Program-made: the position numbers and the translations under genes | The notes under the pieces: model-generated | What the model saw: only the letters and a program-made list of their open reading frames with translations | What the model was told of the DNA's origin: nothing | Databases searched by the model: none | Shown here: positions 1 to 24,000 of the stretch, piece after piece | Numbering within the stretch: the first letter of the stretch is position 1 | How the letters are laid out: each line of letters begins with the position of its first letter | DNA from: Verrucomicrobiota bacterium | GTDB lineage: Bacteria > Verrucomicrobiota > Verrucomicrobiia > Opitutales > Coraliomargaritaceae | Direction of reading: 5' to 3' | DNA length: 24,000 nt | NCBI GenBank assembly: GCA_039815375.1 | Contig: JBCBZJ010000013.1 | Span: 56,957-80,956 of the forward strand

Positions 1-445
1 CGAGCAGCTGCTTGAAAACAGGCTCTCGGTCCTGCACCCGGCGCTGGCTTACGCAATCGCTAAGTAGAGTGACTCCCATGTCGTCGCCGAGGGCCTGAAC
101 TGCGGTCTGATAAATACAGATCGGCACTTCGATACCGATAAGAAGCAGGTGATCGATTTGATTGGCCTCTATCCATCGACTCAGCCCATCGGCCTCCATA
201 GCTGAGAATGCGTTTTTAGAAAAAACAGGTGTGTCGTCTGTCCAGAGTTCTGTCAGGGCCTGGGTCGTTCCGCCGAGCTTTTCGGGAAACTGCTCCGTGG
301 CTGCAATGGAAACTCCCAGTGACTCAGCGGCCTCAATCGCGAAGCCGCAACGCTGAAGAAGCGCTTCCCGGTCGGGTATGACTTTGAGAAAGTTCTCCTG
401 CATGTCGACACAGAGTAGACCGAGGTGTTCGATTGGATTGCTCAT
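1..445 (-). CDS. isochorismatase-family (cysteine) hydrolase, C-terminus cut by window edge
   Basis: Absent from the ORF track because there is no stop codon in the window. Manual minus-strand translation from ATG at 445-443 gives MSNPIEHLGLLCVDMQENFLKVIPDREALLQRCGFAIEAAESLGVSIAATEQFPEKLGG...FSKNAFSA...HLLLIGIEVPICIYQTAVQALGDD..., open to position 1. Asp (CVDMQ), Lys (SKNAF) and Cys (VPICI) sit where the isochorismatase-like catalytic triad is expected. It lies 15 bp downstream of the co-directional phosphoesterase gene. Confidence 0.75.
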   Translation of the reverse strand, partial: MSNPIEHLGLLCVDMQENFLKVIPDREALLQRCGFAIEAAESLGVSIAATEQFPEKLGGTTQALTELWTDDTPVFSKNAFSAMEADGLSRWIEANQIDHLLLIGIEVPICIYQTAVQALGDDMGVTLLSDCVSQRRVQDREPVFKQLL

Positions 446-460
446 GGGATTGAAAAAGGG

Positions 461-1141
461 TCAAACTGGATTAGGAAGACGTTTGCTGTGGGCGTAGGCT
501 TTTTTAGCCCGGACTTGGACGAGGCTTTGATCGTCGGTTATGTAAGCAGTGAGATGTCCTCCGTAGACGCAACCTGTATCAATGCCAATGGATCCGGGGT
601 GTTTGAGGACGGACGGTCGGGGGGTGTGGCCGTAGATTACGAAGGGTTTTCCGGGCCAAACGTCTGCCCAGGACGGAGCGTCCGGCGCATCAGAACGTTT
701 GGCGGAAGAGCCGTCTCTATCGATTACCTGTATGGTGGTAATGATGTCGATATCCTGTTTTTGCCAGGGTTGGTCTGGTAGGAAGCCACCGTGAACCATG
801 ACGGTATCGCTGGTATTGCCGTATTTGAACTTCGACAGGCTGCCCAGATAGTCCCAGTCCTCATCACTGAGCTGGGCCATGGTTGCATAATCATAGTCCT
901 TAACCAGGTCGAGCCGGCCTTCGCGTTTTATCCGCAGCAGCCTCAGTTCATGGTTACCAAGGATCGCCTCGACCTTGTATTCGCGGGCGAGGCGAATCAC
1001 GCGTTGGCTTTCGGGCCCTCGATTCACGAGGTCGCCGAGCTGCACAACCCGGTCTTTCGGCTTGAGCTTTAAAGCCTTGAGGAGCTCTTCAAACTCATCC
1101 GCGCAGCCGTGGACATCTCCGATGGCAATGGTTCTGGACAT
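461..1141 (-). CDS. metallophosphoesterase, ApaH/PrpA-like Ser/Thr phosphatase or diadenosine tetraphosphatase family
   Basis: 226 aa ORF with the calcineurin-like phosphoesterase motifs GDVHG, GDLVNRGP, GNHE and HGG in canonical order. Confidence 0.85.
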   Translation of the reverse strand: MSRTIAIGDVHGCADEFEELLKALKLKPKDRVVQLGDLVNRGPESQRVIRLAREYKVEAILGNHELRLLRIKREGRLDLVKDYDYATMAQLSDEDWDYLGSLSKFKYGNTSDTVMVHGGFLPDQPWQKQDIDIITTIQVIDRDGSSAKRSDAPDAPSWADVWPGKPFVIYGHTPRPSVLKHPGSIGIDTGCVYGGHLTAYITDDQSLVQVRAKKAYAHSKRLPNPV

Positions 1142-1307
1142 TTACAATAGGTTAGCACTGTGAGGAGTGACCGAGGTTTGTTCCGTCTTCTTTGGCTGCA
1201 AGTTTTTTTGAGCCTTTGGGGCATTATTTCAGTGGAGGTGCATCGACCGACTGGTTTTAGTTGCAACATGATAGTCGCATCTCAGTCTCAAGTGACGGTA
1301 ATATCTC
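1142..1307. promoter_or_regulatory. divergent intergenic region (promoters for the phosphoesterase operon and the 1308 gene presumed)
   Basis: 166-bp non-coding gap between divergently oriented start codons. No specific -35/-10 elements could be assigned with confidence. Confidence 0.3.
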
Positions 1308-1805
1308 ATGGATTGGCAGATCAAAACCCTCTCTCGTAAGTCCTCGCATTCGGGCAATGCATTTCAGCCCGGTGACAAGGCGGTATCGCTTGTTTATGTC
1401 GACGATGCGGCCGGCGAGCTCGGACGGGCCGATTTGCTGGCATCGGAATTAGAAGAATACGAACTTCCCGGTCCGATCCTGGGACGCTGGACCCGTGTGA
1501 TGAAGGATCCGGATGACGAGTCTGCAGGCGCGAGTGATACTCTGGCCTCAGCAGAGGATTTCTTCTTTTCCCTTTTTGAGAACGAAGCGACTCAACCAAA
1601 CGAGGAATCAGAGATAATAAAGCATCTACTTGCGCTCTTTTTGGAGAGGAAACGGGTTTTACGTGCCATCGCTCCAAGACAAACCATTGGCTCTCAGCGT
1701 TACCTTCATGTAAAAACCAAACAGGAGATCAATGTTACGGTTTCTGAAATCTCGCGTGATTTGATGCTTAAGATCGAAGACACCCTCGGCGATATCATGT
1801 TTTAA
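1308..1805 (+). CDS. hypothetical protein (acidic, no recognisable domain)
   Basis: 165 aa ORF. It is followed after 9 bp by a co-directional lipoprotein gene. The acidic central region (DPDDESAGASD...NEATQPNEESE) and the C-terminal LLALFLERKRVLR segment did not let me recognise any family. Confidence 0.5.
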   Translation: MDWQIKTLSRKSSHSGNAFQPGDKAVSLVYVDDAAGELGRADLLASELEEYELPGPILGRWTRVMKDPDDESAGASDTLASAEDFFFSLFENEATQPNEESEIIKHLLALFLERKRVLRAIAPRQTIGSQRYLHVKTKQEINVTVSEISRDLMLKIEDTLGDIMF

Positions 1806-1814
1806 TCGGTAGCT

Positions 1815-2306
1815 ATGAAGAACGGAATTTTTTTGACCATTCTGGCGCTAGTTCTCCTTTCGGGTTGCAGGAAGGATGATGTAGATTTGGACAATCTGAA
1901 GGTGCCGCGGCTGATGATCGAGTCGAGGGGGGTGAATTACGGTAACCTCAGTGGCGATATCGTGGGACTGCCCGTCAGTGGAACGCGTATTACTCTTCAG
2001 AAGGAGCCTTTGGTTAACGAGTTCGACATTATGAATGTCGAGTTGGTTAAGGTCGAGATGGGTCTGGCTCTTTTAATACAGATGAATGATAAGGGCTCCA
2101 GAGCACTCTATCGCGGCACAGTTACAAATATGGGCGGACGTATCGTCCTCACGGTCAATGGAAACCCGATCGGGGCCAGACGTATCGACGGAGCGATTCA
2201 GGATGGTAATCTCTATACCTTTGTAGAGATTGATGATGATGAGATTGGTCAGCTTGTGCTTGATTTGAAAGACAGCATTGAAAAGTTGAAGCTGATAGAC
2301 GAGTAG
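1815..2306 (+). CDS. lipoprotein, possible SecDF P1-head-like domain
   Basis: 163 aa with signal peptide plus lipobox MKNGIFLTILALVLLSGC. The C-terminal segment GRIVLTVNGNPIGARRIDGAIQDGNLYTFVEIDDDEIGQLVLDLK resembles the SecD P1-head pattern. That resemblance is judged by eye only. Confidence 0.6.
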   Translation: MKNGIFLTILALVLLSGCRKDDVDLDNLKVPRLMIESRGVNYGNLSGDIVGLPVSGTRITLQKEPLVNEFDIMNVELVKVEMGLALLIQMNDKGSRALYRGTVTNMGGRIVLTVNGNPIGARRIDGAIQDGNLYTFVEIDDDEIGQLVLDLKDSIEKLKLIDE

Positions 2307-2314
2307 CCTCGATC

Positions 2315-3331
2315 ATGCCTGTGCGTATCACCACGCTTTTGTTTGGCATCATGCTTCCGCTTTGCGCGATTGCTGCCACTGCCGGCTTAACCTGGCCGAC
2401 TCCGAATCCAGCCTTCCAAAAAGGAGAGCGACTAGAAGCATTTGTTCAGTCGACCGTTTCCGGCAGGGTCGAATCAGGTCTTTTCGGTTGTGTTCGGAAT
2501 GGTGGGGCGAAATTTCATGAAGGACTTGATCTCTTTCCCATTAAACGTGATGCACGCGGTGAGGCGGCGGACCCGGTTTATGCTATTCTACCGGGTCGGG
2601 TGGTTCATGTCAGTCGAACTTCAGGGCATAGCAGTTATGGACGCTATTTGATCATTGAACATGAGGGCGAGTCGCCGGCTTTTCATTCGCTCTATGCGCA
2701 CATGGCATCAATCGATCCATTGATTCAGGTTGGCCGTCTTGTTGATTCCGGCAGTATAGTTGGCGTCATGGGCAGATCGGCATCCGGCTATTCGATTCCG
2801 CGCTCACGGGCACACCTGCATCTGGAAATTGGGTTTCGGCTGAGTGATGATTTTCAGGCGTGGTATGACAGGCAGAAGTTTAAGAGTAAAAATCGGCATG
2901 GGAATTGGAATGGCATGAACCTGATGAGTGTTGATCCGCTGGGGTTTTATCAGGCAATGCGGGCTGGTGAAGTTCGCAGCTTTCAGGAGTATTTGAAGGG
3001 GTTGCCCGTTGCTGCCAGAATTCGTGTGTTTAGCGCTAAAGTGCCGGATTTTGTGCGTAACTTTCCTGCTTTGACGACTCGGTCTCACGATGCGGGACAG
3101 TTGGTTGGTTGGGATATCGCCTTCACTCAGTTTGGCGTGCCTAAAGAGTGGACCCCGCGGTTCGCCGATGAAGGCCTCAAGGGCAAAGCAGGCGAAGTCC
3201 GCTTGCTGACCTATAGCCCGGATCTTTTGGCGGATCAGAGCTGTAGGCGTGTTGTGAATCTTGGAGGTCGTATACCGTCGATTACGCCGGGAACTGTTAC
3301 GATTCTGAAAAAGCTCTTTGGGTTCAGATGA
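2315..3331 (+). CDS. M23 (LytM-type) metallopeptidase with ~150 aa uncharacterised C-terminal extension
   Basis: 338 aa with an N-terminal signal-like segment LLFGIMLPLCAIAATAG. M23 zinc motifs HEGLDL (HxxxD) and AHLHLEIG (HxH) are present, with the YAHM segment between them. Confidence 0.85.
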   Translation: MPVRITTLLFGIMLPLCAIAATAGLTWPTPNPAFQKGERLEAFVQSTVSGRVESGLFGCVRNGGAKFHEGLDLFPIKRDARGEAADPVYAILPGRVVHVSRTSGHSSYGRYLIIEHEGESPAFHSLYAHMASIDPLIQVGRLVDSGSIVGVMGRSASGYSIPRSRAHLHLEIGFRLSDDFQAWYDRQKFKSKNRHGNWNGMNLMSVDPLGFYQAMRAGEVRSFQEYLKGLPVAARIRVFSAKVPDFVRNFPALTTRSHDAGQLVGWDIAFTQFGVPKEWTPRFADEGLKGKAGEVRLLTYSPDLLADQSCRRVVNLGGRIPSITPGTVTILKKLFGFR

Positions 3332-3337
3332 CTTCCT

Positions 3338-4036
3338 TTAGAGCGCGTAGTCTTCTTTTGCGATGCAGACTACGAATTCTCCTTTCTGGCTGCCTTTGGC
3401 GACTTGGTTCAGCACCTCGGCAGCCTGCCCGGAGTAGACGGTTTCGTGCAGCTTCGTCAGTTCGCGTGATACGCTGATACTTCGATCTGGTCCGAGTGTG
3501 TGGACAAGGTCGTCGAGGAACTTTCCGATCCGGTGGCAGGATTCATAGAGCACAATGCTGTATTCGAAATTCTGATACTTCTCAAAGAAGCGTATCCGCG
3601 CAGCACTTTTGGGAGGCAAGAATCCGGCAAAGAGAAAGCCATCGGTCGGTAGACCGGAAATCGCAATTGCAGTTGCCGCTGCGGTTGCTCCTGGCATGCA
3701 GCTCACCCGTAGATTCCGGCGTTTGCATTCGCGCACCAGGCGAAAGCCCGGATCACTTATGGCTGGCATTCCGGCGTCGGAGACCAGAGCAATGGATTCG
3801 CCTGAGGCAATCCGGTCGGCTAGCTCTGGTGCCATGCGCTTCTCATTTTCCTCTCGATAGGAGATGAGGGCTGCAGTTTTTTCGACTCCGAGCTTACTCA
3901 GCAGTTTTCCAGTCAAACGAGTATCTTCACAGGCGATAGAATGTGCGTTCCTGAGTGCTTCAAGTGCTCTGGGAGTGTGGTCGCCAAGGTTACCGATCGG
4001 TGTAGCGACGAGAATTAGAAACCCATGGGTTGTCAT
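3338..4036 (-). CDS. rsmI: 16S rRNA (cytidine1402-2'-O)-methyltransferase
   Basis: 232 aa. The N-terminus LILVATPIGNLGDHTPRALEALRNAHSIACEDTRLTGKLL is the characteristic RsmI / tetrapyrrole-methylase-fold signature. SDAGMPAISDPG is also present. Confidence 0.9.
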   Translation of the reverse strand: MTTHGFLILVATPIGNLGDHTPRALEALRNAHSIACEDTRLTGKLLSKLGVEKTAALISYREENEKRMAPELADRIASGESIALVSDAGMPAISDPGFRLVRECKRRNLRVSCMPGATAAATAIAISGLPTDGFLFAGFLPPKSAARIRFFEKYQNFEYSIVLYESCHRIGKFLDDLVHTLGPDRSISVSRELTKLHETVYSGQAAEVLNQVAKGSQKGEFVVCIAKEDYAL

Positions 4037-4186
4037 AACTTATTCACCGATAAGGGACATATTTTTCTGGTGATTGTTTGATAGATGTTTTTATCTCCTT
4101 AAGACGATGGAAGTAGTTCATCTGAACTAAGCCCGGCCATTGAAGTACTCTCATACCCTCGCACCTATTCAGCCTGTTGCCAAGCT
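4037..4186. promoter_or_regulatory. divergent intergenic region (rsmI / hybrid kinase promoters presumed)
   Basis: 150-bp AT-enriched gap between divergent start codons. No specific operator was identified. Confidence 0.3.
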
Positions 4187-6220
4187 ATGTCTGATTCTGA
4201 AAAGACGATTGCCGACTTAAAGATTAGGCTGGCCGCAAGGGAGGCCGAGTTGCGGCTTCTCAGATCTCAATTTGAAGAACTTGAGCAAAATGTCGGTTCG
4301 ACCACTTCCGTGGAGTCGGATCTGATGCATGAAATTCAATTTGACGGGGCCAAACTCGCATCCGTCGGTGCCTGGAATCACAATTTGGAGACCGATCGAA
4401 TCCATTGGACTGAAGAGGTTTTTAAAATCCATGCGATCGAGCCGGGCTCGGTTCCACCCCATGAGGAGTGTCTAGCGTTCTATTCGAAGAAAGATCGGGC
4501 CCGGGTTGCGGCGGCAGTAAAAAAGCTGGCAGAGGAATCAGAACCTTATGACATGGAGTGTGACTTCATTGATGCTAAGGGCGCGCATCGGTTTGTTCAT
4601 ATAAAAGGGCAGGTCCACAGTAGCAAAGATGGCAAACCAACCGCCCTTTCAGGTATAATCCAAGACATTACAAATCAATATGTCATGAAGCGCGGGATGG
4701 AAGCATTCTTCACGCTGACACCTGATTTAATTGGTGCGATCGACTATGATTCCCGCCCGGTTACGTTGAGTCCTTCTTGGCAGAGTTTGCTTGGATGGAC
4801 TCAGCATGAAATGATTCACATGGGCGTAGACTGCGTGGTTCATGAGAAAGACAGACAGCCGATGGGAGTGGTGTTCAAACGCGCGATCGCTTCAGGTAAA
4901 ATTGAGTCTCTCGAAAACCGTGTCGTCTCAAAGGAAGGAGAAGAGTATTGGTATTCATGGCGTCTTTTTGCCGATCCGTCGACCGAGCTGGTTTTTATTG
5001 CTGCGCGCGATCTCACTCGACAGAAAAATACAGAGAAAGCACTGAAAGATGCAAAGATTCAGTCGGAGGCGGCGAATCAGGCTAAGTCCGACTTTCTTGC
5101 CATCATGAGTCATGAACTGCGCACGCCACTGAATCCGATCCTGGGCTTTGCAGATCTGTTATTGTCGGAGCTGGAAGACCCCGAGCATCTGGAGATCCTG
5201 GACGCAATCAGCTGTGCGGGACAATGTTTGACCACTGTGATCGGTGACGTGCTTGATTTCGCTAAGATTGAATCGGGCAATGTTCAGCTCTCTGAGGATA
5301 CCTTCGATCTCCAAGTAATACTCGAAAAGAGTCTGAGGTTAATGGAAGGGCAGATAAAAGTTAAGCCGGTCAAGCTTTCGATGAATTTCGAAAAGTCAGC
5401 GGATATTCCTGACGACTGTCGCTTTATCGGGGACTCCGATAAGATTTCACAGGTTCTTTTCAATCTGCTTGATAACGCGATAAAGTTTACTGAGAAGGGT
5501 TCGGTGGTGCTTGACAGTTCTCTTGTAACGACGGGCGACGGTCGGGTGCTCTGCCATGTCGAGGTGCGCGACACCGGCATTGGTATCGCGGAGAGCTCAC
5601 AAGAGACGATCTTTCAACCTTTCATCATGGGTGATAGTTCTTCGACCCGACGCTATGGCGGGACAGGCTTGGGCTTGGCGATTAGCAAAAAGCTGGTCGA
5701 ACTGATGGGCGGAACGATTAGCGCTAAAAGTGTGCTCAACAAGGGCACCTGCATGTCTTTCACGCTGCCTTTGAAATTGGAGAGGCTGGCTTCTCAGATA
5801 CCGAAGTTGAGTGAAGGTGTTTCCGAGATTTTCATTGAAGGTAAGCATCACGTTTTGTTGGTGGAGGATAATGCCACTAATATTTTTTATATTCGTAGAC
5901 TGATGGAGCGCATGGGTTGCGAGGTCACGAGTGTAGCAAGTGGAGAAGAAGCTATGGCCGAGTATAAGCCCGGTCTGTATGATCTGTTACTGTTGGATAT
6001 TCACATGCCGGGAATGAGCGGTGTAGATGTGTTGCGGGACATACGAGAGGATGAAGCTCAATATGGATTCACCAAGTTACCGATTGTGATGCTTACTGCC
6101 GACGTTCTTCCTGCAACGCGCCAGCAATGCATGAAGTATGGTGCCGACGGTTTTCTGATCAAGCCGGTCCGGGCGCAGGAGTTGTTCGATGCGGTCAGTC
6201 TAGTGCTTGAGAGCAATTGA
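4187..6220 (+). CDS. cytoplasmic hybrid sensor histidine kinase / response regulator (coiled coil, 2 PAS, HisKA, HATPase, REC)
   Basis: 677 aa with no TM segment. It has an N-terminal coiled coil (LKIRLAAREAELRLLRSQFEELEQ) and PAS-like WNHNLETDRIHWTEEVFKIH. Kinase motifs are the H-box SDFLAIMSHELRTPLNPILGF, N-box LFNLLDNAIKFT, G1 VRDTGIGI and G2 GGTGLGLAISKKLV. The C-terminal receiver is VLLVEDNATN...LLLLDIHMPGMSG...FLIKP. Confidence 0.9.
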   Translation: MSDSEKTIADLKIRLAAREAELRLLRSQFEELEQNVGSTTSVESDLMHEIQFDGAKLASVGAWNHNLETDRIHWTEEVFKIHAIEPGSVPPHEECLAFYSKKDRARVAAAVKKLAEESEPYDMECDFIDAKGAHRFVHIKGQVHSSKDGKPTALSGIIQDITNQYVMKRGMEAFFTLTPDLIGAIDYDSRPVTLSPSWQSLLGWTQHEMIHMGVDCVVHEKDRQPMGVVFKRAIASGKIESLENRVVSKEGEEYWYSWRLFADPSTELVFIAARDLTRQKNTEKALKDAKIQSEAANQAKSDFLAIMSHELRTPLNPILGFADLLLSELEDPEHLEILDAISCAGQCLTTVIGDVLDFAKIESGNVQLSEDTFDLQVILEKSLRLMEGQIKVKPVKLSMNFEKSADIPDDCRFIGDSDKISQVLFNLLDNAIKFTEKGSVVLDSSLVTTGDGRVLCHVEVRDTGIGIAESSQETIFQPFIMGDSSSTRRYGGTGLGLAISKKLVELMGGTISAKSVLNKGTCMSFTLPLKLERLASQIPKLSEGVSEIFIEGKHHVLLVEDNATNIFYIRRLMERMGCEVTSVASGEEAMAEYKPGLYDLLLLDIHMPGMSGVDVLRDIREDEAQYGFTKLPIVMLTADVLPATRQQCMKYGADGFLIKPVRAQELFDAVSLVLESN

Positions 6221-6268
6221 TGCGCAAGCGTGGTTGTCTTTTGCTGTTCGGCTATCAATCTTCACCGC

Positions 6269-6643
6269 ATGGAAATTGAGACCTTCCCTAATCCGAGCCC
6301 TAAACGAAATTTTACGATTCAGCATATTCAGGAGGAATTTACTTCTACCTGCCCGATGACGGGGCATCCAGACTATGCGACTGTTGTTTTCAGCTACGCG
6401 CCGGATGAGATCTGTATCGAGTTAAAGTCGATGAAGCTCTACCTTCATAGCTTCCGCAACAAGGGTATTTTCTTCGAGGCTGCAACGAACAAAATTTTTG
6501 ACGATCTCTACGCGGCAATTCAGCCGCGCTGGGCGCGACTCGAAACGATCTGGCGTGGCCGCGGGGGTATTCGCTCCAATGTGGTGGTCGAAAGTCAGCA
6601 GGAAGGTTATTCGGGTCCGGTAACGGAGCCCTTCGGCGGCTAG
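6269..6643 (+). CDS. queF: NADPH-dependent 7-cyano-7-deazaguanine (preQ0) reductase, unimodular type
   Basis: Catalytic Cys context TSTCPMTGHPDYATV and the QueF motif IELKSMKLYLHSFRN are present. I prefer the ATG at 6269 (MEIETFPNP...) over the GTG at 6230 used by the ORF track, because the extension (VVFCCSAINLHR) looks non-native. Confidence 0.88.
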   Translation: MEIETFPNPSPKRNFTIQHIQEEFTSTCPMTGHPDYATVVFSYAPDEICIELKSMKLYLHSFRNKGIFFEAATNKIFDDLYAAIQPRWARLETIWRGRGGIRSNVVVESQQEGYSGPVTEPFGG

Positions 6644-7098
6644 GCAATTTCGAAGACTGCCTGCAGTTCGACTGTTGTGTCTTTCGGGAGGCCGGTTACT
6701 GCAACGGCAGCACGAGTGTGTCTTCCACGTTCACCGAGAACCTCGACGAGCGTATCAGATGCTCCGTTGATGACTGCAGGGCTGTCGGGGAATCCGGGCA
6801 CTGCATTGACGAAGCCGTTCAGCTGGGCAACTTGCTTGATCTGGTCGAGATCGCCGAGATGAGCCTTAGCGACGGCCAGAAGGTTTAGTGCGCAGATCCG
6901 GGCTGCAGCTTGGCCATAGGCAATGTCGTGTTCTTCTCCGACTTTTCCTGTGTGGGTCATTTCGCCAGCCACCAGGCAGATTGCGCCTGAAAGATAGAGA
7001 AGCTTTCCGGATTGATAGGCAGGCACATAGTTACCCGCAGGTGCGGGCGCTGGTGGTAGTTCGATGCCGAGTTCAGCGAGGTGCTCTTCAGTAGTCAT
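6640..7098 (-). CDS. RidA/YjgF/UK114-family protein
   Basis: 152 aa: LPPAPAPAGNYVPAYQSGKLLYLSGAI...GKVG...AARICALNLLA...RAAVAVTGLPKDTTVELQAVFEI. This is the typical RidA-family layout. Its stop codon overlaps the queF stop. Confidence 0.85.
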   Translation of the reverse strand: MTTEEHLAELGIELPPAPAPAGNYVPAYQSGKLLYLSGAICLVAGEMTHTGKVGEEHDIAYGQAAARICALNLLAVAKAHLGDLDQIKQVAQLNGFVNAVPGFPDSPAVINGASDTLVEVLGERGRHTRAAVAVTGLPKDTTVELQAVFEIA

Positions 7099-7143
7099 TA
7101 AAAGTTTGTTTAAAGGTGAGAGTGAAAGCTTGGAAAAGAAGAA

Positions 7144-8451
7144 TTATTTTGAATCAGGATAAGGTATTTCGCCTTCACTTCGGCCAATGACAACAGCACC
7201 GACCGTATCAGAAAAAACGTTCACGGAGGTGCGGCACATATCGAGAATACGGTCTGTTGCCCAGATCACGCCAATGGCTTCAACCGGAAGGCCAACAACT
7301 GGCAGAATCACCGCGATAGCCACTAGGCTTGCAGCCGGGATTCCGGCTACCCCAATACTGGTCGTTAGTGCGAGAAAGACGACCAGCAGTTGCTGGCCTA
7401 TATCCAAAGCGACGCCACCGGCTGATGCGTAGAGTTGTGAGATGAAGAGCACGACAACACACTCGTAGAGTGCCGTGCCATCCATATTGACGGTTGCGCC
7501 AAGCGGGAGTGTAAATGAACAGGTTTTCTTTGATATTTTGGCCTGATCCTTGACCGTATCCATAGTCAGGGGAAGTGTCGCGGAGGAACTTGCCGTGGAG
7601 AAGGCAGTGAGCAGAACGGGGCTCATCGCCTTGTAGTGAGTCAGCGGATTGAGACCACCAAATAATCTCAGAATCAAGCTTAGGTTGACGATGAAGTGCA
7701 GGGCCAGTGCGATCAATACTGTCAGAAAGAAGGCGAGTAGGGTGCCGACGAATTTGTCCAATGGAGCTTCGAGTAATTTGGGCGTGACCAGGCCGAAGAC
7801 GCCGATTGGCGCAAAGCGTATAATAAACTCGGTGAGCATGAGCATGACACTTTGCGTCCCATCCCAAAATTTCTGCTGTGCCTCTTTGAGGTCTGGGCTC
7901 AATTTGCCGATGAATAGCCCAAATAAAATCGAGAATGTGATGACGCCAAGAAGCTGCCCGTTATTGCTGGCGGCGTTGACGATGTTGGAAGGGAACATGC
8001 GAAGGAAAACCTCGACGATGTCTCCCGAATCTCGGCCCTCGACTTTGGCGGCCAGACCTTTTTCCACCGAAGTGATTTGCGCTTCACCGAGTAGGGCCTG
8101 AGCCGTTTCCGCGTCGACTTTTCCCGGGCCAATCACGTTGACTACAAGTAGTCCGATCATGACAGCAAGTGCTCCGCTAATTGTGTAGTAAAGTAAAGTT
8201 TTGCCTCCGATCCGCCCGACGCCCTTTTCTGCACCGAGATGCATTACGCCAGCGATAATCGAGGCGACGATCAAAGGCACAATGACCATTTTGAGGGCAT
8301 TCATAAAGAGATCACCGGAGAACTCACAGAAACCGAGTGTTGCCGAGCTGAATCCATCGCTCGAATTCGGAAGGATAAGCAGTCCAAAGAGGGCTGCGAA
8401 AGACAGAGCGAGGAAGATCTGCCAGTGGAGTTTCCAGCGAATCGGGTTCAT
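7144..8451 (-). CDS. dicarboxylate/amino acid:cation symporter (DAACS / GltP-SstT family)
   Basis: 435 aa polytopic membrane protein. Family-typical segments are FTLPLGATVNMDGTALYE and GIPAASLVAIAVIL...DRILDMCRTSVNVFSD. Confidence 0.9.
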   Translation of the reverse strand: MNPIRWKLHWQIFLALSFAALFGLLILPNSSDGFSSATLGFCEFSGDLFMNALKMVIVPLIVASIIAGVMHLGAEKGVGRIGGKTLLYYTISGALAVMIGLLVVNVIGPGKVDAETAQALLGEAQITSVEKGLAAKVEGRDSGDIVEVFLRMFPSNIVNAASNNGQLLGVITFSILFGLFIGKLSPDLKEAQQKFWDGTQSVMLMLTEFIIRFAPIGVFGLVTPKLLEAPLDKFVGTLLAFFLTVLIALALHFIVNLSLILRLFGGLNPLTHYKAMSPVLLTAFSTASSSATLPLTMDTVKDQAKISKKTCSFTLPLGATVNMDGTALYECVVVLFISQLYASAGGVALDIGQQLLVVFLALTTSIGVAGIPAASLVAIAVILPVVGLPVEAIGVIWATDRILDMCRTSVNVFSDTVGAVVIGRSEGEIPYPDSK

Positions 8452-8457
8452 AGTCTG

Positions 8458-9285
8458 CTAACTCATCCTCTTGGCGAAGCTTTGCCAATGCTCAAGTGCC
8501 AAATCTTCGGGGCGAATGTTTGGAGAAATGCCTTCCTTGATCATTGATTCGAACCATGCCAGAGCATGTGCTTCCGGATCCTTTTTGCAAAGGGTGCCGA
8601 GTTGTTTGCGGCGTTGAGTGAAGATACGGCGCACGCATTCACGAGCATTTTCCGGGAAGCGTATGAAATCCCTCTTCAATTCAAGGCGGAGTAGAACCGA
8701 ATCGACTTTTGGTGCTGGATAAAAGCACGGAGCAGCTACCAGATGTCGGCCTGTTACGGAATAAGCAGACTGCAGGAAAATAGAAATAGCACCGAAGTTT
8801 TTGGTGCCGTGTTGAGCGGAATATCGATCGCCTGCTTCTTTCTGTAACATCAAGACCATACAGGAGGGAAGTGGGCCGGCGAGCACAGCCTCCATCCACG
8901 GTGTGGAAACGGCGTAGGGAAGATTGGCTACGATTTTATAGCCGTCACTGAGATCATCCAATCCGGCTCGAGGAGAGTCAAGGCAGTCGCCCTCAATGAG
9001 ATGGAAGTCCGGTGCTTGCGGCTGAATATTTTCTCGAAGATGTTTGGCGAGAGAAGCGTCGCGTTCGACAGCCCAGACTGACGCGCCCGTTTTCAGAATG
9101 GCTTGGGAGAGAGTCCCGAGGCCGGGCCCGATCTCGACGACCCGATCAGTTGCCGAAACTTCAGCAAGTTCGATGGATTTACGAACGATATTGCCGTCCA
9201 CAAGGAAGTTTTGCCCCAGCTTCTTATTTGGCTGGTGTTCCAGCTTATCAAGGAGCTCTCTGGTCTGCGAGGGGTTGAGGGGCAC
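8458..9285 (-). CDS. rsmA: 16S rRNA (adenine1518-N6/adenine1519-N6)-dimethyltransferase
   Basis: 275 aa with KKLGQNFLVDGNIVRKSIE, the SAM motif VVEIGPGLGTLS and NLPYAVSTP. Confidence 0.9.
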   Translation of the reverse strand: MPLNPSQTRELLDKLEHQPNKKLGQNFLVDGNIVRKSIELAEVSATDRVVEIGPGLGTLSQAILKTGASVWAVERDASLAKHLRENIQPQAPDFHLIEGDCLDSPRAGLDDLSDGYKIVANLPYAVSTPWMEAVLAGPLPSCMVLMLQKEAGDRYSAQHGTKNFGAISIFLQSAYSVTGRHLVAAPCFYPAPKVDSVLLRLELKRDFIRFPENARECVRRIFTQRRKQLGTLCKKDPEAHALAWFESMIKEGISPNIRPEDLALEHWQSFAKRMS

Positions 9286-9290
9286 GAGGT

Positions 9291-10130
9291 TTATGCGTTA
9301 TGGAAATCGCGGATCATTTCTTCCGGGTCCTCGGCTTTCATTAAAGCTTCACCCACGAGTATCGCGTCCGCTCCACATGCGCGCGCTCGGCTGGCGTCTT
9401 CTAGGTCGAAAATCCCGCTTTCGCTGACTTTTACGATGTTATCCGGGATTTGTGGTATCAATAATTCGGATACGGCTAGATCGGTTTTGAATCGTTTGAG
9501 GTCTCGGTTGTTTACGCCAATAATTTTCGGCTCGAAGCGAAGTGCTTTTTCAAGCTCTCGCTCTTCGTGGATCTCGTAAAGGATATCGAGGCCCGCGATT
9601 TCTGCAGCATCGCGCAAGGCCTTGATTTCGTCGTCTTCAAGAGCGCGCACAATAATGAGGATACAACGTGCACCTGCTTCCACGGCTTCTGCCACCTGGA
9701 CAGGGTGGACCATAAAATCCTTGCGCAAGCACGGCGTCTTGCGCTGATGACATTCAAGAAATTCGACTACATCCCAAAGGTCTTGGAGGCTACCGCCGAA
9801 GTAGTCTGTATCTGTCAATACGGAGAAGCAGTCGGCCTCTGCATTCACATATTCCCGTGCCTGGTCGACTGCGTCGAGTGTCGCAGGTGCAATCTCCCCG
9901 GCAGAAGGAGATTTACGCTTGATCTCGGCGATTACAGAAAGCTGCTCTTTACGGGCGAGTGCTTCAAGAAAGCTGCCGCCTTGACGCTGCATACGCGCGA
10001 GTCTTTCGAGCTCTTGCTCTCGAACGGGGCGAGCACGACCCTCCATAGATTGCCGTTTGGCGGCCATAATTTCGGCTAATTTGTCCATTTGGTAAGCACG
10101 AAAGGTTGACTGGCTTGTTGCCGAGTTCAA
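9291..10130 (-). CDS. trpC: indole-3-glycerol phosphate synthase
   Basis: 279 aa with LSVIAEIKRKSPSAGEI, CLRKDFMVHPVQV, IIGVNNRDLKTF-like IGVNNRDLKRF and SESGI. An alternative start at the internal Met (MDKLAEIMAAKR, ATG at 10088) is possible. Confidence 0.9.
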   Translation of the reverse strand: MNSATSQSTFRAYQMDKLAEIMAAKRQSMEGRARPVREQELERLARMQRQGGSFLEALARKEQLSVIAEIKRKSPSAGEIAPATLDAVDQAREYVNAEADCFSVLTDTDYFGGSLQDLWDVVEFLECHQRKTPCLRKDFMVHPVQVAEAVEAGARCILIIVRALEDDEIKALRDAAEIAGLDILYEIHEERELEKALRFEPKIIGVNNRDLKRFKTDLAVSELLIPQIPDNIVKVSESGIFDLEDASRARACGADAILVGEALMKAEDPEEMIRDFHNA

Positions 10131-10138
10131 GCCGGAGT

Positions 10139-10576
10139 TTAATCGATCCGCCTTGAGCTTACGATCCGCCAGGCTCCGTCTGTTCGTTGCCCAATACTGA
10201 AGAGGCTGATAAAATTGTCTTCGGTCTCGTAGATGACTCGCATACGCAGTTTTGGTTCAAGGCTAGGGCCGTAGCTTCGGCCTTCGTATTCGAAGCCAAT
10301 GTTCTCTTCTGGTGCACCAGATAAGGGTTCGAACTGTATTGTTCGAATAGGCAGCCCCAGCTCGCTTTGAAGAACCGGTTTCAGGAGTTGCCGCGTGATG
10401 GCATCGGTTCCCTCTAAATGGTATAGATCAAGCATGGCATTGATCGAATCTGCCTGATTGGCTTCTTCAAAAGCTTCAGCCAGTTGCCGTAAGCCTGCCT
10501 TGTCTGGGAAACTCGGGCTGCATGCAGACAGTGCGAAGGTGATGCAGCAAAGCGCTAGGCGCACTACGCTAGCCAT
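10139..10576 (-). CDS. hypothetical lipoprotein
   Basis: 145 aa with signal peptide plus lipobox LALCCITFALSAC. Its start ATG shares one base with the upstream stop (TAATG at 10578-10574). No family was recognised. Confidence 0.6.
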   Translation of the reverse strand: MASVVRLALCCITFALSACSPSFPDKAGLRQLAEAFEEANQADSINAMLDLYHLEGTDAITRQLLKPVLQSELGLPIRTIQFEPLSGAPEENIGFEYEGRSYGPSLEPKLRMRVIYETEDNFISLFSIGQRTDGAWRIVSSRRID

Positions 10577-11124
10577 TACAGGATCTTGGATTGCCCGTTC
10601 TCCGGTTCCGTGGGCTCGGTCTCATCAAGAGAGAGCTCTTCCGGCTCTGTGATCGAATCTTCGATGGCCGGGTCTTTTTTCTTTAGAGCGCTGCTTTGTT
10701 CGATGCGGCCGCTCTTAAATCCCGTTGCGACAATATTGATACGTCCCAGATTTTCGATCCCGAGGTTCTCGCTCAGTGCTTTACGCAAGTGCGCCTGGAG
10801 CGTCTCCTCGATGCTCCTGAGGTGTGCTCCACTGGCCAACTTCAAGCGCACTTCGAAATGTGTTTTGTTGCTCTTCGCGTTAACGCTGACTTGTGGTTTA
10901 CTGACTTCGCTGATCTGTTCACAGGAGGTTTGTACCAGTTCGATGATAGCGGAGCGTCCGACCATGACTTGACCGTTCGCAGTGGAGTAGGCCATGACAT
11001 TCTTTGGCTGCCTGCGCACGAGCAGGAAAAGCAGTAGCGCGAGGACGAGAACTACCGACCCGATGTAGAGGTATTCGGTTTCTGCAAGATGATTGATGCT
11101 ATTAAAAAACTCCATCCATTCCAT
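10576..11124 (-). CDS. membrane-anchored Asp23-partner protein (AmaP-like)
   Basis: 182 aa with a single N-terminal TM (YLYIGSVVLVLALLLFLLV). This is followed by an Asp23-like pattern (GQVMVGRSAIIELVQTSCEQISEV...FEVRLKLASGAHLRSIEETLQAHLRKAL) and an acidic tail. It sits immediately downstream of the Asp23 gene, as amaP does in Firmicutes. The assignment rests on architecture and context, not on a search. Confidence 0.5.
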   Translation of the reverse strand: MEWMEFFNSINHLAETEYLYIGSVVLVLALLLFLLVRRQPKNVMAYSTANGQVMVGRSAIIELVQTSCEQISEVSKPQVSVNAKSNKTHFEVRLKLASGAHLRSIEETLQAHLRKALSENLGIENLGRINIVATGFKSGRIEQSSALKKKDPAIEDSITEPEELSLDETEPTEPENGQSKIL

Positions 11125-11147
11125 CTCGCTCTATCTTGTCTCGGGGA

Positions 11148-11591
11148 TTAGTCTGTGTGAGCTTCGTCGTTCCAGTCTTCGCTCTCTTTACTCTCTTCGT
11201 CGGTGCGAACCCCATCGATCACAACGTTTACCTGAGAGACATTCTTACTGGTCATTTTTTCGACCTGTTCGGCAATACGCTGCTGAATTTGAGTTGCGAC
11301 TGAGGCGAGTTCTACGCCGAAGCGTAATATGACGCGAATCTCGATTCGATAGTCGCCAACTTCGTCTTCTTCGACGCGGACGCCACGCTCATCACCCTTC
11401 TTGGAGAAAATTTCAGCGATCCCGTCGACAAATCCACCGCCTACTGCCGCGACGCCGGCGACTTCAAGTGCAGCAAGACGGACGATACTGGCAACGACGC
11501 TATGGTTGATGCGAATATCGCCAAGCGTATTAGAGTCTTCAGATACAGTTGGGATGGAAGACTCGTTCTGGTTTTCAGTTTCCTTACTCAT
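11148..11591 (-). CDS. Asp23/Gls24-family envelope stress protein
   Basis: 147 aa: [27 protein letters not shown]...[44 protein letters not shown]...VNVVIDGV. This is the canonical Asp23 (DUF322) pattern. Confidence 0.85.
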
Positions 11592-11618
11592 AATGGCCGG
11601 AGTGTAGAGTTGTAGAGT

Positions 11619-12983
11619 TTATGTGTAAATATCCTTCGGAACGCGCTGAATAAATTCTTCAATGAACTTTGTCGTCGCCTTGCCCTCGCGGAAATTCGGA
11701 TCGCGGATGATTGCGCGACTGAAGGGAATGTTGGTCTTGATGCCTCGAATCAGGTATTCACCCAGTGCGCGATCCATGCGGTCAAGTGCGAGATCACGAG
11801 TCTTACCAAAGGTCATGACCTTGGCGATCATGCTGTCGTAGTGCGGCGGTATAGTATAGCCGCTGTAGACGTGGGAGTCGATACGGACACCGTGACCTCC
11901 GGGAGAGTAATAGAGGCTGATTTCGCCCGGGCATGGTGCGAAATTGCGGCCCGGATCCTCGGCGCATACCCGGCATTCTATGGCATGGCGGAGGAACTTG
12001 ATGTCCTTTTGCTCGTAGTTCAGTTTCTGACCACCGGCGATGAGAATCTGCTCCTTAACGAGATCAACACCTGTGATTTCTTCGGTCACACCGTGCTCCA
12101 CCTGAATACGGGTGTTCATCTCAATGAAGTAGTAGTTTTGCTTCTCGTCCATCAGGAACTCAATAGTCCCTGCTCCTTCATAATTGACGGATTTTGCTAG
12201 TTTTACCGCATCGCGCCCCATCTTTTTGCGGGTTTCCGGGCTGATGAAAGGTGAGGGAGCTTCTTCAATAACCTTTTGGTGGCGCCTTTGAACAGAGCAG
12301 TCGCGCTCGCCTAGATGGATGACATTGCCATATTGGTCACCAAGAACCTGGATCTCGATGTGGCGTGGTGCATCCAGGAATTTCTCGATGTAGACAGCGC
12401 CGTTTCCAAAGGCCTTTTCGGCTTCGCTGCGAGCACTGTTGTATTCCTTGGTGAAAGCAATCGCATTGTGTGCAGTCCGCATGCCTTTACCGCCGCCTCC
12501 TGCAACTGCTTTAATAATGACCGGGAAGCCAATGCCCTCAGCGACGGCAAGTGCGTCTTTCTCATTGTCGACTGTTCCTTCGCTACCGGGTATAACCGGG
12601 ACCTTGGCCTTAACGGCCATTTCCCGGGCGCGTGCTTTGTCGCCAAAGTTGGTGATCGCATCCGAGCTCGGTCCAATGAACTTGATTTTGCAGTTTTCGC
12701 ACTGTTCGGCGAAGTCTGCGTTTTCTGCGAGGAAGCCATAGCCCGGGTGGATTGCATCGACGTCAGCGATTTCTGCTGCAGCAATGATACGGTCAGCCTT
12801 CAGGTAGCTTTCATTGCTCGGCGGTGGCCCGATGCAGATCGCCTCGTCGGCTAGCTGGACGTGAAGGGACTGCTCGTCAGCCTCAGAGTAGACGCAGAGG
12901 GTTTTGATCCCGAGTTCGTTACAGGCGCGGACGATACGCAGGGCGATCTCGCCGCGATTGGCGATGAGGACTTTTTTGATCAT
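11619..12983 (-). CDS. accC: acetyl-CoA carboxylase, biotin carboxylase subunit
   Basis: 454 aa: [26 protein letters not shown]..., the ATP-grasp glycine loop [11 protein letters not shown], and [14 protein letters not shown]. Confidence 0.97.
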
Positions 12984-12991
12984 CCAGTGCG

Positions 12992-13462
12992 CTACGCGGT
13001 TTTAACTTTGAAGAGCGGTTGGCCGTATTCCACAGCTTCGCCATTCTCAACAAGCAGTTCGGTGATTGTGCCACTTATTTCGGACTGAATCTCGTTCATC
13101 ACTTTCATTGCCTCAATGATACAAACGATAGAGTCTGCACTGACTTTTTTGCCAATATCTGTGAACGGGGGGCTCTCTGGAGAGGGAGAACGGTAAAAAG
13201 TGCCGACCATTGGCGAGGTGATGAAGGAAATGCCAGCTTCTTCCACGGGCTCTGCCGCCGGTGCATCGGCTACTGGTGCGGTAGCAGGAGCTGTAGGGAT
13301 AGGAGCTGCTGCCTGAGGAACCGGAGCAGCCTGAATAATCTGCGGCGCATCCCCGTTTTTACGGCTTAGTCGTAGCTTGAAGCCCTCTTCTTCGAATTCG
13401 AATTCAGAGAGCTCGGAGCGTTTCATCAAATCGACGACTTGCTTGATTAGTTTAATGTCCAA
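12992..13462 (-). CDS. accB: acetyl-CoA carboxylase, biotin carboxyl carrier protein
   Basis: 156 aa with a Pro/Ala-rich linker, the biotinylation motif [11 protein letters not shown] and a lipoyl/biotinyl fold tail. It lies 8 bp upstream of accC. Confidence 0.95.
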
Positions 13463-13644
13463 GGTAATTCCTTTGTTTTGTCCTAGTTTCGTGAGGCGGT
13501 TTTCCTCGGAGAGGTCTCCGGAGTAATCCTGTGATGTAAGGGGAGCTTTTCGAGTTGTGCAACGACTTTGTTGCGCGGCAAATCAGCTTTGGCAGGAGCA
13601 AAATAGTGCTTTTACTTCTTCTCCTGTAGATTCATGTTAAGCCT
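13463..13644. promoter_or_regulatory. divergent intergenic region (accBC operon / KASIII cassette promoters presumed) containing a 6-2-6 inverted repeat
   Basis: At 182 bp this is the largest non-coding gap in the window. The inverted repeat CGGAGA-gg-TCTCCG lies at 13507-13520, 45-58 nt upstream of the accB ATG. Confidence 0.35.
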
Positions 13645-14721
13645 ATGCCTAAGTGCAGCTTCGAAGGAATTAGAGTCGGTGGGGTCGTGACCTGTGTGCC
13701 CCAGCGTGAGCGTTGTATTGATGAAGAGGTCGAGCTTTTCGGCGGAAATGAGAAGCAAATTGCCCGTCTTAAGAAGACGATTGGTTTGGATCGCCGTCGT
13801 GTGGTTGATGATTCTACGACGGCTGCTGACCTTTGCGAAGCGGCAGCAAGAAGGCTACTGCCAGCATGTGATCTGGAATCTTCGGATATTGATGCGGTCA
13901 TTTGCGTGACACAGACCCCCGACTACCCTCAACCTTGCAATGCTGCTGTCTTGCATGGGAAACTGGGACTACCCAAGAATTGTGCCGCACTTGATGTGAA
14001 CCTTGGTTGCTCGGGCTATGTATATGGTTTGTGGTTGGCCTTCATGATGATCAGCTCTGGAGGGTGCAAGCGCGTCTTGTTGCTCGCTGGAGATACGATA
14101 AGTCGCCTGGTTAATAAACGGGACCGTTCTGTTGCGTCACTTTTTGGGGATGGCGGCAGCGCTACCATGATAGAGCAGTCTGATGGTGCAGGGACCTCAT
14201 GGATGAGCATGGATACAGATGGCACCGGGTTTGACCGTCTAATCGTTCCCGCTGGAGGGGCACGTCACCCGCACTCTGCCGAAACCCATCTCGAAGCTGA
14301 GGATGATGCCGGTAACCTTAGGTCCAAAGAGAATCTCTTTATGGATGGTGCCGAGGTTTTTAATTTTTCGATCAGCGAGGAACCCAAGGCAGTGTCCGAT
14401 CTTTTAGACTTTGCGGGAATCGAAATAGACGACGTTGATCACTTTGTTTTTCATCAGGCTAACCGTTATATCCTTTCAAATATTGCAAAGCGATTAGAGA
14501 TTGATCCAGCTAAAGTTCCGATGCGAACGGTGGAACGTTTTGGCAATCAAAGTTCGGCGTCGATACCTTCGGCACTATGTTCTGAGCTTGGCGACCTTTT
14601 GAGCTTGGATGCGGGGCGGCAGGTTTTGCTTTCTGGTTTTGGAGTTGGCTTGTCCTGGGCAACGGCATTGCTTCCGATCTCGAGTCTTAGAGTGTGCGAG
14701 GTTATCGATTACAAAGCTTGA
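13645..14721 (+). CDS. 3-oxoacyl-ACP synthase III (KASIII/FabH)-like condensing enzyme, non-canonical subfamily
   Basis: 358 aa. The Cys-His-Asn triad contexts are all present: [21 protein letters not shown] and [11 protein letters not shown] (canonical FabH has GNTSAAS here). It is not adjacent to other fab genes. Confidence 0.85.
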
Positions 14722-14769
14722 ACTTCTTCGGTTGCTTCTCGCTTATCGCTAATCCATTTTCTTTAGGAT

Positions 14770-15006
14770 ATGGAATTGGAACAGTTTATTCGTGATTTTG
14801 AGGCGGCAATTGAGGATCTGCCCGTGGGCAGCCTTACTGCAGAATCGCATTTCCGTAAATTAGAGCAATGGGACTCTCTTGCAGTGCTGACTGTTATTGC
14901 TATGGCCAATAGTGAGTACGGCTTTGCTCTTAAAGCGCGCGACTTGAAGCGCTTTGATACCGTGGAAGCGTTATTCGCTTTTATTGAATCATCACAGAAC
15001 CCATGA
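14770..15006 (+). CDS. acyl carrier protein (phosphopantetheine-binding)
   Basis: 78 aa acidic helical protein with the Ser attachment motif in LEQWDSLAVLTVIAM. Its stop overlaps the next gene's start (ATGA at 15003-15006). Confidence 0.75.
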   Translation: MELEQFIRDFEAAIEDLPVGSLTAESHFRKLEQWDSLAVLTVIAMANSEYGFALKARDLKRFDTVEALFAFIESSQNP

Positions 15007-15635
15007 AGCGCTTGATCATTGTTGGTGCCGGAGGTTTTGGTCGCGAAGTCTACGCATGGGCCAAGGATCATAAGGACTGCGGCACACTATGGGAGGTGGT
15101 TGGTTTTCTGGATGATGACCCATTTGCGCTCAATGCATTTGAATACCCGGTTGGTATTCTGGGTTCCATTGATACTTATGTAATCGGACCAGACGACATT
15201 TTCTTGTGTGCAATCGGTTCGCCAAAAGTAAAAAAGGTTGTTGTCGGTCGTATGCTGGCCAGAGGAGCAGATTTTATGACTTTGGTTCATCCTACAGTGG
15301 TCGTCGGTGAAAATGTTATGATTGCTGTTGGGACGATCGTTTGTCCGGGCGCGGTCATCACCTGTGATATTACAATCGGTCGATTTGTTGCGGTGAACTG
15401 CCTAAGCAGTATCGGACACGATGTGAAGGTGGGTGACTGGGCAACCATTAGTGGTCATTGTGACTTGACCGGAAAGTCCTCGATAGGCGAGGGCAGTTTT
15501 TTAGGGAGCGGTTCACGTATCCTGCCCGGAAAATCGGTAGGATCAGAAGCACTTGTGGGTGCGGGGTCAGTCGTTCTTAATTCGGTTTCGGATGGAAAAA
15601 AGGTATTCGGCAACCCGGCGCAGCCATTCTCCTAG
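15003..15635 (+). CDS. NeuD/PglD-family sugar N/O-acyltransferase (left-handed beta-helix, hexapeptide repeats)
   Basis: 210 aa. The N-terminal Rossmann-like segment MKRLIIVGAGGFGREVYAWA...VVGFLDDDP is typical of the NeuD/PglD family. The C-terminal hexapeptide repeats are IGENV, IGRFV, VGDWA, IGEGS, LGSGS and VGAGS. Confidence 0.85.
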   Translation: MKRLIIVGAGGFGREVYAWAKDHKDCGTLWEVVGFLDDDPFALNAFEYPVGILGSIDTYVIGPDDIFLCAIGSPKVKKVVVGRMLARGADFMTLVHPTVVVGENVMIAVGTIVCPGAVITCDITIGRFVAVNCLSSIGHDVKVGDWATISGHCDLTGKSSIGEGSFLGSGSRILPGKSVGSEALVGAGSVVLNSVSDGKKVFGNPAQPFS

Positions 15636-16330
15636 TTTTCAGGGAGGCTGCCGGGCTTTTCGAGGCCGATTTCTGCCAGTCCATCGAGAAGAGTTTGAAA
15701 ACCCTCCATACCTTTAAGTTCTTCGATCATTTTGTTGCTTGATAGGCGAATGAAAAACTGTTCCTGCCTCAAATTTAGACCGTGCTTTTGGATATCAATC
15801 AAGGCGCCGAATATATTGTGTCCGCCCTTTTGGTCATATCCAAATGCGACTCCGCCGACCAAGTGCCAAAAGTAAACATTTTCAACATTACCGTTTTTCT
15901 CGAATATCCCAAATTCAGCAGGTTGAAAATCTGCCGATGCCGAGTTGAACGGTATACCGTATTCACGGTCTAAACGAGTCCATCCGTTTTGAACCCAGCA
16001 AGTATCTGGTGTGTGTGCACCGGCCCAGCGATAGGAGGCTTTTCCTGGTGTCCAATAGGCAATGTATAGACTTACGATAGTGTCGCTTTTCTGAAAAACG
16101 CGGAATAAGGAGTCATCAAATTTGAGAAAATCGCTGACTCGAGCCGCTGCTTCCGGTGAGTTCGACATTTTCATATCACGCACTTTCCACCCTTTTAATT
16201 CTGAAGGAAAAAGATCGGATAGTTGATCTTGCAGTGTCGCTGTTGGCGGCAAGGTGAAAACAAAATAAGCCCTGAGTCCCAGGGATGCGGCCAGAATTGC
16301 GAACGCGACGACAAGAAGAATCTTTTTCAT
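15632..16330 (-). CDS. EpsI-family (exosortase-associated, DUF3485-like) protein
   Basis: N-terminal TM MKKILLVVAFAILAASLGL, then FPSELKGWKVRDM...VSLYIAYWTPGK...GAHTPDTCWVQNGW...VYFWHLVGG...FFIRLSS. This matches my memory of the EpsI pattern (lgGW.g.d, LyiAYy, H.P..C.pg.GW, v.YW). I prefer the ATG at 16330 over the GTG at 16357. Confidence 0.7.
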   Translation of the reverse strand: MKKILLVVAFAILAASLGLRAYFVFTLPPTATLQDQLSDLFPSELKGWKVRDMKMSNSPEAAARVSDFLKFDDSLFRVFQKSDTIVSLYIAYWTPGKASYRWAGAHTPDTCWVQNGWTRLDREYGIPFNSASADFQPAEFGIFEKNGNVENVYFWHLVGGVAFGYDQKGGHNIFGALIDIQKHGLNLRQEQFFIRLSSNKMIEELKGMEGFQTLLDGLAEIGLEKPGSLPEN

Positions 16331-16461
16331 TTTGCACCCACGATGTGACCACACCACTTTTACGTCAATACTCTGAGGGACTTAAGATTGCCTGTGGTCA
16401 GAAAATATGCGTTTCCTCTCTATACGCTTCCAATATCGCAAATATTTTCGATCAATAGATT
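16331..16461. promoter_or_regulatory. divergent intergenic region (EpsI-like gene / Wzy_C-TPR operon promoters presumed)
   Basis: 131-bp AT-rich gap between divergent starts. It contains the near-palindrome CGCAAATATTTTCG at 16437-16450. Confidence 0.3.
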
Positions 16462-18414
16462 ATGCCCTCCTTAATTGATAGGTCTGGTAATGTCCAATTT
16501 TTTGGTCAGCTATCTTGGGCTAATTTCCTCGATTGGCTGATTACCTTATGCCTTGCCGCTATTCTAGTGATTACTTCTCTCCAGCTGGGCGGTGTTCGGC
16601 CGGAGACTCAGCATTCTGTTCTGCCACTGTATGCTATCCTTCTCTTGCTCCATGGTCTTTGGATCGCCATTGATAAGGAAAGGCCTCGCCGGATTAGTCC
16701 AGGTCCGGTCCTTTTTTTACCCTTCCTTATTTTCGCGTCGCTCAGCTTTTACTTTTTAAGCCCGGTTCCCTGGCGCGCATCTTATGAATTAACCTATTTC
16801 TTTGGCATATTCATATTTATTTGGGTCGCAGTAAATAACGTGCGGAGTCGAGCGCATTTATTGATTTTGATACTTATGGCGCTGATTCCGGCAGGGAGTG
16901 CATCTCTTATCGGTTTTTACCAGTTTTTCCAGGACTCCACTCAGGTAGCGAGTGCATCGGTCGGTTATGCATTGGAATTGAATCAACAGTACTTTGGAAG
17001 GGCTACAGGTATTTTCGCTGATCCAAATAGCTTCGCCGCCTACCTTCTTGCTCTTTTGCCCTGTTTTATAATAGCGGCCCTTGTGCCCCGGCTCCCGATC
17101 ATCTTAAGAGTGCTTTGTTTTTATGTGGGTCTAGTTCTGCTGGCAGGTATTACCTTTACGCAAACATATTGGGCTGCCGCTTCGGTCGTCATTTTGATGG
17201 CTATCTTGCCCTGGTTTTGTTTCAAAAAAAAGTCCTTACGGGTGCTTTCTTCCATGCTGGTAGTTGGTTCGGCTCTGGTGGTCTTCCTGTTGATGTTTCT
17301 GGTAAGCCCATCATTTCAACGTGGTTTCGCGCGTGCGCTGAGCACGGATGGCGAAGCTGTAAGAATTGTTTTATGGCAAGAGGGCCTTCGTAGTCTATCG
17401 CGAAGTCCTTTCCTTGGCTCAGGTGGAGGCACCTATGCTTTTCAACTAGATCATAGTGACTCTCTCTCAATTCCTTATGGTCCTGTAACGCCGCAAAATG
17501 ATTACATGCTTATTTTGGGGCAATATGGGTTACTTGGTGGAGCTCTTTTGTTCGTGCCTGGCTTTTACCTGATTTTAAGAGCTTACCTACGCTGGAAATC
17601 TGAGGCATTTGACAGAAAGCTAAAGGGGCAGCGCGAGAGGGTGATGTCACCACAGAAGTTTTTTCTTTCAATTGCGACTAGCGGAATTCTGGCTCTTCTC
17701 ATTGCGGCCTTTTTTACTTCTGTGCTTTATATTCCGGGGTTGCTGCTCTTTGGAGCCCTGCTCTTTTCTGTCCTAGTTAAGCTCAGCTTCAGTCGCACTC
17801 TGAACCTGCCGAATTTTCGTTTTGCAGGCCTGTCTTATTTGTCTATCGCCGCATTGTTTGGTGTAGTTTTCTGGATAAATTCCAGCTCTAGTATTGAATC
17901 CCAAGCATACGAGTTACGGGCTCGGCAGAGCCTTAATAAACTTGTGGAAAAGCGGGTTCCCATCTCAGGCAATATTGAGCTAATCGAAAATACCATTCAT
18001 AGGTTCAAAGATGCTGTAGTTATCGACCCGAACAATGCTGACGCTTGGATTGGTCTGAGCTCAGCGATTTGCCAGCTTTACTACAGTAGGCCTGAAGAAT
18101 TTGAAGCAATCGCGTCTCGTGCCGTCTCGGCTGCGTCCCGTGCCTACGAGATATGTCCGGAATATTGGCTATCATCAGCGCAGTTGGGTATTGCCCTTGC
18201 ACTGGGCGGAGAGCTCGAAGACGCTCGCTCTGCGCTGGAACGCTCTGTAGCAATGGCGCCAAACAGCAGTAATGCACATTATTATCTGGCTTCTTACCTT
18301 AGCGTTTTTCCGGAAGAGAGGGAGGGCGCGATTGAGCACGTCGGCCTGTCGCTTGAGATTAATCCGCGTAATGCGGCGGCTTTAAAACTGCAGCGTAAAC
18401 TTTTGATTCTTTAG
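16462..18414 (+). CDS. O-antigen ligase/polymerase-like (Wzy_C) polytopic membrane protein fused to C-terminal TPR repeats
   Basis: 650 aa with about 10-12 hydrophobic helices. Wzy_C-like loop and helix segments are GRATGIFADPNSFAAYLLALLP and PQNDYMLILGQYGLLGG. The C-terminal soluble ~180 aa carries TPR-like repeats (NADAWIGLSSAICQLY..., EYWLSSAQLGIALALGGELEDARSALERSVAMAPNSSNAHYYLASYL). Confidence 0.8.
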   Translation: MPSLIDRSGNVQFFGQLSWANFLDWLITLCLAAILVITSLQLGGVRPETQHSVLPLYAILLLLHGLWIAIDKERPRRISPGPVLFLPFLIFASLSFYFLSPVPWRASYELTYFFGIFIFIWVAVNNVRSRAHLLILILMALIPAGSASLIGFYQFFQDSTQVASASVGYALELNQQYFGRATGIFADPNSFAAYLLALLPCFIIAALVPRLPIILRVLCFYVGLVLLAGITFTQTYWAAASVVILMAILPWFCFKKKSLRVLSSMLVVGSALVVFLLMFLVSPSFQRGFARALSTDGEAVRIVLWQEGLRSLSRSPFLGSGGGTYAFQLDHSDSLSIPYGPVTPQNDYMLILGQYGLLGGALLFVPGFYLILRAYLRWKSEAFDRKLKGQRERVMSPQKFFLSIATSGILALLIAAFFTSVLYIPGLLLFGALLFSVLVKLSFSRTLNLPNFRFAGLSYLSIAALFGVVFWINSSSSIESQAYELRARQSLNKLVEKRVPISGNIELIENTIHRFKDAVVIDPNNADAWIGLSSAICQLYYSRPEEFEAIASRAVSAASRAYEICPEYWLSSAQLGIALALGGELEDARSALERSVAMAPNSSNAHYYLASYLSVFPEEREGAIEHVGLSLEINPRNAAALKLQRKLLIL

Positions 18415-18417
18415 GAA

Positions 18418-19323
18418 ATGAACCGGGATTGGATCTTATTGCTTTTTCTTCTGATTTTAAGGCCGTTTGATGTAGGTGCAGAAACCACATTTCGAGGCTC
18501 GGTAGCTGTCTTGGAAGCCAGCCCGAAAGTTCATTTGTCAGTTCTTGGCTACGAGGGCAGTTCGTTTACACCAGTCGCCTTGCCACAATACCTCCCTGGT
18601 TTGTTTTCGGCTACTGGAACTCAGGAAGATTACCTCTTTCTGCGCACTTCGAACCGAATGAATCTCTTTTTTGAGGGAGCTGGTTTTTTCGCCGTGGAAC
18701 GCTTTGAATATGTAGCAGAATCCGATCCGTCGGTGAGCGAAGAACTAAAGGTGCTCCAGAGCCGGATGATATTGAATTTGCGGAAAGGTCTACTCTTGGT
18801 GGATTGTGTTGAACTTTGCGAGGAATCTCAACTTTTTGTTGAGGCACCATTCGGTCAGGTCGCCGGTTCCGGGGCTAAATGGTTTATAGAGATTGCATTA
18901 GATCCGCGCAGCGGGATTTACGGTTTTACCATTGCCTGCCAAGAGGGTCTGGTTCGTTTGACTGACCTGAGAGGCGAGGTCTATTTGATCTATCCGGGGC
19001 AGCGTCTGGCCGGTGCGGGCAGTTCGAGTGCGCCGGCAATCGAGGTCGGCGAGCCTACCGATCATTCGCGTCAACTCTTCAAGAATTTTGAGGAACTGTT
19101 AATGAAGCACGACATGACTAAGCTCGACCATGCAGCATTGCGTCAACAGATGCTGGTGCTGGGGGAATCTACCGCTGCAGAATCGGCTCTTACGGATGAT
19201 TCAGGTGCTCCGAAATCTAACAAGCGCCCTGTTGTTATTGAGTTTTCGCCTCGTGCACCGGAATTGACTCCTTTTCGCGGTGAGGTGTGCCCGCCTTCCG
19301 ATGCCCAAGTGGATTTATTTTAG
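18418..19323 (+). CDS. secreted protein, FecR-like beta-sandwich domain (tentative)
   Basis: 301 aa with signal peptide MNRDWILLLFLLILRPFDVGA. The alternating-strand pattern YLFLRTSNRMNLFFEGAGFFAVE...ILNLRKGLLLVD...LFVEAPFGQVAGSGAKWFIEI...CQEGLVRLTDLRGEVYLIYPGQ fits the FecR-domain layout by eye. It starts 3 bp after the upstream stop and overlaps the cyclase start. Confidence 0.5.
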   Translation: MNRDWILLLFLLILRPFDVGAETTFRGSVAVLEASPKVHLSVLGYEGSSFTPVALPQYLPGLFSATGTQEDYLFLRTSNRMNLFFEGAGFFAVERFEYVAESDPSVSEELKVLQSRMILNLRKGLLLVDCVELCEESQLFVEAPFGQVAGSGAKWFIEIALDPRSGIYGFTIACQEGLVRLTDLRGEVYLIYPGQRLAGAGSSSAPAIEVGEPTDHSRQLFKNFEELLMKHDMTKLDHAALRQQMLVLGESTAAESALTDDSGAPKSNKRPVVIEFSPRAPELTPFRGEVCPPSDAQVDLF

Positions 19324-21706
19324 AAAATTGAAAGGATTGAAGCAATCTGGCCTTTACGCTTTGCTGGTCCTGGCTTCATCGGCAGTTTGGATTGTATTGG
19401 GCAGCTCTGGGCTCTTGGACGGTATTGATCAGGAGGTCATGAGATGGCGCTATCTTGCGAGGGGTGAGATTGAGACGAAAGACAACATCGTCTATGTCGA
19501 TCTGGATGCTGAAACCGTTTCTTATATGGGGCATCGGCCGTGGGATCGCAGAGAGTTTGGCCGCGTTCTCGCAGCTCTTTTGGGTCCGGGTGGAGCCAGA
19601 ACCGTGGCGGTTGATATCATCTTTTCAAAGTATGGTGCGAGCACGATGCTTGATCTGGATCGTGCACGAAAAGGGGACTTCTTTTTGGGGCAAATAGTAG
19701 AAAAGTATAAGGATAAAGTGGTCTTGGCTGCAGCCTATACAGGAGTGATTAATACTCTGGCTGCTGAGAGTGCCGACAGGCTGCCGCTGATTCGGGATGG
19801 CAACTACGATCCCGAAACGAACACTTTTCCTGAGGCACCAACGTTCCCGATTATTAATCTCGATGTCGGGCGTTTGGGAATAGCGAATGTTGATGAGGCA
19901 CTGAGTCGGGGGCCGATTCCCCTCTTTGTTCCCGCATTTATCGAGTTTGATAGCCCTCGTTACAGTTTTTTGCTGATGGATGGTTTAACCCGCCATTTCA
20001 GCTTAGTCCTGAATGAGGAGCTCAGGCCGGCCGTTTTAGGGGATCAAGTTACCATCCAAAGTAGTGATGGTTGGTTTAGCAAGCAGCTGCCTCTAAATAC
20101 CAAGACGACGCTTTTTAGCTTAGGTTTGGAGGCTTTTCTTGTTGCGCATGGTCTCGGACGAACAGCGGTTGAGTTCGAAGGCAGTACGCTGTCGATTCGC
20201 ATGAGCGAAGAAGAAACCATACGTATACCATTGGTTCAGTCACAGTCGATTGAAGTGAATTGGTTCGAAGGTTGGGATACGAGTCAGGGCAATGAAAGAG
20301 TAAGTATGCGCGAGGTTCTGGAACGAGCTGATGCGCTGGCAAAGGCTGCAAATGCGAACGATACTTCTACCCTCAAAACTTTGCGCGAGTGGTTTAGCCA
20401 ATTCAATGATAAGGTCATCTTTCTTGGGCCGGTTGACCCTCAGTTGAAAGATATTGCTCCGACACCATTCAATCGAGTGCCTGTTCCTAAGGTGTTGCTG
20501 CATGCCAATGTTTTTCGCACGATTGAGTCCGGCGAGTTTATTCTGAGAGTATCATCTTTGGTCTCCGCTCTGAGTGTTCTTCTGCTTACTGTTGGGGTTG
20601 CATGTTTGGCCCTTGGTAATCGATGGTTACGGATTTGTTCAGTAGGCGTCTTTATCGGCTACATCGGATTCGTATTTGTGGTTTTTTCCTCTTCGAATCT
20701 AGTCCTTCCTCTCGTCTCGCCTGTAGGTTCTGCCCTCACCGCAACCATTTTTGTTATTCTGATCCGTATTGGTTCCGAAGAGTGGCAGCGTCGTCGTATT
20801 AAGAATCTATTCGGTGCTTACGTCTCTCCAAGCTTGGTTAATGATATGGTCGAATCCCATCGAGACCCTGAGCTTGGCGGAACAGAAGCTGAGGTGACGG
20901 CCCTTTTTTCCGATGTCGAGGGGTTTTCTTCGCTTTCGGAAGAGTTGAAGCCGAACGAACTGGTCGCTCTTATGAACGAATATCTCGGTGAAATGACTGA
21001 GACTTTTCAGGCGGAACAAGGCACCCTGGACAAGTATATCGGCGATGCCATTGTGACGATGTTTGGCATGCCCTATCCGGTTGACGATCATGCTGCGCGT
21101 GCCTGTCGATCAGCACTCGCTATGCAAGAACGCCATGCTGCACTTCGAGAACAATGGAGGGAAGATGGCAAGTGGCCGGAAAAGGTGCTGCAGATGCGCA
21201 CTCGAATCGGTATCAACACCGGGGTTGCTGTTATCGGGAACATGGGAAGTGAAATGCGTTTCAACTACACAATGATGGGGGATTCGGTAAACCTCGCTGC
21301 TCGATGCGAAAGTGGGGCAAAGAGCTACGGAGTGTATACCATGGTCACGGCGTCGACGCTCGAGGCTGCTTTGCGGGAGAACCTGGAATTGCACTATCGC
21401 AAGTTGGATCGTGTTGTCGTTAAAGGTCGGAGTCGGCCGGTTGAAATCTACGAGCTATGGGATGCCTCCTATGATTTAACGAAGGCTCGATCTTGTCGTG
21501 CGAAGTATGAGCAAGCGCTTCAAGCGTATTTCGACGGCGATTGGGAAAATGCGCTTTTGGGCTTCGAAGCGTCTTCAGCTGATGAGCCCGGTCAGGAGTT
21601 TGCGCCAATCACGCCATCTGAACTTCTCGCGGAACGTTGCCGAGAGTTCATTAAGAACGGCTCTCCGGAGAATTGGGATGGCGTCTACCGGATGAAAACG
21701 AAATAA
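19301..21706 (+). CDS. CHASE2 sensor domain-containing class III adenylate cyclase
   Basis: N-terminal TM (GLYALLVLASSAVWIVLG), a ~380 aa extracytoplasmic CHASE2-type region (IVYVDLDAETV...VAVDIIFS), then 3 TM helices. The cyclase core is ALFSDVEGFSSLSE...LDKYIGDAIVTMFG...RIGINTGVAVIGNMGS...NYTMMGDSVNLAARCES. I prefer the ATG at 19301 (MPKWIYFRKL) over the GTG at 19280. Confidence 0.9.
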   Translation: MPKWIYFRKLKGLKQSGLYALLVLASSAVWIVLGSSGLLDGIDQEVMRWRYLARGEIETKDNIVYVDLDAETVSYMGHRPWDRREFGRVLAALLGPGGARTVAVDIIFSKYGASTMLDLDRARKGDFFLGQIVEKYKDKVVLAAAYTGVINTLAAESADRLPLIRDGNYDPETNTFPEAPTFPIINLDVGRLGIANVDEALSRGPIPLFVPAFIEFDSPRYSFLLMDGLTRHFSLVLNEELRPAVLGDQVTIQSSDGWFSKQLPLNTKTTLFSLGLEAFLVAHGLGRTAVEFEGSTLSIRMSEEETIRIPLVQSQSIEVNWFEGWDTSQGNERVSMREVLERADALAKAANANDTSTLKTLREWFSQFNDKVIFLGPVDPQLKDIAPTPFNRVPVPKVLLHANVFRTIESGEFILRVSSLVSALSVLLLTVGVACLALGNRWLRICSVGVFIGYIGFVFVVFSSSNLVLPLVSPVGSALTATIFVILIRIGSEEWQRRRIKNLFGAYVSPSLVNDMVESHRDPELGGTEAEVTALFSDVEGFSSLSEELKPNELVALMNEYLGEMTETFQAEQGTLDKYIGDAIVTMFGMPYPVDDHAARACRSALAMQERHAALREQWREDGKWPEKVLQMRTRIGINTGVAVIGNMGSEMRFNYTMMGDSVNLAARCESGAKSYGVYTMVTASTLEAALRENLELHYRKLDRVVVKGRSRPVEIYELWDASYDLTKARSCRAKYEQALQAYFDGDWENALLGFEASSADEPGQEFAPITPSELLAERCREFIKNGSPENWDGVYRMKTK

Positions 21707-21721
21707 ACTGTTATGGTGGCT

Positions 21722-22042
21722 TTAGTAGGAAGGCACCTCGGGGTCGACTTCATGAGACCAGGCGTGAATGCCCCCCGCCATGTTGATCACATTTTTGAAG
21801 CCCCTTGACTCGAGATACTGGAGGACGTTCATGCTGCGCATACCATGGTGGCAAAACACCACGAGCGGCGCAGTCGTTGGGAGTGAATCGACTCTGCCGG
21901 GGATTTCGCCCATCGGGATATGAAGTGATCCTTTGATGGAGCAGAAAGCCACCTCCTCCGGCTCTCTTACATCGAGGAGAACCGTTTCGGGAGTCTCTTC
22001 ACGCATTTTAGCTGCATCGGTCGCACTGATTTCCTTGTTCAT
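21722..22042 (-). CDS. single-domain rhodanese-like sulfurtransferase
   Basis: 106 aa with the active-site loop [10 protein letters not shown] (CxxxxR[ST]) and the typical LLDVREPEE and GGIHAW segments. Confidence 0.85.
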
Positions 22043-22072
22043 TACCTATCTTTCATGATGATTGAGGAGAAT

Positions 22073-22831
22073 ATGTCAAAGAACCCGGCTATAATCGTGC
22101 CAACACGGCTAAGCTCGACGCGCTTTCCCCGTAAGCTTCTCTATGCTGTGAAAGGGAAACCCGTGATCCTTTGGACAGCTGAGCGCATTGCCCAGGTTGC
22201 GCCGGAGTTCCCTCTCTATTTCGCTGTGGATGATGTCGAATTAGAGGACTGCCTTGGTGATGCAGGCTATCAAACTGTAATGACACATCCGGATCATCCA
22301 AGTGGCACCGACCGTCTTGCCGAGGCCAACGAGAGAGTAGGGGCCAGTGCTGTGATTAATGTCCAGGGGGATGAGCCACTTGTTACCGGTGAACAAATTC
22401 GCGCTCTTGCAGAAGGCCTTGGTAATGGTTGTGACATTGCTACACTTGCGGTGCGTTTTGAAAAACCGGAAGATTTTGCCAATCCGAACCAAGTTAAGGT
22501 CGTGTGTGCCCGCACAGGAGAAGCGCTTTTCTTCTCACGTTCAGCGATTCCTTTCTGCCGTGAACTCGCTGGTCAGGTTGACGCGGCTTGGCTTCGAGCC
22601 AATCCAGTTTACCGGCACCTCGGTCTTTATGCCTATTCTGCTGATTTCCTGAAGGCTTTCTCTTCGCTTGAGCCTGGCTTCCTTGAGCAACATGAAAAGC
22701 TCGAACAGCTCCGAGCTATGGAGCACGGCTACAGAATTCACGTTGGAACAACGGATCAACCCACAATTGGTATCGATACGCCTGAAGATATCCTTGGCTT
22801 TGAAGCTGCCATGAATTCGTCGAAGGGTTGA
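22073..22831 (+). CDS. kdsB: 3-deoxy-manno-octulosonate cytidylyltransferase (CMP-Kdo synthetase)
   Basis: [23 protein letters not shown]..., [10 protein letters not shown] and the GIDTPEDL-like GIDTPEDI are present. GAGGAG at 22064-22069 precedes the ATG at 22073. The ORF-track start at 22055 (MMIEEN...) is an alternative. Confidence 0.9.
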
Positions 22832-22863
22832 CAAAGCAGCAGACTAGCAGCCGTATTTAGTAG

Positions 22864-24000
22864 ATGCAGACTGCGACGCCAGCCCTTGAAGTAGACCCGC
22901 TCAGCCTCCCGGACGAGCGGGGCCACTTTGGCCCATACGGAGGTATGTATGTGCCTGAAACCTTGATGACACCACTTTTTGAGCTGACGGAAGCCTACAA
23001 GGAAGCTCGTAGGGATCCTGAATTCCAGAAAGAGCTGGACCATCACCTGCGGGAATTTGCTGGTCGTCCGACCAATCTTTATTTTGCGGAGCGCCTGACC
23101 GAGCACTGCGGTGGGGCACAAATTTACCTGAAGCGGGAGGATCTCCTCCATACAGGTGCGCACAAAATTAACAACGCACTTGGGCAGGCACTTGTTGCTA
23201 AACGCATGGGCAAAAAGCGTATCATTGCCGAAACAGGAGCAGGGCAGCATGGAATCGCGACTGCAGCCATATGTGCGAAGATGGGCTTTGAATGCGTGAT
23301 TTATATGGGCGAAGAGGACATGCGTCGTCAGTCGCTGAATGTCTACCGCATGCGCCTTTGTGGCGCCGAGGTTCGGGGTGTTTCCGCAGGTCAGAAGACT
23401 CTCAAGGAGGCCGTTAATGAAGCGATGCGTGATTGGGTGACGAATGTTCGCGACACGCATTACATTATTGGTTCTGCGCTTGGTTCACATCCTTTCCCTA
23501 TGATGGTGCGGGATTTTCATCGTGTTATCGGTGAAGAAACTCGACGGCAAATTCTCGAAATGGCTGGTCGTTTGCCGGATGAGGTTACCGCATGCGTTGG
23601 AGGTGGCTCGAATGCCATCGGTATCTTTTTCGCCTTCCTTGGTGATCCGGAAGTCAAACTCACTGGAGTAGAAGCAGGTGGGCACGGGATCGCACCGGGC
23701 CAACATGCAGCTCGTTTTGAAGGTGGTCGACTGGGTGTTCTTCAGGGAGCGAAAACCTGGATTTTGCAGGATGTTGACGGTCAGATCGATCTCACTCATT
23801 CGGTCTCCGCTGGCCTCGACTATGCCGCGGTCGGGCCGGAACATGCTTATTATAGAGATGCGGGTCGCATCGGCTTTGGATTCGCGACCGACGATGAAGC
23901 GCTCGATGCTTTTAAGGGGCTTTGCCGTATCGAAGGGATCGTGCCTGCGCTCGAATCCTCTCATGGCATTGCCTACACGATGCAGCGTGCGCGGGAAATG
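22864..24000 (+). CDS. trpB: tryptophan synthase beta chain, C-terminus cut by window edge
   Basis: Absent from the ORF track because there is no stop in the window. Manual translation from ATG 22864 gives [130 protein letters not shown]... This includes the PLP-lysine motif HTGAHKINN. The frame stays open for 379 codons to position 24000. Confidence 0.95.

Follow-up and report, generated by a model that had tools for sequence, protein, structure and literature searches.

A modular locus of the Opitutales, tentatively assigned to cell-envelope glycoconjugates, with an optional adenylate cyclase

Our analysis indicates that seven consecutive genes of a Verrucomicrobiota MAG (order Opitutales) make up not a fixed seven-gene system but an uncharacterised locus for cell-surface sugars, modular in build, in which the cAMP sensor can be dispensed with. 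Only two members are always paired, a WaaL-like membrane protein and a protein of FecR type, whose gene lies directly 3’ of it in 66/66 assessable loci, while the cyclase at the right-hand end is an optional module. We tentatively read the whole as a cell-envelope glycoconjugate locus that is specific to one lineage, the Coraliomargarita/Lentimonas/Thalassobacterium group (Opitutales), fixed in its chromosomal position and built from separable modules. The initial annotation, which had proposed one envelope-modification and cAMP-signalling island, is partly supported.

An ORF check of the window (the whole 24,000-nt stretch of DNA analysed) confirmed the seven gene calls at positions 13645-21706, both in their coordinates and in their domains; chance ORFs are excluded, as all seven are long and match a family significantly. 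As had been claimed, the block is flanked by accC/accB on the left and rhodanese/kdsB on the right, and is divided into three transcription units in plus/minus/plus orientation. The term “island”, on the other hand, is not appropriate: the block is not mobile but vertically inherited, it keeps one place in the chromosome, and its GC content dips only modestly (48.8% vs 51.7%). No glycosyltransferase, flippase, aminotransferase or dehydratase was found in or adjoining the block, either in the window flanks or in annotated related loci, so the glycan pathway is hypothetical. Hydropathy and a positive-inside estimate place all four predicted non-cytoplasmic proteins of the locus facing the periplasm. 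An alignment of 65 upstream regions revealed a semi-conserved motif, AATATGnGT-TTACC (16404..16416, plus strand), in the divergent intergenic region between the EpsI and Wzy_C-TPR genes, a possible promoter or operator; neither a sigma-70-like nor a CRP-like consensus was reported there. That cAMP controls the locus itself is without support, no CRP-type site having been found in the intergenic regions.

In ~70 species-level genomes, from Coraliomargarita, Lentimonas, Thalassobacterium and relatives, the block occupies this place between accB and rhodanese/kdsB. The same gene order from accB to rhodanese/kdsB is seen in Coraliomargarita sp. W4R53, C. algicola and several MAGs, across which the Wzy_C-TPR protein is only 39-50% identical. 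The homologue search returned 69 further genome loci, all from Opitutales, and no related locus outside the clade. The three units are therefore co-localised in related genomes. At the same time, the genes are not obligate companions, contrary to the proposal of a single system: the cyclase is present in 44/64 loci and absent from 20/64, KASIII is found in 34/59 (absent 25/59), the acyltransferase in 43/59 (absent 16/59) and EpsI in 59/67 (absent 8/67).

The first unit encodes an acyl-supply cassette. It begins with a KASIII (FabH-like) condensing enzyme (13645..14721, plus strand; ACP_syn_III and ACP_syn_III_C, E 1e-20 to 1e-25), a variable member of the cassette, in whose translation the Cys-His-Asn motifs GCSG, HQAN and GNQSSAS can be read; the top NCBIfam match is PRK12880 (282 bits, under its 436 cut-off) and the closest solved relatives are 4efi and 3gwa. 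Next comes a dedicated ACP (14770..15006, plus strand; PP-binding, 27.8 bits vs a cut-off of 20.8), whose DSL serine lies in the motif WDSLAVL; in related loci its gene always accompanies KASIII or the acyltransferase. Its stop overlaps by 4 nt the start of a NeuD/PglB/VioB-family nucleotide-amino-sugar N-acyltransferase (15003..15635, plus strand; TIGR03570, 188 bits vs 160.8), a left-handed beta-helix protein with PglD_N and Hexapep domains that has VioB as its best solved relative (7txp, E 1e-34), alongside the PglB acetyltransferase domain (4m98), PerB (4ea7) and PglD. In our reading the VioB/PglD-type transferase would act in the cytoplasm, N-acylating a nucleotide-linked amino sugar made elsewhere, with the dedicated ACP as acyl donor. 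In the window genome the ACP would be loaded by KASIII, giving a 3-oxoacyl unit (probably acetoacetyl). Across related loci the cassette comes in four versions, some with extra SDRs and an AMP-ligase, and in 8 loci a second version of the acyltransferase, ~30% identical, lies on the opposite strand. Other species may bring in reductases and an AMP-ligase as well, or do without the ACP route; as the gene content of the cassette varies, the acyl decoration would differ between species.

The second unit is a single gene on the minus strand for an EpsI-family (DUF3485) protein (15632..16330; Pfam PF11984, 54 bits vs a cut-off of 26), annotated by NCBI as an exosortase-associated EpsI family protein of 232 aa. 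The ORF extends to GTG 16357, although ATG 16330 is probably the true start. The protein is anchored in the membrane at its N-terminus and has a periplasmic domain. The motif YIAYWTPGKASYRWAGAHTPDTCW does not vary, and H..P-D-x-C-W is retained even in a 34%-identical alternative EpsI type; the AF2 model (pLDDT 74.8) had no significant PDB neighbour. We picture this divergently transcribed protein, membrane-anchored, periplasmic and with an invariant His/Cys motif, as a usual companion of the core, to which the acyl cassette may also be functionally coupled.

Do these units belong together at all? The accBC and rhodanese/kdsB flanks, presumably unrelated, are as conserved in position as the block; that genes adjoin within the clade thus says little about function and may reflect slow genome rearrangement. 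On a rival view, adjacency would be conserved synteny only, joining three functionally unrelated units: a cassette decorating some LPS or capsule sugar, an EpsI serving an exosortase elsewhere, and a separate module of Wzy_C-TPR, FecR-like protein and cyclase. We regard this as unlikely, if far from negligible. The three transcription units on alternating strands and the independent losses of cassette, EpsI and cyclase fit it and count against the envelope-glycoconjugate reading; it also agrees with the absence of any example found outside this Opitutales family and with the abundance of exosortases and PEP-CTERM proteins in Verrucomicrobia (PMC4960237, PMC1569441). Yet EpsI still adjoins Wzy_C-TPR in two lineages whose left flank was independently replaced, with loss of accBC and the acyl cassette (L028/32/34/36 and L029/39/46), which argues for an envelope-glycoconjugate locus. 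Moreover, by a hand tally of the state table, 42/43 acyltransferase loci also have EpsI, and the two genes are swapped together as an inverted alternative cassette, ~30% identical, whose occurrences are scattered over the tree. C. parva, finally, keeps the acyl cassette, EpsI, Wzy_C-TPR and FecR-like genes together while the cyclase, rhodanese and kdsB are gone.

The core of the proposed glycoconjugate locus would be a WaaL-like (Wzy_C) inner-membrane protein with a periplasmic TPR domain. The gene (16462..18414, plus strand) encodes a polytopic protein of the WaaL/Wzy_C superfamily (Wzy_C, 51 bits vs a cut-off of 31.7) with about 13 TM helices and a C-terminal domain matching TPR families (residues 479-650), predicted from the same hydropathy and positive-inside estimate to be periplasmic. 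Searched as a profile, the N-terminal 480 aa matched the WaaL of C. metallidurans (7tpg) at E 8.7e-8, and the 83 full-length homologues found, all from Opitutales, are about 650 aa long. In the column of the WaaL-type catalytic His, 50 of the 68 orthologues (74%) have H, while the other 18, including the window protein (Q345), have Q, L, E, S, M, Y or A, which is unexpected for an active ligase. Accordingly, of the O-antigen-ligase-like/TPR fusion described before, the family and the TPR domains stand (Wzy_C and EpsI both stay in their families at Pfam thresholds), while the simple “ligase” reading is weakened. Arg210, Arg216, Arg301 and a GxGxG loop are conserved, with Arg301 aligning with the Arg of the WaaL motif GVRLKIW, and the protein may have kept an arginine-rich pocket that binds undecaprenyl-diphosphate-linked glycan.

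Its invariable partner, a secreted 301-aa protein (18418..19323, plus strand), has no Pfam or NCBIfam match. Despite this, fold and profile searches show the divergent FecR domain that the initial annotation had suspected: a Foldseek search with the AF2 model (pLDDT 80.8) matched FecR-type domains at E 4e-5 to 6e-4, among them PupR (6ovk, E 3.9e-5) and BDI_1681 (4m0n, E 2.6e-4), and Pfam FecR (PF04773) is present in 41/51 distant relatives recovered by the profile search. The protein also has a disordered linker rich in Ser, Ala and Pro, and its C-terminal tail is conserved (…TPFRGEV.PPS..Q.DLF). In annotated loci the two genes are separated by -4 to +25 nt, an operonic spacing. We envisage that the FecR-domain protein would be co-translated with Wzy_C-TPR, secreted, and docked on the TPR domain, most likely via the tail, as an adaptor or acceptor.

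The variable catalytic-His column, set against conserved Arg residues and GxGxG loop, might also mean that Wzy_C-TPR is a non-enzymatic membrane sensor or scaffold that binds undecaprenyl-diphosphate-linked glycan or another envelope intermediate and reports, with the FecR-domain protein, to the CHASE2 cyclase; in species that have lost the cyclase, some other output would take its place. The invariant pairing is in keeping with this, FecR domains being periplasmic protein-protein signalling modules, as are the operon shared with the cyclase in two thirds of species and the lack of glycan-synthesis genes nearby. Nevertheless, we consider it improbable: the remaining third of species encode no alternative output in the locus, most orthologues retain the His, and real glycan chemistry explains the neighbouring acyltransferase cassette more easily. 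We know of no non-catalytic WaaL-family sensor.

We likewise give little credence to the idea that the EpsI, the “O-glycosylation-ligase-like” Wzy_C protein and the ACP-dependent acyl supply belong to a fragment, or a derived form, of a PEP-CTERM/exosortase-type system, with its exosortase elsewhere, glycosylating or acylating sorted surface proteins. Exosortase A loci do carry ACP and acyl-ligase genes (TIGRFAMs set), and the family matches point the same way: EpsI has the C-terminal domain of exosortase XrtD as its top NCBIfam match, along with XrtW C-terminal-domain and typed EpsI models, and scores 32.5 bits with TIGR02914, under the 42.8 cut-off; the long-cassette AMP-ligase weakly matches TIGR03098; and the sole NCBIfam match of one clade member’s Wzy_C-TPR is TIGR03097 (exosortase-A-associated O-glycosylation ligase; 34.5 bits, far under 188). 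But all exosortase-system scores are far below their cut-offs, the window Wzy_C-TPR has no TIGR03097 match at E<0.01, some species without EpsI keep Wzy_C-TPR, and, in line with the earlier remark, the window, ~8 kb further left and seven annotated related loci showed no exosortase.

Under the envelope-glycoconjugate reading, the last gene, for a CHASE2-sensor class III adenylate cyclase (19280..21706, plus strand; CHASE2 95 bits, Guanylate_cyc 86 bits), would be an accessory whose cAMP output is dispensable for core function. Translation probably starts at ATG 19301 or TTG 19328, because the orthologues are 789-796 aa long. The metal Asp, Lys/Thr, Asn and Arg motifs are readable (FSDVEGF, DKYIGDA and YTMMGDSVNLAAR), and we take the enzyme to be of class IIIb; hydropathy and charge place about 370 aa between membrane segments in the periplasm. 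The gene has undergone at least 11 gains or losses, leaving pseudogene remnants in L025 and L056 and, in the L065 clade, a 456-aa form without CHASE2. Where present, the cyclase would respond to a cue, envelope- or glycan-related, by making cAMP; the FecR-domain protein would be its likely partner in the periplasm, on the model of other FecR/CHASE2 pairs.

While the modular locus as a whole is indeed uncharacterised, as first claimed, its FecR-plus-CHASE2 part is already documented: a FecR-domain gene stands beside a CHASE2 sensor in Sinorhizobium, Burkholderia and Pseudomonas, and there is precedent for exopolysaccharide under cAMP control (PMC5498481, PMC5192318). Against the envelope-glycoconjugate reading, the S. 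meliloti CHASE2 cyclases perceive their signal without need of the FecR-domain protein (PMC5498481). The present locus resembles these pairs in that here, too, a FecR-domain gene accompanies a CHASE2 cyclase.

All seven open reading frames that the initial annotation had placed between accB and rhodanese/kdsB exist at the expected positions, and profile searches gave family assignments to all but one of them. On the plus strand, a KASIII gene (13645-14721), an ACP gene (14770-15006) and a NeuD/PglB/VioB-family acyltransferase gene (15003-15635) form an acyl cassette; next come, on the minus strand, the gene for a DUF3485/EpsI protein (15632-16357 as an open reading frame) and, again on the plus strand, genes for a Wzy_C + TPR protein (Wzy_C-TPR, 16462-18414), a 301-aa FecR-like protein that matched no family model (18418-19323) and a protein with CHASE2 and class III cyclase domains (19280-21706). 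The window is part of a Verrucomicrobiota MAG, with MEO0510104-109 as its NCBI proteins. The NCBI annotation and homologues indicate that EpsI would start at ATG 16330, giving 232 aa, and the length of the cyclase orthologues (789-796 aa) indicates a probable cyclase start at ATG 19301 or TTG 19328. The block is flanked on the left by accC/accB with an Asp23 cluster and on the right by rhodanese/kdsB. The left-hand cluster (10139-11591), in which an Asp23-family gene and two small ORFs (145 and 182 aa, neither with a match in a family search) adjoin accBC, bears no relation to the seven-gene block; in annotated related genomes accBC is again accompanied by the Asp23 gene and by one or both of the small ORFs. 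Elsewhere in the window, a hybrid PAS-PAS histidine kinase/receiver gene (4187-6220) sits between TP_methylase and QueF genes and is missing from the equivalent position in C. sinensis.

Scanning a single genome for each GTDB species recovered 69 loci, all in the Coraliomargarita/Lentimonas/Thalassobacterium clade barring two spurious partials (L075 and L076), and found no relatives of the locus outside Opitutales. Four annotated relatives (Coraliomargarita sp. W4R53, C. algicola, a JGI metagenome contig and GCA_002919055) carry the identical seven-gene order from accB to rhodanese/kdsB, and the site of the block is shared by about 60 species-level genomes. The gene content and order first proposed are confirmed, and the interpretation put on them is supported in part. 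The proposed label of an island does not: with a site fixed across those genomes, a GC only about 3 points off, and neither an integrase nor other mobility genes in the window, we rejected a mobile island. Third-position GC is 0.44-0.50 in the block, lower than in the flanking housekeeping genes (mostly 0.50-0.64), a modest drop that low expression could explain without invoking a foreign source. Two contigs with an Opitutales-type locus (L031 and L068) are filed under MAGs of Polaribacter sp. and Yoonia sp. and are probably mis-binned.

The locus is vertically inherited and modular, and probably serves the envelope: Wzy_C-TPR and the FecR-domain protein form its invariant core, EpsI usually accompanies them, a putative ACP-dependent N-acylation cassette varies with the species, and the CHASE2 cyclase is optional. 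Co-occurrence was scored by tblastn of the window proteins against all 76 loci, and gains and losses were counted by Fitch parsimony on a tree of 68 Wzy_C-TPR orthologues built by neighbour joining. The FecR-like gene lies directly downstream of Wzy_C-TPR in 66/66 assessable loci, with a minimum of 0 changes; EpsI is present in 59/67 (at least 4 changes), the cyclase in 44/64 (at least 11), the acyltransferase in 43/59 (at least 7) and KASIII in 34/59 (at least 6). At the same time, accBC and rhodanese/kdsB keep their place roughly as often as the genes of the block, so conserved adjacency within the clade is weak evidence for function, and only the rearrangement cases and operonic spacing are informative about functional linkage. 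That the genes are merely syntenic, adjacent with no functional relation, is a reading we regard as unlikely; if the units are unrelated, the finding shrinks to an ordinary conserved-synteny neighbourhood.

Several rearrangements bear on this alternative. In two lineages accBC and the acyl cassette have been replaced (in L032, by an ABC-transporter/GldG-like operon) and EpsI still lies beside Wzy_C-TPR; in a sub-lineage of these flank-replaced loci EpsI was subsequently deleted (L042 vs L032). A hand tally of the state table showed the acyltransferase to be accompanied by EpsI in 42 of 43 loci; in the exception, L040, EpsI is missing and a phage-type integrase (502 aa, L040:605-2113), the only integrase seen and present there as a disruption, occupies the KASIII position, making L040 a locus disrupted by a mobile element. 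A second EpsI/acyltransferase pair with inverted strands occurs at several separate tree positions, with only ~34% (EpsI) and 25-30% (acyltransferase) identity to the main type while still belonging to the DUF3485 and TIGR03570 families, and this scatter suggests cassette exchange. In C. sinensis, EpsI and a PglD-type gene stand in inverted order, and neither KASIII nor ACP is present. The cassette of C. parva is longer (AMP-ligase, SDR, small ORF, KASIII, ACP, SDR, acyltransferase) and is followed by EpsI, Wzy_C-TPR and the FecR-like gene, with no cyclase, rhodanese or kdsB nearby.

Wzy_C-TPR scored 51.2 bits against Pfam Wzy_C (cut-off 31.7), and a profile of its N-terminal 480 residues matched C. 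metallidurans WaaL (7tpg, E 8.7e-8) across the periplasmic loop, aligning GVRLvlW on GVRLKIW and P-[H]-N-D on A-H-N-D. Hydropathy analysis gave ~13 hydrophobic segments and a loop of 57 residues (291-347); combined with the positive-inside rule, it points to 13 transmembrane helices and a periplasmic TPR domain, which would then share its predicted compartment with the FecR-like protein, the EpsI domain and CHASE2. Residue conservation was counted over 68 orthologues: R210 and R216 are kept in 67/68, R260 in 62/68 and R301, which aligns with the Arg of GVRLKIW in 7tpg, in 64/68; G319, G321 and G323 are invariant, and D347 is kept in 66/68. We infer that the conserved arginines may be residues of an undecaprenyl-diphosphate-binding pocket. 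The WaaL catalytic-His column (H-N-x-x-L) is occupied by Q345 in the window protein, and among the orthologues by His in 50/68 and by Q, E, L, S, M, Y or A in the remaining 18 (26%). WaaL and PglL cannot do without this His, and the variability of the column here argues for either a different chemistry or a non-catalytic role of Wzy_C-TPR. That the protein is a non-catalytic sensor is a reading we consider quite improbable. The 83 full-length homologues (~650 aa, 39-65% identity) all come from Coraliomargarita, Lentimonas, Puniceicoccaceae or Opitutales, and a literature search for Wzy_C-TPR fusions returned nothing relevant.

The 301-aa protein had no match in Pfam, NCBIfam or PDB by sequence; direct searches having failed, it was resolved only by its fold and by a profile search. 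An AlphaFold model built on an alignment of 21 homologues (A1) had a mean pLDDT of 80.8, and its only significant PDB neighbours in Foldseek were FecR-type periplasmic domains: PupR 6ovk (E 3.9e-5) and BDI_1681 4m0n/4m0h (~E 3e-4, probability 1.00). Searching 1.84 billion representatives with the family profile gave 80 full-length relatives at E<1e-30 and, beyond them, a weaker tail in which 41 of 51 relatives carry Pfam FecR (PF04773). Neither the protein nor any of its 21 orthologues matches PF04773 itself, even at E up to 1, and the name FecR-like, given in the initial annotation, is therefore correct at the superfamily level, by fold and by relatives, and not at the level of the Pfam model. 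The protein has four parts, namely a signal peptide, a beta domain (~22-211), a linker that is helical and then disordered, Ser/Ala/Pro-rich and of low confidence in the model, and a C-terminal tail. The last 60 residues (window 19140-19323) comprise linker and then a strongly conserved …TPFRGEV.PPS..Q.DLF-COOH in which P285, F286 and F301 are invariant, and this tail looks like a docking peptide or modification site.

EpsI is the most conserved protein of the block, with 65-79% identity among the 120 homologues listed. Its segment YIAYWTPGKASYRWAGAHTPDTCW (residues ~91-113; window 15990-16060) is invariant, and the His-x-Pro-Asp-x-Cys-Trp core of that segment is kept even in the 34%-identical alternative type; the segment could be an active or binding site. 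The protein, annotated by NCBI as an EpsI family protein, scored 54.1 bits against PF11984 (cut-off 26.1), 32.5 bits against TIGR02914 (cut-off 42.8) and ~30 bits against the typed EpsI models V and B (cut-offs ~220). The best PDB neighbours of its model (pLDDT 74.8) were SciW, an Eag chaperone, and DcrB, both of which were rejected as not significant (E 0.014-0.04); a search of the literature for an EpsI structure found nothing relevant.

EpsI was defined as a protein fused to or beside an exosortase (EpsH), of function not known (PMC1569441), and its presence would fit a locus that is a fragment of an exosortase system. In the window and in ~59 related loci the neighbours of EpsI are the acyltransferase and Wzy_C-TPR, not an exosortase, and no Exosortase_EpsH domain was found in seven annotated related loci or in the leftward extension of the source contig, in agreement with the original statement that the locus has no exosortase. 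We find the fragment reading very doubtful. The description of EpsI as an orphan is at the same time unproven, because exosortases are common in Verrucomicrobia (PMC4960237, PMC1569441) and the search covered loci, not whole genomes; the literature on exosortases in Coraliomargarita yielded nothing relevant.

In the acyl cassette, KASIII keeps its Cys/His/Asn motifs and the ACP its serine, as read from the translation. The acyltransferase scored 188.3 bits against TIGR03570 (cut-off 160.8), has PglD_N and Hexapep (beta-helix) domains and matches VioB 7txp over its full length (E 1e-34). Nucleotide-linked 4-amino sugars are the substrates of all its nearest solved relatives (VioB, the PglB acetyltransferase domain, PerB and PglD), and the likeliest chemistry would be synthesis of a 3-oxoacyl-ACP followed by transfer to an amino sugar; species with FabG-like SDRs would reduce the acyl unit to 3-hydroxyacyl. 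No sugar-synthesis, amino-sugar-synthesis or glycosyltransferase genes were found near or within the locus.

The cyclase has CHASE2 and catalytic domains above Pfam cut-offs, with transmembrane segments flanking the periplasmic region. Its metal, substrate and transition-state residues, read from the translation, are intact, as expected of a CHASE2 class III enzyme, and the Lys/Thr pattern points to probable ATP specificity. Its gene (19280-21706) overlaps or abuts the FecR-like gene (18418-19323) on the same strand, an arrangement kept in 40 loci with a full CHASE2. Short out-of-frame cyclase fragments between the FecR-like gene and rhodanese (L025:3509-3864, L056:12955-13137) show that some species are losing the cyclase through decay, and in a deep clade (L065:12783-14153; also L066, L069, L070 and L072) a 456-aa membrane cyclase with a catalytic domain only, lacking CHASE2, directly follows the FecR-like gene.

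We found no regulator gene in the locus. Control by cAMP-CRP was rejected, as neither divergent intergenic region contains a TGTGA-N6-TCACA-like site and matches across the window are at or below chance. The block gave no Rfam match at the gathering score; in a promoter/terminator scan, site counts fell within ~1-2.5 standard deviations of shuffled sequence and no match marked the operon boundaries. A semi-conserved AATATGnGT-TTACC motif (window 16404-16416), 45-60 nt upstream of the Wzy_C-TPR start codon, recurs at the equivalent position in ~60 related loci, including those with the alternative EpsI cassette, and may serve the core operon as promoter or operator.

Taking these observations together, we tentatively favour, as the most likely reading, a role in glycoconjugate ligation or assembly with an attached, dispensable cAMP sensor. 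A bolder version, in which the Wzy_C-TPR/FecR pair is not a conventional ligase but a receptor that faces the periplasm and recognises an undecaprenyl-linked envelope glycan whose acylation is species-specific, with EpsI acting alongside the pair independently of any exosortase and the FecR-domain protein signaling to the CHASE2 cyclase, seems to us highly improbable; if it is true, CHASE2/FecR sensor pairs would gain their first candidate ligand class and partner, and EpsI, a protein for which we know of no function since 2006, its first exosortase-independent role. To our knowledge, CHASE2 sensors with FecR-domain neighbours are widespread and their signals are not known. The tighter tie of the FecR-domain protein to the WaaL-like TPR protein than to the cyclase raises the idea that such pairs may keep watch on how envelope glycans are assembled. 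The acyl cassette varies among species, which suggests variable surface decoration that may bear on phage or grazer recognition, and the clade (Coraliomargarita, Lentimonas) includes cultivable marine polysaccharide degraders, making genetics feasible.

Each component of the locus falls in a known family. ACP-dependent N-acylation of O-antigen amino sugars, exemplified by the V. cholerae O1 rfbKLMNO tetronate cassette, likewise places a dedicated ACP and acyl-forming enzymes beside a beta-helix N-acyltransferase of the PglD/VioB family. Our cassette differs in that its condensing enzyme is KASIII, its composition differs among sister species, and the locus lacks amino-sugar-synthesis and glycosyltransferase genes. 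With PEP-CTERM/exosortase (EpsH-EpsI) loci (PMC1569441) the block shares an EpsI-family protein, a Wzy_C-type 'O-glycosylation ligase-like' gene and nearby ACP and, in sister species, AMP-ligase genes; in contrast to them it has no adjacent or fused exosortase and no PrsK/PrsR/PrsT genes, its acyl supply is KASIII plus a hexapeptide transferase, and every exosortase-system model scores below its cut-off. Wzy_C-TPR resembles WaaL 7tpg and the Wzy_C superfamily (PglL/PilO O-oligosaccharyltransferases and some Wzy polymerases) in its above-threshold Wzy_C domain, and WaaL in the GVRL..W arginine and the H-N-D motif region. Unlike WaaL, it reaches no NCBIfam ligase model, has the catalytic His replaced in 26% of orthologues, the window's included, adds one transmembrane helix and a 170-residue periplasmic TPR domain, and sits in an obligate operon with a FecR-domain protein.

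The claim that the combination is new does not extend to its FecR/CHASE2 part, since this pairing is documented. In S. meliloti the gene order is clr, cyaD1 (a CHASE2 adenylate cyclase), smc02177 (FecR domain) and smc02178, succinoglycan synthesis is driven by cAMP, and the pathway also includes a TPR protein (PMC5498481); the Burkholderia 'BiofilmReg' operon and P. aeruginosa PA4035/PA4036 pair a LysM-FecR protein with a CHASE2 histidine kinase and affect biofilm (PMC5192318). As in these systems, a gene for a secreted or periplasmic FecR-domain protein lies here beside one for a membrane protein with a periplasmic CHASE2, and the output module, a class III adenylate cyclase, is of the kind found in S. 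meliloti. In contrast to them, the locus has no Crp/Clr-type regulator or response regulator gene, and its FecR domain, too divergent for Pfam, comes without LysM and with a conserved C-terminal tail. The FecR-like gene is, moreover, linked more tightly to Wzy_C-TPR (66/66) than to the cyclase (44/64), and it is this invariant coupling of a FecR-domain protein to a WaaL-like TPR protein, tighter than that to the cyclase, that we have not seen described.

Follow-up and report, generated by a model that had tools for sequence, protein, structure and literature searches.

A KASIII-ACP-acyltransferase cassette with a probable role in N-acylation of a surface amino sugar in a verrucomicrobial genome

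The present analysis describes a cassette of three adjacent genes, encoding a FabH-like condensing enzyme (KASIII), a dedicated acyl carrier protein (ACP1) and an LbH N-acyltransferase, which we interpret, with a probability of roughly 0.7, as the part of an N-acylation pathway that supplies the acyl donor and carries out the transfer, the target being a nucleotide-activated 4-amino-4,6-dideoxy sugar of the bacillosamine or viosamine type for a surface glycan. Most likely, a short keto- or hydroxy-acyl chain is made and then placed on the amino group of the activated surface sugar. In terms of gene function, the cassette belongs, as would be expected, to a widespread module. It is a reduced form of a system already known, with similar cassettes on record from flagellin loci of Pseudomonas and O-antigen loci of Flavobacterium. 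What sets it apart is the lack of an in-cassette ketoreductase, a sole KASIII that falls in the sister clade of VioS, the dispersal of the remaining pathway over the genome and a tie to EpsI-like and WaaL-like genes. N-acyl groups on amino sugars shape the recognition of bacterial surfaces by phages, grazers and immune systems, and to our knowledge no study has demonstrated the enzymology behind the longer acyl groups. With one condensing enzyme, one carrier, one transferase and no reductase, the cassette is about the simplest system for reconstituting the ACP-to-sugar step.

Organization of the cassette

The window, meaning the whole stretch of 24,000 nucleotides analysed, contains the following features at and around the cassette.

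13463..13644, no strand: divergent intergenic region between accB (minus strand) and the KASIII gene (ORF map, sequence)
13645..14721, plus strand: KASIII paralogue, FabH-like condensing enzyme of clade B, 358 aa (Pfam, tree)
14770..15006, plus strand: ACP1, dedicated acyl carrier protein, 78 aa (PP-binding, WDSLA)
15003..15635, plus strand: NeuD/PglD/VioB-family LbH N-acyltransferase, 210 aa (TIGR03570)
15632..16357, minus strand: orphan EpsI-like (DUF3485) envelope protein (DUF3485, 54 bits)
16462..18414, plus strand: Wzy_C (O-antigen-ligase-like) membrane protein with C-terminal TPR repeats (Wzy_C, 51 bits, plus TPR)

The ORF map and the sequence bear out the three ORFs and the motifs that a sequence-only reading had placed here, including the ATGA at 15003-15006 that is shared, on direct reading of the sequence, by the ACP1 stop and the transferase start. 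As more than 20 related genomes carry the three genes in the same order (identities of 33-78% for the ACP, 44-68% for the transferase and 55-73% for the KASIII), a co-occurrence that the same reading had proposed to map, they are by this comparison real genes and more than chance ORFs. The cassette promoter is presumed to lie in the divergent region (13463..13644), and the accB/KASIII junction is kept in 11 of 20 related loci. A scan of 13300-16600 for consensus promoters and terminators gave counts not above the shuffled background, and operon boundaries can thus not be drawn from it. The cassette sits outside any glycan cluster; accBC and signalling genes flank the site. As had been claimed, the genes of the 24-kb window include no reductase, dehydratase, aminotransferase or glycosyltransferase. 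There is no SDR in the window that might serve as an in-cassette 3-oxoacyl-ACP reductase, and neither a sugar aminotransferase nor a 4,6-dehydratase adjoins the cassette in the window, both being encoded elsewhere in the genome.

The three gene products

The KASIII scores above the Pfam cut-offs for ACP_syn_III (73 bits) and ACP_syn_III_C (89 bits), and its match to solved KASIII structures, of which 4efi is the best (3.7e-83), covers the full length. Its triad, Cys122/His270/Asn301, lies in the motifs GCSGY, HQANRY and GNQSSAS and is unchanged in 56 of 56 aligned KASIII sequences, in keeping with the earlier description of a full Cys/His/Asn triad. The divergence from housekeeping FabH noted at the same time also holds, with scores below the cut-offs of TIGR00747 (fabH; 213 vs 292 bits) and NF006829 (238 vs 249 bits) and 32% identity to the genome's own FabH. 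This housekeeping fabH is located elsewhere in the genome (430 bits), and such a gene is present in 41 of 41 relatives, the cassette KASIII being found in 37 of 61. In a tree built only from the loci gathered in this analysis, a long branch with 100% support separates the cassette KASIII from housekeeping FabH, so that the clustering with FabH that would have spoken against the sequence-only reading is not seen. For DarB, PqsD and the solved KASIII structures, the comparison with the cassette enzyme is one of scores only, and two KASIII-like genes of the same genome (contigs C12 and C37) were excluded from the tree because they were too divergent to be aligned. By these measures the cassette enzyme is best described as a KASIII paralogue other than the housekeeping FabH. 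It falls in a glycan-locus clade (clade B) that is the sister of the VioS clade (clade A) and is therefore not an orthologue of the genetically linked VioS, to which it is 40% identical in the P. caricapapayae version.

ACP1 lies above the PP-binding cut-off (27.8 vs 20.8 bits) and, at 19 vs 84 bits, is not an AcpP of the housekeeping type. Its residues W34-D35-S36-L37 are unchanged in 25 orthologues, and phosphopantetheine is predicted to be attached at Ser36 of WDSLA. The genome encodes two PPTases.

The transferase is the only gene of the genome above the cut-off of TIGR03570 (NeuD/PglB/VioB; 188.3 vs 160.8 bits), and it combines a PglD_N domain (41.5 bits) with Hexapep repeats (48.7 bits). 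With VioB from the viosamine island of P. caricapapayae, a member of the P. syringae group, it shares 44% identity, and its best solved match is A. baumannii VioB (7txp; 1e-34), which aligns over the full length. His139, the predicted catalytic residue, aligns with the His of this VioB and of the Neisseria PglB-ATD and is unchanged in 32 relatives; its counterpart in C. jejuni PglD would be His125, which we take to be the catalytic His of that LbH domain. PglD, PglB-ATD, PerB and A. baumannii VioB (3bss, 4m98, 4ea7, 7txp) have the same two domains and catalytic His and belong to the same trimeric LbH family. However, they work without an ACP or KASIII partner, and we take A. baumannii VioB, PglD and PerB, from the names given by the depositors, to be acetyl-CoA enzymes, whereas links to carrier domains, and even fusions with them, mark the clade of the window enzyme. 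Such fusions occur among its closest relatives (P0183, P0237 and P0273, 39-43% identity), as PP-binding plus LbH in P0183 and as AMP-binding plus PP-binding plus LbH in P0237, and are among the strongest comparative arguments for an ACP-donor mechanism. A precedent for that mechanism exists in LpxA and LpxD, LbH enzymes that move 3-hydroxyacyl groups from an ACP onto a UDP-sugar, although their N-terminal domain is unlike that of the window enzyme, their chains are long and carried by the housekeeping AcpP, and their profiles match the transferase weakly, through the hexapeptide repeats and below cut-off (38-47 bits). A predicted complex of the transferase trimer with ACP1, each entered as an alignment, scored 0.00, a value that carries no weight either way for binding. 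We know of no biochemical demonstration, for any member of the PglD/VioB type, that acyl-ACP is taken rather than acyl-CoA.

Related loci and described systems

The sequence-only reading had regarded an ACP-borne donor as unusual. The idea is not new, as such a donor had already been proposed in 2011 and 2019: it is implied by the viosamine island of P. syringae (PMC3927599) and proposed outright for F. psychrophilum (PMC6519341). The homology to VioB, the carrier-domain fusions and gene neighborhoods in many phyla together give good support to an acyl donor that is carried on an ACP and destined for an amino sugar.

The viosamine island of P. syringae pv. tabaci 6605 comprises, according to Yamamoto et al. 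(2011; PMC3927599), vioA, vioM, vioT, vioS, vioB, vioR and acp, and is homologous to the OrfA-D region of the P. aeruginosa PAK flagellin glycosylation island. There, mutants that have lost vioA, vioB, vioR or vioT make flagellin without N-(3-hydroxybutanoyl)-2-O-methylviosamine; vioS is not among the mutants described. The island of P. caricapapayae (acp-vioR-vioB-vioS) has gene sizes that match Table 1 of the same report. Like the cassette, the viosamine island combines a KASIII with a small private ACP bearing a WDS(I/L)A site, a motif likewise read in the P. caricapapayae acp, and a VioB-type LbH transferase whose start overlaps the preceding stop, that of vioR there and of the ACP gene here. 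Genetics tie the island to an N-(3-hydroxybutanoyl) 4-amino sugar. However, the island has an adjacent ketoreductase (vioR), aminotransferase, methyltransferase and glycosyltransferase, none of which the window contains; its KASIII belongs to clade A and that of the window to clade B, and its target is flagellin, whereas the window cassette has EpsI-like and WaaL-like/TPR genes as neighbors.

In the O-antigen locus of F. psychrophilum (wfpC-wfpG plus pglE/pglF), an ACP-to-sugar acyl logic has been proposed for WfpG/WfpD (Cisar et al., 2019; PMC6519341), in which a PglD homologue is predicted to move the acyl group from a locus-specific ACP to UDP-Qui2NAc4N and the chain comes from the products of KASIII genes. 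Other pglD homologues are found in strains that lack the acyl genes, a parallel to the replacement seen in congeners of the present organism, where another, PglD-like gene occupies the site of the cassette. The likeness is one of gene content and proposed role. Two KAS genes and a ketoreductase yield 3,5-dihydroxyhexanoyl in the wfp system, in contrast to one KAS and no reductase in the window, and the wfp genes lie inside the O-antigen cluster, unlike the cassette. A trio of ACP, 3-oxoacyl-ACP reductase and AMP-dependent synthetase has further been reported in Aeromonas and enterobacterial flagellin glycosylation islands (PMC7874193, PMC4875605). These are the same parts as those found on contig C62 of the present genome and directly upstream of the KASIII gene in relatives, although the reported trio is uncharacterised, lies in pseudaminic-acid islands and has no KASIII or VioB-type transferase reported beside it. 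Our literature searches on Campylobacter fabH2/acpP2/Cj1298 and on 3-hydroxybutanoyl/N-acyltransferase/ACP returned nothing useful. Genes similar to the cassette may also belong to the C. jejuni flagellar glycosylation locus.

Among the loci gathered here, KASIII, ACP and a VioB/PglD-type transferase also occur together in Pseudomonas, Acidobacteriota, Planctomycetota and others. The KASIII gene lies within 4 kb of the transferase gene in 34 of the 47 relative loci that have at least 3.5 kb on both sides, among them 14 of the 16 loci outside Verrucomicrobia, often together with SDR, DegT and PglF genes; an AMP-ligase takes the place of KASIII in 5 of the 13 loci without it. The absence of a reductase holds for the present cassette but not for its relatives in general, as a ketoreductase is present in 9 of 23 related loci, often between the ACP and the transferase. 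This arrangement is seen in metagenome contig L080 (SDR, AMP-ligase, KASIII, ACP, KR, LbH, DegT, PglF-like), whose LbH protein is 48% identical to the cassette transferase. Among relatives, aminotransferase and dehydratase genes adjoin the cassette in L080, L119, L120, L133 and L154.

Dispersed partners in the genome

The cassette had been described as stand-alone, which needs correction. Its usual partners (ACP2-SDR-AMP-ligase, PglC-like, DegT and PglF-like) are present in the genome, dispersed. Contig C62 encodes a PglC-like transferase, a second ACP (ACP2), an SDR and an AMP-ligase, and its SDR is 75% identical to the SDR upstream of KASIII in relatives. The best genomic match to the in-cassette ketoreductase of relatives reaches 33% identity. 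As AMP-ligase orthologues are kept in congeners without the KASIII cassette, the link between the two is not obligatory. Sugar genes of the genome include five DegT aminotransferases, one PglF-like dehydratase and two PglC-type transferases. A DegT gene on contig C51 was considered as a clue to the acceptor and dropped, its neighbors being ABC exporters and unrelated genes. A pseudaminic-acid cluster on contig C40 holds PseB/C/F/G, NeuB, a formyltransferase replacing PseH and a PIG-L deacetylase; a role of the transferase in this cluster (a Pse5(acyl)7Fm-type sugar) was not adopted, since nothing connects the two loci and the closest relatives have contexts of the bacillosamine or viosamine type.

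A model for acyl transfer and its alternatives

The available data allow a model in which ACP1 would be converted to its holo form by a phosphopantetheinyl transferase and malonylated by the housekeeping FabD. A short acyl primer, either acetyl-CoA or an acyl group from the C62 ACP2/SDR/AMP-ligase operon, would be loaded onto Cys122 of the KASIII, which could then condense it with malonyl-ACP1 to 3-oxoacyl-ACP1, that is, to acetoacetyl-ACP1 if the primer is acetyl. Because there is no in-cassette ketoreductase, the 3-oxoacyl group would be used as such or be reduced by an SDR encoded elsewhere, possibly the C62 SDR or FabG. The N-terminal domain of the transferase would bind the NDP-amino sugar and, with His139 as base, the acyl group would pass from ACP1 to the sugar amine, after which the C62 PglC-like phosphoglycosyl transferase may begin the glycan on a lipid carrier. 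We infer the primer, chain length, oxidation state, acceptor sugar and final glycan, the acceptor being a guess from relatives, since no gene for sugar-nucleotide synthesis lies in the window. As a ketoreductase is lacking, the product could be unlike any N-acyl sugar described so far, and an N-acetoacetyl (3-oxo) sugar is a possibility; we know of such a sugar only as a pathway intermediate proposed by Yamamoto et al. The earlier suggestion of a short acyl group carried on a private ACP to an amino sugar gains support from the viosamine-island homology, the fusions and the neighborhoods.

Two unlikely alternatives concern the origin of the acyl chain. The transferase could be an acetyl-CoA N-acetyltransferase, with KASIII and ACP then extending the sugar-bound N-acetyl to N-acetoacetyl and a reductase, where present, reducing it, a step order that Yamamoto et al. 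(PMC3927599) appear to propose; in their report VioB is called a dTDP-viosamine acetyltransferase, and dTDP-N-acetoacetylviosamine figures among the pathway intermediates. The solved relatives of the transferase, all taken to be acetyl-CoA enzymes, also speak for this order. However, carrier domains fused to the transferase would make no sense if acetyl-CoA were the donor. In FabH chemistry the primer is carried as a thioester on the active-site Cys, and an amide-bound acetyl could not be loaded. Direct transfer from the ACP is moreover what Cisar et al. (PMC6519341) proposed. It is similarly improbable that the KASIII does not condense and instead primes ACP1 with an acyl group from CoA or ACP2, the transferase delivering this group unextended. 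The AMP-ligase/ACP2/SDR set of the genome could make an acyl group alone and occurs without KASIII in congeners, and certain KASIII-like proteins do act as acyltransferases. Those that do not condense usually lose the Asn or Cys, however, and the decarboxylative Cys-His-Asn triad is unchanged in all 42 glycan-locus KASIII sequences; in addition, loci with one KASIII gene or two have their parallel in the acyl groups of P. syringae (C4) and F. psychrophilum (C6).

A third alternative, which we consider highly improbable, is that the acceptor is an amine or hydroxyl on a molecule other than a nucleotide sugar, for example on a small metabolite, a peptide or the head group of a lipid, and that the N-acyl product is unrelated to glycans. 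The window without a sugar-nucleotide gene and the site between accBC and signalling genes would fit this. However, the transferase retains the nucleotide-sugar domain PglD_N and scores above the NeuD/PglB/VioB family cut-off, and its relatives adjoin DegT, PglF-like and PglC-like genes and also lie inside polysaccharide loci.

Neighboring EpsI-like and WaaL-like genes

The EpsI-like gene, one of two DUF3485 copies in the genome, is convergent with the transferase gene, the two sharing a common CTAG stop. It adjoins the transferase in 14 of 20 family loci, lies within 4 kb of it in 21 of 31 Verrucomicrobia-labelled loci and stands beside it in two different operon layouts. In congeners the EpsI type changes with the acyltransferase, KASIII-ACP-VioB-like going with EpsI type 1 and plain PglD-like with EpsI type 2. 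These patterns may reflect a functional tie of the EpsI-like protein to the cassette. The Wzy_C/TPR gene is syntenic in 13 of 20 family loci and is retained in congeners without the cassette; its product would be a candidate user of the acylated glycan. A speculative and improbable proposal would couple the N-acyl-sugar module of Opitutales to an orphan EpsI-like protein and a WaaL/PglL-like TPR ligase, the acylated sugar being the recognition element of the glycan. If true, the EpsI/ligase pair would put a glycan on envelope proteins or lipids without an adjacent exosortase, and the sugar would be the first concrete ligand for EpsI-family proteins; the link offers a handle on the role of these proteins in Verrucomicrobia. 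A hypothetical protein downstream (hyp301, 18418-19323) was considered as a hidden exosortase and ruled out, as its sequence shows a signal peptide but lacks any multi-pass membrane region. The true start of the EpsI-like gene may be the ATG at 16330.

The cassette and its KASIII

Twenty-seven clear genes were identified in the 24-kb window by an ORF map and profile searches. Among them, the cassette described in the sequence-only reading, comprising three co-directional genes for a FabH-like KASIII, a carrier protein and a NeuD/PglD-family transferase, was borne out in every detail of position and motif:

13645-14721, plus strand: KASIII, 358 aa; Pfam ACP_syn_III and ACP_syn_III_C
14770-15006, plus strand: carrier protein ACP1, 78 aa; PP-binding, 27.8 bits; WDSLA
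15003-15635, plus strand: transferase, 210 aa; TIGR03570 (NeuD/PglB/VioB), PglD_N and hexapeptide domains

The KASIII triad (Cys122, His270 and Asn301) lies in the motifs GCSGY, HQANRY and GNQSSAS, the ACP1 stop overlaps the transferase start in an ATGA at 15003-15006, and the transferase, with 188 bits against a curated TIGR03570 cut-off of 160.8, is the only gene of its genome to exceed that cut-off. As had also been claimed, no reductase, dehydratase, aminotransferase or glycosyltransferase was found within the whole 24 kb.

The cassette KASIII has its best matches in sequences named Opitutales, Puniceicoccaceae, Lentimonas and Coraliomargarita, which places its genome in that group of Verrucomicrobia. 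Housekeeping fabH was present in 41/41 relatives searched, and the cassette KASIII in 37/61, including only one of the eight other genomes of the genus. In the window's own genome, a separate housekeeping fabH (430 bits, above cut-off) lies on another contig, and its product is 32% identical to the cassette enzyme. Maximum-likelihood analysis of 56 sequences (quick tree search) placed a long branch with 100% support between housekeeping FabH and all KASIII adjoining such transferases. One outcome named in the sequence-only reading as refuting it, that the enzyme clusters with FabH in a genome containing no other fabH, is therefore not what was found. The transferase-adjoining KASIII form two clades: clade A, encoded downstream of the transferase and including the Pseudomonas enzymes, and clade B (95% support), encoded upstream and including the enzyme of the window; where a locus has two KASIII, each clade supplies one. 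In two loci of another genus of the family (L047 and L050), the KASIII is kept beside accB at 65-66% identity and neither ACP nor transferase was found downstream by tblastn, so that it is either a remnant or recruited to another use.

Layout in relatives and dispersed partner genes

Sequence with long flanks was retrieved for 20 related loci, and there accC and accB (minus strand) precede KASIII, ACP, an optional SDR and the transferase; an EpsI-like gene (minus strand) comes next, then Wzy_C/TPR, a gene for a secreted FecR-like protein and, in many cases, a CHASE2 cyclase. The SDR (240-250 aa; adh_short_C2, KR) is present in 9/23 three-gene loci and missing from the other 14, which include the window and its single cassette-bearing congener. 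Many relatives further carry, directly upstream of KASIII, a trio encoding a protein of 98 aa, an SDR and an AMP-ligase; with neither these nor the in-cassette SDR, the window shows this modular set at its most reduced. Candidate partners and other sugar-related loci are encoded elsewhere in its genome:

C62:135385-138280 (L203:9383-12280), minus strand: four-gene operon of PglC-type, 98-aa protein, SDR and AMP-ligase genes
C11:316000-348000 (L093, L094): polysaccharide cluster with a PglF-like dehydratase (616 aa), a sulfotransferase and several glycosyltransferases
C40:1-6512 (L092): pseudaminic-acid cluster with PseB, PseC, PseF, PseG and NeuB

The C62 operon, flanked by housekeeping genes including nusA/infB, begins with a 195-aa PglC-type phosphoglycosyl transferase, and its last three genes are the counterparts of the relatives' upstream trio (SDR 75% identity, AMP-ligase 55%). 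Because it carries the carrier-protein motif LDSM, the 98-aa product, undetected by Pfam, is read as a putative second ACP (ACP2). Orthologues of the AMP-ligase occur in 31/34 genomes with the cassette KASIII versus 9/27 without it, which is only a tendency since related genomes are not independent. An orthologue of the in-cassette ketoreductase was not found in the window's genome, the best match being 33% identical. The same genome has five DegT aminotransferases and two PPTase genes, and its C11 cluster also encodes a small hexapeptide acetyltransferase and an 850-aa DUF4838 protein. The pseudaminic-acid cluster, whose first gene is split over the ends of C7 and C40, contains a PseG-like protein fused to a formyltransferase domain, a second formyltransferase-C protein in the place of PseH, and a PIG-L de-N-acetylase after NeuB, suggesting an N-formylated, re-acylated pseudaminic acid as the predicted product.

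Fusions, neighbourhoods and known counterparts

An exhaustive search returned 593 transferase representatives at E <= 1e-30, and among 26 long proteins in the top 150 there were three fusions: P0183 joins a carrier domain to the transferase, P0237 joins AMP-ligase, carrier domain and transferase, and P0273 is a truncated form of the latter layout. The P0237 gene lies in a polysaccharide locus, downstream of a PglC-type gene. Most other long proteins consist of repeated transferase units in tandem; many close relatives, among them P0127-P0131, P0129 and P0144, string together two, three or four copies of the whole PglD-like unit in one polypeptide (four in the 865-aa P0129), and are either genuine fusions or products of faulty gene calling.

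Eighty loci from named genomes were profile-mapped, and the 47 with >=3.5 kb on both sides were counted. KASIII lies <=4 kb from the transferase in 34/47, and in 14/16 outside Verrucomicrobia (including Pseudomonas, Blastocatellia, Planctomycetota, Geobacteraceae, Acetomicrobium and Terracidiphilus), where SDR, DegT and PglF are common; 5/13 KASIII-less loci have an AMP-ligase instead. On one contig (L080), a transferase 48% identical to the window's stands in the order SDR, AMP-ligase, KASIII, 78-aa ACP, KR, transferase, DegT, PglF-like dehydratase.

This kind of system is already known, through genetics (2011) and an explicit prediction (2019). In Pseudomonas caricapapayae, the genes of one locus (L148) are, in order, histidine kinase, acp, SDR, transferase (213 aa), KASIII (338 aa), 1173-aa gene, 241-aa gene and aminotransferase; from acp onwards they agree in size with acp, vioR, vioB, vioS, vioT, vioM and vioA as listed by Yamamoto et al. 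(2011; PMC3927599, Table 1). According to that paper, the viosamine island of P. syringae pv. tabaci places d-Quip4N(3-hydroxy-1-oxobutyl)2Me on flagellin, and this sugar is lost in vioA, vioB, vioT and vioR mutants. In comparison with the P. caricapapayae island, identity is 44% between the window's transferase and VioB and 40% between its KASIII and VioS, and ACP1 shares the WDS(I/L)A site of the island's acp. In F. psychrophilum, acyl transfer from ACP to a PglD homologue is explicitly stated (Cisar et al., 2019; PMC6519341): wfpC and wfpE encode KAS, wfpD an ACP, wfpF a KR and wfpG the pglD homologue, yielding 3,5-dihydroxyhexanoyl on UDP-Qui2NAc4N. An ACP, reductase and AMP-synthetase trio is found in Aeromonas flagellin islands (PMC7874193). 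Particular to the window are the reduced three-gene form without ketoreductase, a sole KASIII from clade B, the dispersal of partner genes over the genome, and a constant position in the chromosome, next to EpsI-like and WaaL-like genes.

A proposed model for acyl transfer

Taking together the observed gene identities, catalytic residues, paralogy, homology, fusions and neighbourhoods, the best-supported reading, with a probability of roughly 0.7, is that an acyl group built by KASIII on ACP1 is passed by the transferase to an NDP-amino sugar. ACP1 would become malonylated, and KASIII would condense a short primer with malonyl-ACP1 to give 3-oxoacyl-ACP1, which may serve as the transferase donor directly or once reduced by an SDR from another locus. 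The transferase would then acylate an NDP-4-amino-4,6-dideoxy sugar at its 4-amino group, and a PglC-type enzyme may use the product to start a glycan. In this scheme the nature of the primer, the length and oxidation state of the chain, the acceptor and the destination are all inferred. PMC3927599 appears to propose a different order, in which the sugar is acetylated and the chain then extended upon it. That order is unlikely, as it is chemically improbable for a KASIII and leaves the carrier-domain/transferase fusions unexplained.

The EpsI-like gene and apparent replacement at the site

The least expected feature of the locus is its association with an EpsI-like gene:

15632-16357, minus strand: orphan EpsI-like (DUF3485) gene; other examples at L130:10587-11357 and L185:4984-5700

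Its genome contains just one other DUF3485 gene, which is fused to an exosortase on C56; no exosortase adjoins the orphan, and the genome's three exosortases are all on other contigs. An EpsI-like gene lies <=4 kb from the transferase in 21/31 Verrucomicrobia-labelled loci versus 0/16 others, convergent with it in Puniceicoccaceae and inside the operon (transferase-EpsI-DegT) in freshwater Opitutae.

When the locus of the closest congener (L038, genome G005) is compared with window positions 11148-21706, identity drops sharply from the flanks (AccC 94%, Asp23 91%) to the interior (KASIII 73%, transferase 68%, EpsI 70%, Wzy_C/TPR 59%, FecR-like 49%), the pattern of a surface-structure segment that evolves fast while its flanks stay conserved.

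Five genomes without the cassette KASIII (four congeners and one of another genus) carry, at the site between accB and Wzy_C/TPR, a different EpsI-like gene, 34-38% identical and in opposite orientation, and, except in G001, a NeuD/PglD-family transferase of another kind (145 bits), encoded on the other strand. Four such loci, from three congeners and the genome of another genus, are L185 (G008:C60), L186 (G001:C24), L187 (G007:C36) and L188 (G014:C1); the divergent EpsI-like gene is present in 4/4 of them and the transferase in 3/4. This looks like allelic replacement of an acylation module. It also resembles a replacement of serotype type reported in F. psychrophilum, where strains without the wfp acyl genes carry other pglD homologues (PMC6519341).

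Follow-up and report, generated by a model that had tools for sequence, protein, structure and literature searches.

Three adjacent genes in the window, a stretch of 24,000 nucleotides from a Verrucomicrobiota bacterium, encode in this order a WaaL/Wzy_C-fold membrane protein with a C-terminal TPR domain (ORF1), a secreted, highly divergent FecR-domain protein (ORF2) and a CHASE2 receptor adenylate cyclase (ORF3). We favour, at a probability of roughly 55%, the reading that the trio works as a single signalling module, which faces the envelope, is conserved and is probably co-transcribed. Chance does not come close to explaining the arrangement, as is evident from the tightness of the junctions and from its recurrence in most informative metagenomic loci. 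This confirms the observation behind the original prediction. Its interpretation is partly supported. The functional reading, in which the cyclase would sense the envelope polymer or cAMP output would depend on the assembly of glycans, is plausible, as all three proteins are predicted to have domains in the periplasm.

Gene junctions and the start of the cyclase

All three genes lie on the plus strand. ORF1 (16462–18414, 650 residues) ends with a TAG codon and ORF2 (18418–19323, 301 residues) begins with the ATG at 18418, exactly as first described, leaving a gap of 3 nt. Across the window and 14 of 14 marine-clade genome loci this junction stays between −4 and +4 nt, with overlaps of 1–4 nt in the remote marine relatives L015, L016 and L018. 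The ORF2/ORF3 junction is looser, with 7–41 nt in marine relatives and about 50–110 nt in the soil clade.

For ORF3, the original prediction had used the ATG at 19301 (801 residues), 23 nt inside ORF2, and had proposed translational coupling. This in-frame ATG exists, but it is probably not the real start. Homologous cyclases begin with MK[IT]SKQ..., which aligns with the TTG at 19328 (MKGLKQSG...), while ATG 19301 arises from conserved Ser-Asp codons in the C-terminal motif of ORF2. The same ATG occurs in L001 and L002, though the cyclase frame is closed there upstream of the cyclase start. Other potential starts are GTG 19280 and TTG 19337 (public call, 789 residues). The relatives indicate that ORF3 (19328–21706, 792 residues) starts at TTG 19328, 4 nt past the ORF2 stop, so that the junction is likely a 4-nt gap (13 nt by the public call) and the 23-nt overlap probably incidental. 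The packing is still tight, while translational coupling of ORF2 and ORF3 has less of a basis than first proposed.

Judged from spacing, the three genes are probably co-transcribed as one operon; promoter and terminator scans were uninformative. The intergenic block AAAATATGnGTTTnCC ... nnTATnGC (16400–16440, no strand assigned) lies between ORF1 and a divergent EpsI-like gene. When the 140 nt that precede ORF1 in 12 marine-clade loci are aligned, the block is conserved and the adjoining DNA is not. It did not match in a simple sigma-70 consensus scan, and represents a candidate promoter/operator of the operon or of the EpsI-like gene.

Domain architecture of the three proteins

The claim that a glycan-ligase-like protein with TPRs heads the operon holds by both Pfam and fold. 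ORF1 matches Wzy_C (E = 1.6e-13; 51.2 bits versus a cutoff of 31.7) in a core at residues 223–364 (17128–17553, plus strand), which includes the periplasmic loop, and matches the families TPR_17, TPR_19, TPR_14 and TPR_11. Its AF2 model (pLDDT 85, pTM 0.86) shows 13 long helices and, after these, the TPR helices. The closest PDB fold found by Foldseek is WaaL (7tpg_B, E = 8e-6, TM 0.64), and with the amino-terminal 480 residues as a profile WaaL 7tpg is the sole match (E = 1.3e-12). ORF1 is an integral membrane protein of the WaaL/Wzy_C fold, for which 13 transmembrane helices are predicted. The TPR domain (residues ~499–650; 17956–18411, plus strand) ends in a conserved ...KLLIL C-terminus. 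Its helical repeats span 499–649 with pLDDT above 90, its PDB sequence matches are TPR proteins, and it is homologous to truncated TPR ORFs found upstream of the FecR gene in L025 and L026. The predicted helices and the K/R-rich loops (71–77, 255–260, 375–396 and 440–451) suggest that the loop 283–349 and the TPR domain are periplasmic, with the extra thirteenth helix carrying the latter across. Arg301 is invariant and aligns with the ‘VRLKIW’ Arg of WaaL 7tpg. The ‘AHND’ His of this structure falls on Q345, the HN motif of the window reading Q345-N-D; His occupies this catalytic column in 40 of 43 ORF1 relatives. The Gln in the window counts against the signalling reading, in which ORF1 would report a ‘state’.

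Because ORF2 did not match any Pfam or NCBIfam model even at E ≤ 10, its originally proposed FecR identity needed indirect proof. The protein (AF2 model, pLDDT 81.8) comprises a signal peptide (residues 1–21), a beta-sandwich (22–211), helices, a disordered linker and a conserved C-terminal peptide. The four best PDB folds are all of the FecR-type periplasmic kind (PupR 6ovk and BDI_1681 4m0h/4m0n; E = 3e-5 to 5e-4). PF04773 is present in 41 of 54 distant profile matches and in every one of the 50 positional counterparts scanned, and hhalign against bona fide FecR proteins (A1 versus A6) gave 98.8% probability (E = 5e-17). By predicted structure, profile–profile match and positional counterparts, ORF2 is a secreted, divergent FecR-domain protein.

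The C-terminal peptide of ORF2, RPvVIEfsP..lTPFRGEVcPPSdaQvDLF-COOH (19219–19320, plus strand), is conserved in the marine clade; I274, E275, P285, F286, R287, P293, S294, Q297 and F301 are invariant or nearly so among 34 homologues. In soil-clade counterparts the C-terminus is formed by a Pro-rich linker and TPGAG-COOH, with TPGAG aligned to TPFRG. PglL and TfpO are members of the Wzy_C family, and tfpO adjoins the gene for its pilin substrate. By analogy, ORF1 might be a protein O-oligosaccharyltransferase like PglL or TfpO, guided by its TPRs and dedicated to one substrate, the flexible, conserved C-terminal tail of the FecR-fold protein encoded beside it. This FecR-fold protein, glycosylated or not, would act on CHASE2. 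The disordered, Pro/Ser/Thr-rich linker (pLDDT below 50 at residues 252–278), the invariant Thr/Ser-Pro context of the tail (TPFRG..PPS in marine, TPGAG in soil proteins) and the probable location of the TPR domain on the periplasmic side, where the active-site loop also lies, would all suit such an enzyme. Yet a sequon in ORF2 and its glycosylation are purely putative, the ORF1 of the window lacks the catalytic His, and the tail motif is gone from remote marine relatives (P0120, P0122 and similar) that retain the gene pair. We consider this scheme unlikely.

ORF3 matches CHASE2 (E = 6.7e-27) and Guanylate_cyc (E = 3e-24) in Pfam. The CHASE2 periplasmic sensor domain (PF05226; 19388–20593, plus strand; residues 30–431 counted from ATG 19301) lies between the first and second transmembrane segments, and the class IIIb catalytic domain (PF00211, E = 3e-24) extends over 20888–21445 on the same strand. 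Hydropathy analysis revealed one transmembrane segment, a 380-residue periplasmic loop, three further segments and a cytoplasmic domain. Alignment with the closest solved structure, Pseudomonas aeruginosa CyaB (3r5g, E = 2.9e-34), shows that both metal-binding Asp (FSDVEGF, IGDA), the substrate Lys (DKYIGD), the Thr of NYTMMG and, within VNLAARCES, Asn and Arg are kept. As originally proposed, ORF3 is by sequence a CHASE2 receptor adenylate cyclase, of class IIIb, with all catalytic residues present. Helices, charge distribution and the signal peptide place the TPR, FecR-fold and CHASE2 domains on the same, periplasm-exposed side in the predicted topology.

Conservation of the gene order

ORF1 and ORF2 are retained in 14 of 14 marine Opitutales genome loci and the cyclase in 11. 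Remote marine relatives with ORF2 identities of about 17–26% (A5) still hold the pair. It is also present where the cyclase lacks CHASE2 (L015, 456 residues; L016, 312 residues) and where the cyclase is absent (L008–L010 and L017). As the pair outlasts truncation or loss of the cyclase in at least six related loci, serving the cyclase cannot be its sole purpose. The invariant core of the trio is Wzy_C-TPR with FecR, a link that is tighter and better conserved than that between FecR protein and cyclase.

In the marine clade the entire accC-to-kdsB block is syntenic, including housekeeping genes, so that marine gene order alone is no evidence of function and the adjacency could be inherited synteny of three unrelated envelope genes. 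A decision comes from soil, peat and lake metagenomes, from which 75 non-duplicate loci were sampled; counts were restricted to contigs long enough to tell. A Wzy_C-TPR gene is located upstream of the FecR gene in 58 of 61 informative loci and a CHASE2 cyclase downstream in 55 of 58, and the Pfam domains were found in all counterparts scanned (Wzy_C 43/43, CHASE2 and cyclase 37/37, FecR 50/50). The soil loci lack, within 10 kb, every gene that flanks the trio in the window, and have GlnA-like, SOD, DUF3300 or PhzF genes as their own flanks. These loci were chosen by similarity to one FecR subfamily and are partly syntenic with one another, with a GlnA-like gene upstream in 24, and are not fully independent samples. 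L061 and L073 have a lone FecR counterpart. The trio is the only element common to the marine and the soil/freshwater clades, at identities of 22–31% for ORF1 and 31–42% for the cyclase. Altogether the order is kept in well over seventy related loci, and its persistence despite different flanks indicates a real module rather than local synteny. Together with the conserved junction tightness and the co-clustering of the same three domain types in Campylobacterota (PMC9239204), this makes a purely inherited adjacency very improbable; the soil, peat and lake recurrence brings it close to refuted.

A stronger competitor accepts the pair and leaves out sensing. In this view ORF1 would be active as a ligase, polymerase or oligosaccharyltransferase, and ORF2 would assist it in the periplasm as an accessory subunit that holds the substrate or serves as chaperone or regulator. 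The cyclase would be a passenger or regulator, merely co-expressed, and CHASE2 would have no direct sensing link to the other two proteins. This would account for the closeness of the ORF1/ORF2 junction, including the overlaps in remote relatives, for the survival of the pair in the six loci with lost or truncated cyclase, for the retention of the catalytic His in ORF1 of the cyclase-less L008–L010, and for the glycan-flavoured marine neighbourhood (a FabH-like/ACP/PglD-like cassette, EpsI and KdsB). It fits less well with a cyclase that trails the pair, despite differing flanks, in 55 of 58 soil-clade loci with room downstream and in the majority of marine loci. Moreover, a FecR gene pairs with a CHASE2 cyclase gene in L023 without any Wzy_C gene, and FecR/CHASE2 pairs recur in other phyla (PMC9239204, PMC5192318), which argues that the FecR protein is ancestrally tied to CHASE2 and not just to ORF1. 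FecR partners as common neighbours of CHASE2 proteins had been named in the original prediction. We regard the passenger role of the cyclase as possible, though clearly less probable than the signalling module.

FecR-type domains can link a partner in the periplasm to signalling across the membrane. In the signalling module that we favour, ORF2 would be a periplasmic adaptor, a Sec-exported FecR-fold beta-sandwich with a flexible tail and conserved C-terminal peptide, touching the WaaL-like protein at its TPR domain and periplasmic face and, on its other side, CHASE2. How much cAMP is made would then depend on the state of the glycan-handling protein, or on that of its lipid-linked or protein substrate, CHASE2 being wired via three helices to the catalytically complete class IIIb domain. 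The Wzy_C-TPR/FecR pair would form an obligate core with an envelope function of its own, and the cyclase a signalling output that is dispensable in some lineages.

Comparison with known systems

ORF1 resembles WaaL of Cupriavidus metallidurans (7TPG) and the wider Wzy_C family (WaaL, Wzy, PglL, TfpO) in family membership and fold, in the periplasmic loop between helices 9 and 10 with its conserved Arg and, in most relatives, in the His of the HN motif. It differs in the thirteenth helix, the 150-residue TPR domain and, in the window, the Gln at the catalytic column; its gene sits in a signalling operon and not in an LPS core or O-antigen cluster. ORF2 shares with FecR/PupR-type anti-sigma regulators (6OVK; BDI_1681 4M0H/4M0N) the periplasmic beta-sandwich and the general logic of coupling a partner protein to a transmembrane signal. 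Unlike these, it has only a signal peptide, with neither cytoplasmic anti-sigma domain nor membrane anchor, and is missed by the Pfam model; no ECF sigma factor or TonB-dependent transducer was found near it.

In the ‘BiofilmReg’ operon of Burkholderia and Pseudomonas, a LysM-FecR gene (COG4254, PA4035-like) lies beside a CHASE2 histidine kinase gene (PMC5192318). Both systems have the gene for a secreted FecR-domain protein immediately upstream of, and tightly packed with, that for a CHASE2 membrane receptor. The output of BiofilmReg is a histidine kinase with response regulator rather than a cyclase, its FecR protein carries LysM, and it has no Wzy_C or TPR partner.

The CHASE2 class III cyclases CyaD1, CyaD2 and CyaK of Sinorhizobium meliloti likewise work with extracytoplasmic FecR-domain and TPR proteins, and their cAMP output feeds the control of a surface polysaccharide, succinoglycan (PMC5498481, PMC13001267). 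The FecR-domain gene SMc02177 and the TPR gene SMb20495 act in the CHASE2-cyclase/Clr pathway and are dispensable for signal perception (PMC5498481), which counts against a sensing module. In contrast to the window, the genes are dispersed targets of the cAMP regulator, no WaaL-like protein takes part, and a plant protein serves as the signal, which the cell senses through the outer-membrane barrel NsrA (PMC5498481, PMC13001267).

Clustering of CHASE2, FecR and TPR genes is already published for Campylobacterota, where the genes for CHASE2 cyclases lie together with those for a FecR-domain protein, a TPR protein and a cAMP phosphodiesterase (mBio 2022, PMC9239204); the authors inferred a single pathway from clustering alone. 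The window shares the joint encoding of a CHASE2 class III cyclase, an extracytoplasmic FecR-domain protein and a TPR protein. It differs in that its cluster has no phosphodiesterase and that its FecR protein carries a signal peptide and is not predicted to form a barrel, while the Campylobacterota protein is called outer-membrane (PMC9239204). Taking the Campylobacterota TPR protein by the description in that paper, what appears to be new is the fusion of the TPR partner to a protein of the WaaL/Wzy_C fold, whose 13 predicted transmembrane helices precede the C-terminal TPR domain. The module would tie the CHASE2 sensor domain to the glycan machinery of the cell envelope.

Packing of the trio and its surroundings

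The trio consists of three consecutive forward-strand genes. ORF1, the Wzy_C-TPR gene (16462–18414, 650 aa), is followed by ORF2, the FecR-like gene (18418–19323, 301 aa), both with coordinates from the ORF list, and by ORF3, the CHASE2 adenylate cyclase gene, the frame of which is open from GTG 19280 to 21706. The sequence TAG-GAA-ATG joins ORF1 to ORF2. At the second junction there is an in-frame ATG at 19301, 23 nt ahead of the ORF2 stop, which the original prediction took as the cyclase start. Homologous cyclases are 790–792 aa long, and their amino terminus (MK[IT]SKQLF...) aligns with TTG 19328 of the window (MKGLKQSGLY...); the public gene call for the contig gives a cyclase of 789 aa, i.e. 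a start at TTG 19337. The ATG itself derives from Ser-Asp codons within the conserved C-terminal peptide of ORF2. For these two reasons, the homologous N-termini and the origin of the ATG, the start at 19301 has to be doubted. Two related loci, L001 and L002, contain the equivalent ATG, and there a stop closes the frame ahead of the cyclase start. In marine relatives the cyclase begins 7–41 nt past the ORF2 stop, and at loci L018 and L019 its start overlaps that stop by 4 nt. ATG 19301 is a true feature of the string but probably not the cyclase start. The gap between ORF2 and ORF3 is 4 nt when counted from TTG 19328 and 13 nt by the public call. Of the predicted packing, the exact coordinates and the tightness stand, whereas the 23-nt overlap is doubtful as the cyclase probably starts at TTG 19328.

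The gene divergent from ORF1 (15632–16357, minus strand) encodes a stand-alone EpsI/DUF3485 protein (exosortase-associated). Its position is kept throughout the marine clade, the Opitutales relatives sharing flanking synteny, including the remote loci L015, L016 and L018, whereas the soil-clade loci lack the gene. The window shows no exosortase. Upstream on the plus strand lie a FabH-like gene (13645–14721), an unlisted 78-aa ACP-like ORF with the motif ..QWDSLAV.. (14770–15006) and a gene for a PglD/NeuD-like acyltransferase (15003–15635), which overlaps the ACP-like ORF by an ATGA. A short-chain dehydrogenase and an AMP-ligase are added to this set in L015 and L018. By its gene content it looks like a cassette N-acylating an amino sugar. 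Downstream of the trio are a convergent rhodanese gene and kdsB. Past kdsB there are two further long ORFs on the minus strand, both putative genes (22756–23460 and 23485–23964), the first of which overlaps the end of the kdsB ORF.

Between the divergent genes, at 16400–16440, a block of AAAATATGnGTTTnCC, about 15 nt and a TGTATTGCC-like element is conserved 5' of ORF1 across the marine-clade genomes, in which the rest of the surrounding intergenic DNA is not alignable. The block could be a promoter or operator serving either gene. A consensus scan of the window found fewer promoter-like sites than in shuffled sequences and located terminator-like sites inside coding sequence, and Rfam gave zero RNA families in the window.

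Recurrence of the trio in marine and soil relatives

In all three direct homolog searches the matches listed were confined to the marine clade; the wider spread was revealed by a representative profile search, locus look-ups and a metagenome scan. With a 10-sequence ORF2 alignment as query, we compared 14 marine genomes (Opitutales, Puniceicoccaceae, Thalassobacterium, Lentimonas and related MAGs). The ORF1–ORF2 pair is present in all 14, and the spacing of its two genes lies between −4 and +4 nt. The cyclase follows in 11; at the remaining loci, L008, L009 and L010, a rhodanese gene stands directly after ORF2. As the block from accC to kdsB is wholly syntenic in this clade, marine gene order alone is weak proof of a functional association. 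At one locus, L012 (MAG FRAM18_bin340), ORF2, the cyclase, EpsI and KdsB each appear split into two frames, more likely by assembly or sequencing errors than as pseudogenes.

In remote marine relatives, with an ORF2 about 17–26% identical to that of the window (alignment A5), ORF1 and ORF2 overlap by 1–4 nt within the same block, and the third gene varies. It encodes a full CHASE2 cyclase in L018, a 456-aa cyclase without CHASE2 that aligns to residues 466–796 in L015 (6858–8228), and a 312-aa soluble catalytic domain behind a 190-nt gap in L016 (6881–7819); L017 has no third gene. These loci form a decay series from the full cyclase of about 790 aa through L015 and L016 to its absence in L008–L010 and L017, and the Wzy_C-TPR/FecR pair is intact at every stage. 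What never varies is the pair, which forms the core; the cyclase can be dispensed with.

Beyond the marine synteny, a CHASE2 gene directly follows the gene of a distant ORF2 relative, a Pfam-positive FecR protein, at three loci. In L023 the FecR gene and a CHASE2 cyclase gene are present and the Wzy_C gene is absent, while in L025 and L026 the ORF upstream, truncated at the edge of the contig, has TPRs homologous to the C-terminus of ORF1. L023 also encodes a cNMP-binding-domain protein two genes downstream of the cyclase (6769–7260, minus strand), possibly a cAMP receptor. No cNMP-binding gene is found near the trio in the window.

The metagenome scan, with eight FecR proteins of this distant, Pfam-positive kind as queries, yielded 79 loci (75 non-duplicate) in samples of soil, rhizosphere, peat and lake, which were searched with local HMMs from the ORF1 and ORF3 families. 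Among these non-duplicate loci, chosen via one FecR subfamily and with some synteny among themselves, a full-length Wzy_C-TPR gene on the same strand adjoins FecR in 58 of the 61 with upstream room, and a full-length CHASE2 cyclase gene in 55 of the 58 with downstream room. At L061 and L073 the FecR counterpart stands alone. The counts for the cyclase are to be set beside its loss from marine loci when the alternative is weighed that the pair is an envelope-glycan machine with which the cyclase is merely co-expressed; we consider this unlikely, though it deserves attention. Pfam analysis of the soil-clade counterparts detected Wzy_C in 43/43, CHASE2 and Guanylate_cyc in 37/37 and FecR in 50/50. 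A separate look-up (L106 and L107) gave the identical trio with precomputed Pfam labels.

Within 10 kb, the soil-clade loci contain none of the flanking genes of the window; their own flanks are formed by GlnA-like, SOD, DUF3300 or PhzF genes. Identity to the soil counterparts is 22–31% for ORF1 and 31–42% for the cyclase. The trio is the only element common to both clades, and these unrelated flanks and low identities are strong sequence-based evidence that it is a functional module. Inherited synteny alone, which would account for the adjacency within the marine block, is nearly excluded by the conservation of the trio amid different soil-clade flanks. In total, the trio occurs in strict order at well over seventy related loci, and the three-gene order proposed originally is confirmed as a conserved operon-like module through its recurrence in the soil clade. 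A search of the flanks in both clades revealed no fourth conserved partner such as a phosphodiesterase, a CRP-like regulator or an exosortase.

Fold, topology and active sites of the three proteins

Pfam matched Wzy_C to residues 223–364 of ORF1 (E 1.6e-13, 51.2 bits against a cutoff of 31.7), together with several TPR families; Wzy_C was likewise detected in all 43 positional counterparts. In the AlphaFold2 model (pLDDT 85, pTM 0.86), 13 helices are long and hydrophobic, the loop 283–330 contains short ones, and TPR helices occupy 499–649. Its closest PDB fold is the WaaL O-antigen ligase 7tpg_B (E 8e-6, TM 0.64, 451 columns), and a profile of the first 480 residues matched 7tpg alone across the whole PDB (E 1.3e-12). 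The predicted architecture is that of WaaL, a bundle of many helices in which TM9 and TM10 are joined by a helical loop on the periplasmic side. Topology was judged by helix counting and charge distribution in the model. The K/R-rich loops (71–77, 255–260, 375–396 and 440–451) fit a cytoplasmic N-terminus, so that loop 283–349 would be periplasmic as in WaaL, and from the thirteenth helix we infer that the TPR domain would be brought into the periplasm.

Two WaaL positions could be compared. R301 of ORF1 aligns with the Arg of ‘VRLKIW’ in CmWaaL and is invariant in 43/43 sequences. Position 345 aligns with the His of the WaaL ‘AHND’ motif, and the window codon (17494–17496) encodes Gln, giving TPQNDY as against the consensus TPHNDY. 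Of the sequences compared, 40/43 in the broad set and 24/30 in the marine set have His in this column. The nearest relative of the window, L001, has Tyr there, and the residue is Ala at L015 and Ser at L016. Published mutagenesis of WaaL and PglL reported that both need the His of the HN motif. ORF1 of the window lineage may be an inactive or altered enzyme. A correlation between loss of this His and loss of CHASE2 was considered and rejected: among the cases compared it holds in L015 and L016 only, as the window and L001 lost the His and kept CHASE2, while L008–L010 lost the cyclase and kept the His.

ORF2 gave zero Pfam or NCBIfam families even at E ≤ 10, and Pfam detected no LysM domain. 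Among close homologs a FecR match was obtained for only one of 34, a marginal one (E 0.0012, Pfam per member). In a set of 40 homologs, 36–55% identical, none has a precomputed Pfam domain, and one bears the UniRef name ‘FecR protein domain-containing’. Because these direct HMM scans were empty, the assignment was taken from structure and profile methods. The ORF2 model (AlphaFold2, pLDDT 81.8) retrieved FecR-type anti-sigma periplasmic domains as its top four PDB folds (PupR 6ovk_R, BDI_1681 4m0h_A/B and 4m0n), with E 3e-5 to 5e-4 and a target-normalised TM of about 0.5; the fifth match had E 0.05. An ORF2 profile searched against 1.8 billion representatives found 287 relatives, and PF04773 was present in 41 of 54 distant matches (best E 5.5e-17) and in all 50 positional counterparts. 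In hhalign, the ORF2 family matched Pfam-positive FecR proteins with 98.8% probability (E 5.2e-17, 190 columns). By its modelled structure and these profiles, ORF2 is a divergent FecR-domain protein with a FecR-type periplasmic beta-sandwich fold, and its ‘hypothetical protein’ family is thereby re-annotated. The FecR-like character originally suggested for the middle protein is thus borne out by fold, profile and hhalign matches; of the HMM and structure comparisons whose failure was to refute it, only the naive single-sequence HMM fails, and the structural and profile methods succeed.

The alignment reveals a family layout of signal peptide, conserved all-beta region, variable helical or disordered stretch and near-invariant C-terminal peptide; by alignment and hydropathy ORF2 has no TM segment beyond the signal peptide. 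No sigma factor or TonB-dependent receptor occurs among the listed window ORFs, of which Pfam and NCBIfam covered 13645–22831. The FecI/FecR/FecA anti-sigma layout, with cytoplasmic anti-sigma domain, TM anchor, ECF sigma factor and transducer, does not apply to ORF2.

The C-terminal peptide (aa 268–301, 19219–19320, plus strand) has the almost invariant sequence RPxVIEYAP...TPFRGEVKPPSxxQADLF-COOH behind a disordered linker. Its terminal Phe recalls, by analogy, outer-membrane-protein beta-signals or TPR-bound C-terminal peptides. Soil-clade FecR counterparts end in a Pro-rich linker and TPGAG-COOH, with TPGAG aligning with TPFRG (alignment A9). The terminal ADLF motif was rejected as a tracker of cyclase presence, being kept in the cyclase-less L008–L010. 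TfpO glycosylates the pilin encoded beside it. In a similar manner ORF1 might glycosylate the ORF2 tail; the almost invariant tail would suit this explanation and the Gln at position 345 of ORF1 would not, and we regard it as improbable.

ORF3 was matched by CHASE2 (E 6.7e-27, 95.1 bits, cutoff 26.3) and Guanylate_cyc (E 3e-24, 86.1 bits, cutoff 21.9) in Pfam, and its catalytic domain by Pseudomonas aeruginosa CyaB (3r5g, E 2.9e-34). Alignment to 3r5g indicates that the two metal-binding Asp, the adenine-specifying Lys and Thr (class IIIb) and the transition-state Asn and Arg are kept, and the catalytic columns are invariant across 37 soil-clade counterparts. Judged by these residues, ORF3 is a class IIIb adenylate cyclase. 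Hydropathy peaks at 12–30, 411–429, 436–454 and 461–479, counted from TTG 19328, predict one helix, an extracytoplasmic CHASE2 loop of 380 aa, three helices and a cytoplasmic catalytic domain.

A proposed periplasmic relay and its precedents

Each of the three proteins has a domain predicted to be periplasmic: topology prediction, part of the original proposal, places the TPR, FecR-like and CHASE2 domains there. The model with the best support is a relay, which we propose here. In it the WaaL-like/TPR protein would be connected to CHASE2 through the FecR-fold protein, and cAMP production would be set by some state in the handling of envelope glycans. The original interpretation is supported in part, as to the operon-like module and the FecR assignment, whereas its functional reading is a hypothesis. 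To the conserved module and the relay as a whole we assign a probability of about 0.55. Our confidence in a conserved functional module alone is much higher, and that in the direction and nature of the signal is lower. More specifically, the WaaL fold might be the input device: either occupancy by Und-PP-glycan or glycosylation of a FecR tail held by the TPRs would be relayed via FecR to CHASE2 and on to cAMP, and the His345→Gln lineages, that of the window among them, would have made the enzyme a pure sensor. This version is speculative, and we think it rather unlikely to be correct.

Few extracytoplasmic sensor domains are as common as CHASE2 in the cyclases, kinases and diguanylate cyclases of bacteria. 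The literature surveyed describes neither a small-molecule ligand nor a general activation mechanism for it. A TPR partner within a WaaL-type protein narrows the input candidates to lipid-linked or protein-linked envelope glycans. If the WaaL fold does provide the input, the input logic of CHASE2 would be defined for the first time, and the assembly of envelope glycans would feed back directly on second-messenger signalling. Natural loss variants exist in lineages without CHASE2, without the whole cyclase or without the WaaL-like catalytic His, and the module is carried by cultured relatives (Coraliomargarita, Lentimonas and Thalassobacterium).

We found no literature combining CHASE2 with O-antigen, and searches pairing Wzy_C and TPR gave none on the trio operon. 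The best-studied CHASE2 case is Sinorhizobium meliloti, in which a plant protein is sensed by the cyclases with the help of the outer-membrane protein NsrA (PMC13001267). That cAMP pathway also includes a FecR-domain gene and a TPR gene, both dispensable for perception, and cAMP-Clr drives succinoglycan synthesis (PMC5498481). In Burkholderia and Pseudomonas, a LysM-FecR gene lies beside a CHASE2 histidine kinase gene (PMC5192318); ORF2 differs in having no LysM, and the output of ORF3 is a class III cyclase. In Campylobacterota, the genes of CHASE2 adenylate cyclases are reported to be clustered with those of a cAMP phosphodiesterase, a TPR protein and a FecR-domain protein, from which the authors inferred a common pathway (PMC9239204). 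The window resembles that cluster in having CHASE2 cyclase, FecR and TPR in consecutive genes on the same strand. The phosphodiesterase has no equivalent among the window-type neighbours (EpsI, rhodanese and KdsB in the marine clade; GlnA-like, SOD, DUF3300 and PhzF in the soil clade). In view of the published clusters, the CHASE2/FecR/TPR triad is already known as a genomic association and is not itself new. In the window the TPR is fused to Wzy_C. What appears to be new is that the TPR partner is part of a WaaL-fold membrane protein, together with the strict gene order and the breadth of its occurrence.
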